Below, in pieces: positions 1 to 64,000 of a stretch of DNA of 64,000 nucleotides. The stretch covers positions 44,392,001 through 44,456,000 of the forward strand of contig OZ260665.1 of the NCBI GenBank assembly GCA_965285935.1. The letters run 5' to 3'. Each line of letters opens with the position of its first letter. Position 1 is the first letter of the stretch. The notes below the pieces were generated by a model, which did no database searches, was not told the DNA's origin, and worked only from the letters and a program-made list of their open reading frames with translations. The DNA is from Ophelia neglecta. Its lineage: Eukaryota. Position numbers and translations under genes: made by a program.

Positions 1-743
1 GTCCTACTTTATTTTACAATATCGTGTAGTTTGAACCAGAAATTTAGATACATCCTAACTTTTTAAAATTATCATTTGGGCAACTGAAGTCCTACGCTTG
101 GGCTGCATTGCATAAACACCTACTCTTTTCCCTGCCTATTCGTTTGTATTAGGAAAATCAAATCCTGATTTAAAAAAAACCTTTCTGTGTAAAATATAAT
201 GTAGCACAATTAGTAATTTAAGTTTAAAACATCCCCATAAATGTTCTGTACAATTTCCAATGACTGGGGATTCCCTATGTCAATTTATTAGGATTTTGGA
301 AATAGCTAATGCCATAGGACATGATAAAGCCAGATTTTAAATGTCTTGGATTTGGGATGAGCCTTCTTTTCAAACTGGGAACAAGGACCACCTTAACCTT
401 TTATCACTATTCATCTCATAAGATGCCCTGGTTTAAACAGAAATATGGCATAGCCAGATGTATTTTCCATACATTAGCAGGGGAAGAGACTCTGGACAAG
501 GTTTAGTTATTAGATTGGTAGAATTTGTAGACAAATTCTTTTTAAGCACTATGGCGGCGCTTCACAGGCACTCAGGAGAGTCCTTAAACTACCATATTTA
601 CCAATAAAATCCATGGTTTATAAAATATTAGTTGAAACCTTGCTTGATAGCATAACACATAAATGTGTGACATGCCAGATTTAACAGCGCATCACATGGA
701 ATACAGGGCAAACGACATCAAATGGTATGTCATTCTCCTAATA

Positions 744-914
744 CAGAGAAACTGTCTATTCAGGTTAGTCAAGGGACTGGTAAAAACTGACCACGTTATG
801 CAGGTGACCTTAATAGGCAGGTTGGTTAACACATCGATGAATTGGGATATTATTTAGTGGCCTTAGTGGGCAGGTGACCTTATTACCCGGTGACCACAAA
901 CACAGGTTTCACTG
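744..914. mobile_element. Degenerate Tc1/mariner(pogo)-type MITE
   Basis: Left end TA|CAGAGAAAC and right end GTTTCACTG are inverted. Internal GCAGGTGACC/GGTGACC repeats. Same terminal motif as the copy at 1458-1635. Confidence 0.55.
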
Positions 915-1457
915 CTGTTATTAATGCCACATTCCAGTCATCATTAAGTTTGGCCAATTTATTACAGGTTATTGGACAGTCATCAGCAGTTTGATTTCTG
1001 ATTCAGGACCAAAAAGTAGTAATTTAAAAATAAAATGCCATTGTACAGAATTTTGGTATCTTATATAAATGCATCCTCTAAATATGACATTTAGAACTGA
1101 GCAAATATTCTGCCTTTCACACAAGCTTTGTACAGTGGCTATGTGAGTTGGGCTATCTTAAATTAAGTTTTTTATCGATTGTTTGGAAATTCATGAAAGT
1201 TGCTTCCAGCTAAAAAGGTCATAATTTGTGTTTATCCTATTCTGCATGTGGGTATATTTTTAATTGATAATGAAGGAGTTAATTCGGTGAAAAAGACAGA
1301 GTCCAGTGGCAGGGGGTCCCCCTGCATATTATTTATTTATTTTTCATTTATTTATTATGTCTATAACCTCCAAAATAATTGAAATGGTCCAATATAGGCA
1401 GTATACAACTATAAAAAACAGTTACAATAAATTTTGTATAACAGCTTTTTACAATTA

Positions 1458-1635
1458 CAGTGAAACCTGGTCTAAAGGGCACCTGGAAATTAGGGGCACC
1501 TGATAATTAGGGACAGCTACATTAGGACCCAACATATCGTTTTATATTTAAAATAACCTTGAAATTAGGGGCACCTTAGAAAACAGGGCACTTTAACACA
1601 GTCCCTTGCATGTCCCTAATTTCCAGGTTTCTCTG
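1458..1635. mobile_element. Tc1/mariner(pogo)-type MITE with TA target-site duplication
   Basis: TA|CAGTGAAACCTGG ... CCAGGTTTCTCTG|TA (13-bp TIR, 1 mismatch). Internal GAAATTAGGGGCACC repeats. Confidence 0.75.
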
Positions 1636-3714
1636 TAAGTTAACAATTGATTAACAAACAAAGCCATCAAATAATATCAGGGTCTATACTGAAAAATAAA
1701 GTATGTATACCATAATCCAAATAATACCAACTTTATTTATTATTGTATTTCTAAAAAGGCACTCTAATGATTTAAAGCCATGCAGAAGGCTTTTTTAGGA
1801 ATAATGAATCATAGGATAGTTTCCCTTATCTGTTAAAATAAAATATTACTTTTATAAGTTTTTATAATTTCCTTTAAAAAAAGTGATAATTATGGGCAAC
1901 CCTTACATCAAAAGTTTGATATCTTTTTATTATGACCACCACCATTGATCATGTAAATACCTAAACAACATACCTTAAAAAAGAGGAAAGGAATGTGCCA
2001 TAATGAGCTTTTTGAGATATTTTCATGGTATATAACAATTTCTAAGACAATGACAGTATAAAATTGACCAATTATAAAGTTCTCTGTGTGGGCGCTTTTA
2101 TCTTGAAATGAGCTATTACCATTATAAGATAGGATAAGCTATCTGTTACTGATAAAGTATTCCCAAGGACCCATGTTACGGCACCTTTGACAGTGGATAA
2201 CCCAGCACAATGTTTGTAGTAGCCTGAAGAAGGGAGTTTGGCATTGAAAGCCTCCAAATGATTTTTCTGCTTTAATGTCTCATGCTATGCATTCCAATCC
2301 ATTTAGTATGGTGAGTGGATAGCAAGTCTGGTGGTATGTAGTTCAGTTGTTCTTCAGTTACTTGCAGAGAGATATTTATATTGCTCAATGGATACAACCT
2401 TCTCTGAGGAGATTCTCCTCCTATACACATATTAATTGTTGTTGAAATATACCAAGAAACAATTACATTACCTTGTTAAACCAAAGATACCAATGAATTA
2501 AAAAATATTTATACAGAATTCAATGCCCACCAATCTTGACATAGATTTATGAATGCCCGAGACTGCCATTTTGTTACTGATTATCCCAGAGCCATTGCTG
2601 CAGAGCATTGATTACAAGCCTGTCCCTTAATTGGTTTCAGCAGGCATTTTTTGCATCAGGTCTAGGTCCTATATATCATCATATACCTATATACCATCAT
2701 AAACTAGGCCCTAGCATTATAGTTTAACATGAAGATGACACCTTAAAAAAATATTCTTAAATTATCTTAAAACTTGGAAAACATGGCCTTGTTGACCATT
2801 TTTGTTCCTCTCATTGTGTTCAAAATATAGTTATTTCATCCTAGAAACACATGCAGCATTTTTTATAGATGCCAAGCATATCCCTATATTACTTATTAAC
2901 TGTTAAGCTTTCAGGAATATGAATATACTGATAGCTGTTAAAGGCATGTTCACAGAAAACAGGCCTTTTTGACTATTTTGTTTTTCAGATTGGTGTAAAA
3001 AAATGAATCTTAGGCAAAATCTTGTTAGATATTTGTGATATTAACAAGAGACAAGCATTAATTGCCATTCGTAGTTTTAAACATAATGGAACTAACAACT
3101 ATAAATGAGCAGAGCAATATACTTATAGAACATTTGAAAGGGGTTTCTCAAAGCAAATCCGCTCCATGGAAGACAAGCCGGCATCCTCTGAGTTTTAAAA
3201 ACACAGCAGTAGCTCCTTTATGGGGTTGAGCCCAATAGATCACAAGGGCTGTATGGTTTGATTTTAAAAGCGACCACCAGCAATTTTGATTTCTTATATT
3301 GTAAAAAAGATTAAGATGAAGATTTTGTTTGTTTATCAGCTACTTCACATTCATTATGGCCCAAACAATGTCTTATAATGAAAAAAGTGATACCAAAAAA
3401 GATCCCAACACATCTAATACTGGTATATAGTTGCCCTGCTTAAACTGGTAATGTCACATCCTAATTTGTACCGACCATCTGCAAGCCTGGATCAGGTTCC
3501 ATTAGATAGGGTCTTAGCCAAACCTGGTATCTAGTCAGGCTGGGGCAAAATGTATGAAAGGGTTCATCCAGCCCAACTTTCTGTGTGGAGGTTAAAATCA
3601 TCATAATGATTCTGTCCAATTTACAGCACTGTAAATCAGGATGACATCACAATTAAGTCATAATTTCCTGAAGAGTTCTCAGAACCCATTTGTTCATATG
3701 GTCATGATTTGAAG

Positions 3715-4125
3715 CATTCTGTCAGTGTTCTCTGTCAACAGCTATTAATGTTCTTTAACCACAGCTGCCAGTCTCCTCTGTCAGCATCTGTCAAAGTTCT
3801 CAGTCAGTAGCTGACGGAATTCTTTGTCTGGTAATATCATATTCTATGTTTGTGGCTGTTAGCTTTTTTTGTTAGCAGATATGTCACTGTTTCACTGTTC
3901 TCTGCACGCAGCTGTCAGTGTTTTCTGTCAGCAATTTTTGGTTTTTTTTGTTGGCAATTGTCACTGTTTTCGGTGTGTAGCAGTAGAAAGTGTCCTCTTC
4001 TTGTAGCTGTCAGTGTTCTCTGTCACTAGCTGTTATTGTTGACAGCCAGAAACTACCATAGTTCAGTAATTGTAAGAGTTCTCTGTTAATAGCTGCCAAT
4101 GTTCTCTTATAGTATAGCTGTCAGC
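3715..4125. repeat. Degenerate ~23-bp minisatellite (consensus ~AGCTGTCAGTGTTCTCTGTCAGC)
   Basis: Consecutive units such as agctattaatgttctttaaccac / agctgccagtctcctctgtcagc / atctgtcaaagttctcagtcagt. Confidence 0.7.
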
Positions 4126-7100
4126 ATTCGCAACCAATTTCATTGAAATCATTTTAGCTATTACAATTTTTTATAAATTTGCACAAGTGCAACAATCATT
4201 TCCTTACATTCCAGAGAAGCAATGGTATAAATGAATACTGCCAAAATCAATTTAGGCAGCATTTATTTATTTAATATCAGTACGAACAATTATTTTAATT
4301 TTTAACTTCTGGAAGAAAAATTATACAACAATTTTCTTCCAAAAATATTTACAATAAGGCCAAGAAAAAAAAAATTACTTCTGTTCAGGCTGGAATGAAA
4401 AAACTAACAGACAAGAAGCATTTTTTTCTTTTTACCATGATGCTAAATTGGTAGACTACACAGTGAATCAGAACCAATTTTTTTTTATTTATCTTACATA
4501 TGGTTTAATAGTAGTAAGAATTTTGTTTAAGTAAAGGGCTCATCTTATCAGAAAGGTAGTTATTGTATGATTGTTTTAAAATATGTTCATTGTATATCAA
4601 ATTACCTATTAAATAATGTTTACCTTCATGGACATGTATACAGTTTATGTAGAATCGGGTTCTTTAAGCTGAATGGACTATAATCTCTGCTTGGGCTCAT
4701 TGTAAACATTTCTGTGATTCATGCCCAAGCCTTTTCCTCTCTTTCTTTGTAGAGCCTGAAAGAAAATTGAAAAAAGTAAAAACCTCAATATTAACATTAT
4801 GATATAACATTTTTGGCCACATTGGTGACTATAGGTTCATGTTGACAAATACCATGTTAGTTTAGTGATTACAAAAAACCAAGCAGTGTGGTTTAAGATT
4901 TTGGAGATTATCATAAACACCATCTTATAAATGGTTATTTGAGTTAAACTAGGAAGTGTTCACACTAACTGTGGGAAAAGTCAATCCAAGATTCAGGAGC
5001 ACTCAACAGCATCTAATACCTTCAGACACATGTGCCTGGTTTATAAAACTGACAGCCACATTACTTACATGTAGCTGGTGGTGTTAAATTACTGCTGGAG
5101 CACTGCTGAGTAAACAGTGTCCAATTTACATTTGAATCCGTCTGACTGCGCCTTATCAGCCGCCGGCCTGTTTATCAAGCATACATTGCTGACCTCAATA
5201 TGCTCTCCAAATCATAAAAGGTTTACAAAACCTGAAGCATCCAGACTGAGACAGTAGAACGTATATACAAATGAATACACAATTTAATAATCTTCAAGCA
5301 AATCTCAATACCGTTGGAAGAATGAAAATCCTTAGCCCATAAAAGTATTGCTAAATCAGCCTTCAGATCATGGTATAATATTTTGCAGCCATATAACATA
5401 TTGTATTAAATCAGTACTTAACAGCGTGGCTTCAAACAGTTCTCTATGTAAACTGTAGATCCAATCTATAAATAGCATACATCCGCTGGCATACTCTGCT
5501 CTCCACAGAGCCTTAACTGCTTACAGCAGTATAGCTTGCTATATAACCTTCTGCTATGGTTCAATGCACCGTTAAGGGTTGTCAAGGCTGACAAGCCTCC
5601 ATAAGCAATTGTATGACATCATTAAACATGTGCATTGCTGTACACCATTTGGCTTCATAAAGAACAATTGTCAAACACATGCATGTAAAGTCAGTTCACG
5701 TCTGAACAATTTAATGTTCTTATCATACTCTGTGTATTCCCAAAGAATATTATAAGATGTTGCGTTAAGCTATTGTTCTTTTTCCTGCGGCCAAAATTTA
5801 TAAGGCATAATACTTATAATACTTATAAAAAGTGAGAAAAAAATATATATATTTATACAAATAAATATATATATAACTTCATTTGCCCTGAAATAAGATA
5901 AAACTGATTTTCATCAACTATTTTAATGTAATATTTTATTATTATGCATACATATTCATGTTAAATTAATGACTTAATTGGCAATGGCCAGTTTAAGTTT
6001 TTTAAACAGTACCCAGAGGCACAATTATATGGATGGTTTCTGCGGAATTATTGAAAAATGCATGCAACTATAACTAATTAATTAACATACAGTCCATAGA
6101 GTGCATACATTTACACAAATCCCTTACTTTCTGTAACACTAACCCACAAGACCAAGCTCTCAGGTGCAAAAAACTTAATTAAATATTGATACAGAAAGGA
6201 GGACTTTTGTCATATATTGGGGCTTGAAACTTTTTTTCATTCAAATGAAGACAAAATATCTAGCCAAACAGCCATGTCCCATACAGCCATGTCAATACAA
6301 GCCGTGCAGTGTGTTCGTAATATGAGATTTAAACAGAAATCATATGCATCATTGCTGAGAAGTACCTTTCCTTGTCTTAAAATGTGTATTCAGAGAAAAA
6401 AGTTTTGGATGATGGAAATTTTTATTATGCTAACATCATTAGTTTGACTCTGTTGAAAAGAACTAGCAGGGACTTACATTTATTGGAGTGCCTTTATTTG
6501 CAGGTCTTATTTTCCAAATATGATAATAAACAATTTATGTACAGGTATATATATGTCCATAAAAGGAAATATGTGAAAATTAAAGTATTTGCAACAAATG
6601 TCCCCATAATTTGTGCCTTAATGCATTTATGACTATTGAAATCTGAATTATGAAAGACAAAATTAGGGAAACAATGTAGTTTAACCTCTAATAGGTGATA
6701 GGGTCTCATCAGTCTAATTGGGGATGATGTTTAATTAGTCTGATAAGGCATGATGTCTAAACGGGGATGCCATGCATGTGGTTGTCTTGGTACTCTGAAC
6801 ATTTCTATACTTCACCTCCTAAAAGATGATGAAATCAGCATTTTAGAAATTTTATTCAAGTCCAATTTTTCAAGGTCAAACTAATGGTCAAAGTGAGATT
6901 TGCAAATGAACCATTTGGGTGCCATACCAATGACTTGTCCCTGTGGGCCCAGACTTGTGTCATAGAAGATCCTACCACACAGTTGACTTTACATATCCTG
7001 GTCAGCAGCCACTGTATAACAATTGAATAAGTCTCATTGGAAAATGCATTTCCCCATGAATACTTGCAGTATAGTTAAAGTTCATGTTGCAAGGATTTGG

Positions 7101-10091
7101 TGGAGCCTTAGATACATCAATGTACAGAATAAAAAAAGGCAACCATTCAAAAACTTAGGAGCACACAATCCTATTTGTACCATGTTCTTCCATTAAGCCC
7201 CCTCACTATCTGTGAGCATGTTTATGCTGTCATGTCTAGACAAGAGTCTTGTAGGATGGCTCATGGGAGTTTTGGTACATACACCAGTGTGAGGCTGAGA
7301 GATATAGCCTTTTGCTGACTTAGTGCCATCTGGAGGCTCCATTACTCCATACCATAATACATACCATATATCCTTTATTCCCTGTTTAATAAAGGTTTTT
7401 CCTTCAGTCCCTAAACTTGGAACATCTAACACTTCTGCTAAGATATAGGCCCAAAATGTAACTTTTGTCATAAAGGAACATATCTTTACAAAAGGAGAAC
7501 CTATCATCATAGTAGGTTTACAAAAAAAGTTACACCCTGTCTGTCCATTGAGATAAAATCCTAACAAAATTCTCTTGGAAGCTCATCTGCCTCTCCCTCA
7601 AGGAATGTCTGCCACTACTCAGAATGAAATGGGTGTGGATACTTGGGAAACAAGGCAAACTCATTGATCAAGATTATTCAATTAATTATAAGTCAGATGG
7701 GATGCCTGCCAGGTCCATTGTCAGGCAGCAGGCTTCCCTCAAGAAACTCCCACTTGGGTTTTGGCTATTGCAATCGGCTGTACACTGTACATAAATGTAA
7801 ATGCATGCTTCATAGAAAATACATGTAGACAATAACATTGTCTGATTTAGCACCGAGTAGTAATAGGTCGTATTCCTCACCATCTTTTGCAAAATGAAAG
7901 ATTCCACAATACCAAATATTTCTGAGCAAAGGATATTAATTTTTATGTTTAAATTAGCAAAAGATTTTTCTTGAGTGTCTCATATATTTATTATGTTCTT
8001 AAATCTATTATTTTTTACCAGGCTGTTACATAAGCGATAATTATGACCATTATCAAGATCTGCCACTCTTTAAAATTCCTGTGGCAACAAGTCTTGTTTT
8101 TCTGTGGAATTTTATAACGGATAAATTGTTGTTCAGTGCAGTTTACTTTGTTTTGAAATATAGACCAGAGAATATACTTTGAACAACAGCATACTGGTAC
8201 TGTACCTTCAGTTTTCTAAAATCTAAACATGCTTTTATTTTTATTAATTAGTGGCTATTGTTACAACGCCTTTTATCTTAAAGTTTACGTTTTTTTGTTT
8301 GTTACTTTATTTGTGTGCGCCATTGGACATATTTGTCACATGGTGTCCACCCTCCTTGTTGTGGGATGATTCAGTAATATTTTTTAGTTTGATTTTTGCA
8401 TATGCAAATTTTTTTGCCCAGTTCACACTTGGGCCAAATTAGAAAAAGTGTCTGAAACTCTTCAAGGGTTTATGACGTCTTTTTCCGTCATCCTCATCTA
8501 TTTGGCAATGAATGATAATGGAGGCGTATGATGCCCTGACAGCAAATATTTATTTTATCCATGTGGCACATGCATGTGTAATGTATATTTCACTTCTATT
8601 TTGTAAAATATATATCCATGTTGTTTATTAATATACCGGTAATCGTTTACATAGTTTTCAAGTTACATCCAAACATATCGATTTTTCTTTTTGCATCACA
8701 TTTTAAATTGAAAAGAGGATAAGAATTATTTGGAAAATGTGACAACTAGGGTGTGTTCATTAAATAAAAATAATACTTTAAACAAAAACAGTGTGTGTCA
8801 CAGATCAATGTGTAGAGGCTTTATATGACAATATTTGTGAATCTTATTGTAGGTTAAGATGAGGGGGTTTTATAACTTAACAATTGGTTTTGAAAATAAT
8901 CAAAACATAATTATGTGAAGTTCTAAACTTCTGCAACATATTCTTGATAATAAAACATGAATGGAGAATTAACTTGAAGACATTAGTACAATGTTTATGT
9001 TCATTTTATATATGACAGCAGAACTGAAATATATGATTGAAAGTCATGTTGCAGAAAAGAAAGGCCTACTAAATATAGCAATATATTAAATATTTGATTA
9101 GTTATTATAATGCAAATATAATATGTGGAAATGGGTAATTCACCACCTAGTAAATTGTTTTTAATTGTCTCATTAACCTATATAACCCTTTTCAACATAT
9201 GGACTGTGTGACAGTGTTTAACTAATTTACAAAAAGAACTTACAAGCAACTATAAACCAATACACTGTTTGGTGGAAATAAAGTAATAAAAATTAAAACA
9301 TCCAATTTGGAAGTAAAACAAGACAAAAAAACTGTAGCCTGCATTGCCAAGCTAAAAATTCAGGATGAGACGGTTTTGATTCCTTTTTAACCAAAAAATC
9401 ATATTTCTATAACTTATTCATCTATTGTATTTTTTCCGTTTCTTACCATACCGTTTGCTTAAATAAAATCAATACGGTATTCAGGAAAGTTTTGCTCATT
9501 CATTTTTTACTTGGTAGCATAAAAGTGGCATTTGTCGCTAATCAGTAAACCTCATCTACATATTTGTGTTTAATTAGTTGTTAGCTCTACACACACTTTT
9601 TTTGAATTGGTAGATCACAGAGAACATATTTGATTGACACATGTAGGAAACATTTGTTATTTTCCTATGTTCCAACAGTCTACCCAAAATCTTCATTCAA
9701 ATGCTCTTTCTTCTTTAAATATTATTGCATAAGGCATTGTGTACTGCTGTACACTACAAATGTTTACCAATATACATGTATTAATCCTAGTTGACATTTT
9801 GAGGTGTAATTAACCTCCATTCTTAGCTCAATTTTAGATATACTTGTAAGAACAAAAATTCCAAAAAACTTTCAAACCATTCCCATTTAGAATTGATGGT
9901 ATTATCTTGGGAAGCTAATACTTTGACATTTGCTCGTTTATCAAGGCTTTAAGGAATTATGCACAAAAATACAATTTGAGTTTTGTGTTTATAATGTGCT
10001 CATCATTTGTTTTACTGATTTTACTGGTGCTGCATTATTGATAGGAGTTATGAGAGTTACTATTGGTATTGATGTAGAAGGGATTTTTCTC

Positions 10092-10336
10092 GGCATACTG
10101 GAAAACCTGATACGAAATACGAAGGAAATACGAGATACACAGATACGAAAAAAATAAGATAGAGTTGGGTTATGACAGGGTTAGGGGTAGGGTTAAGCTA
10201 GCAACCTTACTAAATCATATCTTACTTAACCCTTCACCCTAACCCTAACCTAGTCCATATGGCTACGTTTTAAACACCTCGTATCTCGTATCTGCGTCTC
10301 GTATCTGGTATTTCGTATCAGCTTTTCCAGTATGCC
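10092..10336. mobile_element. Mutator-like MITE with 9-bp TSD and internal telomere-like repeats
   Basis: TSD ATTTTTCTC at 10083-10091 and 10337-10345. TIR GGCATACTGGAAAA(C)CTGATACGAAATAC / GTATTTCGTATCAGCTTTTCCAGTATGCC. Internal GGGTTAGGGGTAGGGTT and CCCTAACCCTAACC. Confidence 0.85.
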
Positions 10337-11466
10337 ATTTTTCTCTGTGTTTGGAAACAAATCCTCCAAAGATGAAAATGCAGCCTCTTTTAACTAGAGA
10401 CATTTCCAGTAGAGCTAAATCTATTCCAGTGAGGCCCAGAGGCTCTCCATGGAGGCTCCCCTACTTCAGGGGATCCATGTTCATGTACACATGTGGGTGT
10501 ACACATTTTTGTTGAAAATAGCTTTCTTACATCTAGGCTGTCAAGGTTTTCATTTGATATTTATAACTAAATTTTAGAAGAGAACTTAAAAAAGAACACT
10601 TACTTTGCTCTTGGCAAAAAGATCTTATCAATTTTGTGAATGGAAAGGCATGGGGTCTGGTCAATATGGGCTTGTTTGGTTATTGTACCTATATAAATAC
10701 AAGAACTGCTCAATTGAAGAAGTTACATTAGGTCTGAAATATAACTTTTTGTTTGGCAATGCTATGGGAACAAATATCTTTCGATTTTCACCACATGTTA
10801 ATTAGTTCTTATATTCAGAATTATAACGCTTTCTATCTGTTCATTTTCCCTTGCAGACATATTACTTCTTGTGCTATTATTTACAAACTTTGTTACCCAA
10901 GTTCACCCAACAGAATTGCTTAACAGTGTACATCTACTTTGAGGGTCATGGCTTCTTTCCTCCCAAAAAGATTGCCATAATGAGAGTTACTGTGTGAAAA
11001 AGAAGTTACTGTTGGGGAAGCCATTTATGATTTACAACCACTTGACATGGTGCCATCTCCTACCTTCTCTGACCCAGTTACCTAAGCTATTCCCTTTTTT
11101 TCTCTAAAAAAAGGTGTGTGTGGCTGTATAGGGATAAGGGAGGGAGGGGGGACAAAATCACTAGTGTTTGTAAAGATAGGACTAGAACGGGTCGATTTTT
11201 TGGGGAGAAGTCCCAAAGTGTGCATGTTAACATAAAGATGAATGAATGGCTGGATGGATTCTTTCATGGAATAGGCAATACCTCATAGCTTACCTGGAGA
11301 TTTAATTAATACTAAGTAATAAAAACTATCATTAACTGTAGAGCAACATTTTATTCATAATAAATTAAAATCATCAATCCAATGGGATATGTCACAAGCA
11401 ATTAAACTTTCACCAATAACAGCTATGTTTTAAACAGTCAATGACCCTCCTGAAGACTCCCGAAGA

Positions 11467-14158
11467 TTATGCATTTTTGAGTTGTGAATTGTGTCCATCC
11501 ATTTTGTACATTTCAATGCCAGTCTCTGGGGTGCGCAATGAAAATATTACTGGTATTTCACTTAAAATTGGAGTCCTTTGTTGCAAAAATTTAATCCAGG
11601 AAGCAAGTGAATCTTTACTTCCTGTTCCTGTGATACACATGCTGAGAATTGTACCATCTTCCTGCTCATGAATTGTAGGCTGTTTTACTAACTGACTTTC
11701 TGGTTTCTCCTTAAAGGAGAAAAGGTCCCAGTCAAAATTTGCTGAAAGGAAAAACAATGGATGACAGAATTTTCAACACCAGTGAAAATCAAATTCATTT
11801 GTGGTGTGGTTAATTTAAATGCAGTTTACAGAATAATTGAATTGGTCCAAAATAAAATATAAAACAAATCTGGTGATTAATCAAAAGTCTAAGTTTAAAA
11901 AAAAAATCCAAAGACAATATTGACTTTGTAAAATATCTACATATTTTATTTGTACTGTACACCAGAAAATATTGGCATGCTGGAAATATTGGAAAGTTTT
12001 GGGAAATTTCTTTGGGTGACAAAATTTTCTGAAAAAAGTATACATGTATGTTCCTGGCCTGGATTTCCAAATGACAAATAAGTCCTGTGGCAATTTCTAC
12101 CAAAATTTCAAGCAGTCAAAATATTCTGGACCAAAGGTTTTTTTTTACTGAATGTACAATGACAACTCACTATCATCCTCATCCATCTCTATGTCCTTTT
12201 GATGAAATGTTTTATATGTGCTTGTCTCATCTGACTTGAGTACAAAGTAGACAAGGCCATGTTGCCTCAGCCACACATTAAAGCCTCCCTCTACTATCAG
12301 CGGCCTGTCTGGCGGATGCTGCAGCAAAAGCTCTTCTTGAGATGGACTCTGTGCACTGACGATGAAGGTCTTGTCCAATGTGGTTTCTGCATCCAGATTT
12401 TCACACTGGAATGTCAATGCCAAGTGTCATTTTCAGCAAATATAAAATGCTGAAGAACTTTGCATAAATACTGAAGCTTGTTTGCATATGTACTGCTTCA
12501 TAACAGGTACCAGATACAGTGTAACGTTTTTGCCGGAAAGCAGGGCCAGATAGTACATGTATATGAGAGAGTTAAATGATATATTTGCCGGATTTATTAA
12601 GATTCTTCCATGCTCCCATAATACTATGCAATTTGAATTATTTTATTGCAAAAATATTTTCATTATGACAAGTCTGAATTAAATCAGAACATTTAACTCA
12701 TACCCACATCATCTTTATGATCAGTGTTGCTTTAACCAGTGTGAGGTCCCCCGATTTTGGATTTTACCCAATCCCAGTCCAAACTAAGGTTATGTTACTC
12801 TTTAAGTAAAAGTGGAATTATTTCAAATACCTTTCCCTGTTGTAAAGAGAACACAGGCAAGAGATAATCCCTTATATAAAGTTACGCAAAAAAAATCAAA
12901 TGAATGCAGTCTGGTGAGTGCTGGTGCTGTGAATGATTGTTTAACTTAATAAAAGGGATATTCAATGTGGGTCACTCTTTGTTCAATTTTTCTATTTTTT
13001 TGGGGAAAAAAATCTAGTAGAGAAAACATTCATGACGAAATTTCAGCAATACTTAAAACTTTGTTTCAGCTGAGAACACTCTCAATTGATAACAAAACTT
13101 CATGTTAAAAAAAATTATACCTTTAGATTAATTAAAATATTTCACTCTTCAGGGAATAACTATGTATAAACATCAACATAGCTCACCTGAAAAACAGATA
13201 TAGTGTTTTTAAAATCAACACTCATTCTTTTTAGTGCTAATTTGGCCAGTTCTATAGGACAATCAGGCACTTCATGTGGTACTGGGTAGGGGTTGAGGTG
13301 CTTGAACTTTGGCATCCAATACATCATCCTTCTATACTTTCTAAATACATGTCCTTCGGTTCCAAATATTTCCCTCAACTGGAAACCCATTCTGTCATCA
13401 GGTACCACTCCTTTAAACATAAATCTGAATATTGCACATTGAATTAAAGTTGAACATGGATAATTTTCCGATTATGAGTATAAATGTTCGTTTTCAACAT
13501 AAAACATAGCAAAACTCAGAAGTAAATAGATGTCCTCAATCAAGTCCAAAATATAGTAGGCAAGCCATAAAAAGCATGTACACTACGAGTGATATCAAAA
13601 TAACTTACCATTTTCTTCCATTTTTTCCAAAATATCAATGCAACATTGTTGTTGTTTGGGATAATGCATAAACTCAATCTCCCATACACTTTTTGGGATC
13701 ATTTTCTTTTTTGGAAACAAGTCAATGATTTGACGATAGGACTCTATGTCACGGTTCACTTTGAACTCATCCATATATTCAACTGCGGCATAGATGAACT
13801 CCACATGTCCCCGTCGCTGAACTCCCTGATGTTTAAGATATGTTTGAACAGCTCGGAGATATGTTTCTTTGTCTTTTTTCTTCTTTGCAGCCTTGTCAAA
13901 GACTTTGCCAGATTCAGAGATCAGCATTTTTTCCTTCTTTTCATGTTCTGGGTCGCGGGCATCCAAAAATTTATGCCTTACCCAAAGCTTACAATTGTTT
14001 GCTTGTGATAACTTAACCGGTTCTTCCCTGTTTGTCAGGAATGATTTATTTTGCTTGTGTTTGTATGCACCTTGCACATAGAGAGCCCTAGATGCAATAG
14101 TTTGGCATAGAATATGATGTTTGGAAAGAAATGGTCCAACATGTCTGATTGAATTCAT
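11467..14158 (-). CDS. ECSIT: Evolutionarily conserved signaling intermediate in Toll pathway (mitochondrial complex I assembly factor), ~427 aa
   Basis: Coding exons 14158-13609, 13410-13187, 12405-12171, 11741-11467, with GT-AG boundaries and matching phases (1284 nt). Motifs RRGHVEFIYAA, MHYPKQQQC, MMYWMPKFK, IVSAQSP, HEQEDGTI. The N-terminus resembles a mitochondrial presequence. An acceptor at 14171 implies an upstream non-coding exon. Confidence 0.93.
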
Positions 14159-16858
14159 GGCTGGAATTTTCTGTAAAAAAAGGATAAATATTTTTGCTGA
14201 ACCACAAAAAAAATTAATTTGGCAGCCATAGCCCTTAACACATACAAAACATGATCAAATGAGCAGCTATTTGAAACTGTCAATGTTAGTTTTTTACACA
14301 GCGAACTCGGACAAAACTGGACCCCAAATGACCTCTACCCTGCAGTAATACTAGTAACCAGGAAATGACAGCATACACCACAATCTGGACTGAACATTCA
14401 CATTTTACAAGTTACATATACCAGAAGCTGGTTTAAACAAAATCCAGACATATGTTTGATATAAAGGTGTCAAACTGTGGTAATTGTCGACCAGTTTTTC
14501 TTCAGAAGTCTTATGGCTTATGATCTTGAGATAGAAAACGGCAGATTTGTTTTGTATTGTATTGTTTACTTTTTCATTTTGCTTTGGTTACTATTGCATT
14601 GCCTTGTGGTGATTGTCATTACCATGTAGCATTCAGCCACAATATTAATTTTCAACATTTATATCAGTGATTTTGTAGCTGTTGTTATTATCGCAGAATT
14701 TTATTAATTGGCTGACCAAGGAATGCTCTGACATTCTAGTATGCCACACAATTGATCTGCAGTTACCTCTCTCATAGAGCAATACATACGCTTGTAGATG
14801 GGGTCCTAATGTTAGTCTAATAGATTCATCATGATTTATTTAAACAAATTGTAGGAACCAAAAACAATTTTGGGGATCTTTTGATAAAAATAAGGTGTCA
14901 CTTAATATTGCAGTGTATGCGAGGAATCTCAAAAGAATGAAGCAGGCAGCTAAAGGATATTAAATAATTGGGCAGCCTAGAGTAAGATACAGATTTATAG
15001 CCACAGTTGGTGTTCAGAGTACATGGCAAGGTAGGCAGACTTCACACCATTAGGCCCTAAACTTTTCTGGTTTATAGATCCATCAGCCAACATTTGTTTG
15101 CCTTGACTGAGGTGAATATTTTGAATTGAACCAAATTCCAATAAAACCGAGAAGCAGGCCTGCCAGTAGAATAAATACATATATATATAGTATTGTTTTA
15201 AAATGGACATTTGTCATGATCAGTGGCCTGCACAGAACAACACAATTAGCCTAAGTCTATAAGATCAGCGTTGGCCAGTAAATAAAGTTGTGGAATACTT
15301 TCACAGCTTTGGGCAAATAGCTATAATGTACTTATGATGTCCAAGAGCACATACAACATGTGGTAACCAGCTCTGTTTGCTGCATACAATTATCATTTTA
15401 TAGGTATTTTGTATATATAACTGAATATCCTCTTCAACATTTCTGGTTGGGTATCAAGAAGAAATTCCCTAGCTGGGTATCAAGACGAAATTCCCATTTC
15501 TGCATTTCCTTTTTCTCACAGAGTGTTCTGCATTTGGGAATCCCAATGCCAGAATTGTTTTGAAGATAAATATACCACCCCCAACTTTGGATAAAGTGCT
15601 TGCAACTATTTGGATATTTAAATTTTTAAAAGATGTATGGAGCAAGGCATGCCTGTTTTAGATGTTTGACATGTAGGCTGTGCCGCCAGTGTATGGTAAA
15701 ACACCAATTACCGTGTCCAATGAGAAGTAAATGTGATCCAAGCATACATGCTGACAAATGGTAACTTTATATGTTGAAACTAAGCAAATTTGACAAAGTC
15801 AAGTATGCAAACTTAAGATGTTCATAATGATGTCCACGTGGTATTACTTGATTATAAAAAATTGCCAGTTGATCATGAACAGAACAAGAACTTGAGAGGC
15901 AATATAGTGCAATACTATTCTATTATTGCTTAAAGAATGTATTTTGAACATAAGAATGACTTTAATTGATATGGACACATATTTTATACCTCTTTAAGTC
16001 ATAATTTGTCTACTATTTGGTGTAAAATATGTGGGATTTCAACTGCGGTCAAGCAATGAGAATATTTTGAACTGGCTTGCATGCCCGGGTTCCCCATGAG
16101 CATTTTTGCTGGATAGGTACATGCACTAAACTATTATATGTGATTTTCGATTGGATGTGTACAACCTTTGATCAATTGTAAAGTTAGAACTGATTGACAA
16201 TACTCAATGTACATAGCACTTTGTGTATATTGGCTGATTATTCTGTGACAGTGACAAAACAAACTGAGTTGAGAGCACCTGTGGTTGAGATAGCCTAAAG
16301 TACACAGTTTTACATGGATAGGGGAGAGTAGGTAGAGAAGGGCAACCTTGTTTTAAAGTATCATTACTATAGTATGGAAAAGATTTTAATAGTTATAATG
16401 ACAGCTTCCACTAAGCAATTAGGCTTAACTCATAAACATACATTAAAAGGGCTGGTTCCTCAATTCACCAGAAGCCCCATGATAAGTGAATGGGTTGGCC
16501 AGTAGAAGTAGTAGAACCATGCTATATAATCCCGTATTTGCTCAAGTGTTTGTTTTCAGGCTGCCAATAGGTGAATTTTTATGCAATTTATTCACCTGGC
16601 TATCCAATGAATGCCCTTAGGGACCCCGAGCAAATGGAAAGTTTCTCAGCAATTCAAAATTGTGACTAAGGACCTAGGGGTATATGTCAGGGTTTTCTAT
16701 GTAAAATAGAAGACACATCATGGTATATTTCATTTCTGTTAAGCAGAAATAAATCAATTTTCTTCATTAAATGGCCCCATCTCTAGCCTTGGAAAGCATG
16801 GATGGGCCATTAGGTCAATACATATGGACGATTTCAATGTGCAGACTAACAAATGAAA

Positions 16859-17320
16859 GGTGTCCAGTCAACTCGCGCGGGTACTAACTCGCGCGGGCAA
16901 CAACCTGCGCAGGTGCCAGGTCGCTCGAGGTTATTTTCACGGTTATTGTGTTTGGATGGTTTACTACATTGCTGTGGTAAAAACTTATTTGTGGTCATTT
17001 TACCGCCAGATAGATCTCGAGACTTTTTTAAAATATATATTCGCTTTAGTAAGTTTAGTCACCATAGGGCTTCGTTGGCAAACAGGCGGACTTGGATAAA
17101 AGGTTACTACGTTTAGGGGCGAGTAATGGTTTCTATTTATTTCCATCATATTTACAAACCATAATGGGAGTTATGGATGTCTTGTCAACATGTCAAACAT
17201 ACTAAACTAACATTTAAATAAAACAAGCATGTGCAAGTTGCCTGCTGCGCAAGTTGCCTGCCGTGCGAGTTGGCATAGAATGTCGTGCGAGTTGGCACCC
17301 GCGCAAGTTGATCCCGGACC
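16859..17320. mobile_element. TIR MITE with 8/9-bp TSD and CAACTCGC subterminal repeats
   Basis: Direct repeat AAATGAAA at 16851-16858 and 17321-17328. Left GGTGTCCAGTCAACTCGCGCGGGTACTAACTCGC versus right (reverse complement) GGTCCGGGATCAACTTGCGCGGGTGCCAACTCGC. Confidence 0.8.
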
Positions 17321-17419
17321 AAATGAAAATATGACCTAACAAATGAATGTCTCCAAAGCATTTTCTTTTCATAAATACCAGAGGCATGGCAATTAATGTA
17401 TGTGAGTGGGAGTAGGGAG

Positions 17420-17922
17420 GGTGTATCTAAACTACGAAATGTTCCGAAATGTTCCGAAATGTTCCGAAATGTTGCCAAAATGACCTAAAACAATTGGAAC
17501 CGCAAGGGTTTTAGGTGATATTCATCAGGATTGGGTGTTTCAGTTACGTTTTAAGGCATATACGATTATATTTTGGTGCAAAATTACGAAACTAACCTGT
17601 TCCAACCCATGGCTAATGTTTACATTTCGGCCATGACACCTGGGCAGGAAGTCGCTGCTGGACCACCAGAGGGCGTAAGCGACGCCGCCACCAGCAGCGA
17701 CTTCCTGCCCAGGTGTCATGGCCGAAATGTAAACATTAGCCATGGGTTGGAACAGGTTAGTTTCGTAATTTTGCACCAAAATATAATCGTATATGCCTTA
17801 AAACGTAACTGAAACACCCAATCCTGATGAATATCACCTAAAACCCTTGCGGTTCCAATTGTTTTAGGTCATTTTGGCAACATTTCGGAACATTTCGGAA
17901 CATTTCGTAGTTTAGATACACC
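17420..17922. mobile_element. Near-perfect palindromic (foldback) Mutator-like MITE, 10-bp TSD
   Basis: Arms 17420-17661 and 17691-17922 are exact reverse complements except for one extra 10-bp CGAAATGTTC unit on the left. Spacer is 29 nt. TSD GAGTAGGGAG at 17410-17419 and 17923-17932. Ends GG...CC. Confidence 0.92.
17663..17675 (+). promoter_or_regulatory. CTCF-consensus motif in the MITE spacer
   Basis: CCACCAGAGGGCG matches the CTCF core CCASYAGRKGGCR at every position. Confidence 0.55.
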
Positions 17923-18152
17923 GAGTAGGGAGGGAGGGGGGGGGACATATTTCTTTATATATACATCTTGGATTTTAAGGTAGTCACTTATTTCTATAAA
18001 TTAGTACATTTTCCATAACAAGTATTGGATCATAGTTCATTTTTTCAAGGCAAAAATAGTCAATTATCCTTCTATTTTGTTTAATTTTAATTATCGTCAT
18101 TTACTTATTTCAATAACTAAATATAAAGAGATAATAATGTGTTCGGAGTTAC

Positions 18153-18349
18153 CTTCAGATAATAATTTTGTTGCAGTGTCCTATCAGTCAAGCGCAAAAG
18201 AAACAAAAATAGTTCTAGTTTTAGCGTACAACCATTCTTGCCCTTGTCCAGCAGTTCACATGGCGGAAGTTTTAATTTGTACCAGTTGCCGATAGATTGC
18301 GCTTGGAGTTGAGTTGATCTGTTTTCAGAAGTATTCTGCACAAAGTAGA
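18153..18349. promoter_or_regulatory. Putative bidirectional promoter region for ECSIT(-) and HAP40(+) with YY1/ETS composite motif
   Basis: ACATGGCGGAAGT at 18258-18270. Minus-strand donor AAG|GTAACT at 18152 is a candidate end of the ECSIT non-coding exon 1. HAP40 ATG is at 18350. Confidence 0.5.
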
Positions 18350-21300
18350 ATGGAACGAGATGCCGACATTCTAGGAAAATACAGAACAATATCCAATAAA
18401 TTAAAGAAGTGAGTGGTGTATTTTACCTATTAAAGTTTTCGTATTCATTAGCACTTTTTCGAATAAACCTTTCAAGATAAGCTAGTTATCTTGATCAGTA
18501 TATCTTGAGCGATAATAAGTCAAATGAAAAAAACTGGTGGAGGGCGGGGGGGTGGGAGGTGGGGGGGGGGGGATCCCACGTTTAAAAACCTGACTATACT
18601 CCGAAAAATTCGCACGCCCGGCTTGTGTAATATACATGTTTTGTAGGCTTTCCTATGTTAAATGAAACAATGAAAAACTGGCCAACCTATAATTAGGGAG
18701 CAGTTAGTATTTAACATGGGGGGAGGGGGGGTGGGGGTAATTTTTTAAGGTAGACAAGTACTGTATTGCAATTCACGTAATATGTTTAAATCATGAAAAG
18801 GATGTTGTTGGCAAATGGAACTTGACATTAAAAGATTATTCTTTTTCATTTAAGTGAGGAGGAGGGGGCGGGGTGGATTGCAATAACTATGATAACTTTG
18901 GCTATGCTTTTATTGTTTTTGTTCAGGGGTTTTACATGGTTTTCAACGCATAAATGGTCATAATAGCGGGCACCTGGCAGGGGAGCTATCAGTACCTATT
19001 TTTACGTCTTGGGTTTGACGTGATCAAGATTTGAACCCCAACCTGCCACTTATGCCCTGTTACACATAAAAAATAATTTATACATGTATTTTCATTTTGT
19101 TTAAGGCGTTTCTTGAAGAAACCCAATGTTGCCGAAGTAAGTGACCAATTTGGTGAGTATCATTACAGAGATCTTGTTGGAATATAGCAATTGTGATTTT
19201 TCTCAGTTAATTGCAGACAAATATAGCCAGAAACTTAACTCAGGTCAGTGACCTGCACAAGCTACTGGCCCATTTGATCTTAAGTTTATTACCAGTTTGT
19301 TTAATTGACAGTGCAAAATCCAGGTACCAAAAAAAATCTGATAATCATTTTGGGGCATGGATTAATTACTTTTGTTAAAAAATAATGCTTGTTACATATT
19401 TCTTTCATGGCCATAATACAGGGTCCCTGGCAAATGCAGGAAAATAAGTTGCCTTGCAAATTTTCATTATTTGTTTTATTATATTTAATCCTTTAGCTGA
19501 GATTATGGTTTAAAATATCAAACAATCAATTTTTGTCTTTTTGTAGGGTCCCTTGCCAAAACTCTGAAGACCCAAGAGTGTACTCAGTATGCAGGGTTTT
19601 GTTGCTTGGCCCAAGCTAGGTAAAGTCATTGTAATTCAATTGATAAGAGCTGTTATTTACTCATCAATTTATAATTATGTTTGTTCCTCTCTGACTTAAT
19701 TTCCCCCTAGAGTTTTGAACAAAAATTGAGTGGGTATGTTCTTGCCCCCTATCGGAAATAATGGGGAATATAATCAATGAAAATAATTATACCATTATCA
19801 TTAATGAAATTGTATTTTTACAGTGTTTAATAGCAACGTTATGTAATTCAGATGTGAACATACACTCAACAATGCTCCTGGGGAGGCCCAAGCACTCACA
19901 GAGGCAGCCAGATTATTCATAGAAGGGGAAAGGGCAAATAATGAATTGAAATGTCCAGGTTTTGAAGAACATTTGAAAGCTGCCATTAACTGCTACAGCC
20001 ATGCTATCAAAGTGAGTTTTATTTATATTTAAGTATAAAATTAACGGGATAACAGTCAAAATATATTTATGTCAAAGGGCAAGACAGTACCAGTCTACAT
20101 AAATATTATTCTTATGACTTGCAGGTTCATATTGAAAACAAACACATGGCTCTTGCTGCAGCATTATGTTTGGAGCTAGGAAATGCATTGAGATCGCAGG
20201 GTAAATCAGGCGAGGCAATTCAGCACTATCAAAGAGCAGCAGAGCTTCAGTTCCAAAACCCACTGGACTGTCTGACTGCATTGCAGCATGTAGCATCATG
20301 CAAAATAAAAACTAATGACTTTGAAGGAGGTTTGTCTGTACTTACAGAAATGTCCTACCTTGTACAAGAAAGAGGTGGGACAATGTCTAATGGCAAACCA
20401 ATAGGCGCTTTCTGTGATATCCTTGCAAGATGTGAGGTCACCAGAGTTCTACTGCTCATGATTTTACAGGTAAGGGCTAATATAAGCTACTTAAATGAGA
20501 TAATTTTATCCTAGAACTTAACTTGAAAGTAAAACAAGGTGTATTAAAAGAAACATATTTTACTGAATTATAGCTTTTCAATTCTTAACCTTTTTATGAA
20601 ACCTAATGCATGTGGCAGTCAAATGGTAAATCAATTTAATTTCTACCAGAGAGATACTAAAATAAAAAAATGTTTTGATTGTTACAGCCCACTCCTCAAA
20701 GGATACGACCAGAGCATGCCCAGACCCTGGAGAAGTATGCCTGGGAATCTATCGAGGAAGACACTCCAGTGGCATGTCTCAGTGAAGACCTTTTCCTGCT
20801 TTTACAATCTGTCGTAGTAAGGACCATGGATATTTATCTGTAGAGTTTAAGAAATCTTGCTTATAAAAATTTTATTCAATATAAAAATATAAAAATGTTT
20901 TAATTGTAGGCGTATAATGTTAATTAAGATTGAAGCTATTTTAATTCCTCTTTATACATTTGTAAGATCAAGGCAGTGCTCTTTTTCATCCAAAATCAAT
21001 TTCATTCAACAAAAAGAGGTGTTTAGTTTTAGGCATGCTGTTAATTAAACTTCTGCTCCATATGAAATTGCCATAATTTCCTATTTATAAATGCCTTTAC
21101 CCACAGGTGATGTATCAATTTAAAAAAAAATTTAACTTGGCCTACATTTTCAAGGTCAAATCATTAAATTGACTGTTTATCTTTTCTATATTGTGGAATT
21201 TGCTAAGACTTAGAAATGCCATGGACTCATTTAGGAAACCATTTAGTGCTCATGTGATATTGTCTTCTCATGTAACTATGGCTTATGCTTTTACTAAAAA

Positions 21301-22310
21301 TGCTTAACTAGGCATTCTTTATAGCAGCTAGAGCCTCAAAAGATACATTGACAGCATAAAAGAAATCCTAAAACATTGCACTGATGGGTATATCTAAGAT
21401 GTATTTTGAAGGTCATAACTGAGAAAATCCTAATTCATCATAAATATCATTCATAGCTGATAAAGCATGAAATTATCTATGAAGCATGAAAATGTAGGAA
21501 ACTGTATGTTGTTCATCAGTGCTTAGCTCATGGATGACCTGATTTATCTCTCAAGTTAAATGGTGAAAATCTTGCTAAACTTATGTATGGCCTGGAATAT
21601 CTGTCCTTACTTGCATAAAAAGTTTTCCTGTGTAGTTTGAGCTACACATTTTGATTAGTTCACCTGCTTTAAGCCACTGGTTATAGATTCATAGGTCGAC
21701 TGATAGTACCTTGCTTTTTTCCCCATAAACTGTTTGAAAAATAATTTGTTTAAAAAAAAAGAAGTATTGTATACCCTAGTTATGGATATGAGTCTATATA
21801 ATAAGAATTTGAAGGAAAAAATACTTTACATCAGGAAATTGCTCAAAACTATATTTTTAAATGGAAAAATTAAGTATGTAGGCTTTCTTCAACTTAATCA
21901 AAATCAATGGCCCCTGTAATCAACTGGCTTAAATGACAGTTTTTATTAAAACCCCAATACCATGCCTCAATTCCTTTGGGTGTCAGATCCTCAAGTATAC
22001 ACTTCATCAAGTAGAATTCATATACATATGTTGGAGCAGTCATTTAGAACTGGACACCCTGTTTTATTGTTTGAAATGGCTGCCAGTCTCGAAGGTAAAA
22101 AAATATATCGCACAGTTGGGACAGGATTTTGGGACATTATCCTTCTATGATATTGTGTCTTTCCCATTGCAGATGGCATGCCAGTCTGAAGATCTGGAAT
22201 CATTAAAATGTCTGCAAGTAGAACTGTGGCCACTCCTGAATGCAGAACAAAATCATTTATTGCATCTAGTCATACAGGAGTTATCACATCCCTCTGGAGG
22301 GGGGTATTAA
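18350..22310 (+). CDS. F8A1: 40-kDa huntingtin-associated protein (HAP40 / factor VIII intron 22 protein), ~316 aa
   Basis: Exons 18350-18408, 19106-19152, 19547-19619, 19852-20011, 20125-20469, 20688-20816, 22173-22310 (951 nt, phases consistent). Motifs [69 protein letters not shown]. Confidence 0.93.
18908..19050 (-). mobile_element. tRNA-derived SINE fragment in HAP40 intron 1
   Basis: Minus strand has a B-box-like GGTTCAAATC, then CCCAAGACGTAAAAATAGGTACTGATAGCTCCCCTGCC (resembles the conserved central domain of invertebrate SINEs) and an A-rich AAACAAAAACAATAAA tail. Confidence 0.5.
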
Positions 22311-23199
22311 ACTTGTATTTGATTATGTTAAAGATAGTAATGGATTTTAATACTTAATAAATCAATTTTATGTACAATTTATTGAATCCAATTTGTAAAA
22401 TATTTAATTCATTGAGTACAGAATAAACTTTACATTCCTAACTGCACTTACCTGAGTAGCAGCTTTTCATTGTCTCTACTCTAACTAGCTCCACCTGTGA
22501 AATGGTAGAATGACAGCATGTATGATGATAACAATGCTACTCAGGGAATTTATGTACATGTATTGTCAGTATGAATCAAATTGAAAATACTGCGAAGTTA
22601 ATAAAATTATAAAACTGTTTTAGCTTTGTTACATTCATTGACAAAAATATTAATATGCCTTTGAATATTTATTAGGGCTTTCTATTTGAATAGTTTTTTG
22701 GAGAGAAAGGGGATAAAATTTATTCTCATGGGCTACAGTTTTTGATTGAAAAAAATATAAGGTTGTGTGTAACTATAATGTAAATAAAGGGATGATTTTA
22801 CTTGGGGTAAGGAAGGTTAAGAGTTTATAATCATTAGTTGAGTGATGGTGAATGCACAACAGGGTAAATTATAAAATGAGGTTTAATCAAGCACCTGCAG
22901 GTTTAGATGTATCTTAACCAGCATTTCTCTCCATGTTTACCATATTTGATTGATAACATCACACCAAATTTTGCTGCTCTTAATGTTCACGGTTATGGGA
23001 CAGAAATGAGTTCACTGCCCTTTTCTTTTGAGTCTTAATCTTCGAGGGTTTCAATTTCAAGGTTTTGACCTTACACGCTAAATGAAGGGCTTGCCAAATA
23101 TAAGGGACTTTCAATAACATATTTCCAAACTTTTACAGTAAATCTATTATGCCATCTGGTGCCTTAACAGTGCAAGATAGGCAGGTGAAATGTATTGAA

Positions 23200-23730
23200 C
23201 ATTAAAAGGAAGTCATACTAAAGGAATCTAGTGATGACCGTTAATTGGAGCTTGAATGTCATTTTAAGGTCCGTCAAGACAATTGATAGGAGTCTGAATC
23301 CTGAACAGTGGAAGATAGGTTGTTTCAAATTTATAGTTAACTAGTGGGGAATCATACTAAAGGTATTTCATGTTATTTTATTTTTGGAGCTTGATCTCAT
23401 TATAAAGGTCAAATTTTGATAGCCAAACGTTTGCTGTGTTCTAATGGTGTGTTCTAATGGTGTGTCCCAATGGTGTGTTCTAATTGTGTGTTCTATTGGT
23501 TAAAAGACGCATTTGATGTTCTATCAAATATTTGACCACTAAAGGAAGTCATATGCAAGGAATCTAATGATGGTATTGAACTTCATGTTGGTTTTACTTT
23601 CAAAGTCTGTTTATGAAAAACTCGGAATATCTCTTTGTCTAGAATAGCATATAAAATGGTGCAAAATACTATACATGGAGTCTGCTTGTTGTTGATATTC
23701 AGTTGACCCTTGGCCTCATTTTAATATTAA
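23200..23730. repeat. Degenerate ~140-bp tandem array (AAGGTCA/GACCTT-type), likely core repeats of a non-autonomous element
   Basis: Recurring GGAAGTCATACTAAAGGAATCTA...TTTTAAGGTC units near 23205, 23345 and 23541. Related motifs at 21030-21600, about 6870 and about 26935. Confidence 0.5.
23435..23499. repeat. 13-bp tandem repeat x5 (TGTGTTCTAATGG)
   Basis: Five consecutive near-identical units read directly from the sequence. Confidence 0.9.
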
Positions 23731-25775
23731 TGTCTTTTTAGATAACTGAAACCTCTTTCTGGCGAATAGTTTAAGATGGGACATCTAAATGTACTGGACA
23801 ATATATATATATATATGCAAGAAAAAGATATTTGCTAGTTTAAAGTTTGGAACTGATTGGTTTTTTATGAATTTCCTAATTTAGTTCTGGGAATATATTT
23901 TTACCATTACAGTACTTTGCCTATTTGCCAACTTTGGCATTTAAAAGAGCTACAATCTGTAACTCGTAACCATTAATTGAAACAATGCATCAGAATTTTT
24001 TTATAATAGCAAAATGGCCATATGTGTACTCTTTCCTACTTCCTCATTTGTATTATGTAGTAACAGTGACTAGTTTTAGTTGATCATCTTTTAAAGGAAC
24101 ATTAAATAGAAGGAAACCTGTGCTTGATGGCTCTGTCACCTGGTGGTGTACCATGCATGTAATCCAAAACAAAGCCTGCAACAAGCACTGGGTCAGGAGA
24201 CCTCGTCAGCCAAAATGATCTTTACTACACCATAATTATTTTAATCTAGGTTTTGAAGACCCAACACACTTTTTAAACTTATTTAACATGCTTTAACTAA
24301 ATAATAAACAAAGTGAACCAAATATAATTTGATTCAGGTCGCTGCTTATCTTCTCAGCACGTACAGTAAACAAAAATAAAACTCATTGTAGGAGTGTTTA
24401 TTACACAAATGACAGTGTACATCAACATTTATTCATATCTAAACCTATCTAAAAATATCTCAAATCCTACCCCAGTCCTTATTACATTTAACAAATATAC
24501 TAAATTTACACACTATGTTGAACAGACAGCCAAACGGCTGGGAGTTAATATGCACATGTAGTTATTTAATTTGAAAAACTTCTCCAAAACAAAGAGACAC
24601 TATGTAGCTATCTAATGTGAAAACTTGTTCAAAACTGACTACAAAACAGGAGACAATATGTGGCAAAGTAACTTTTAAAACTAACTATACTGAAGTTCAA
24701 CACTGTATACCTGGAAACGTTTGCAACATAAATAGTTAGGAATTTCACAATTTGCGCATTTCATGCAGGATATTTCTCTACTTTGGCAAAATGTTGGAAA
24801 GGCCATAGTACATCTAGCATCATTGACTTAGAAAGTGAATATCACAATAATCATGAGCTGCAGTCACTCTAAAATAAGCATAGCATTGAAATTATAGGGC
24901 TCACCTGTGAATATAGACGGCTTTATTTGTGTACTTGCAAACATTGTTTTTGTTAAGGGAGGTGCCATAGAACATTAATTTACATAAGGTTCTATTCACA
25001 CTTTTATATAAAAAAATTATCTCACTATTTCAGTATACTGTTTATTAAACAAATGTTGCATGTTGTTGTCCCTGATTGGCGGGCAAACTGGGCTGTACTA
25101 TTTGCAGCCAGTATGCCATGTTTACATGTTGTGGCTAGCCTTATGTATGGGCTGCTTTTGGTAAGAGTACAGGATAAAACCAAAACACCACGCTTGAATC
25201 CGGCAAACAATGTGGAACACATGCCTTCGTCATGTATGCTCTTCTGCCTTCGGTTTCTGGGTTCCAGATGCTAGGCTTGTGTTCCACACCGGATGGCATG
25301 TTTAGGTTCAAACTTGGGGTAACTAGTATAGGACAGTAAAGCTGTTTTAATATCAATCATTATTATGCCATATGAAGTACAGATATACAGTATAAAATTT
25401 GCATACAGCTAGCCAATATATCAACACAAAATTTAAACCAAATACTTTAAACATAGAACTCTGCCCTTGAAAACCAAGATAAAAAAATAATCTGAGTACA
25501 AATTCTTGGTCAAAATCCTCATTAAATATGAAAATGCCACAAAATGGGGCATTTACCTATTCAGACAATTTACACCATAATAATTACTGTCAAAAAATGA
25601 TAAGAGTTGGGACAAAAAATTCTCAGGGAAAAAGGGATTAAAAGTGTTTAATCTCAACAGTATGATAGCCATCAGTAGCTTCTAAAACAGAAAAACCTTC
25701 CTGTAGAAAATAAAAATCGTTGTTGCATTCAATAATATAATTCTGCAATATTAAAATTAAACAGCCCTTATTAAA

Positions 25776-28700
25776 TTAATCTGTCTTTAGTGATTTGCCA
25801 TTATCTACAGATGTTGGCTTGCTGGAGTCTGTTAGTCCTGTTCTAATCTTTCTAGGTTTAAATAAATATCCTATAGCAATAAATACAAACATAAAAACAT
25901 GTGTAAAGAAATAAATGCTGGTATAATATCGCATTGTGTCATGGTAGGATAGGAGTAGAAAGCCCATACACATGTAGTCAAAGGCTCGGCAACGCCAAAA
26001 CCAGGCCACCCAATCATAGATAATTTGCTGGTTAGGGTTTTTACTATCACGAAATGCTGCAGCCATGAAGTCTTCAGCCATTAGAATTGGGGGTACAGTG
26101 AGGAAGGCGATATAATATCCTGGGTGTACTCCATGCCAAAAAGCACTCACAGACATTGTTATGGCCACCCTGTAATATAATTTTTTTTTAAATTTAGATA
26201 CATGTACTTCGTAATATAGACTTACATTGGTGCAATTTAGTTTGATTTGTACATTGAAGCTAATTATTTTGGCTACTTTACCTGATGGGACCACTTTTTA
26301 AGGTAATCCTCCTATAAACATTGAATGCAAGCCAGTATTGTACTGTCATGTTCCACGCTTTCATTCCTTCTCTCACAGTGGTAGACAATTCACAACCATA
26401 CTCATACACATTGTGAACAGTTTCAAAGTCATATGCTACTCCTTCAGGTGACTGACTTTCACTAAGAAAAGACAGAAAATTTATCTTAAACTTTGAAAAA
26501 ATTATTCAAAACAGACTACAAATCAATCAGAGCTTGGCAGCAGGCAATTTAAAGTTGAAATGCAGTGGTTGGCATTTCACAATGTTTAAATAATTTTTAT
26601 ATACTGTAAAGGAGAAAATGTTTGAGTGGGTTCAAATTAACAATACTGACACTTTGTCTGTTTTTAAACCCTTGCAAACAGATAATGTAGGCCCTTTGTG
26701 AACATGGGAATACAATATTTGTGAGTTTTAATTTCGCAACAGAGTTTTTTTTTGTTTTTTTTTGCAAAAATATTGTGAAAACATTTTTAATATTACAGTT
26801 GCTGTGCCAGAGCTGTCTAACACATATTACCAGCTGCTGATTCATCCTCATTTAATATCATATTGCAATCTCCTATGCCATGAGACAGGGTTGAAATTTA
26901 GCTATTTCCAATTCATGTTAATAAATTGGAAAGACAAAGGTCAAGTCCAAGGTCACTTTGTAGATCCCTTTAAATGTTTTCTTCATAGATATGAGACCTT
27001 GTGATTAAAAGTTGAGCATACATGTATATAGATGGGTTGAAAGTCTGTATTTAAAGATGGCCAAACTAACACATTTACTCCTGATCATAAAAAGGGATCT
27101 TGTTGCATTTTTCACAGTAAGCAATTACATGTAAATCAGCCAGAAAATATTGTGCCTGTCCTACTGCCTGCTGTCTTTTCTATATAACAGTGATTCTTTT
27201 CTAGACCGTAAAGATAGGGGGTTTAAGGCATATCTGAGCATTGCATATTCATCCTAGCAGTGCAGGATACTCACCATTCCTTAAGGGCTGTCAGATTACT
27301 GGGACCTACGCCTACTCTAGGCTTACTGGCAGCAGGATAGGCCCCCAAGCCGGCCATGATGCACATAGCTTCAGACATCAGCCATGCTAGGTACAGTCGC
27401 ATACGAAACATAAAGAACATGGGTGCCATGTAGAATAGACGAAACCAAAATGGTTCTGTGTAAAAAGCATCACTCCTGGCATACTGCAAAATAACAAAAT
27501 AATATGTCAGTAGATAAAGTCCTTTCATAGACTTATGAGGAATATTGTTTATTAGTTATGTACATTAATAACTGAACATTTGTTGAGCCTGAGAGTGTAC
27601 TCCAAGAAAGAACAGGGATACAGTGATCTATATTTTAACTTATAGGTACAGGCTAGAAATACAGTCATGCTTGATCTTATCATAATTAAAGTAGTTCCTC
27701 CAATTGCTATGGAGCCAAAAAAAACTGCCTCCATCATAATACCTATACCTATTAAGCTTATTCACTGCCGGCTTTTCTGTGAGCAAAGCCATGTTGGATG
27801 AGATATATCATCAAACACAGTGAATGAGTAAACATTGGGGGCTTGAATAGAGATTATCCTAATTACTCATCAATTTGAGCAGAAGCGGATCTATACTATA
27901 TTTATCACAAAGACTATACATATATACCTCAATATCTTATCACAAATTGGTCACTAGTAGTAAGAGTAACATAATATATGCTACCCCAAAAAATTTGGAT
28001 AAAATAATTTTAATATTAAAAGTTAGCTTACATCAATATTGAAGTACATGGAGCCAATAAAGAAGGCTACAGCATACAGAGGTAACCGTTTAAGTCTTCT
28101 CATGGTGGGTGTTAAAGTGTCTATGTTCCTTATGTTCTTCGTGTGCATCATGTCATGATATGTTCTGTACTTATAATATGGCCCTGCAGCATTGAGAACA
28201 AAGTTTAATGGTACTGCAAAAAGAGTTTCAAAGTCATTAATTTGATAACTAAAGCTTGCATACTGAAAATGGACAGTTTCTTTAATATAAAGAACTGCAT
28301 GACCTGCCAAATAATATTTCTCATTTAATAACCTACAAAATGAGTGCTCATTTTGTCCAAAACATTGTAAGGTGGGGGGGAGGGGGGCAGTGGCAGGCAG
28401 AAGGGTCAAAGAAGTTATGTTTGAGTCTCCACCCACACACAGCAATTTCCACATTCTGTTCTCCATTAGAGTCCCAGATGGCTGTCCACCAATCTCATCT
28501 TTAACTGCCAGAAATTCCAACTCCTTGCACTTCTTAAAGCAATTGTGCTCCCTGTTATTTATATTTTTAATGGCTCTGAGTCTGCTCAATGGTTCTTTGA
28601 TCCTATAAGTGATTCAATATATTAATTTGATCTGTTTTACTATGTGTGCCTCACTTCACCATGTGACATGTGACATAACTTGCTTTCTGGCAGGTTGTCT

Positions 28701-31700
28701 GCTTTGTGGCATTGAGCCTGTTTAGCTTCAAGATATATGCTCTACTCCATTGACACATTTTACCTTACCTCTGCTATTCAATCCATCAATCCACTCTGTC
28801 CTTTTTTTCACATGCACATTACATTGTGTTTTTACTTTGCTATAAGGAAGGGAGTGGGGGGGGGGTCTTACTTCCAGTTTTTACCATGCCGAGATGGGAG
28901 GGTTCAAACTTTCAGTTGTATCACCTCTCCTCCATTTTGTATCACGTCCAAAGGGAGGTGACAGCAAAATTGTACTTGGATAATGCTCTACTCCCTTAAC
29001 CTTTTTCTTACAATGATACTATATCACATAATTTTTTATTTCATATCTGATCATACCTAGCGTTGCAGGGCTTTTAGTTACTAATAAACAGTCGATGGCT
29101 ATTTGGGGGGAATCATCTCTTACATGAAATTTTTTCTTTATCTTTATAAAGAAGATTTAAATCCTGTTAGTGGGAAGAGGTAAATTGTTGAATGAGAAAT
29201 CCTTCCTCATTTGTTATTGCCTCATGCAAATGATTTCTGCAGGTATGATTCCTACCTGTTAATAATCCTATATAGCAAAAGCTGTAATGCAGCTGCTCCA
29301 CACAGGATGGGGAAACATTTTGATACTCATTTTGCAATTTGATTTTTTCATCTTTAGGATTTTTCTTAGCTGCCTCTCTATTCACATATGTGTCGTGGAT
29401 TTCAAAAGCAAGTCCCACAAGCTGAAATTATTGTGTGCAAATTAGTATATGTTACAAGTAAAAACAATTGTTTTTTAATTTTTATACACCTGTTCCCAGT
29501 ATAATATATTATATGGCATGATGGTAGTAAGATCACAGGCATGGTGGAATCAAACTAAATCCATAATAATGATTTCTTCAGATACAAGTGAATACTAGGC
29601 CTTTATCATATATCAGTTTTTTACAAGATAGCTAAATAGTTGAGCACTACTACAAAGTAGTAGAAAAAAAAGAGATACAGAGCGGTTCTTACTGGTACAT
29701 AACTCCCAATAAGCACATATGGCAGTGACACACTATTCCGCAATATATAAATAATGGGAGGTCCAAAATCCAAGCAAACCTCCCATCCTTGAAAAACATG
29801 TTCAAATAAGCTTATTTCCGACAAGCACAAATCAATTAAAAGATTGCAGTTGATAATTCCCCCATTCTTTCTGTCAAAAAAACACATGTCTGACATGGGT
29901 CTTCTGGCAAGGAATTTATATAAGAACAAACTTGTGTCTACATTAATGTGCATATGACAAAATCAAAAAACATAGAGAAGCATGTAAATCCTTGTGCTTT
30001 GTGAAAACTTATTTCCTGCATATGACCATCTAATTATCATCAACAGGATTTTATTAGCAGACACAAAAATAGAAGGCTGAACAGAAATATTACTTACTTT
30101 AAGCGTTAGAAGCAGTTGAACTGCATTGGCATGAGGAAGAACTTTTGGCAAACCCAAATAATGTGTTAAGCGGAAAAATACTATGTACCCAAAGCACCAT
30201 CCAAAACTAATCCAGTGGCATATTCTGAAAAGAAAGAAAAAATTGATATATCTATGAATGTTCTAGAGAATGAAACAAGTCCACAGTGACACATGCAGTG
30301 CTAGGGATGAACATACATGTACATGTATGCCCTGCAGAGAGGGACCCGGCAACGTATTTAGCAGAGAATGCGTTAATAAATTAGTGAGATAAAATCTTTT
30401 CCGTTAAAAAAAATGATTAAGAGATTCTTCTCTATTTCAATTACACCACAGCCACTATTTCTTAGGGTGCAGATTAAAAGCTCACTTCTTGATCCTCCTG
30501 GCTATATATGGCAGTCCTCATAGGAGGTAGTTCTTCCATAGGAGTCCTCTAAATAGGACCCTTTCCTCTTTTTAACCTTTTAGTAACTGTTTGAATGTGA
30601 CATTGTGACTTTTTAAAAATCATCAGACCTGTCACTATAACACATATCATTAAATGGCACCCAGCTATTACCTTACATATTATACACTATATGTATAGTA
30701 GTATTTTTGTTTGTAATTTTGCTCAATTTAGAGAAGTTGGGAAATAGGCCAATCTGAAATATTTTCCAATGTTATAACCTTATTTCTGGCTCATATTGTA
30801 GTGGCATTCTATATCCAGTTCATCAAATTTGCTACATTACTATAACTTCATACCGCAAAACCAATATTTATTATTTCTTTTGAGGTAGAGGGGTAATATT
30901 GGTATGCTTTGGGGAGCAAGTTAAAGCAAAGCAAGCGAACTAATGCACATTGCACTTATTCTTATACAAGCAAGTGGTATTTGGGGCATATAACAACTCG
31001 TGAATATTACGCACTAGTGTACATTTAATTCCTAATCATCTGAAATTCTTATTTTGGCAAATTTATCCATGTTTACAACATTTTCGTATCACTTATTATA
31101 TCTTGCTATGAGTGCTGCCCCCATAGAGAACTGTGACCCACAGTTCAGTTCAGGCAGTGCGCAATTCTATGGAGTTCACTTTCCTCCTTGAAGTATTAAC
31201 AAAGACGGGAGAGAGCAATCGTATAATTTAGCAAAAAAAAAAAAAACACAGATAAAAGCACAGTCATGTTATCAGTAGTTTATGTGTAGATTTAAAACCT
31301 GCAAATGATCCTGTCTTGGCACCCCTTTATTGTTATTGATGCATGGTTTAGGCCAATTTCGGTGGGTTTCAATGTTTTAATAGTATAACCTTTTAATAAC
31401 TAGAAAACCAAAATGTTCACCTTTTCCCTACGAACCAAAACGTCTGGGCTGACATGTTCTGGGACTAAAATGTCTGGCTACCCTATATTAACAGTACTCG
31501 GGGACACAGGTACTCATTACTGAGTACTTGAGGGGTGGGTTACTGTCAGGCAAGCTAGTATGTAGCCTGCCTGACAGCTACCCCCCCCCCCCCCCCGCCT
31601 CACGGACTGAGTAATGAGTACCTATGCCTTGGAACCTTTATTGTTGATTCCCTGTGTTACCAATCCCGAACAACCCTCCCTATCACAAACACCCCCCCCC

Positions 31701-32041
31701 CACCACCACCACCCCCCCACCACCCCCAACCTTCTACCAAATCAATACTCCCCTGTATCTGGGGACATAAGTTTATTAATTATCACATATCCCTTTAATA
31801 TTGTCTGTTGGAAATTGTAAAATTACCTTGGACTAAAGAGAGAAATAATTGCAATATTTCCAAGCACAGTTACCACAGAATGTAATCCGTCATGCCTGCA
31901 AACAAGGATAATTAATGTCACTCCCACTGCTGTGGAAACGTACTGTTTTTTCACTGGACAATCTATTTTTTTTACAATGTGTCCAAATGGTACAGAGAAC
32001 AATAGAAGACATCCGTAAATCACGTCATCCTGGAAGCCCAT
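25776..32041 (-). CDS. MBOAT7: Lysophospholipid acyltransferase 7 (MBOAT7/LPIAT1), ~480 aa
   Basis: Exons 32041-31827, 30224-30098, 29421-29256, 28183-28032, 27483-27275, 26461-26282, 26169-25776 (1443 nt, phases consistent). Motifs HANAVQLLLTLK, YIGLLTGPYYKYRTY, AGLGAYP, WNMTVQYWL and the catalytic-His motif SAFWHGVHPGYY. C-terminal KSLKTD resembles a dilysine-type ER signal. Confidence 0.94.
31508..31623. mobile_element. Small palindromic MITE-like element in the first coding intron of MBOAT7
   Basis: AGGTACTCATTACT...CTGTCAGGCAAGCTA-gtatg-TAGCCTGCCTGACAG...AGTAATGAGTACCT, with poly-C expansion in the right arm. Confidence 0.6.
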
Positions 32042-32179
32042 CTTCCTTCTTTTTTTTTTGCTGACAGTGTGCAAAGGGCGATAAAAGAGTATTCCTTGCC
32101 TGGTAACAGGAAGCACTTTTTGGTGGACTGGTAAATCAGTAGCAAAGAAGTAGTATCAAAAAAGCCTTTATTTTTTTAC

Positions 32180-32243
32180 AGGCTGTTCTCGCGTTAAAGG
32201 GAGTGTTCATTAGGCTGTTCTCGCGTTAAAGGGAGTGTTCATT
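32180..32243. repeat. Perfect 32-bp tandem duplication
   Basis: AGGCTGTTCTCGCGTTAAAGGGAGTGTTCATT x2. Confidence 0.9.
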
Positions 32244-33809
32244 ATTAACAGTAACAGGTGGGGGGAAGAGGAGGAAGGGGGCCAGAAATGTGTAATCCCT
32301 TTCTGAGGGGGGGGGGGGGGGGGGGGGGGATGCGGGGGTAAGCAGAATGCAGGTTGAGCAGTATGGTAGGGGTGGTAGACCAAGTCCTGTGCCACTGTAT
32401 ACTGTCTGCTCTGCTCCCATCTATGTGAGTAGAGAAAGATATATGGTAAAGAGGGAGGGGGAGTGCGGGGGGGGGGGGTGTAGGTGTAATGAGTTTGATC
32501 TTGCACCTGTTGCTTTCTTAACCAATTCAAGTGATCATGACAATTTAAGTCTTGGAAATTAAGCTAAGGTACTTCTTGCCGAGTCATTAGAGATCGAGAA
32601 TCGGTACAAAGAAAATGCACTAATTAATTGAGTGACCTTCTTAAATACCAAAAATATATAATTAAAGCAATTTAAACAATAATTTGTTTATCCTACATAT
32701 TGTAATAACAGGGGCTTTTGCAACATACATCTACTATATAAAGAAGTTAGTACATATATATATATACGTTATCTATATACATAGATAAGCATTGACACAA
32801 GCCCTGTAATTGAAATAGTAGTGGTAAGAAATATGGTCCATCTCTCCATACGTGGCCAGTCCGTATCTATTTCTACCCACATTATGGCACAGGAGCGGGT
32901 CGTCTGATCTGGTGATTGCGATCAGAGAGTAAACAACACTCTTATAGCCGCCTTACCGTGTGTTTTATAACATTACTTACAGCGCCGTCATCTCTCTAGT
33001 CATACTAACAAGCCGTTTAGAAACGCAAGCTCCCCACCAATTAAAAGTGATGGTAAAACATGTCTATGGCAACACGTGGTTCATCATCTAGAAAAACCAA
33101 AACATTTATTAACTACTATCACCTACATGATTATGAATAAGTTGTTTACAAATATTCGTTCATAAAACATAAAGGAATTACATATCAACCAATAAATATT
33201 TTGATTTTAAATTCGAAAATGGGTGCCAACAGGTTATACATCATGTTGTCAAATACAATGCAAGCACTATATCGACAGTGCTGTGATTCCAACTCTGTTG
33301 CAAAGTGGTGCCATCTACATTGTGATTTTGCAGAAAACGAGATGGTCATAACGGGTTAAAAATAGTATTTTTCTTTTAACTGGGAAAATGAAATAAACAG
33401 ATTTAATATAATGTGCAACTTATTTAAAGAATATAGTGCCGAATTGATATTTTAGTAGCTTTATAACTGAGGCATGAGGTGCTTTACCCAAAATCAAGCA
33501 AATTGATATAAAGAAGTTAAATATTAATCATACCTATAAACAACAGGCCTTGTATTATTTGCAGACAGAAGGCACAGCTGGGAACATGTCACATGGAAAC
33601 CAGTTATTTAACATCAAGGAGGAGTTAATCATTCTCCAGAGGTCACTGAAAGAATTATCAATGCATAAACTGTGAGGAATTTTCAACTATTATAGGTGAG
33701 TTTTGTTATATATTATTCTGGAAATATTTGTGGGCAGCAAACATTGTTGAATTTAGCAACTTGGTCATAGATGTTTAGTACAGTTGTAATACTTTACATG
33801 TGAAGTAAC

Positions 33810-33886
33810 CAGTGAAATAAGGACAAACGAAATAAGAGGACAGATTTCCCAGTCCCTTGGCTGTCCCTTATTGACAGGTTTCACTG
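33810..33886. mobile_element. Internally deleted copy of the CAGTGAAAC MITE family
   Basis: CAGTGAAA...CAGTCCCTTGGCTGTCCCTTATTGACAGGTTTCACTG matches the 3' end of the 1458-1635 element. Confidence 0.55.
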
Positions 33887-36232
33887 TTCATCCCATAATA
33901 TTGCAGCCTATTCAGTACTCCGGCTTTTCTCAAGTAGAAAGCAATGCTGTTCACAACCGGTTAATCTCTTGATGTCAGTACCTAATTGTACTGCCTTGTC
34001 TTTTTTGGACAGTTCCTGAAATAAGCGTGAATATATCTAAGTCTTTATACAGAAAAAATAGGACGGTCCAATTGGTGGATAGTGCAATTCATCATTTTGG
34101 TCACCGCAAATTGGACACATTGCATTTAAAATGGGTGATTTTTTTCCACAAAGATGTTTCAATACAAATTATTTCTGCTTCTGCATGTATCTAGATATTT
34201 CAACAAAGTTATGTTCAACAAGATATTTAAGATGCCCTGCTCCGGTCCGGAAGGGGATGTATAAAGCTATGTCATGCATGGAATATTTATGATTTGGGGG
34301 ATCTTAAAGACGACTCTTTAGTCTTAGAGAGCTAACATTGTGACAAGGCTTCCTGATTGTGTAAACATGTCCATTAACCCAGCCTTGAAACTAATAAGTT
34401 GATTGTTTCAATACTCTTCAAACTCGTATTTGGATAATATTTATGGACCCCCTTGCATCTTGCACGCCGTTTATATGGCTTTGTACATTTTGTGGCCGTT
34501 AATCTGTTTTTTTATTATGGTACAGCATTGTTCCGTGTGGTATATCGCAGTTCATATAAGGTCATCAAGGGATTAAAAAATAAAAGAACTACTCAATGAC
34601 AACTTCCATCAGCCTTATCAGCCTTCCTCCCACCCCCCACCCCCCACCCCCCCAAAAAAAGAAATGATTTTGCATAAAATAAGTAAGCCTTGCAGAAGAA
34701 TCAATGTAGAACCAGCTGCTTGAGGCCCGTTGACTGAGGGTGATGTTCGTTGCTCTTGGGTGAATGGCGGGGAATAGGATCCGTGTTTGGAAATGAACTG
34801 TGTGGGTTTGTAGGTTTAAAGTTTGATTGAGGCCGGGTGCTCCTTGTTGGCCTTGGGGGAATGTTGGTGAATGGATATCCAATTTTCAGACAGTTGCGCT
34901 TACTTGTGTGTAAATATTGTACTCATTTGTAAGTGGTTTCTTCTGGCTGAACTTTGGAAAATCGGATTCGCCTTTAGAAATCTATTCTGTGGTTTAATAA
35001 TGGGTGTGCCCAATATTGTAATTGCTTATAGTCACGTTTGAATTGACTCTGCATATGCAAAATGACTGCAGAGTGAACCTTGTTACATTGCTGACAGTTG
35101 GATTTCTCAGCTGCCAATTCGGGTTACTACTAGTTCGGCTATAACGGAGTTATGCTATACGTTGATATGGCACAGATATTTAAATGACGAACTTTAGAAT
35201 AGATCTATGCTGTTTTAGAGAAATTAAAGTTTATTTTATGTTTTTATAATTGTACTTGCAGTGCTTCACTCGGTCATTTCACTTGGTTAGCTGCTTTAAT
35301 TTGAAAGTGTCAATCGCTTTAAATTGTTGGTGTTAAGTTTGAAATGTGTTCAGAGTGGCTTTTACCATCCATATGAATCATTGTGATACACCGGATGTTG
35401 CCCAGTTAGCCAGCTGTAGTTGCAATTTTACGTAAAATTGGCAACTGGTAACTGGCAGCCAGGTTCACATTTTAAACGAAAATGAATAGGCAACTGGCAA
35501 CTGAGAGAAAATTTTATTTTTGAGTCCATGCCATAGCTTTCTGGCGTAATCCGCTGTGTTGCAAAGCTGTCATGCGATAAATCGTAGGTCAAGGGTATGA
35601 TAAAAAAAAACTCTGTAAACTGTTTGCTTAAGCCCAGGCCATTCGCCATTGTCTTCTCTGGCTGCTTTGTGAACCCACAGTGGCTTCTATCTAGAAGTCA
35701 GCTTCTGACCACAGTTAGTGAACTCAGCTATGATATCGGTGATCAACAACTTGCTCATGTCCATGCGATTTTGCCTGTCAAATCTCAACATGGTGTATGA
35801 ATTTGAGTCATTGTTAGTCACTGAAAATGGCCAGTTAGTCAGCTCCCAATTCGATTTTTTGCCCAACGCCCTTGTCAAGACAAAGTAGTTTTACTTTTAG
35901 CTTCGTGTTTTCATAGCTTCGCGGATCATGTAAACAACAGTATTTGGTAATAGTATTCTTTTTTTTCTCAATTCCATGTAACAAAATCTCTCCAATAAGA
36001 TAGGGTGGCCCGTGATAACGACCATCTGCGATGTTATTGGGTGTCTCCTCGGTCCTTAATTGTATTAATTCTTTGTTAAGTTTTCCAATATACTATGTGT
36101 ATTATGGTAACTGTATGAACCGATTAAGTAATTATGAGTCCGTTCTGAGTTCTAAGAGTGTTCTGAGACACCCCCCCCCCCCCTGACTTCACAGCAGTCC
36201 TTTGCCTTATTTATAAGTAATTCCCTTTTTCA

Positions 36233-36316
36233 ACTCGCCAGTCGCCACTCGCTTTTTTTTACCTCGCCACTCGCTTTTTTTACCTCGCCACTCGCTTTTT
36301 TTACCTCGCCACTCGC
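36233..36316. repeat. ~21-bp tandem repeat (CCTCGCCACTCGCTTTTTTTA) x3-4
   Basis: Read directly from the sequence. Confidence 0.85.
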
Positions 36317-38771
36317 AGTTTAACTTGCCGAAAGGTCACGGTAGGCCTGCGCAGTGATATTGTGAAACGATCATTTAATGTCATCATTTAAAAGTGAACA
36401 GCTTTTTTTCCAAACAATTGCCTGCTTGAGTGTAAGATTGTGACCACCAAGTTTCAACGACGTCCGTAGCAGGCAATAAGCACATTAAAACCTTAGAACT
36501 ATACCATGCCTACAGCATGGGCAGCTTACACTGGGTGATCTTCAGAGCATAAGCTTGGATGTATATTGGCTAGCTCCTTTTACAAAAATGCAGGTGTTTT
36601 TTTCAAGAAAAGCAGGAAATGGTCTTTACAAAGCCTAATTCATTTGAAAGAGAAATAAATACAAACAAATAATTTGAAAGTTAAGTTTACCCATGCAGTT
36701 ACCGGAGTGACCAGACTATTCCAATATTTTTTTCATTTAATTTATTCACTGTATAACATACGCTCTTTAGATAGGTTTTAGCACATAGGAATTCCACCAG
36801 ATGCGAATTTAGTAGTTGACATAAAACAGTATCAGATTAATTTTATGAACTAATCTGGAGAGCATGCTTTTTGTGCTCTTCGCGGGCATGTTATTCCTAA
36901 GATTACTGTAAAAAAAAAAAAAAAATAATCTTAAGTGTTAGTGTATATAATGAAAAAATTTCCCGATGCATCCCTGATTGTCAGATTGCTGATAGTACAG
37001 GCCTACTAATGTGTTGACGTAAAGCACAAGACAAATATCTTGAGTTATTTATCGGCGAAGCATACAGTTTATCTTTATACACCGAATAGCTGTTTACATG
37101 TGTGTTGGTTTCCCAGGGGCTACCTTCCCTGGATGCTATTTCTAAATAGTGCAGGTGACCCGAGCCCGCTGTTTGACGTACCTGGGCACTTTTGTACTAA
37201 GGGGCTGTCATGGTTCTTTTAACTCGGAATGTATTTGACTTAAGATCACCTCAAAAGTTATAATTTGTCCTTCGGCAGTCGATTTTGTAACATAGTTCTA
37301 TGTTTACATCATGATCATGATGTTTTTTTCCCTCAGCAAGTCACGCCTTCAGTCTCTTTTCTTTCTTTGTATGAAGGTAATCGCAACATAGCTTAGCACA
37401 TGTTTTGTTTTAGCAATGTTACAAGGGGGACATTGTATTCAATTCAATTTCTTGAACTGGAGTATGTTGGAATATTTAAATGCCTAGAGTAAAACGTTCC
37501 ACTGCCACTTTCGGTTTTATGACCATAAAGTTAATCCCTTTCTGATCAGACAAGTTGCATTGGATATGGCCCTTCAATTTTTTACTACTGAAAATCAAAA
37601 TATTTTGGCGGCTTGAAATAGACACACAGTTTTAAGCGGCAGGAAATTTTGGCGGTCTAGTCGACGTTGATCAGGCATACTCTGTTGGTCCAAATGATTG
37701 TTTTTGGGTTTGGGAAAGGAATTTTAGCAATAAATTAATGAGCATTCGCATAAGTTTCCTGGTTGCCAATATTTTCTCCCTTGCAGTAGCCAATGCACAC
37801 GTATAAACTTGATTGCTTTGGTGTTTGTATTTAAAGATTTCCAATGGGGAAGTTCGGGTGATATATTTGGTCGACGCACTCGACAAAATCAAGCTGGACA
37901 AGATATGGAACGCTTCCAAGCTCACCTACGGAACGTTGGGCGTCTTCGCATTAAACACATCGAATAGCTGTAGTGCAGAAGTTTCTTGGGTTGTGGACGA
38001 AACACATACCTGAAGTTGGCACTTGAAAGGGCTTGTTATCGGTTTCAGCCAACTTCTCGATGTACTATCACTTTACTGTCATTCAACAATAGAAAGAATG
38101 TCAATCACTCACTGGAAGCGAATGAAATCATCGATCTGGCCCTTTATACATGCTTAATTGCACCAACGCAATTTATTCAAAGTCGATTGGACGAGTACCA
38201 TCATTAGGTCATCATAATATCTTAAAGTTGGTGAGTAATAACATCTTCGGTTTTTTCCACTAACAGCGATTTTAAGTTAAATACTTTTCAGCCTCAAGAT
38301 TGCGACTCGTTCATAATTCACCTTCAATTATAATTACAGTTGGTGATAGTACCGTGTTTTCCTCTCCAGTCTTCTTGGTGGATACATGCATCAAGTAAGC
38401 CCCGGGGGTAGAATTGTTTACATGCTCTTTATGCCGGACGCAGAAGATGAATAGCTGCCAATGAATGTTGTTGGCAACTGGCCCAATAAATGTTTCAAAC
38501 TATGGACTTTCCTAACACATCATAAATACCTTTATAAATACAATATACCTAACGGAAAGTTATTCAATGCTCGCAATGCTTGCGTAGACTCGTTTTCTTC
38601 ACTGGGTTGCTTAATGCTGTTTGGAATTCGTTTGAATTGTTAACTAAGGGTCCAAATAAGCTATGCAATATACGGAACCACTACATTGTTTAAAACTATT
38701 GAACGTTTTTTGCCGAGGTAATTCCCGGACATAGTAAAATTCCGCCCTCTATAGCGACATTGAATTTACAG

Positions 38772-39422
38772 ATGGAACATCATGAAATGAGCTCGGTTGA
38801 GGCCTCCATGAAGCCAAGTTACTACAGGACAGCGTGGGAACTTTTAAAATCCTTCTGGTATGCCTTGAAAATAAACTGGACAAAACCTGTATACGAAGGT
38901 GCCCCATACTATGACGCCCAGTTAATGTCTCTACATGGAAAGGAATGTACACTTTCAGAATTTGTCAGCGAAGGGCGTCCCCTGGTCGTCACCTTCGGCA
39001 GCGTTAGCTGATATCCGTTCGTCGATGTTTTGGAGGACTTCTCCACTATATCGAAACAATTCTCGGATATTGCCAATTTTCTTTTAGTATACATAGAGGA
39101 GGCTCATCCTATTGATGGCGCCTACTTTCAGAGAGCGACCAAAATAAGGCAACATCGCACACTATCTGACAGAACAGCTGCAGGAAAAATCCTTATGAAC
39201 AAATTTCCTGACCTACCAATTCCGCTGGTACTCGACAACATGGCCAACTCCGCAAACCAGGCTTATGCTGCCCTGCCTATGAGAGTCTATATCATAGAAA
39301 AGGGCATCATAGCTTACGCCGGGGGAATAGGGCCTTTCTTTTATAACTTGGATGACGTCCGAAAATGGCTTCAACTGTACACGGAAAAGGTGGACAACAA
39401 AGAAGGAAATCAAATCTCCTAA
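38772..39422 (+). CDS. Iodothyronine deiodinase-like selenoprotein, 216 aa from ATG 38772, Sec at TGA 39009-39011
   Basis: ORFs 38760-39011 and 39030-39422 are in the same frame, separated only by TGA in RPLVVTFGSVS-U-YPF. Further deiodinase motifs: FLLVYIEEAHP.DG, IRQHRTLSDR, DNMAN...YAALP.R.YII, GGIGPFFYN...VRKWL. SECIS lies downstream. The true start is uncertain because the ATG follows an acceptor-like TTTACAG. Confidence 0.92.
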
Positions 39423-39567
39423 CTGCTGAATCAAAGCAGTTTTTCGTTAATTTATTCTATGTGAACGCAGCTACCCTGAACAGGGGAGACTTAAATTTAA
39501 GACTTATCGGAACTAACGGGTAATAATCTTGAAGATAGGGTGTGTATGCTCCCAGGGTTTATTGTGT

Positions 39568-39630
39568 TATGTGGCTTCATGACGGATACGCTGAAAGTGT
39601 TATATCACAGGCAAATCTCGATTTCACATA
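39568..39630 (+). promoter_or_regulatory. Type II SECIS element in the deiodinase 3' UTR
   Basis: Helix I TATGTGG/TCACATA. Core ATGA (39579-82) and GA (39620-21). Helix II GGAT..GCT / GGC..ATCT. Unpaired AAA at 39594-96, 11 nt after ATGA. Apical mini-stem GTG-TTATAT-CAC. AATAAA at 39851. Confidence 0.85.
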
Positions 39631-42600
39631 GGCATTAACTCTCGGTGCATCTACCATTTATCTTCTTTGTACATGTTTATGCTTAGGAAATTAATTTTGT
39701 GTTTGACTGAGATATAATAACAATATAATCACAATTTGTTGACTTAACACATATAGTTGGTAGAATGCCTTTTAAGTGATTTTTCACGCCAATTAACACT
39801 TTTTTTCCAGCTGTTATACAGGCTAACACAATGCCAAAATGCCTAAATAGAATAAAATGACTATTCGGAACGCTCTTCCCCTTTCGTCCTACTTTGAATG
39901 AGGATATGCATTGCCAATGATTATATGTACATGTATTATGTATTATATATTATACTGTAACGAAGTACCACTGGGATTTTTTTTAGAAGGAACATTGTAT
40001 CTGTGAATCTTCTAAGAAGCGATTGTATTATTTTGAGATAACAGCAAACTCCAAATGCATTCGATATTTCCAAATAATAACATTTAAAGAAATTCTAAGC
40101 ACATTAGGTGTTTTGCCTGGAAAAAGAATACATGCACATCTATATTATTTTTCTGTTGGGCGCCTTTTCCGGCTTGTTTGCTCATTTATGACATTTGACA
40201 TGACATTTCTTTACCAATTCAAAGGCAATAGGCTTATAGTCGTTATTTCCATCCCGTGTTAAGGCCATCAATGAAAAAAGAACGATTGCGTGTTTGTTAA
40301 GTTTATCGTTACATTTCATGAAGAAAAACATCCAATAGACCTTTAGCCTTAAAATCTGCTGCACTTTAAAGTTTGCATTTGACTTACTTGAACAATGTGT
40401 ATACATACAGCGTATTTTTTAATTTAATGAGAATATTGCGATTTATTGATAACCGTTATTTTCATCGTATATTCATGAGTGCTGATACCACCTCCTGCTA
40501 TCACGAGCAGTAAATATGGAAATTTAAAACGGCTATTATTGTATTAAGGATCCAATATTATTAATCACGGTCTTTTGAAATTACTTATAAAAGCCAAGGT
40601 TATTTAAAGAAAGTTCTTAGCAATGAGTCATAATGGGTAAGAAATAACAAGTACTACAAACAAAAAAGGAAGGATATATGAATTGTGGAAGTCAACAAAT
40701 ATTACCAATAGTCAATGTGTGTGTGTGGGCGAAATAGAAATTTGGTCCATAAGCACTTAGGTTACCCTTGCCTGTTATATAATATAAGAGCGAGGTTAAG
40801 GGTACCCGAGGTAGTGTCAAGGAGATCTCGTTTCAACAGTAGCGATAAAATTCTTTATTTGTTATTTAATACTAACAAGTGTTTCAATGTCTATGAACGA
40901 TTTTTTATTTCGAAATTACTCTTCCGCTTTAGAGTTTTTTTTATAACTTATATCACGTTTGTTTCTATCGCAAATCACCGCCTGCTGTAAATTTCATGTG
41001 AATCAAAACGCATTCAACTTGCACCTACCCTGCTCTCAGACGACAACAAGTTGCTCATAAGATCACTCGCTGTATCGATCTTACGCATTACAACTGTGAG
41101 CAGGGTTGCTTGTACCTAACCTTTGCAACAGTATTTCAGTCCGAAGTCCATACTATTCAGTTACGTTTGATGGCGCATTTAAACATATTTTGGCTGCAGG
41201 TAATTATTAAGAAGTCGTTTCAGCCTATCACTGGATATTAAGTGGGAGCTACTGATTTGTGGTGAGACGGTTGGCCTTCAAATGGAACAGTATACAAATA
41301 TGCCTAGTTTTGTGACAGCCCCAAGCACTCCCTCATCTGAGTGGGGGGCAATATTCCTGCACTTATCACTCATCCAAAGGAGACCCTGGCAGACTACCAA
41401 GAAAGTTTTACTTTGATTTAGAAACTACTTCAAGAGGTACATGCGAAGTGATAAGAGTAAGGCAGAGTACCCAAATGTAACAAATGCATGTATTCTATCA
41501 TAAATATTATTATAATTTAGGAATCAATTAGGAGTAATTATATGTTAAAAACGACTTGAAAATACCATTACTTTCAAATCAACCAATTATAAAGCAACGA
41601 TAAAACAAAATAAACTACAATATCTTATGTTCATGTTCATGATATAGTGATTTTATCTAAATCGGACTAAGGGCTACAAATTTGCCTAAATAGTTTAAAG
41701 AAATGATATTTGGAAAATGTAGGTAGATCGCGAAAAAATAACAAAATTTGATACATTTAACAAAGCTAATCGCCTTCTCACAAAACAGTCGTTTATCAAT
41801 GTAATTAAGTACCTTGGTATTGGCCTCACAAATAATGGTTTATTTAACTCCTCTATTACTAATATGCACCAAAAATCTGCCAAAGCTTGTTTTAATTTGA
41901 TGTCAATACTCTGCAATACAAATGTGGTACCAAAAGTAGGAATGAATCTGTTTGGCACTATATAGCTCTGAAAGTTGGGGAGCAAACCTACTTAGGGCAC
42001 TTGGAAAACAACAAGGCGAATTAGAAAACTTTCCAGCTAAAAAAAGGCTTGGCTATGCAATATTTTTCTCAGGGTGCATAAACATACCAGAAATAACTCT
42101 ATTCGAGGAGAACCTGGCCTGCATCCAATCGCTCACGATGCAGTAAAAATCCTCCTTCAGGCATAACCAATATATTATGAATGCTTAAGAGGACTCTCGT
42201 TGCTTGTGCTACCCAGGAAGAGTGTAATAAGTGGATTGAATCTGGGGAAAATTTTGCAAAAATCATAAATGTAAATTTGCAGCAGCTTGATATTTTTATT
42301 TAAAAAAAACTTAGAAATACATACTCAGAAAAATGGAGAAATTCCATCGGAAATAGTAAGAAACTCCGCACATATTCAACTTTAAATCTGACCTACATTA
42401 TGAAAACTACTAAACGGATGTTCTTAATGTAAAACATACAAGACTTTAACAAGGCTGAGAAGTAGTTGCCTTTTCTCAAAATCGGATCTGGGTTTTGAAA
42501 TAAACCTGGGAGTACCTCTTTTAACAAATCCTTTAGCTTGTATTCATTAGTGATATCTCGAGGATTTACAAATATGTTTACTGATGATAGATTCATCCTT

Positions 42601-43311
42601 CTTCGAGTACGATTCTATTGATTTATTCGACATAACTTGCCCTTTTCGATCAAATTAATTTTTTTTAATTCGATATTGATTTCTCGTTATAGTCAAGCTA
42701 GTTATGTTAGGACCAGGTACTGTTACCTATTCGGAATCAAGTGACTTCCTGTTTCCCTATTTGATAGTTCTTACTTATTCGAATGAACTTAGTAATTGTT
42801 TCTCTTTTCGACATTCATTACTTATTTGAGTGAAATTAGGTTATCCGGGTCAACTAAGTTCCCTAGTCAACATTACATAATTATTTGAGTGAAATAACTG
42901 GTTCACTTTAGATAGTAAATATCTTACTACACGTAAGTCGTTAAGATTAAATACTATTTTCCCTCTTTAATGTTCACGTGCCTTTTACATACTAGCTTGT
43001 GTTCGAGTCCCTGTATTCGGCCCAAAAGGAAAGCGCCGAGTGTGAGGACTCGTTTATGGAGACTAGTTCTTCTTTGGCCTCAAATATTGAAAGAGCTTAA
43101 ATATCCTAGTCGCTCCAGGGGCATGTTTCATCACTGGCATACGTTGACCACTGACTCGCCGATATTTTAATTAATGACCATTTGGTAAGTGGATAGCCTC
43201 TATGAGTTATTCACCTTGGGTCATGGTAAATTTGGGGTGATTTCATGGATTTTTCTTGCCCCACGAGCAATTTTGCTTTCTGCCGGGTGCCCACTGACAA
43301 TACCTAACCTT

Positions 43312-44060
43312 TGAATTCCATAGAAACATTATGCTATGGTAAATCCATACTTTGTATTTCTATCAAAACAACGACATTATTTGTTTTATAGAAGTTTCCC
43401 ATATTCGATAATAAATCCGGTAAAACTGCAATGTAGTGATGTCTTCTGTTTATACCATGAATAGGAGCCATGGGCTCCCATCCATGGTATGCAGTGGCGC
43501 CATGGACGCCTGTTTCATAGGTAATGATGTATGTCGCAGATGCTGATGACACATTAAATGTTTGACTACGTAACTATACGACGCCAACATAATTTCTATT
43601 GCACTGTTGATTGGATAGGAAACATATTTCCTGTCCAGATTGCTTTGATCGTTTGCATCTTTTATTAATCTTTTCACTTTACACGGTGTCATTACAACTT
43701 AACAAAAGATTTAATGTAATCGTCTCAGCTTCTTCTCTGGCCGTTTTGTCATACATAAATGTTTGTGATTATATGACTTTTCAACTGTATACCACATTAT
43801 ACGAAACAACTACTTTTTTCACCTTCCAAATGGTATTACAGAACTGGGTCGGTGCCATACCAATGCCTTAATTTATTTCTTTGCGAAGTTGCATTTATGT
43901 GAATCCTGAAAATAAGTCTTGGTCAATCCCGATTTACCTGGTGTCGCTTTAAAGAGCAAGAATGTTGAAGCTCACAGCCATGTGCAGCTTATTCATCGTT
44001 CGTTTGATTCCATGAATTCCATAGAAACATTATGCTATGGTAAATCCATACTTTGTATTT
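43312..44060. repeat. Identical 48-bp direct repeat pair (43312-43359 and 44013-44060)
   Basis: TGAATTCCATAGAAACATTATGCTATGGTAAATCCATACTTTGTATTT occurs twice. Confidence 0.9.
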
Positions 44061-46750
44061 TTTGCCTTTGGATCGGCTATGTGGCTAGTATGGCATCGGC
44101 TTCATACCAATTGGAAATGGTATTGTCAACTGTTCGTCTTTTGTTATTTCAATTGCAAAGCAGAACCAACTTCAAGCCGATACATGACCTGGTATATTAG
44201 TCATTAGTCTTTTGATACGGGTACTATTCCTAATGTGGTTTTGTCTAACTCTTCTTAAGGGATATGTGTATTTCACATGTTTTTCAATAGAATACCCATG
44301 TCACCCTTTTCTTGTTTTGAGAAATGCATTATAATAAAGTATATATTCATTTAAGTCTGAAATGTCATAGCTGTGAGCTATTCCCTTTTATCTTCTGAAC
44401 TAGAGTTATATATTTGGGAGAAATCTATTCGCAGCTATAACCATTATATTTAGAGGTGTTCCTATGTAGAATTTTGTTCGGCGTATGGTCAAATATAATT
44501 ATGGCCGGCTTTTAAACGCAACTTGAAACATCATCCAACACAAGTATAGTTTGCCTTTTTTATAACCTGATTTGTTTACTTGTGTGGGTGGTCTTCTTAT
44601 GCCATGGGCAATAAATACTTTTGAATTGAATTATTACATACATGCATGTGCCTGTATTGTTTCTTTAGAAAGTAAATACAAGTGTCATTGACCTAGAGAC
44701 CACATAAAATATATCTCGGCTGGCTCGTTAATGCATTTCTGAAACGCTGTTATTGCAAGGTATGAGCGATCTGAAGGTAAGACGTCACGGAGATAAAACA
44801 ATGGCGAGGCTTAACGATCTCTTTGTGTCAACAAATCATTAAGTTGGTATGCAGTAACAGTAAATATGAATTAACGAGAATTTGAATATAGGGTACCTTA
44901 TTCAGAAGATCATCCGCTTTTGTAACTCAGAGCAGATATGGGTACTGTAATGTCAACGCTCTGAGGGTATATCTGTTGCAAGTGTTTTTACGGTTTATTC
45001 ATGGACACAACATAAGTATAGGAAGACATAATTAGCCAAACAAGAAGCACCTCTTATGTATTCATTAGCAACTTGTGGTCCGCAGTTTTCAAAATGGCTT
45101 TTAATGGTTTGGCTAGAAGGAGGTTACAGCCACATTATGGCTGATACAAGTCAAGTGAATGCAGTAAAAAGTTATCAGTCAAAATGGGTAAACTACTGAT
45201 ATCACGCTATGGCATACGTTAATGCAACACAAAAAAGTCCATAAGACACTTTTGAAGTTTACCCTTTTTGTGGGGATTTTTTACTTAGATGGTATAAGCC
45301 ATCTTGGGTTAGCAACTTACTTGTTGCCTTCTTTCTATCCTATATGTTTTATACCCAACGAAATTGATGGTTTGTGCAAACGTTCTTGTCTTATCCTCTA
45401 GTCTGCATCACGCACGTTGCCAGCATCATTGCCATTTCATTGGGCAACACTTTTGGAACTTGCTTTCGAAAGTGCTATTGAGGGCATCGAATTATGTAAG
45501 ATGCATATGCTTGTATATATCAAAATTACACCATATACATGGAGATGAACAATGAATAACAGTCCTACATTTGCAAACAGTTTTAATGCATACTATAGTC
45601 AGGTTCATGCTACATTAATTTCAGAACATACATTGGTAAATGATTAAGGAAATCATATATGCAATTATAGGGCAGTGTTCACCTGGAAAAGAAACACAAT
45701 TATTTTCAACCCCCAGGAGCATGCGTTATGCATTAAGAGAGTAACAAATATCCTAAATGACATCTGTTCACACTCTAGCCCGTATACATGCGTGATTTTG
45801 AAACATACGCGATCGAGGGGTTGGTTATGGACTACACAAGTATTGGTCAAATGTGGTTTATAGTTCTTTAAAAAAATAAAAAGTACGTGGACAATTGTGA
45901 AAATATATGTGTAAAATTTAGAAAAAAAGCATGACTATCTCTAGTCATTTTTCTAAAGAAAGTTCTCATCCGCTGATCTGCGTCCTTTGTCATGTAATTA
46001 GTTACGGTGCTCAGATCAGCACATCCCTTCTTACGCCTTATGTTCATCCATGCTTGTATTCTGGTAGCTTCATTCCACCGTACTTTTAAAGAGAAATCAT
46101 CCAAAGATAAATTTCAAGCCCATATATGAACACCAAAGGTAAATAAAACTAACAGACAATATCATTAGTGCCCCTTCTACCACCGAAAAAAATATACAAT
46201 TTGCATACACTCGTATTTGTGTTGTAAGAAATTGCCTGAAGAGGCCGACAAGCCATTGCTCTATAAAGGGATATAACAATATAGCAACATAAAGGCATAT
46301 GTCAGGCCTAATGGCCAAAACTCAGTTTCTAAAGTAACAAAATTGTAATAATTTTTAGCATTTTTGAGCCTTCATAAACGACGTTAATTATAAATATAAA
46401 GTTCGAAAATGTTCCTCATTATGACGAGTTTAAAAAGCACTTCAGGGTGAAACAGCTACTGGAAATATATATTTCACCATTAAGTTAGCCCACATTACTG
46501 AATTATAAATGTTGTCTTGTGCCCTCAAAATAATACACAAAATAGAAATGTAAAAATCAACTAGCTTTCCGCGGTTTCAATGGTTTGCCGACAACAGACA
46601 ATACGACTTTAATCCACTTAAAATATTGGTGTAACCTTATAAACGATATACATGGTAGTATCTGTAGTCAATACACAACAGAACTTCTTCTTGCCAATAA
46701 TCCTGATAAACTTGCCACTCATACAGAGACATCTACACGAATGGGAGTTT

Positions 46751-46935
46751 TCAAACCTGTGCTTTTAAATCTTTAAATGCCAAGTAGTAACAAAATGACA
46801 CGAAGTCTTCTTATTAGCTGGCAAATAACATAAAATATCCTCAAACCTGTGCTTTTAAATCTTTAAATGCCAAGTAGTAAAAAAAATGACACCAAGTCTT
46901 CTTATTAGTTGGCAAATATCCTCAGACCTGGGCTT
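46751..46935. repeat. ~85-90-bp tandem duplication downstream of the raftlin-like stop (probable 3' UTR)
   Basis: TCAAACCTGTGCTTTTAAATCTTTAAATGCCAAGTAGTAA...AAGTCTTCTTATTAG.TGGCAAATA starts at 46751 and 46841, with a partial third copy at 46922. Confidence 0.85.
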
Positions 46936-47221
46936 TCCCACACACAAATGTTTCCGTACAGATTGGCGCTCGCTGGCTAGAAGTACGTCGTGTTAAAACG
47001 GGACAGTTCGCCATGTGATTCTTTTTCTCTCGGTGAGTAAAATTTAGCCTGAGGCAAACTCCGCCAGCTTCAAACTGCCTTGACAGGATATCCCCCTTTC
47101 AACCAACGAGGAACATGCACGCGTTCCCCGTCTAGTTCCATCCCAGAGTTTCGGCCGTGACCGCCGAACACAAAATCTCTCTTATCCATTGAACGAATTT
47201 TTATTCCGTTCGACCGTGTGT

Positions 47222-50200
47222 TCACGTCGACGGTCCACTCGACATATTGTCCGAGTTACCCATTGCCTCCCAATACGGTGGCGGGCTATTAGTGTTCATT
47301 GTGGTCAAACTGCTTACCGTTGTAAGCGTTCCGGAATTGGTTCCAAGTGAGATATATCCGTTTGGTACTAAACTATTGGCGCTAGATGATCCACTTCCAG
47401 TACCGGTATACGAAGTGCTGGGTGTATCTGTCTTTTTATACGCTTCCAGTGTTGATAGTCTCTGGTCCGTGCCAAACACTCCATGTACCCCCTTCTTAGT
47501 CTGCTTCTGTTTAGTATAAGGGTTTTCGCTCTTCAGCGTTTCCGCTCGAAGGCGTTTCAGTTTCTCAAAGTTTGACAGCACTGGCCGCTGGAAGAAGAGT
47601 AGAAGTTTCATGGTGAAGCTACGGAAGCTGGATTGAATAAGAAGTGGCGTTTGGACTATACAGGCGATCTCCCATCCACTGACCCCCATTCCTGCTATCA
47701 CTGGACGCCAGTCACGAGTAGGAACATCACCAGTCTCCGTCGCCTGAAAACAAAAAAATAACTATCTAAATTCTTAATTCTAATACCCAAATCAATGGAA
47801 CAAAGTTTTCCATCAAATACAAGATGTGAACTTGAAGTCTTTACCGTGACTTTGTGAAGGTATTCAATTATAACACCCTCCCATTGAGGCGTATGATCGT
47901 GCAATCTGCTGGCTTCCTTCTCAAACACCCAGATCGTCTCCACAGATTTGCTTGTCGCTTTCATCTCGTACGCTGCCAATTAAAATTTTATAAAGCTAAC
48001 ATGCATGTTAAGATCTGAATTCATTGACATTTAATTGACATATCGGTGCATAAATGTTTTGTGCAGGGATATTCTTCTGTTGATAAATATGATGCCTAAA
48101 GAGGAATACGATTTGTATGGCAAAAGAATAGCAAAATAGTCCGGCTTCACGAAGGCACACGGTGAGAAATAAACTACCTTCAGCTATGGCAGTGACATCC
48201 ATACAAATGTCTACAAGTTTCCAACCCTGGTTCAGGAAGAGTTTGAGTTGCTCGTTAAAGTCAGTGTTGCACAGGACCTGCTGGATGGTCTGCGTGGCAT
48301 CGTGCACCATATAGTACTTAGCATGGATTGTTACAGCATGGTAGACATAACGAGTCGGGTTCTTGTGCTTGGGCAGGTTGAAAAAAAGCTCCACCCCCAT
48401 AACTACAGGTATAATAGACAAAGCCAATATGCCAGCGGTAGGTGATAGCTAAAGAACGATTTCCATCATATTTCTTAATATTTACGTTATATACGCGTTT
48501 ATCTTATGTTGGAATTTTTTTGTATAAAATTATAGGAAGCACTGAATCTTTACATAATGGGAAAAAAAACAAGTGATTGTACTTACTGCCATACTGTTCG
48601 TTACTGGACTCTGACCGAACATATCCCACTGGTTCAGCACTCACTAGCCGACCTCCAAGATTAGAATAATGTCTTATCTGTTCGATTAAAACACCATTAT
48701 ATCATTGCTGAATAATCATATTGCTAACTAGCAAAATTTGGGAAACCTATAAAAAATGTTTGCCTCTGGACTTTCTATTTAATTGAAAGCAATGGTAATG
48801 ATGGCAGATTTGTGTAAAGATTGGGACCTGGTCGTAACACCATCATCTGCATGAAACAAGTCACAGCTTACTGTATTCATGAGGTCATTGTCCAGATCGG
48901 TTTCGTCGAAGGCGATTGCTCGCGTGCTGACGATCCGTTTTTCAACCAGAAGCTCCCATTGCTCTCTCTCCGCTTCCAATGAGCTGGGTATTCTAATATA
49001 AAGTATTTTTATGGTCAGACGAAATAAAACAAAACAAATTAGTATGTTATGCACAGACAATAACCATGCGCAGGACAAAGCATATATTCTCTATGGGGTC
49101 GGTCGTGTTTCCTTCACACTTTGTTAACATATTACGTAGTGGGCCTCGTAAAACAACAGATGTTTTGATAAAGTAAGCTCGAAATAAGCAATAGGAAGGC
49201 CTACCACAAATATAAGTGACGTGTTTGTAAAGTTGGCCTGCATAATTGTTAAAAGGTTATGATACAGAGTTAATGCCCAGTGGCACTTACGCATATGTCG
49301 TTTTTTTGTCTTATTCATTAAATTAAAAGCGCTTAGAAAACGTCAGATAAGTCGACAACTCTGTTTCCTAATTGTTAAATATAAATTTGATTTAAGTTAA
49401 ACCTGTTATTCCAATAACAAGGACAGAATTCGATCAAAGATTGATCATTTCCTCAAATACATATCATTAACTGTGTCCATCAGTAGAGCCAACTCGTTTT
49501 GCGATTGGTAATTTGCCAATCTTGATAAAGATGACCGTGATAAAATTCAACTTTTTTGTAGGCCTATACAAGCCAACAGTTTAGAACATCTAAAGCAACT
49601 TTTTGTTTTCTTTTCGTCAGCCCGATATCATTACCTATGAATATACTTTCAGCCATGCTCCACGTTGTTTTGGAAGTATTGCGAATAGTTTTGAGTGGTA
49701 GAACTTACAGACTAACTATGCAAGATATATAACATTTCAATAGGACTTCGGTGCTCCATATCTTTAGTAGCAGGAAGTCTGGTTGAAGCAAAATGGCACA
49801 TCCAACACGGAAATAAAGAGAAAATGATAACAAGAGGAAAATATGGAACACTTATTATCACCCTAAGACAGAAAAGAGCGGCCTGTGACAAACTACGCCA
49901 CGAGCGAATATTTTAGAACATTAAATCCTCTTGCAATTTGGCTTTTCATTAAGAAAGACAAAAACAGTACCTGGCAGACATTATTATTTGCTATGAAACT
50001 GCATCCGAGAATATTTCCCACAAGCATGTTTTTCAGCCCACCGAGATCACAGACCGATATACACTACCGAGAAAAGCGACGTGCATGTTGTTCACTATTA
50101 ATATTGCGGAGACGCCATGGGTTACCTGACGGGCTAGTTATGGCTAGCTTTTTGTATTACAATAATTGTTTTAAATTAAAATGCTGTATTTGCCAAAATT

Positions 50201-53200
50201 TGGACTCTGAAGTTACATTGCACATTATATTACACTTCAGTTGTATTTTTCGCACGATTTGTATATCATATCAATATGCCAAACTGAAAAGAAACAGCAT
50301 TTAGCCTTCACATTTATCACTTTGCTTTGCCAAAGAATAATAGTTACTTGTTGATCCGTAATAACATTTCTATAAGTGCAAAGTTATCTTTCAAAGTTTC
50401 TGTACCAGTTTTCATAACTTATTGGGAATAATTTTAAACGCTGCATAATCCTTTAAAACATTTCTAAACTTGACTGATTTGAGGGTTTTTACTCGACAAT
50501 AAATCTAGATAGACAATTAATCTTACTAATGACAAGTGCACTATAGCGAATACTTTTCTGTAATATATGAAGAAAGTGCATGTAGGTAAGTCCAGAAGAA
50601 AAAAGAGGTGACTTCCAACACTTTATATGCACAGTTAGCAATAATAGTACACTGTGGGTCGGATTATTACACGAGCATGTATATAAAGCAGTCCTAAATA
50701 ACCGACAGGTGTTTAGTAGTCTCCAATTCTGGCTTTTGTTTTTCAAAGAAAATTAAAAATTGACGAGAAGCAAAAAAAGAAAAATATGTCTGGATAAGGT
50801 AGACATATATTATTTTCCTACAATCTCGTATCTCGTGTTTAAACAATAACCAATTGTTTATATAATATACTTCAAGTACCCTAATGGGCAGCCATGAAAT
50901 AATGACTTTCTTATACCTAAGAGCATGTCAACCGAACAAAACGGTGCTTGGAGATGGCCATGTTTGAGATAACAGGTGTAGACAATTAAAATGGCAAGCT
51001 TTCCGGAATGAATAGTGCTCGCTTTGTTACTCTTCGCCAAGAACAAGAAACAGAACGAAACCAAACAAATGCCTGGTAGTGCAGTTTCCGAAAGGCTGTT
51101 TTGAATAAGAACTTGAACTATAAGGAACCCTTTCAAAAAGGCGTCCGTATATAGTTAGCTAGTGATTGTTGCTTATTAATTCCAGGAAATGGAGCATAAT
51201 TCAGACTTGTATTGGGAATTCAGCATTCCCGAAGAAATGATGCCAAATCGCAAATAACCTTCTCACTCAACGTCTGAGACATAAGCCAAATTAATTAAAT
51301 TCCATTCCGACTGCTACGATTTTTTATTTTCCTCGTGTATGAGTTGGTTGGAATTCCCTTTTCAATAGTACAAGGTCTAGCTTATCCGTCTGAAATAACT
51401 TCACGTAACATCACACTGTCATCAAAGGACTAGGCACTATGGTAGAACGACTAGATTAATAACCACTCTCATCTCCCCTGTGTTTTATGGCGGGATGATG
51501 TTCTAATGGTGGTATAAGTCTGGTGGGAGTAAGCCTCCAGGAATGAAGAAACATCCAACATCAAACGCTAGTGACATATCAACAACGCCAGTCAGCAACC
51601 TTTATAATATTGGAAGTTATATATCGGCATATGATTTATGTAATTGATAGATCTTTTTTACTTGTCATGTACTAAAATTACAAATAAAACAGTTGTTTTG
51701 TTGAAATCACACAACGTTGATGATACGTTATTCGATAAACCATTAAGGCTTTTCCTCCAACCAAAAACGTAAATCGTTAAAAGCTATAAATGCTTTAAAA
51801 ATTTACCCTAAACGCTTACTGAAAATGTCATTTAAAATTACATATTTTACATGTAAGACACGTTCTCTATTAAAGCTCTGAGATATAAGCATATAATACA
51901 TCTAAGAAAATGTTTTAGATTACCTGTTTTTTAAATATCGTACCTTGCTAGATGAATTAGTGCATACGCATAATATAGAGACTTAATACTGCCCACATGA
52001 TATTGTATGCATGGTTTCTTTGCGTCTAACGGAATATGTAAAGGGAAAAAAAGAGTTAATCCCAGCTTCGACAATAAAGTTTAAGAGCAGACATCTTGAA
52101 ATGCAACTGAAAGTAAACAATCTTCATAAGCACACTGACCATTGGCGAGTCATTTCATGATTATTTCTTTTTTTATGTATATTCAGTAAGACAATGCATG
52201 TCCTAGCCAATGAGATATTCACCCGATAATGGGAACACTTGCTCTTTTTCACATTAAACTATTAAAACATAAACAAGAACAAAAGTTTCGAATGGGGACG
52301 GCGCATTGATTTTTTTAAGTAGAAAACTATGCGTTGGTCCTCCATGCCCCTGTTCCACGAGGTGGTACACCGTAGGAGGGTCGGGATAACATATGGTGTT
52401 ATGCAGGAGGCCTGACGGTTCCCCTTGCCAAACCCTTTGCAAATAAATCCAGCTTAGAACCGCCTTCAGACTGCACCTAAACTTGGGCCGTTTAGTACAT
52501 CAGATTAAAAAATTACAAATTAACACTCGGAGAAATGCTCCTAGTCAGCCAACATGTACATGTCAGGGTCGCAAGGCTAACTACCGCTAAAACCCTGTAG
52601 TGTAAGATAATTTTGAGTTTCGACACAACAGGATAGAAACATCACTGGAAGAAAAATATTTATATTCAGTTCGGATATTTTTATGATTTCGAAATAAGTT
52701 GGTACACTCGCGCAAATGTTATTCAGTTCTTTATCAATAAGATCTTTCAGAAGTCCCTCGAGATTTACCTCCTTTATAAGTCCTTACAAAATACCAAGGA
52801 CCAACAAATTGCAATCATAAACACTCTTTCGGGAGTAAATGAATACATAATTGCTCTCGTGTATATTATCCCAAGACATGTGCACTAACCGGAGCCTAAA
52901 TATAAGCTTCTGGGCAGCCCGTTTCATTTGGGAGTTATAGTTCTATCTCCTGGCCTCCCTTCACCTGAACCTTCCACTTGTTGGGGTCATATATAACGCA
53001 CATGCCACTCAACGTGTCTATCAATAACTGTTAGCTGCCCTGAGTTATGAAAAAAGGATGCAGCAGCTGTCTGTATTACACGAGGACAAATAAACATATT
53101 ATAGGCTGGCTGTGTACGTGTCTCTGGTTTTGTGGGCTATAGGCGATCAAATCGACGTTTGTATGATTATCGGAGAGCATGATCAAACTTTTTCAGTGTC

Positions 53201-56200
53201 GAAAGCAACCACTTTTCTCCCTATTTCCATATCAGAGTATCTTGCAACACACGATAGCAGGAGCCAAAGTTTGTATCAGATGATGAGGACCAAAATTATC
53301 AAGTCTCGTCTGACAGTGATATATAACACCAAAGCCCTTGATTTCTTACTGGCCAGACAGACTTACGTTTATATACAATCGTATAAAATCACATGTATCC
53401 TTGCTGATATTTCATCATAGGATGCATTTCTTATTATAATGGAGAATTAAAATAGAGACGGTAACTTCAATACTTGTCTTCGGATGTTTATCCTGAACAC
53501 TCCCGAGGGATATTTGGAGAAGATAACTTAATTGAACTGAATCACTGAGCCTTAGGCAAAATTTGACCGAGACTTCAAGTCTCGTCCATTAAATCAACAA
53601 GGTTATTAGTATGTGACAAGAATAACATATCGGGGTTGCCCTCAGCTGGTTGGGGGTATAAACAAAACCAAGCCAACACCGGTGTATTAGGTTGCATCAA
53701 GGTAACCCTATAATTAGGGTATGGTATAGAATAATCCCAGCCATCAGTCGCTCTTTACGTTTTGCTCTTAGCATGAGTTAGAAATTACCCAGAGTAGGCT
53801 AAGTGTACCATGAAAATCACCGCATGCCTGCTCGGAAGAATTAATTCACAATAATTGAGCCATATTAAATATTCCTCACTATCAAATACCATTGCGAACA
53901 CGAGCCAACTTGTTTGACAGATTGCTCCACACTCGCTTTGAACCTATATGAAAATGAATCATATCTTCAGGCAGCGCCGCCATTTTGCTATTGAGGTCGA
54001 CACAACCTATAGATGATATGGCTTCAGGTAGTGTCCAGTGATTGATGACCATGCCATTGATTATAAGCCAGCTAGATTCCCCTGAATTACTATAGCTTAT
54101 GATGGATGAAGTTTCAAATGTTTACTAAGGGCGATTGAGGGAAATGTTGACATAGCGAATAATATCGTCCATGACTTTCGTCTGGTTGATCAAAAATAAA
54201 ATATGTAACGTGTAAGTGAAAAACATTTTTCTGCTATTGCATACTACACTTTATTTACCGCTGAGCCATTATCAGAGTATAGCGATTACAAAAAACCAAA
54301 TATAAGCGGCTGACCTGGTATAAACCCAGTTCAAATGATGGATATGATTCACTGTCGACATGAGTAGGCCTACCACAGAAATGTGTTGTTTGTCTGTCTT
54401 TCAGTTTTCCTGTCAGGGTGCAAACTTTAAGCAAATTTTCGAAGGATTATATATTCTGCAAAGTCCCAGGTAGTAATATAGGCCTACATGTTATGTTTTC
54501 CCTTTTTTCCTAAAATCAATCCATAGGAATGTTCTCATGGCATTTCTTCACAACTCTGACAAAAACAGGCCGGTAGTTCAGTTTTAGATTCTGACATTCC
54601 GTTCCGACCTAGGAGAAAGCGTTGAGCACCAAGAATTATGTGAAGGCAAATAGCTGCTCGGCTTCCCAAATAACATTTTTGCATTATTATATTATTTTAG
54701 TTAAGTTTGCCTCTCGTATAATTTAATACTTAATTTGCCAATTATATTTAGTAGCCCGTAAGCAATTTGCCTCTTCATAACTGACTAAATTACTTACAAG
54801 CATATAGCTTATGCTTTATTTATCTTTTCATTTTCGTTATGGACAATAATATCTTAACACATTGTCGATATTGAAACATATAATTGGCAAAAAATAATTC
54901 AATGTAACTCTAATTAAAAACTGACGGAAAGTATCCCTAAAAGTACAATTCCGTAACATGTTGTAATGGAGCTAATTAAGAATTAAGACGGTCTGTATTT
55001 CACCAATTCTTTGATGATTGAATGAATTTAGAACTAAGTGTGTCATGTGACCTTCTTAACAAATATCTTGATTAATTAATTTACTAAAATTGTTGTATTT
55101 TATTATTAAATACAATAATCAAGTACCAATTCCGTACAAACAATACTTATAATTCCGTACAGGCAGTGAATCCACTTACTAGTAATACCGTCATCTCTAT
55201 GCGTTTAACACAATATCTGCGCTATACTGATATTTCACGAAACACCTTTGTCGTTTTGTACAGAGCAAAATTGTGCGTCTAAACATCCAATCTGGATGCG
55301 CTACGATCTAATTCGGTACACGTCGGGAACAAATGCCGTACACCTCCTCAAATTAATGTCACCAAAGAGTATTTGAATGACGGTTATAACTGTGTCCAAG
55401 GTCAAATCATAGACGTAAATTCGTCTATGGTCAAATCACATGCATTGTTACTTTTAGATTATTATTTTAAATTTTGGTTTGATGTTATTCCGCATTTTAC
55501 AAAACAACCATTTAGTCAGGACTTTTCTAAAATGGGTATGGCCAGTCCGACTTATTTCGTTCACTTAAGCTACTCCATCTACGGATTTCATCCGACGAAT
55601 GATTTAGAGTCATGTACATAAAGCTTTTTAAAAGATAACTTCACTTGATGCACGAACCTTGAATTCTTATATAAACATGGTCATCGAGGACAAAAATGTA
55701 CCCCAGAAGTTTAATTCCTTACCTGGAATAGCTGAGGGATATTTGGTAAATCTACACACAATACTAGTAACACATACAAATATTTTAGCGTGTTTAACGG
55801 AGCTTGTTGTGTCAAAAAAGTTGTTACATTGAGATTAAGTATTTAAAGGTGTATTGAATAACGATATGGTATAGTTAATTATGTTCTTGTGTTTACAATT
55901 ATATAATGTGGTATAAAAATCCATATATTTGAGCGGTCAACTGTGCAAGCATTGTCATAATTATAGCTAGGCCTGCACTTAATACTTCGGTTCAACGCAT
56001 AGCTTACCTTCTTTCCCTATTGGTATGATAAGTAATGTTAGTCACCTGACTTCCGGTTTAGAGAGGATTGCCTGGTAGGGAGATTTGATTCCCCAGTCTA
56101 TCACCGCCGATATCGTGTTGACGCAAGGAACTCGTACAAACTCGTTTAGACAAAATCCTGCCTCGTAGCTTTCTTTTATGTCCCGGATGTACTGGTCGCT

Positions 56201-56615
56201 GTCCGTTGTCACAGCTTGTGGTCCCAAATTAATTTGGTTTCCTAAAAATTCCAAGAATAATTAATGTAGGCTAAACATAATTGTATGCCTGTAAGGCGTG
56301 CACTGTGAATGGGCATATATATAGCAAATAAAAGAAAACAAATACTGTTTCGGAACAGTGTCACTGATAATAACTGTGAACACATAAATTATTTCGTTCA
56401 CCTTGTCAGGGATGGGCAACACATTGTTTGATGAAGGGATGCTGAGAGTTTGACTTACTCATGATGTGGTATCCAGTGATAAAATCTAGGAAGCAGTAAA
56501 GGAGAGGGGTTCCTGGGTAAGCGAAGGGATCAAGGGGGAAAGGGGAATGTTCGCCAGGAGGACCACTCCAGCTCCACGACGAGTTTTCTCGTTTCTTGGA
56601 CGCGAGCGCCCCCAT
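47222..56615 (-). CDS. Raftlin-like N-myristoylated protein, ~479 aa
   Basis: Exons 56615-56459, 56241-56046, 48992-48872, 48677-48587, 48402-48178, 47972-47845, 47743-47222 (1440 nt, all GT-AG, phases consistent). N-terminus MGALASKKR. Raftlin-type segments GWKLVD, IWVFEKE, DWRPVIAGMGVSGWEIACIVQTP, KLLLFFQRP. Extra exons in the 7-kb intron cannot be excluded. Confidence 0.78.
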
Positions 56616-58227
56616 ACGCCGCCTAGTGGATGATTTGGGCATCTGGCGGGTACACTGCCGACATCGCGTCGTGCTAACTATGTGAACCAACCTTAAATAA
56701 GAACGCATCATTGAAATAATGACAGTCATAAAAAAGCACAATATCCAAACAGGGTATCATTAGCTGCATTACCAAATCGCTTAAGCCTTATAACTCGTAG
56801 ATGTGATTGCCATGTACATGTAAGGGCAAATATCAGCATATCCAAACTGTTCAGATTAATTTTCTTTGCTTGGATAGTAACCCTAGACCTGCCGATTGTT
56901 TGTTGCGTACGTATCATTACGTGGAGGGGGGGGGGGGACTTTCGACTCTTGGGATCGCCCCTTCTTATTCCGTGATCTGCGATTCTAAATCATATTGTTC
57001 GTGACTCGGATTTGACATTTGTCCGTTTTCGGAGGACTTCTAGGATTTACATTTACTTAGACGTGGAAAAGTTTTGTTTGGATCTAGTAATTCACTCTAA
57101 TTAATCGGGATGTAGGAAATAGCATATTCCTTGTGGTGTGGAATTGAATGATTCCGAAGCATGTCTATATTGTAAAATGTGGAAATAGGAGTGCATGGAT
57201 ACCAAACTAACCTACCTTCGTCGTGAGTTAATGATTTAGTGTCACACTTGTCTGATAAAGGGATGAATTTTGTTGGCCGTTGAAGTGAGTACGGAGGTCA
57301 TACCCTGTTTGTTCCCTACAGAAAGTCCGGTCACTTGTAATTAGGCAGAGTGAGTGATGGCTGAGGTGGGTGTAAATTTCACGAGGAAATGGTTTTCGTC
57401 TCAGGTGTAGACAATTACCCGAAAGAATGCCGGCCCAATCAGCAGGCAAAGGTCAGATCTTGTATTAGTGAGTTCAGAAATCACCCATAGATGAATATCT
57501 TACAGTTCTCCAAGTTTCTTACTATATCGAAATACGTCTAGAAAATACCTGTCATCATTCATGACTACAATGAACGTAAAACAATACCACGTGGTGCCAT
57601 CTTTATAGGAAAAATAATATACCGACAACAGGGCTCGTACGAGGATAAAGTCAAAAGCCGCCTGACGCCAGGAACCAGCTGTGTTGCCGGGCGATCAGGT
57701 TTCAGTTTAAGCAGGAAAAACAACTTAGACCCTTCTCAAAATCACATCCAGTAGCTCTTGTCAGTTTAAGTCGTAACAGGTAGGCTATACATATATCATG
57801 TTTCTTCTACACGCAGTTTGCGAAAAAAAAATTATGTTGGGTCTCACACTCTTATGAGCCAGTATTTATGGAAAAACACCGACCGGGGAAGAACTCGTGG
57901 AGGATGTCCTGGGGAAGTGTGTTTATAGTATGTGTCGAAGATATAGAAAAATATATAATTATATCATTTCTGCTTAGTCATTGTTATCAAAAGTGCGGTA
58001 GATGGTAACAAATTATCAAATAATATAGTTTAAATATAGGCGCATGCGTGAGATGCGCGACAATACCAGTTTTGGTAATTTAGGGGTGGCGCTATGTATG
58101 ACTACTGCATAGCAAACAAGCTAAGGACCGATGTTTCAAGCAGGCTCATAAATCACAATATTTACTTGAAAAATGTAATACTACCTGAAACAGCCGATCT
58201 CGGAAAGGATTAACATTTGCGGGATAG

Positions 58228-58325
58228 GCTTTGTTGTACGGCGCGGAACTATGGGGTCGTACCCCCTGTATTCAAATAGATAGGGCGCAGTCGGCCTTTA
58301 CCAAGAAGCACTTGCACTTGACAAT
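58228..58325 (+). mobile_element. Non-LTR retrotransposon ORF2 fragment (post-RT region)
   Basis: LLYGAELWG...IDRAQSAFTKKHL resembles the YGxExWG motif of LINE ORF2. It is followed by a poly-C/(CA)n tract. Confidence 0.45.
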
Positions 58326-60714
58326 GGCAACTTATTGCCCTCACCCCCCCCCCCACACACACACACACACACACAAACACACACCCATCCCTGGAGAGAC
58401 CAATAGCATCGGAAACCACTGTGAGCTGGTATCTGGTCACCCACTTTCACAACATTCTCTATCGCATGTTCATGCCTACAACGCGGTTACCAGGAATTTT
58501 CTCAATTCATTTACTAAATGCCGGAAGTGATATTTATATGCCTATCAATTTCTTGACACGTCTATCTACTTGATTACTTTCTCACATGCTGGTTGGGTAC
58601 ATCAATAGAGTACTCTATCCGATATGTGCCATCTCGCCACGCATATCAAAACCAAAGAGTATAGGACAAACTCGACACACCTAGAGATAAATAACTGATC
58701 GAGAAATGGAGGCATGGAAAGAAATACGTCAAATGTGCCGGCTCATTCCCTTCTATTTAAAAAAAAGTCTGGTGTATCTCAGTTGCTTTATTGGTATTAT
58801 TACACCCCCTATTGCTATGCGACTATGTTTGGACAAATATCCCGAATTCGAAGACGTGGTTGGGTGCAAATACAACAAAATGTCATGCATTCATTCTTCA
58901 TTTCAACTGACAGAGATTGACAGTGCCCACACTTATACTAAAAGCACAGTTAACATATTAATGCCAACAAATATATAGGTCAAATTTACCCAGAAGATTT
59001 AATCATTTTTGTTGGAAATTACAGCTATAGTTGGAGAGCCCTGTATACATGGGTCTGCAATGGCACCGGCCATGATAAGCCTTCAACTTGAGCCGTCAAG
59101 TTCTATGGTTAGATGAAGTGGATGCATGTCTCAGGCTACAGTAACTGTCCAGTAAATATACAAGGAAAACGTGCAATGAAAGAATTTTCCAATGCAGTCG
59201 ACTTCGTTTTGTGGTCGATAAACTTGCCCTTTTCCAGCACCAATTGTGGTCGTGAAAAGCATGTCGAGTAGCCTAAATACGATGCAAGTTGAACTTTAAT
59301 GTAGGAGGGAGCAGGTTTTAACAGGCTCGGTTTCTTATAGTTCCACGTTCATATTCTTTCCACCTGAACTCTAGTGAGTGGTGGAAATAGAATTCGGTAT
59401 TTAAAAAAAAGATTTATAATACAGAGGTTATGGTACATGGCCATATTGTGAAAATTATTATGATTCCCAATAGAAATAATGATACTAAAAAACATCCAAC
59501 GTTAATATTTCAAGGTGATGACAGTGGCTGACATCGGAATTACAGGGCTCGAAATCAAGGCTAACAAACTAGCAAAATGCTGGTCGGTTTGACTTGCCTG
59601 CTAGAGAAAATTACAGCAACTCGCAGTCAGATGCTTCTTGGAAAATCCAACGCATGTACTCAGCATGTATCCTTGGTGCATCGGTTTTATGTCTTACTAT
59701 TTTACTGTAACCTGCATAAAGCTTGTGCCTACATATCTCATTATTAAATCAGTTTTACAATTTAATAACAATAACTACTGCAGGGTGAACAGTTTATTTC
59801 CTAGTTCAAGTCACCAATTTGCTTGCCAGCGCACAATGGCAGAACGTAAGATCGATATGGCGAGTGATCTTGTAAACGAGCTACTTGTTGCCATCTGTGG
59901 GTAGGGTACCAATTCGCAAATGTAAACAATTTAAATTAGCAATATTGGCTAGTGAATAAAAGATAATTTCTTTGACTGCGCAAATGATAAGCTAGCTGTA
60001 AAACGTAATACCGTATTGATCAATTGATAGCTTTACACGTGACATATTTCTAATATCAACTCTATGTGTAAAACTAAAGTAAAACTAAAGTAAACAAAAA
60101 CAACTAGTATGACAACTTCGAACGGCGCCCGGTATAGGCCTTGGGAAAAATATACAGTTCTGTTTCATATGTAACACAGTGAACCTGTCAGAGATATAAA
60201 TCAAAGCGGCCCCTTGCCAAAAAGTCAACAGCTCAAGTCCCTTTCGGCCTTGAGTAGGCTTAATCGCACCATCAGCAATTACGACACATAGCACTCACAA
60301 AAATGCCAGATGATGAGGCACTCTAGAGAAAAATGTATCTGGCATTCTCTCCCGTGTGCTGTGATGAATAGCCTGGTATAAGTAGGCGGGCACATGGACC
60401 AAACAGTATATATGTATGGGAAAATGCACTATTTTGCGGTTTCTCAGAGATATCTAAAAAGCGAACACTAGTCGAAATTTTTTCCTGTAATCCATCGCTA
60501 CAACTCGTAATTTTTCCCTTACGGAAATGAGTAATACAATGCTTCATGACGTCCATGTAAAAGAAAGGGCACCCCGATCGTCACTGTGTCGCCTCAGTAT
60601 ATATGTGGCGGTATACTTTTAAATAGCTTGTAAACGTATAGTTGTGAACGTGGTCTAATTAACTTCAAAATAGGCTAGTATAATTAATATATGCGACATA
60701 TCAGTTAAACTTAC

Positions 60715-60946
60715 ACGAGATACGAAATTCAAGATACATGTACACAGATACGAAACGAAAAGGTTGTGACGTGATTTAATGTTGGGTTGTGACAGGCTTA
60801 GGGGTAGGGTTTTGCTAACAACCTAACTCACTGGAAACTGAATTGGAACGTTCCATCCTTATAGGTAACCCCTACCCAAAACCTAATGCATAAAGTAAGT
60901 TTTAAATACTCTTGTAGGAAATTGTGCATCAGGTTTTACAGTATGC
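60715..60946. mobile_element. Degenerate copy of the telomere-repeat-bearing MITE at 10092-10336
   Basis: Shared GAGATACGAAA..CAGATACGAAA, GTTGGGTT.TGACAGG.TTAGGGGTAGGGTT..GCTA.CAACC and terminal ATCAG.TTTT.CAGTATGC. Confidence 0.7.
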
Positions 60947-62499
60947 ATGCCTGCTTAGGCCTATGCCCTTTTCATGAGGGATAAATCAGGTAAAAAGTCA
61001 ATTTTTTAAATGAATGTGTGTTTTATGACTACTTTGAACACCAAGTATTGTGGCATAGGCCTACTTCACAAATAGACCAAAATGCTCCTCCTAGTGTCCC
61101 ATTTTGACCCTTAACTCATCATTATCGGTCTGACATTAACACCTACCATGCACGTTCTTGCCAGATTGTTGACAGTTGACATTTGTCACGATGAAACCTC
61201 TTTATATCGGCTATTCTTTGTAGTTTGTTTACAAATTGGCTCGTCCGGACACTTCTGCGCATGTACGACCTGATTCGCAGCTCATCAGCATATGTATACG
61301 GCGATTTACTCCTTGCAGCCGAGGGCCCCGATTCAAATCTATCGGTATATACATCTCTGCTGACAAATTGACTAAGCTTTTTGAAATGTCAAAACCATGT
61401 TCAGGAAGATTGAAACATTAAACAGATTAGATGTACAATCAAAAATATTTTCTAAACAGTGTTGCCAAAATTTCGATAAATATTTTTAATGACACATTAT
61501 GAAAGCAATTTGCCATAAAAGAACTGTACTCAGACCCACACTTCTTGAATTGTGGCAGTCGTTCATTAAAATTACTCGACGTGCATCTACGGTGCATAAA
61601 TGTCGAGAAATGTTCCGCCAGTGGGTTTTTAGAGCGCACAAGGTCACCTTTTTACAGATATTTTAAAGTGACCGTACATATATGCTTTCAAGTTGAATAA
61701 ATAAAGTGAATGTATAGAGCATTGAGCCCCGCCGAGCCCCAGACTTAGGGTCGTCTTGTCATGTTTAGAGTGCCTATTGCCACACCAATAACTTTCGAGA
61801 TGATAATATGTCTGGTGTGGTTGGATGCTGTTTACCTGGTGAACTTAGGCATGGCGATATATATCCTGTAAATATTAGTGTGCTTTAGAAATAGACCTAA
61901 CCCTCCCAAACATCAGTAGGACTAACAACAACTGTCTTGAGTTCTCGGGCATAGAAATACAGGTATCTGGTATATATGGCAACACTTCTTCGTTCAGTGA
62001 GCCAATGAAAATACGAACACGTCGTGTGTAACGGTTAAAACTACATTAGGGGCCACCAGATAAAAAGAAAATGTTCTGATTGCAAATGAAACATTTAGAA
62101 AATTCCTGGTTTTTCATTCACCGTGGATACATTTCCTTGATCTGAGCACTATACTCAGTCCATTTATTTTACGTTTTATAGTTGTGTGATCGCTTTAGGG
62201 AGTGGTTAATTTAGTAAGACCATTACTATGTTATGGCACGGGTGTGTTATAATAGGTAACTGGTAATATTGCCGTGCAATAACATGGGCCTAATAAATTT
62301 ACGTTTATCCTTAAACAGGCCACTCAGAAGCCTTTTGAAGGAGTGTAGTATCGAATTGAGTCTTCGCTTTCTTTCCCAGAGTATCGGTAAACTATTAATT
62401 TTTTTTGACGACTCACCGGTTACCTAATACATCGCAAAAACCTTTGACGGATTTGTCGTTGCTAAGTTCCCTAATCGATGCGTACTTTCGGTCTGCATT

Positions 62500-63650
62500 G
62501 ATGATTCTCTCCAGCGTACAAACCTGTAGAACTTCTACGGAAACGGCTCTGCTCCCTGATGAAAATGCCATATATGTATCTTTACAACCATGGATGGGAG
62601 ATGCTTCGTGATTCTCGTCCTCCTTGACTTAGGTGCAGCCTTGATAACATTGACCATAACATTCTGGTTGACAGAATGGAACCAAGATTAGGGGCCAAGA
62701 GGGCCGCACTGGGATGGTTTCGATGCTGACAGGCAGTCTTAGTTGGAGTATTGCAATCAGATACGGTGTGAGATACACTTTGGGATTCCCCCAGGGAGCG
62801 ATCCTCTGACCTCAATACTCTTCTTGATCAATATATACGCTGTCCCTGGTATACCACCATTCACCGTCATAGGTTGATATTCTTCACATCTATGCCGATG
62901 ACACCTAGAATATTTTCGCGGTGAAGCGTTTATCTGAATCGGTTGAGCATGTCATCGCAGCATTGAACGCTATTGAGTTGCTGTCAAGAAGTGGATGATC
63001 CTTAACTTTCTGTAACTCAACTCGGACAATACAGAGATCTAGGGAAAGACCAATCAACGGGCTTATTGCATTACCCCTTCCCTTTAGTGGGAGGCAAGAC
63101 GGTGCTTGATCGCACAGACCTGTCCGTAATCTGGATGTCATGTTTAACTACTCCCTCGCCATGGACACGTGTGTCGAGTGTGGCTAATTAGACAACAACA
63201 TTCCACCTCTCACCTCTCATTCCAAATCTCACGTTTCCGCCTATCATTAAACATTGATACCACAAAAAGGATTTCCATTTCTCTGATTGTGTCTCGACTG
63301 GGCCACTGATATTGTTTGTTGAGTGGTGTTTCATTGACGTTAATTGCCAGGTATTATTTCTCATGAACAATGCAAAATACCAACCATGCTTAGTTTTTTG
63401 TCAGATTTACCGGCTCAAGGTTACGTTTTTATCAGATTTCCCTACCCAAGCGTATGTTTTTGTCCTATGGCCAAGGGTATGGTTTTGGAACCTCTATCTG
63501 CACACCTGTCTGCAATGTTTGGAAGAGTCCTTCCGACCCAACCCCTCAACCCCCCCCCCCCCCCCAACCCCCACCTGTCTGATACGATCAGGCTTTAAAC
63601 GCTTTTATAATGCAACCAATTTTTAAAACCATGCTCTTTAGAAATGCTCA
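62500..63650 (+). mobile_element. Degenerate L2/CR1-clade LINE reverse transcriptase fragment
   Basis: Frameshifted motifs in order: STETALL, VILVLLDLGAA.DNIDHNILVDRME..LG....ALGWF, GIPQGS, YADDT, RNLDVMF and terminal KTMLFRNA. Confidence 0.8.
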
Positions 63651-64000
63651 CCTGTTATAGTGAAAACTCAATTCTATATAATTTGACATTGTTTAAGCTA
63701 CATATAGGTGGAGTTTGCTTGATAAAAGAGCAAAGAGAAACACTATAGGCCGCACTATTAAGTGTTATTGGCATGTGTTGCAAGAAAAGCCACCCAAAGC
63801 CCCCGAAAGCCACCTTTTTATCTCTGAGGCGGTTAACGAGAAACAACTTGTTGTAGGCAAATTTCAAGGTGTACTGGCTAAATGACAGACATTTTGAACA
63901 ATATCCCCGTCCTAGGTTTCATATGACGTATGAAGCACGTAACTGACAAAGTACCAAGTGCCAAGAATCGGAAAATCCTATGTTATGCGAGTCGTACATT

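What the first reader, a model, noticed from the sequence alone, without database searches (positions are those of the whole stretch)
17420..17922. Palindromic foldback transposon whose only unique cargo is a CTCF-consensus site
Seen: the 503-bp element consists of two exact inverted arms (242 and 232 bp) plus a 29-nt spacer ACCACCAGAGGGCGTAAGCGACGCCGCCA. The spacer contains CCACCAGAGGGCG, a full match to the CTCF core CCASYAGRKGGCR, overlapping a mini-hairpin GGCGT-AAGCG-ACGCC. Established: CTCF is bilaterian-wide and its sites act directionally, and retroelements are known to spread CTCF sites in mammals. Inference: a young DNA-transposon family may be distributing oriented insulator or loop-anchor sites. 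The spacer is essentially the only part of the element that gives it orientation. This copy lies about 600 bp from a putative bidirectional promoter.
Basis: partly seen in the sequence, partly recalled or inferred. Interest (0 to 1): 0.72.

Follow-up and report, generated by a model that had tools for sequence, protein, structure and literature searches.

The report
Mini-transposon carrying parental CTCF-like motif
This is a young, non-coding copy of a Mutator-type jumping element whose central match to the binding site of the genome-organising protein CTCF is a leftover of the parent transposon's own end, where it likely helps control the transposase gene; more than 40% of the copies have lost it, so a role in spreading oriented insulators for the host is unlikely, though binding was not tested.

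Summary
The element is 505 bp (17419-17923) with an 8-bp target duplication, one of about 69 near-identical copies of a non-autonomous Mutator/foldback MITE; an empty site exists in contigs of public runs. The host has a protostome-type CTCF gene, and the CTCF consensus occurs 2772 times against 105 for the reversed control. The 'spacer' is not captured cargo. It is the inner end of the parent's 5' inverted repeat, about 0.94 kb upstream of a PHD-OTU-MULE transposase frame in two loci. The motif recurs, pointing outward, in the repeats of two sister families whose transposases are 56% identical. Within this family 29 of 66 complete copies lack the motif and the centre flips relative to the ends. 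In the older sister family the motif decays as fast as its neighbours. Best reading: a regulatory module kept for the transposon's own use, likely CTCF-bound, and dispensable for jumping. Host-selected oriented loop anchors are unsupported. DNA transposons carrying CTCF sites are known in mammals and zebrafish, and this scan noted CTCF-like transposon ends before in another genome (e1-9027547, unchecked).

The parts
17411..17418 (+). left copy of the 8-bp target-site duplication
   Evidence: L001
17419..17661 (+). left arm (G-end inverted repeat), with four 10-bp subterminal repeat units at 17435-17474 and the conserved GCCATGACAC box at 17630-17639
17662..17690 (.). 29-nt unpaired centre; read on the minus strand it continues the right arm as the inner end of the parental 5' inverted repeat
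   Evidence: 25 of 26 bases match the repeat end upstream of the L193 transposase frame
17663..17675 (+). exact match to the CTCF core consensus; binding untested
   Evidence: invariant core columns across families
17691..17923 (-). right arm (C-end inverted repeat), three 10-bp repeat units; outermost base not complementary to the left end
17924..17931 (+). right copy of the 8-bp target-site duplication
   Evidence: empty site with one target copy in contigs of X1 and X2
13598..14170 (-). context: first coding exon of ECSIT (start codon 14158, splice acceptor just upstream); the element probably lies in its first intron (about 14171-18152)
   Evidence: Pfam ECSIT_N; splice signals read from sequence; no RNA test
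18350..20511 (+). context: 5' part of a HAP40/F8A-like TPR gene, head-to-head with ECSIT
   Evidence: exon at 20134-20481 matches HAP40 chains in PDB, E 3.6e-22; first exon inferred

Best explanation
The element is a young non-autonomous Mutator-like foldback MITE, and its CTCF-consensus site is the inner end of the parent transposon's 5' inverted repeat, where it likely serves as a host-CTCF site of the transposase promoter. Shown: structure, 8/9-bp target duplications, copy number, homology of the spacer to the sequence between the inverted repeat and the transposase frame, conservation of the motif across three related families, and its loss in a successful subfamily. Inferred: the MITE arose by internal deletion and arm copying and is moved in trans by a related MULE transposase (its exact partner was not found); the module of box, motif and downstream AAGCGGATGTAAA box is the promoter; CTCF binds it to keep the promoter open or shielded. 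In the MITEs the motif is a passenger: not needed for jumping, and decaying after insertion. Single copies near promoters, such as this one, may still bind CTCF and have local effects.
For: Ends and TSDs: 65 of 66 complete copies have an exact 8-bp (28) or 9-bp (37) duplication, as reported for the mosquito MULE Muta1 (PMC5225508). Parent link: L193 and L212 carry a sister-type inverted repeat ending in the motif about 0.94 kb before a transposase frame; the L193 frame of 1094 codons has weak PHD, OTU and MULE hits and is 56% identical to the L191 protein, which passes the MULE cut-off. Longer copies of this family (L026, the 547-bp type) continue from the motif into sequence 84% like the parental leader in L304. 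Conservation across families: the box and the core of the motif are invariant or nearly so in families A, B and C, although A and C repeats give no blastn match to each other; complete family-C element L229 has three one-mismatch motifs in each 402-bp repeat, all pointing outward. Host: CTCF orthologue with 75 of 94 identical residues to the human fingers 3-6 by my count of the alignment, and a YDF motif. Dispensable: 26 copies of the 486-bp subfamily lack the motif yet sit at separate sites and are as young as the others. Literature: MULE repeats contain transposase promoters (PMC6446971); CTCF motifs lie mostly in promoters in an annelid (PMC7854359); invertebrate CTCFs bind more promoter-proximal sites (10.64898/2026.10.19.759930).
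Against: No binding or expression data. No autonomous element with this family's own ends was found among about 60 transposase loci fetched or by the internal-sequence search. L193 lacks the outer part of its 5' repeat and has no 3' repeat within the stretch read. In family C the motif lies in both repeats, and in the L207/L219 clade a one-mismatch motif lies on the 3' side only, so a purely promoter role is not the only fit. Only 3 one-mismatch motifs were found in the ends of 19 other MULE elements (0.2 expected), so it is not a general MULE trait. The base after the 13-mer is T in families A and B, whereas 11 of 20 non-family sites have G or C there, so affinity may be modest.
Confidence: 0.6

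Rival explanations
1. One reading: the family spreads oriented insulator or loop-anchor sites that matter to the host's chromosome folding.
For: Perfect consensus; CTCF present with a YDF motif; 25-fold genome enrichment of the motif; 22 of the first 30 exact CCACCAGAGGGCG sites lie in repeats of this clade; 479 exact box-plus-motif matches genome-wide; sister family B often carries a back-to-back divergent pair. Precedents: MER20 (PMC9902604), HATN9_DR (PMC9341505).
Against: 29 of 66 copies lack the motif; the centre flips (21 forward, 16 reverse relative to the G end). This family supplies 41 of 2772 consensus sites (1.5%). In family B the motif differs from the majority at 47 of 741 positions against 63 of 1368 for the neighbouring box, and only 8 of 47 changes are ones the consensus tolerates. 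0 of 20 other consensus sites sampled were in this clade. Echinoderm boundaries show no motif orientation (PMC13317027); loop-extrusion blocking is reported as a vertebrate property (10.64898/2026.10.19.759930). Inverted repeats force a divergent or convergent pair, so divergence alone is weak evidence.
Confidence: 0.1
2. The motif is conserved because the transposase or another zinc-finger factor binds it; the likeness to CTCF is incidental.
For: It is conserved together with a neighbouring box that is not CTCF-like, lies in both repeats of family C, and is tandemly repeated in some copies (L104, L229), as transposase sites often are (recalled).
Against: The 486-bp subfamily jumps without it. 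The subterminal 10-bp repeats are the likelier transposase sites (inference from the Muta1 structure). The match is exact over 13 positions in a genome rich in this motif.
Confidence: 0.2
3. The motif has no function at all and survives only by common descent of the repeats.
For: Neutral-looking decay after insertion; loss in one subfamily.
Against: It persists between families whose transposases are 56% identical and whose repeats otherwise barely align. In family B the inner 60 bp vary by 4-7% against 9-14% for most outer 20-bp blocks, though subfamily structure confounds this.
Confidence: 0.1

Closest known systems
Animal MULE/foldback transposons: Muta1 of Aedes aegypti (PMC5225508, passages read) and Tm1 of Meloidogyne (PMC3169594, passages read)
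   Same: 8- or 9-bp target duplications, inverted repeats over 100 bp with short subterminal tandem repeats, many non-autonomous derivatives; Tm1 also has asymmetric outermost ends.
   Different: Here the arms make up 94% of the element and the asymmetry is one base. No CTCF motif is mentioned in the passages seen.
Rehavkus / NOF-FB group of Mutator-related elements (PMC6446971, passages read)
   Same: The related coding element L193 has a PHD-like N-terminus and a minisatellite right after the frame, the two traits given for Rehavkus. An Atlas cluster named after the NOF-FB protein scored 0.80, a lead only.
   Different: No tree was built; PHD, OTU and MULE hits for L193 are below the Pfam cut-offs; the MITE itself codes for nothing.
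Transposon-borne CTCF sites in vertebrates: MER20/MER91B and hAT-Charlie in humans (PMC9902604), HATN9_DR in zebrafish (PMC9341505); passages read
   Same: A DNA transposon family carries and disperses a CTCF motif.
   Different: Those are backed by binding or footprint data in animals with oriented loop extrusion. Here the host is an invertebrate, binding is untested, and the motif is a conserved part of the inverted repeats of a MULE clade.

Membership tests
Non-autonomous MULE (Mutator-like) MITE | 8-11 bp target-site duplication | tested here: met
   8 bp in 28, 9 bp in 37, none exact in 1 of 66 copies
Non-autonomous MULE (Mutator-like) MITE | long inverted repeats, often with subterminal tandem repeats | tested here: met
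   233-243 bp arms with 10-bp repeats
Non-autonomous MULE (Mutator-like) MITE | multicopy, homogeneous, non-coding, with empty sites | tested here: met
   137 exact ends; 0.07-0.26% mismatch within subfamilies; only 85-codon open stretches without a family test; empty site in X1 and X2
Non-autonomous MULE (Mutator-like) MITE | ends shared with a MULE transposase-coding element | tested here: inconclusive
   Homology to repeats of MULE-coding L193/L212 and shared modules with L191/L229, but no coding element with this family's own ends was found
Rehavkus group (for the related coding elements) | PHD finger in the transposase and minisatellite before the 3' repeat | tested here: inconclusive
   PHD E 0.005, below cut-off; about 100-bp minisatellite after the L193 frame; 3' repeat not found; no phylogeny
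Functional CTCF site | host encodes CTCF with conserved DNA-reading fingers | tested here: met
   L093: 161 bits over human CTCF 320-413; fingers 7-8 best match CTCF in PDB and are 79% identical to a moth protein
Functional CTCF site | match to the core motif | tested here: met
   exact 13-mer, using the consensus given in the finding; no weight matrix was available
Functional CTCF site | CTCF occupancy in vitro or in vivo | not testable with these tools
   needs gel shift, ChIP or CUT&Tag
Host-co-opted insulator or loop anchor | motif kept by selection after insertion | tested here: not met
   family B: motif no more conserved than the adjacent box; 30 of 57 arms with the region still match the consensus. 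Family A is too young to test.
Host-co-opted insulator or loop anchor | boundary or loop at insertion sites, dependent on orientation | not testable with these tools
   needs Hi-C or Micro-C on filled and empty alleles

The most novel reading that the evidence does not exclude
A clade of animal Mutator transposons has built host CTCF sites into its inverted repeats, pointing outward at both ends, and uses CTCF to keep its transposase promoter open or to insulate itself. Its MITEs have scattered hundreds of single and back-to-back CTCF sites, some still polymorphic, giving a natural experiment on whether CTCF orientation matters in a protostome.
Probability: 0.3. Interest if true: 0.7.

Novelty: new variant of a known kind. 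Interest (0 to 1): 0.42.

Why it matters
Transposons that carry CTCF sites are documented in vertebrates, and usually discussed as raw material for the host. Here the motif can be traced to a conserved position in the transposon's own ends in an invertebrate, which suggests why a transposon carries it in the first place. With-motif and without-motif subfamilies of the same age, and filled and empty alleles, would give matched controls for asking what CTCF does outside vertebrates, an open question (PMC10658182). The single copy itself is an ordinary MITE insertion.

Tried and rejected
Autonomous partner: long copies of this family (L022-L024) and one-ended copies (L025-L029) hold nested insertions or are truncated and show no transposase of their own. 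The MULE-like hit inside family-B element L171 belongs to a nested element. The transposase next to copy L017 is only a neighbour. Merlin, which also has 8/9-bp duplications (recalled), was considered but not searched once the MULE link appeared. The 10-bp duplication seen at first was rejected: the family shows that one base belongs to the element. The mini-hairpin was rejected: 6% by chance, and one stem base differs in the parental sequence. Assembly artefact was rejected: arm sequence is present at high depth in all three runs and copies have distinct duplications. Metagenome scan for box plus motif: 11 hits, none within inverted repeats, read as chance; so I could not test animals that lack CTCF. 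No RNA holder listed. A homolog search with the CTCF fingers was crowded by poly-zinc-finger proteins and gave one useful hit among 120 listed; the host's phylum was not determined. A recalled link between CTCF motifs and MITEs in amphioxus was not found in either version of that paper (passages only, supplements not read). PMC10760456 was not relevant.

Full report
Observation. The sequence at 17420-17922 is as described: arms of 242 and 232 bp that differ only by one 10-bp repeat unit, a 29-nt centre, and one exact match to CCASYAGRKGGCR at 17663-17675, the only one in the window. The strand folds into one long hairpin. The motif appeared in 19 of 200,000 shuffles of the centre, while a 5-bp stem appeared in 6% of 5,000. 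The consensus is the one given in the finding; no weight matrix was at hand.

The family. The 17-base terminus occurs 137 times in the 762-Mb genome and never in the reversed control; 69 of these ends start with an extra G. I fetched all of them: 66 two-ended copies and 5 single ends. The true element is one base longer at each side, and the outermost bases never pair (35 G...G, 31 C...C). Target duplications are 9 bp in 37 copies, 8 bp in 28 and inexact in 1. Arms differ from their subfamily majority at 0.07-0.26% of positions (59 copies in the three main groups, longer or irregular ones left out). Contigs of two of three public runs join 17421 to 17936, an empty site with one target copy. 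All three runs are one sample of one study, they are contigs rather than reads, no contig spanning the filled junction was among the listed pieces, and slippage across a long hairpin could give the same join; polymorphism is therefore likely but not proven.

The centre varies. Three main versions exist: a 505-bp type (24 copies, 22 with the motif), a 547-bp type (14, all with it) and a 486-bp type (26, none with it), plus 2 others. In all, 37 of 66 have the motif, 21 forward and 16 reverse relative to the G end; 4 of the 5 single ends also have it. The motif-less type is as numerous and about as young as the others, so the motif is not needed in cis for jumping.

Where the motif comes from. 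Back-to-back pairs seen in the genome-wide list led to an older sister family B, in which the motif ends each arm and points outward. A third family C has 402-bp repeats around a MULE transposase (L191, PF10551 above cut-off; L229 with a 9-bp duplication) and three one-mismatch motifs per repeat. A search with that protein found L193, a 1094-codon frame 56% identical over the shared part, preceded by a B-type repeat that ends in the motif about 0.94 kb before the first methionine; L212 has the same layout. 25 of 26 bases around the finding's centre match this repeat end. Longer copies of the finding's family continue into sequence like the parental leader in L304. An alignment of eight ends shows the GCCATGACAC box and the motif core as the shared columns. 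The spacer is thus the parent's repeat-to-leader junction. The features fit Muta1 and Tm1 (PMC5225508; PMC3169594) and, for L193, the description of Rehavkus (PMC6446971); all three were read as passages. No coding element with this family's own ends was found among about 60 transposase loci fetched.

Is CTCF plausible? The genome encodes CTCF (L093): 161 bits over human fingers 3-6, 75 of 94 residues identical by my count, fingers 7-8 79% identical to a moth protein, and a YDF motif upstream. This points to a protostome-like invertebrate; the phylum was not determined. The consensus occurs 2772 times against 105 for the reversed control and 119 expected. Of the first 30 of 426 exact CCACCAGAGGGCG sites, 22 lie in repeats of this clade; of 20 other consensus sites that I picked from the first 100 listed, none does (both samples come from one chromosome). 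The box-plus-motif pattern has 479 exact matches. The finding's own family supplies 41 sites, 1.5% of the total.

Selection after insertion. In 54 loci holding family-B copies (43 from the list of terminal matches, a few of them first fetched for the motif, and 11 incidental), 69 arms were anchored on the box; 57 retained the motif region and 30 of these still matched the consensus. The motif differed from the majority at 47 of 741 positions, the box at 63 of 1368 and the linker at 7 of 285; 8 of the 47 changes were tolerated ones. The anchor is mildly favoured by the way arms were chosen and copies are not independent, but there is no sign of host selection on the motif. Among the ends of 19 other MULE elements only 3 one-mismatch motifs were found, 0.2 expected, two of them in one related family.

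Position. The copy lies between ECSIT (minus strand) and a HAP40-like gene (plus strand), probably in ECSIT's first intron, with the motif 584 bp from the presumed shared promoter. This is inferred from splice signals; no RNA run was listed.

Mechanism. I infer that the motif is kept by selection on coding elements, most likely as a CTCF site in the transposase promoter, and rides along in MITEs. MULE repeats contain promoters (PMC6446971). CTCF motifs are mostly promoter-located and not directionally arranged in an annelid (PMC7854359, passages). Echinoderm boundaries lack motif orientation (PMC13317027, passages). A preprint reports that loop-extrusion blocking is encoded in vertebrate CTCF and that invertebrate orthologues bind more promoter-proximal sites (10.64898/2026.10.19.759930; abstract, passages and section 7). 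It also notes a terminal cytosine preferred by invertebrate CTCF; without the figure I cannot say whether this motif has it. Amphioxus boundaries show a slight excess of convergent pairs, so orientation outside vertebrates is not excluded; for Spiralia the data are thin (PMC10658182, passages).

Novelty. DNA transposons that supply CTCF sites are known (PMC9902604; PMC9341505; passages). Six searches listed no paper on CTCF motifs in MULE repeats or invertebrate MITEs; the library lacks most subscription papers and Repbase, and no supplements were read. An earlier, unchecked note of this scan describes CTCF-like motifs in fossil transposon ends in another genome (e1-9027547). Verdict: a real but ordinary MITE copy; the interesting part is the conserved CTCF-like module in the repeats of a MULE clade. 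New variant of a known kind, interest 0.42.

Noticed in passing
window 16859-17320: A second, unrelated high-copy MITE with an 8- or 9-bp target duplication lies about 100 bp left of the element; its ends resemble those of the MULE-coding element in L183.
   Followed up: partly
G000 whole; The CTCF consensus is about 25-fold enriched (2772 against 105 reversed control, 119 expected from composition), including tandem arrays such as 13 copies at about 42-bp steps in L049 and 5 at 30-bp steps in L047.
   Followed up: partly
L024:620-1130 and L028: A different small element, nested in two copies of this family, carries a one-mismatch CTCF-like site near one end.
   Followed up: no
L022 and L024 nested element; ends like those of MULE-coding L194: Another MULE-type element has a two-mismatch CTCF-like site in both arms, again pointing outward (read).
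   Followed up: no
all 66 complete copies; also families B and C: The outermost base pair is always mismatched (one end starts with G, the other with C) while the centre inverts freely between the arms.
   Followed up: partly
L155, L052: Copies of this family have inserted into another copy of the same family and into a family-B copy.
   Followed up: no
window about 18150-18410: ECSIT and a HAP40/F8A-like gene are head-to-head; the predicted ECSIT donor site and the HAP40-like start codon are only about 200 bp apart.
   Followed up: partly
L193:2589-5870: An open frame of 1094 codons with PHD, OTU-like and MULE similarity beside a truncated 5' repeat and no visible 3' repeat; it could be a stranded but intact transposase gene.
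   Followed up: partly
window 25779-32155 (-) and 39012-39419 (+): An MBOAT-family gene and a frame that looks like an iodothyronine deiodinase (recalled likeness, not tested).
   Followed up: no
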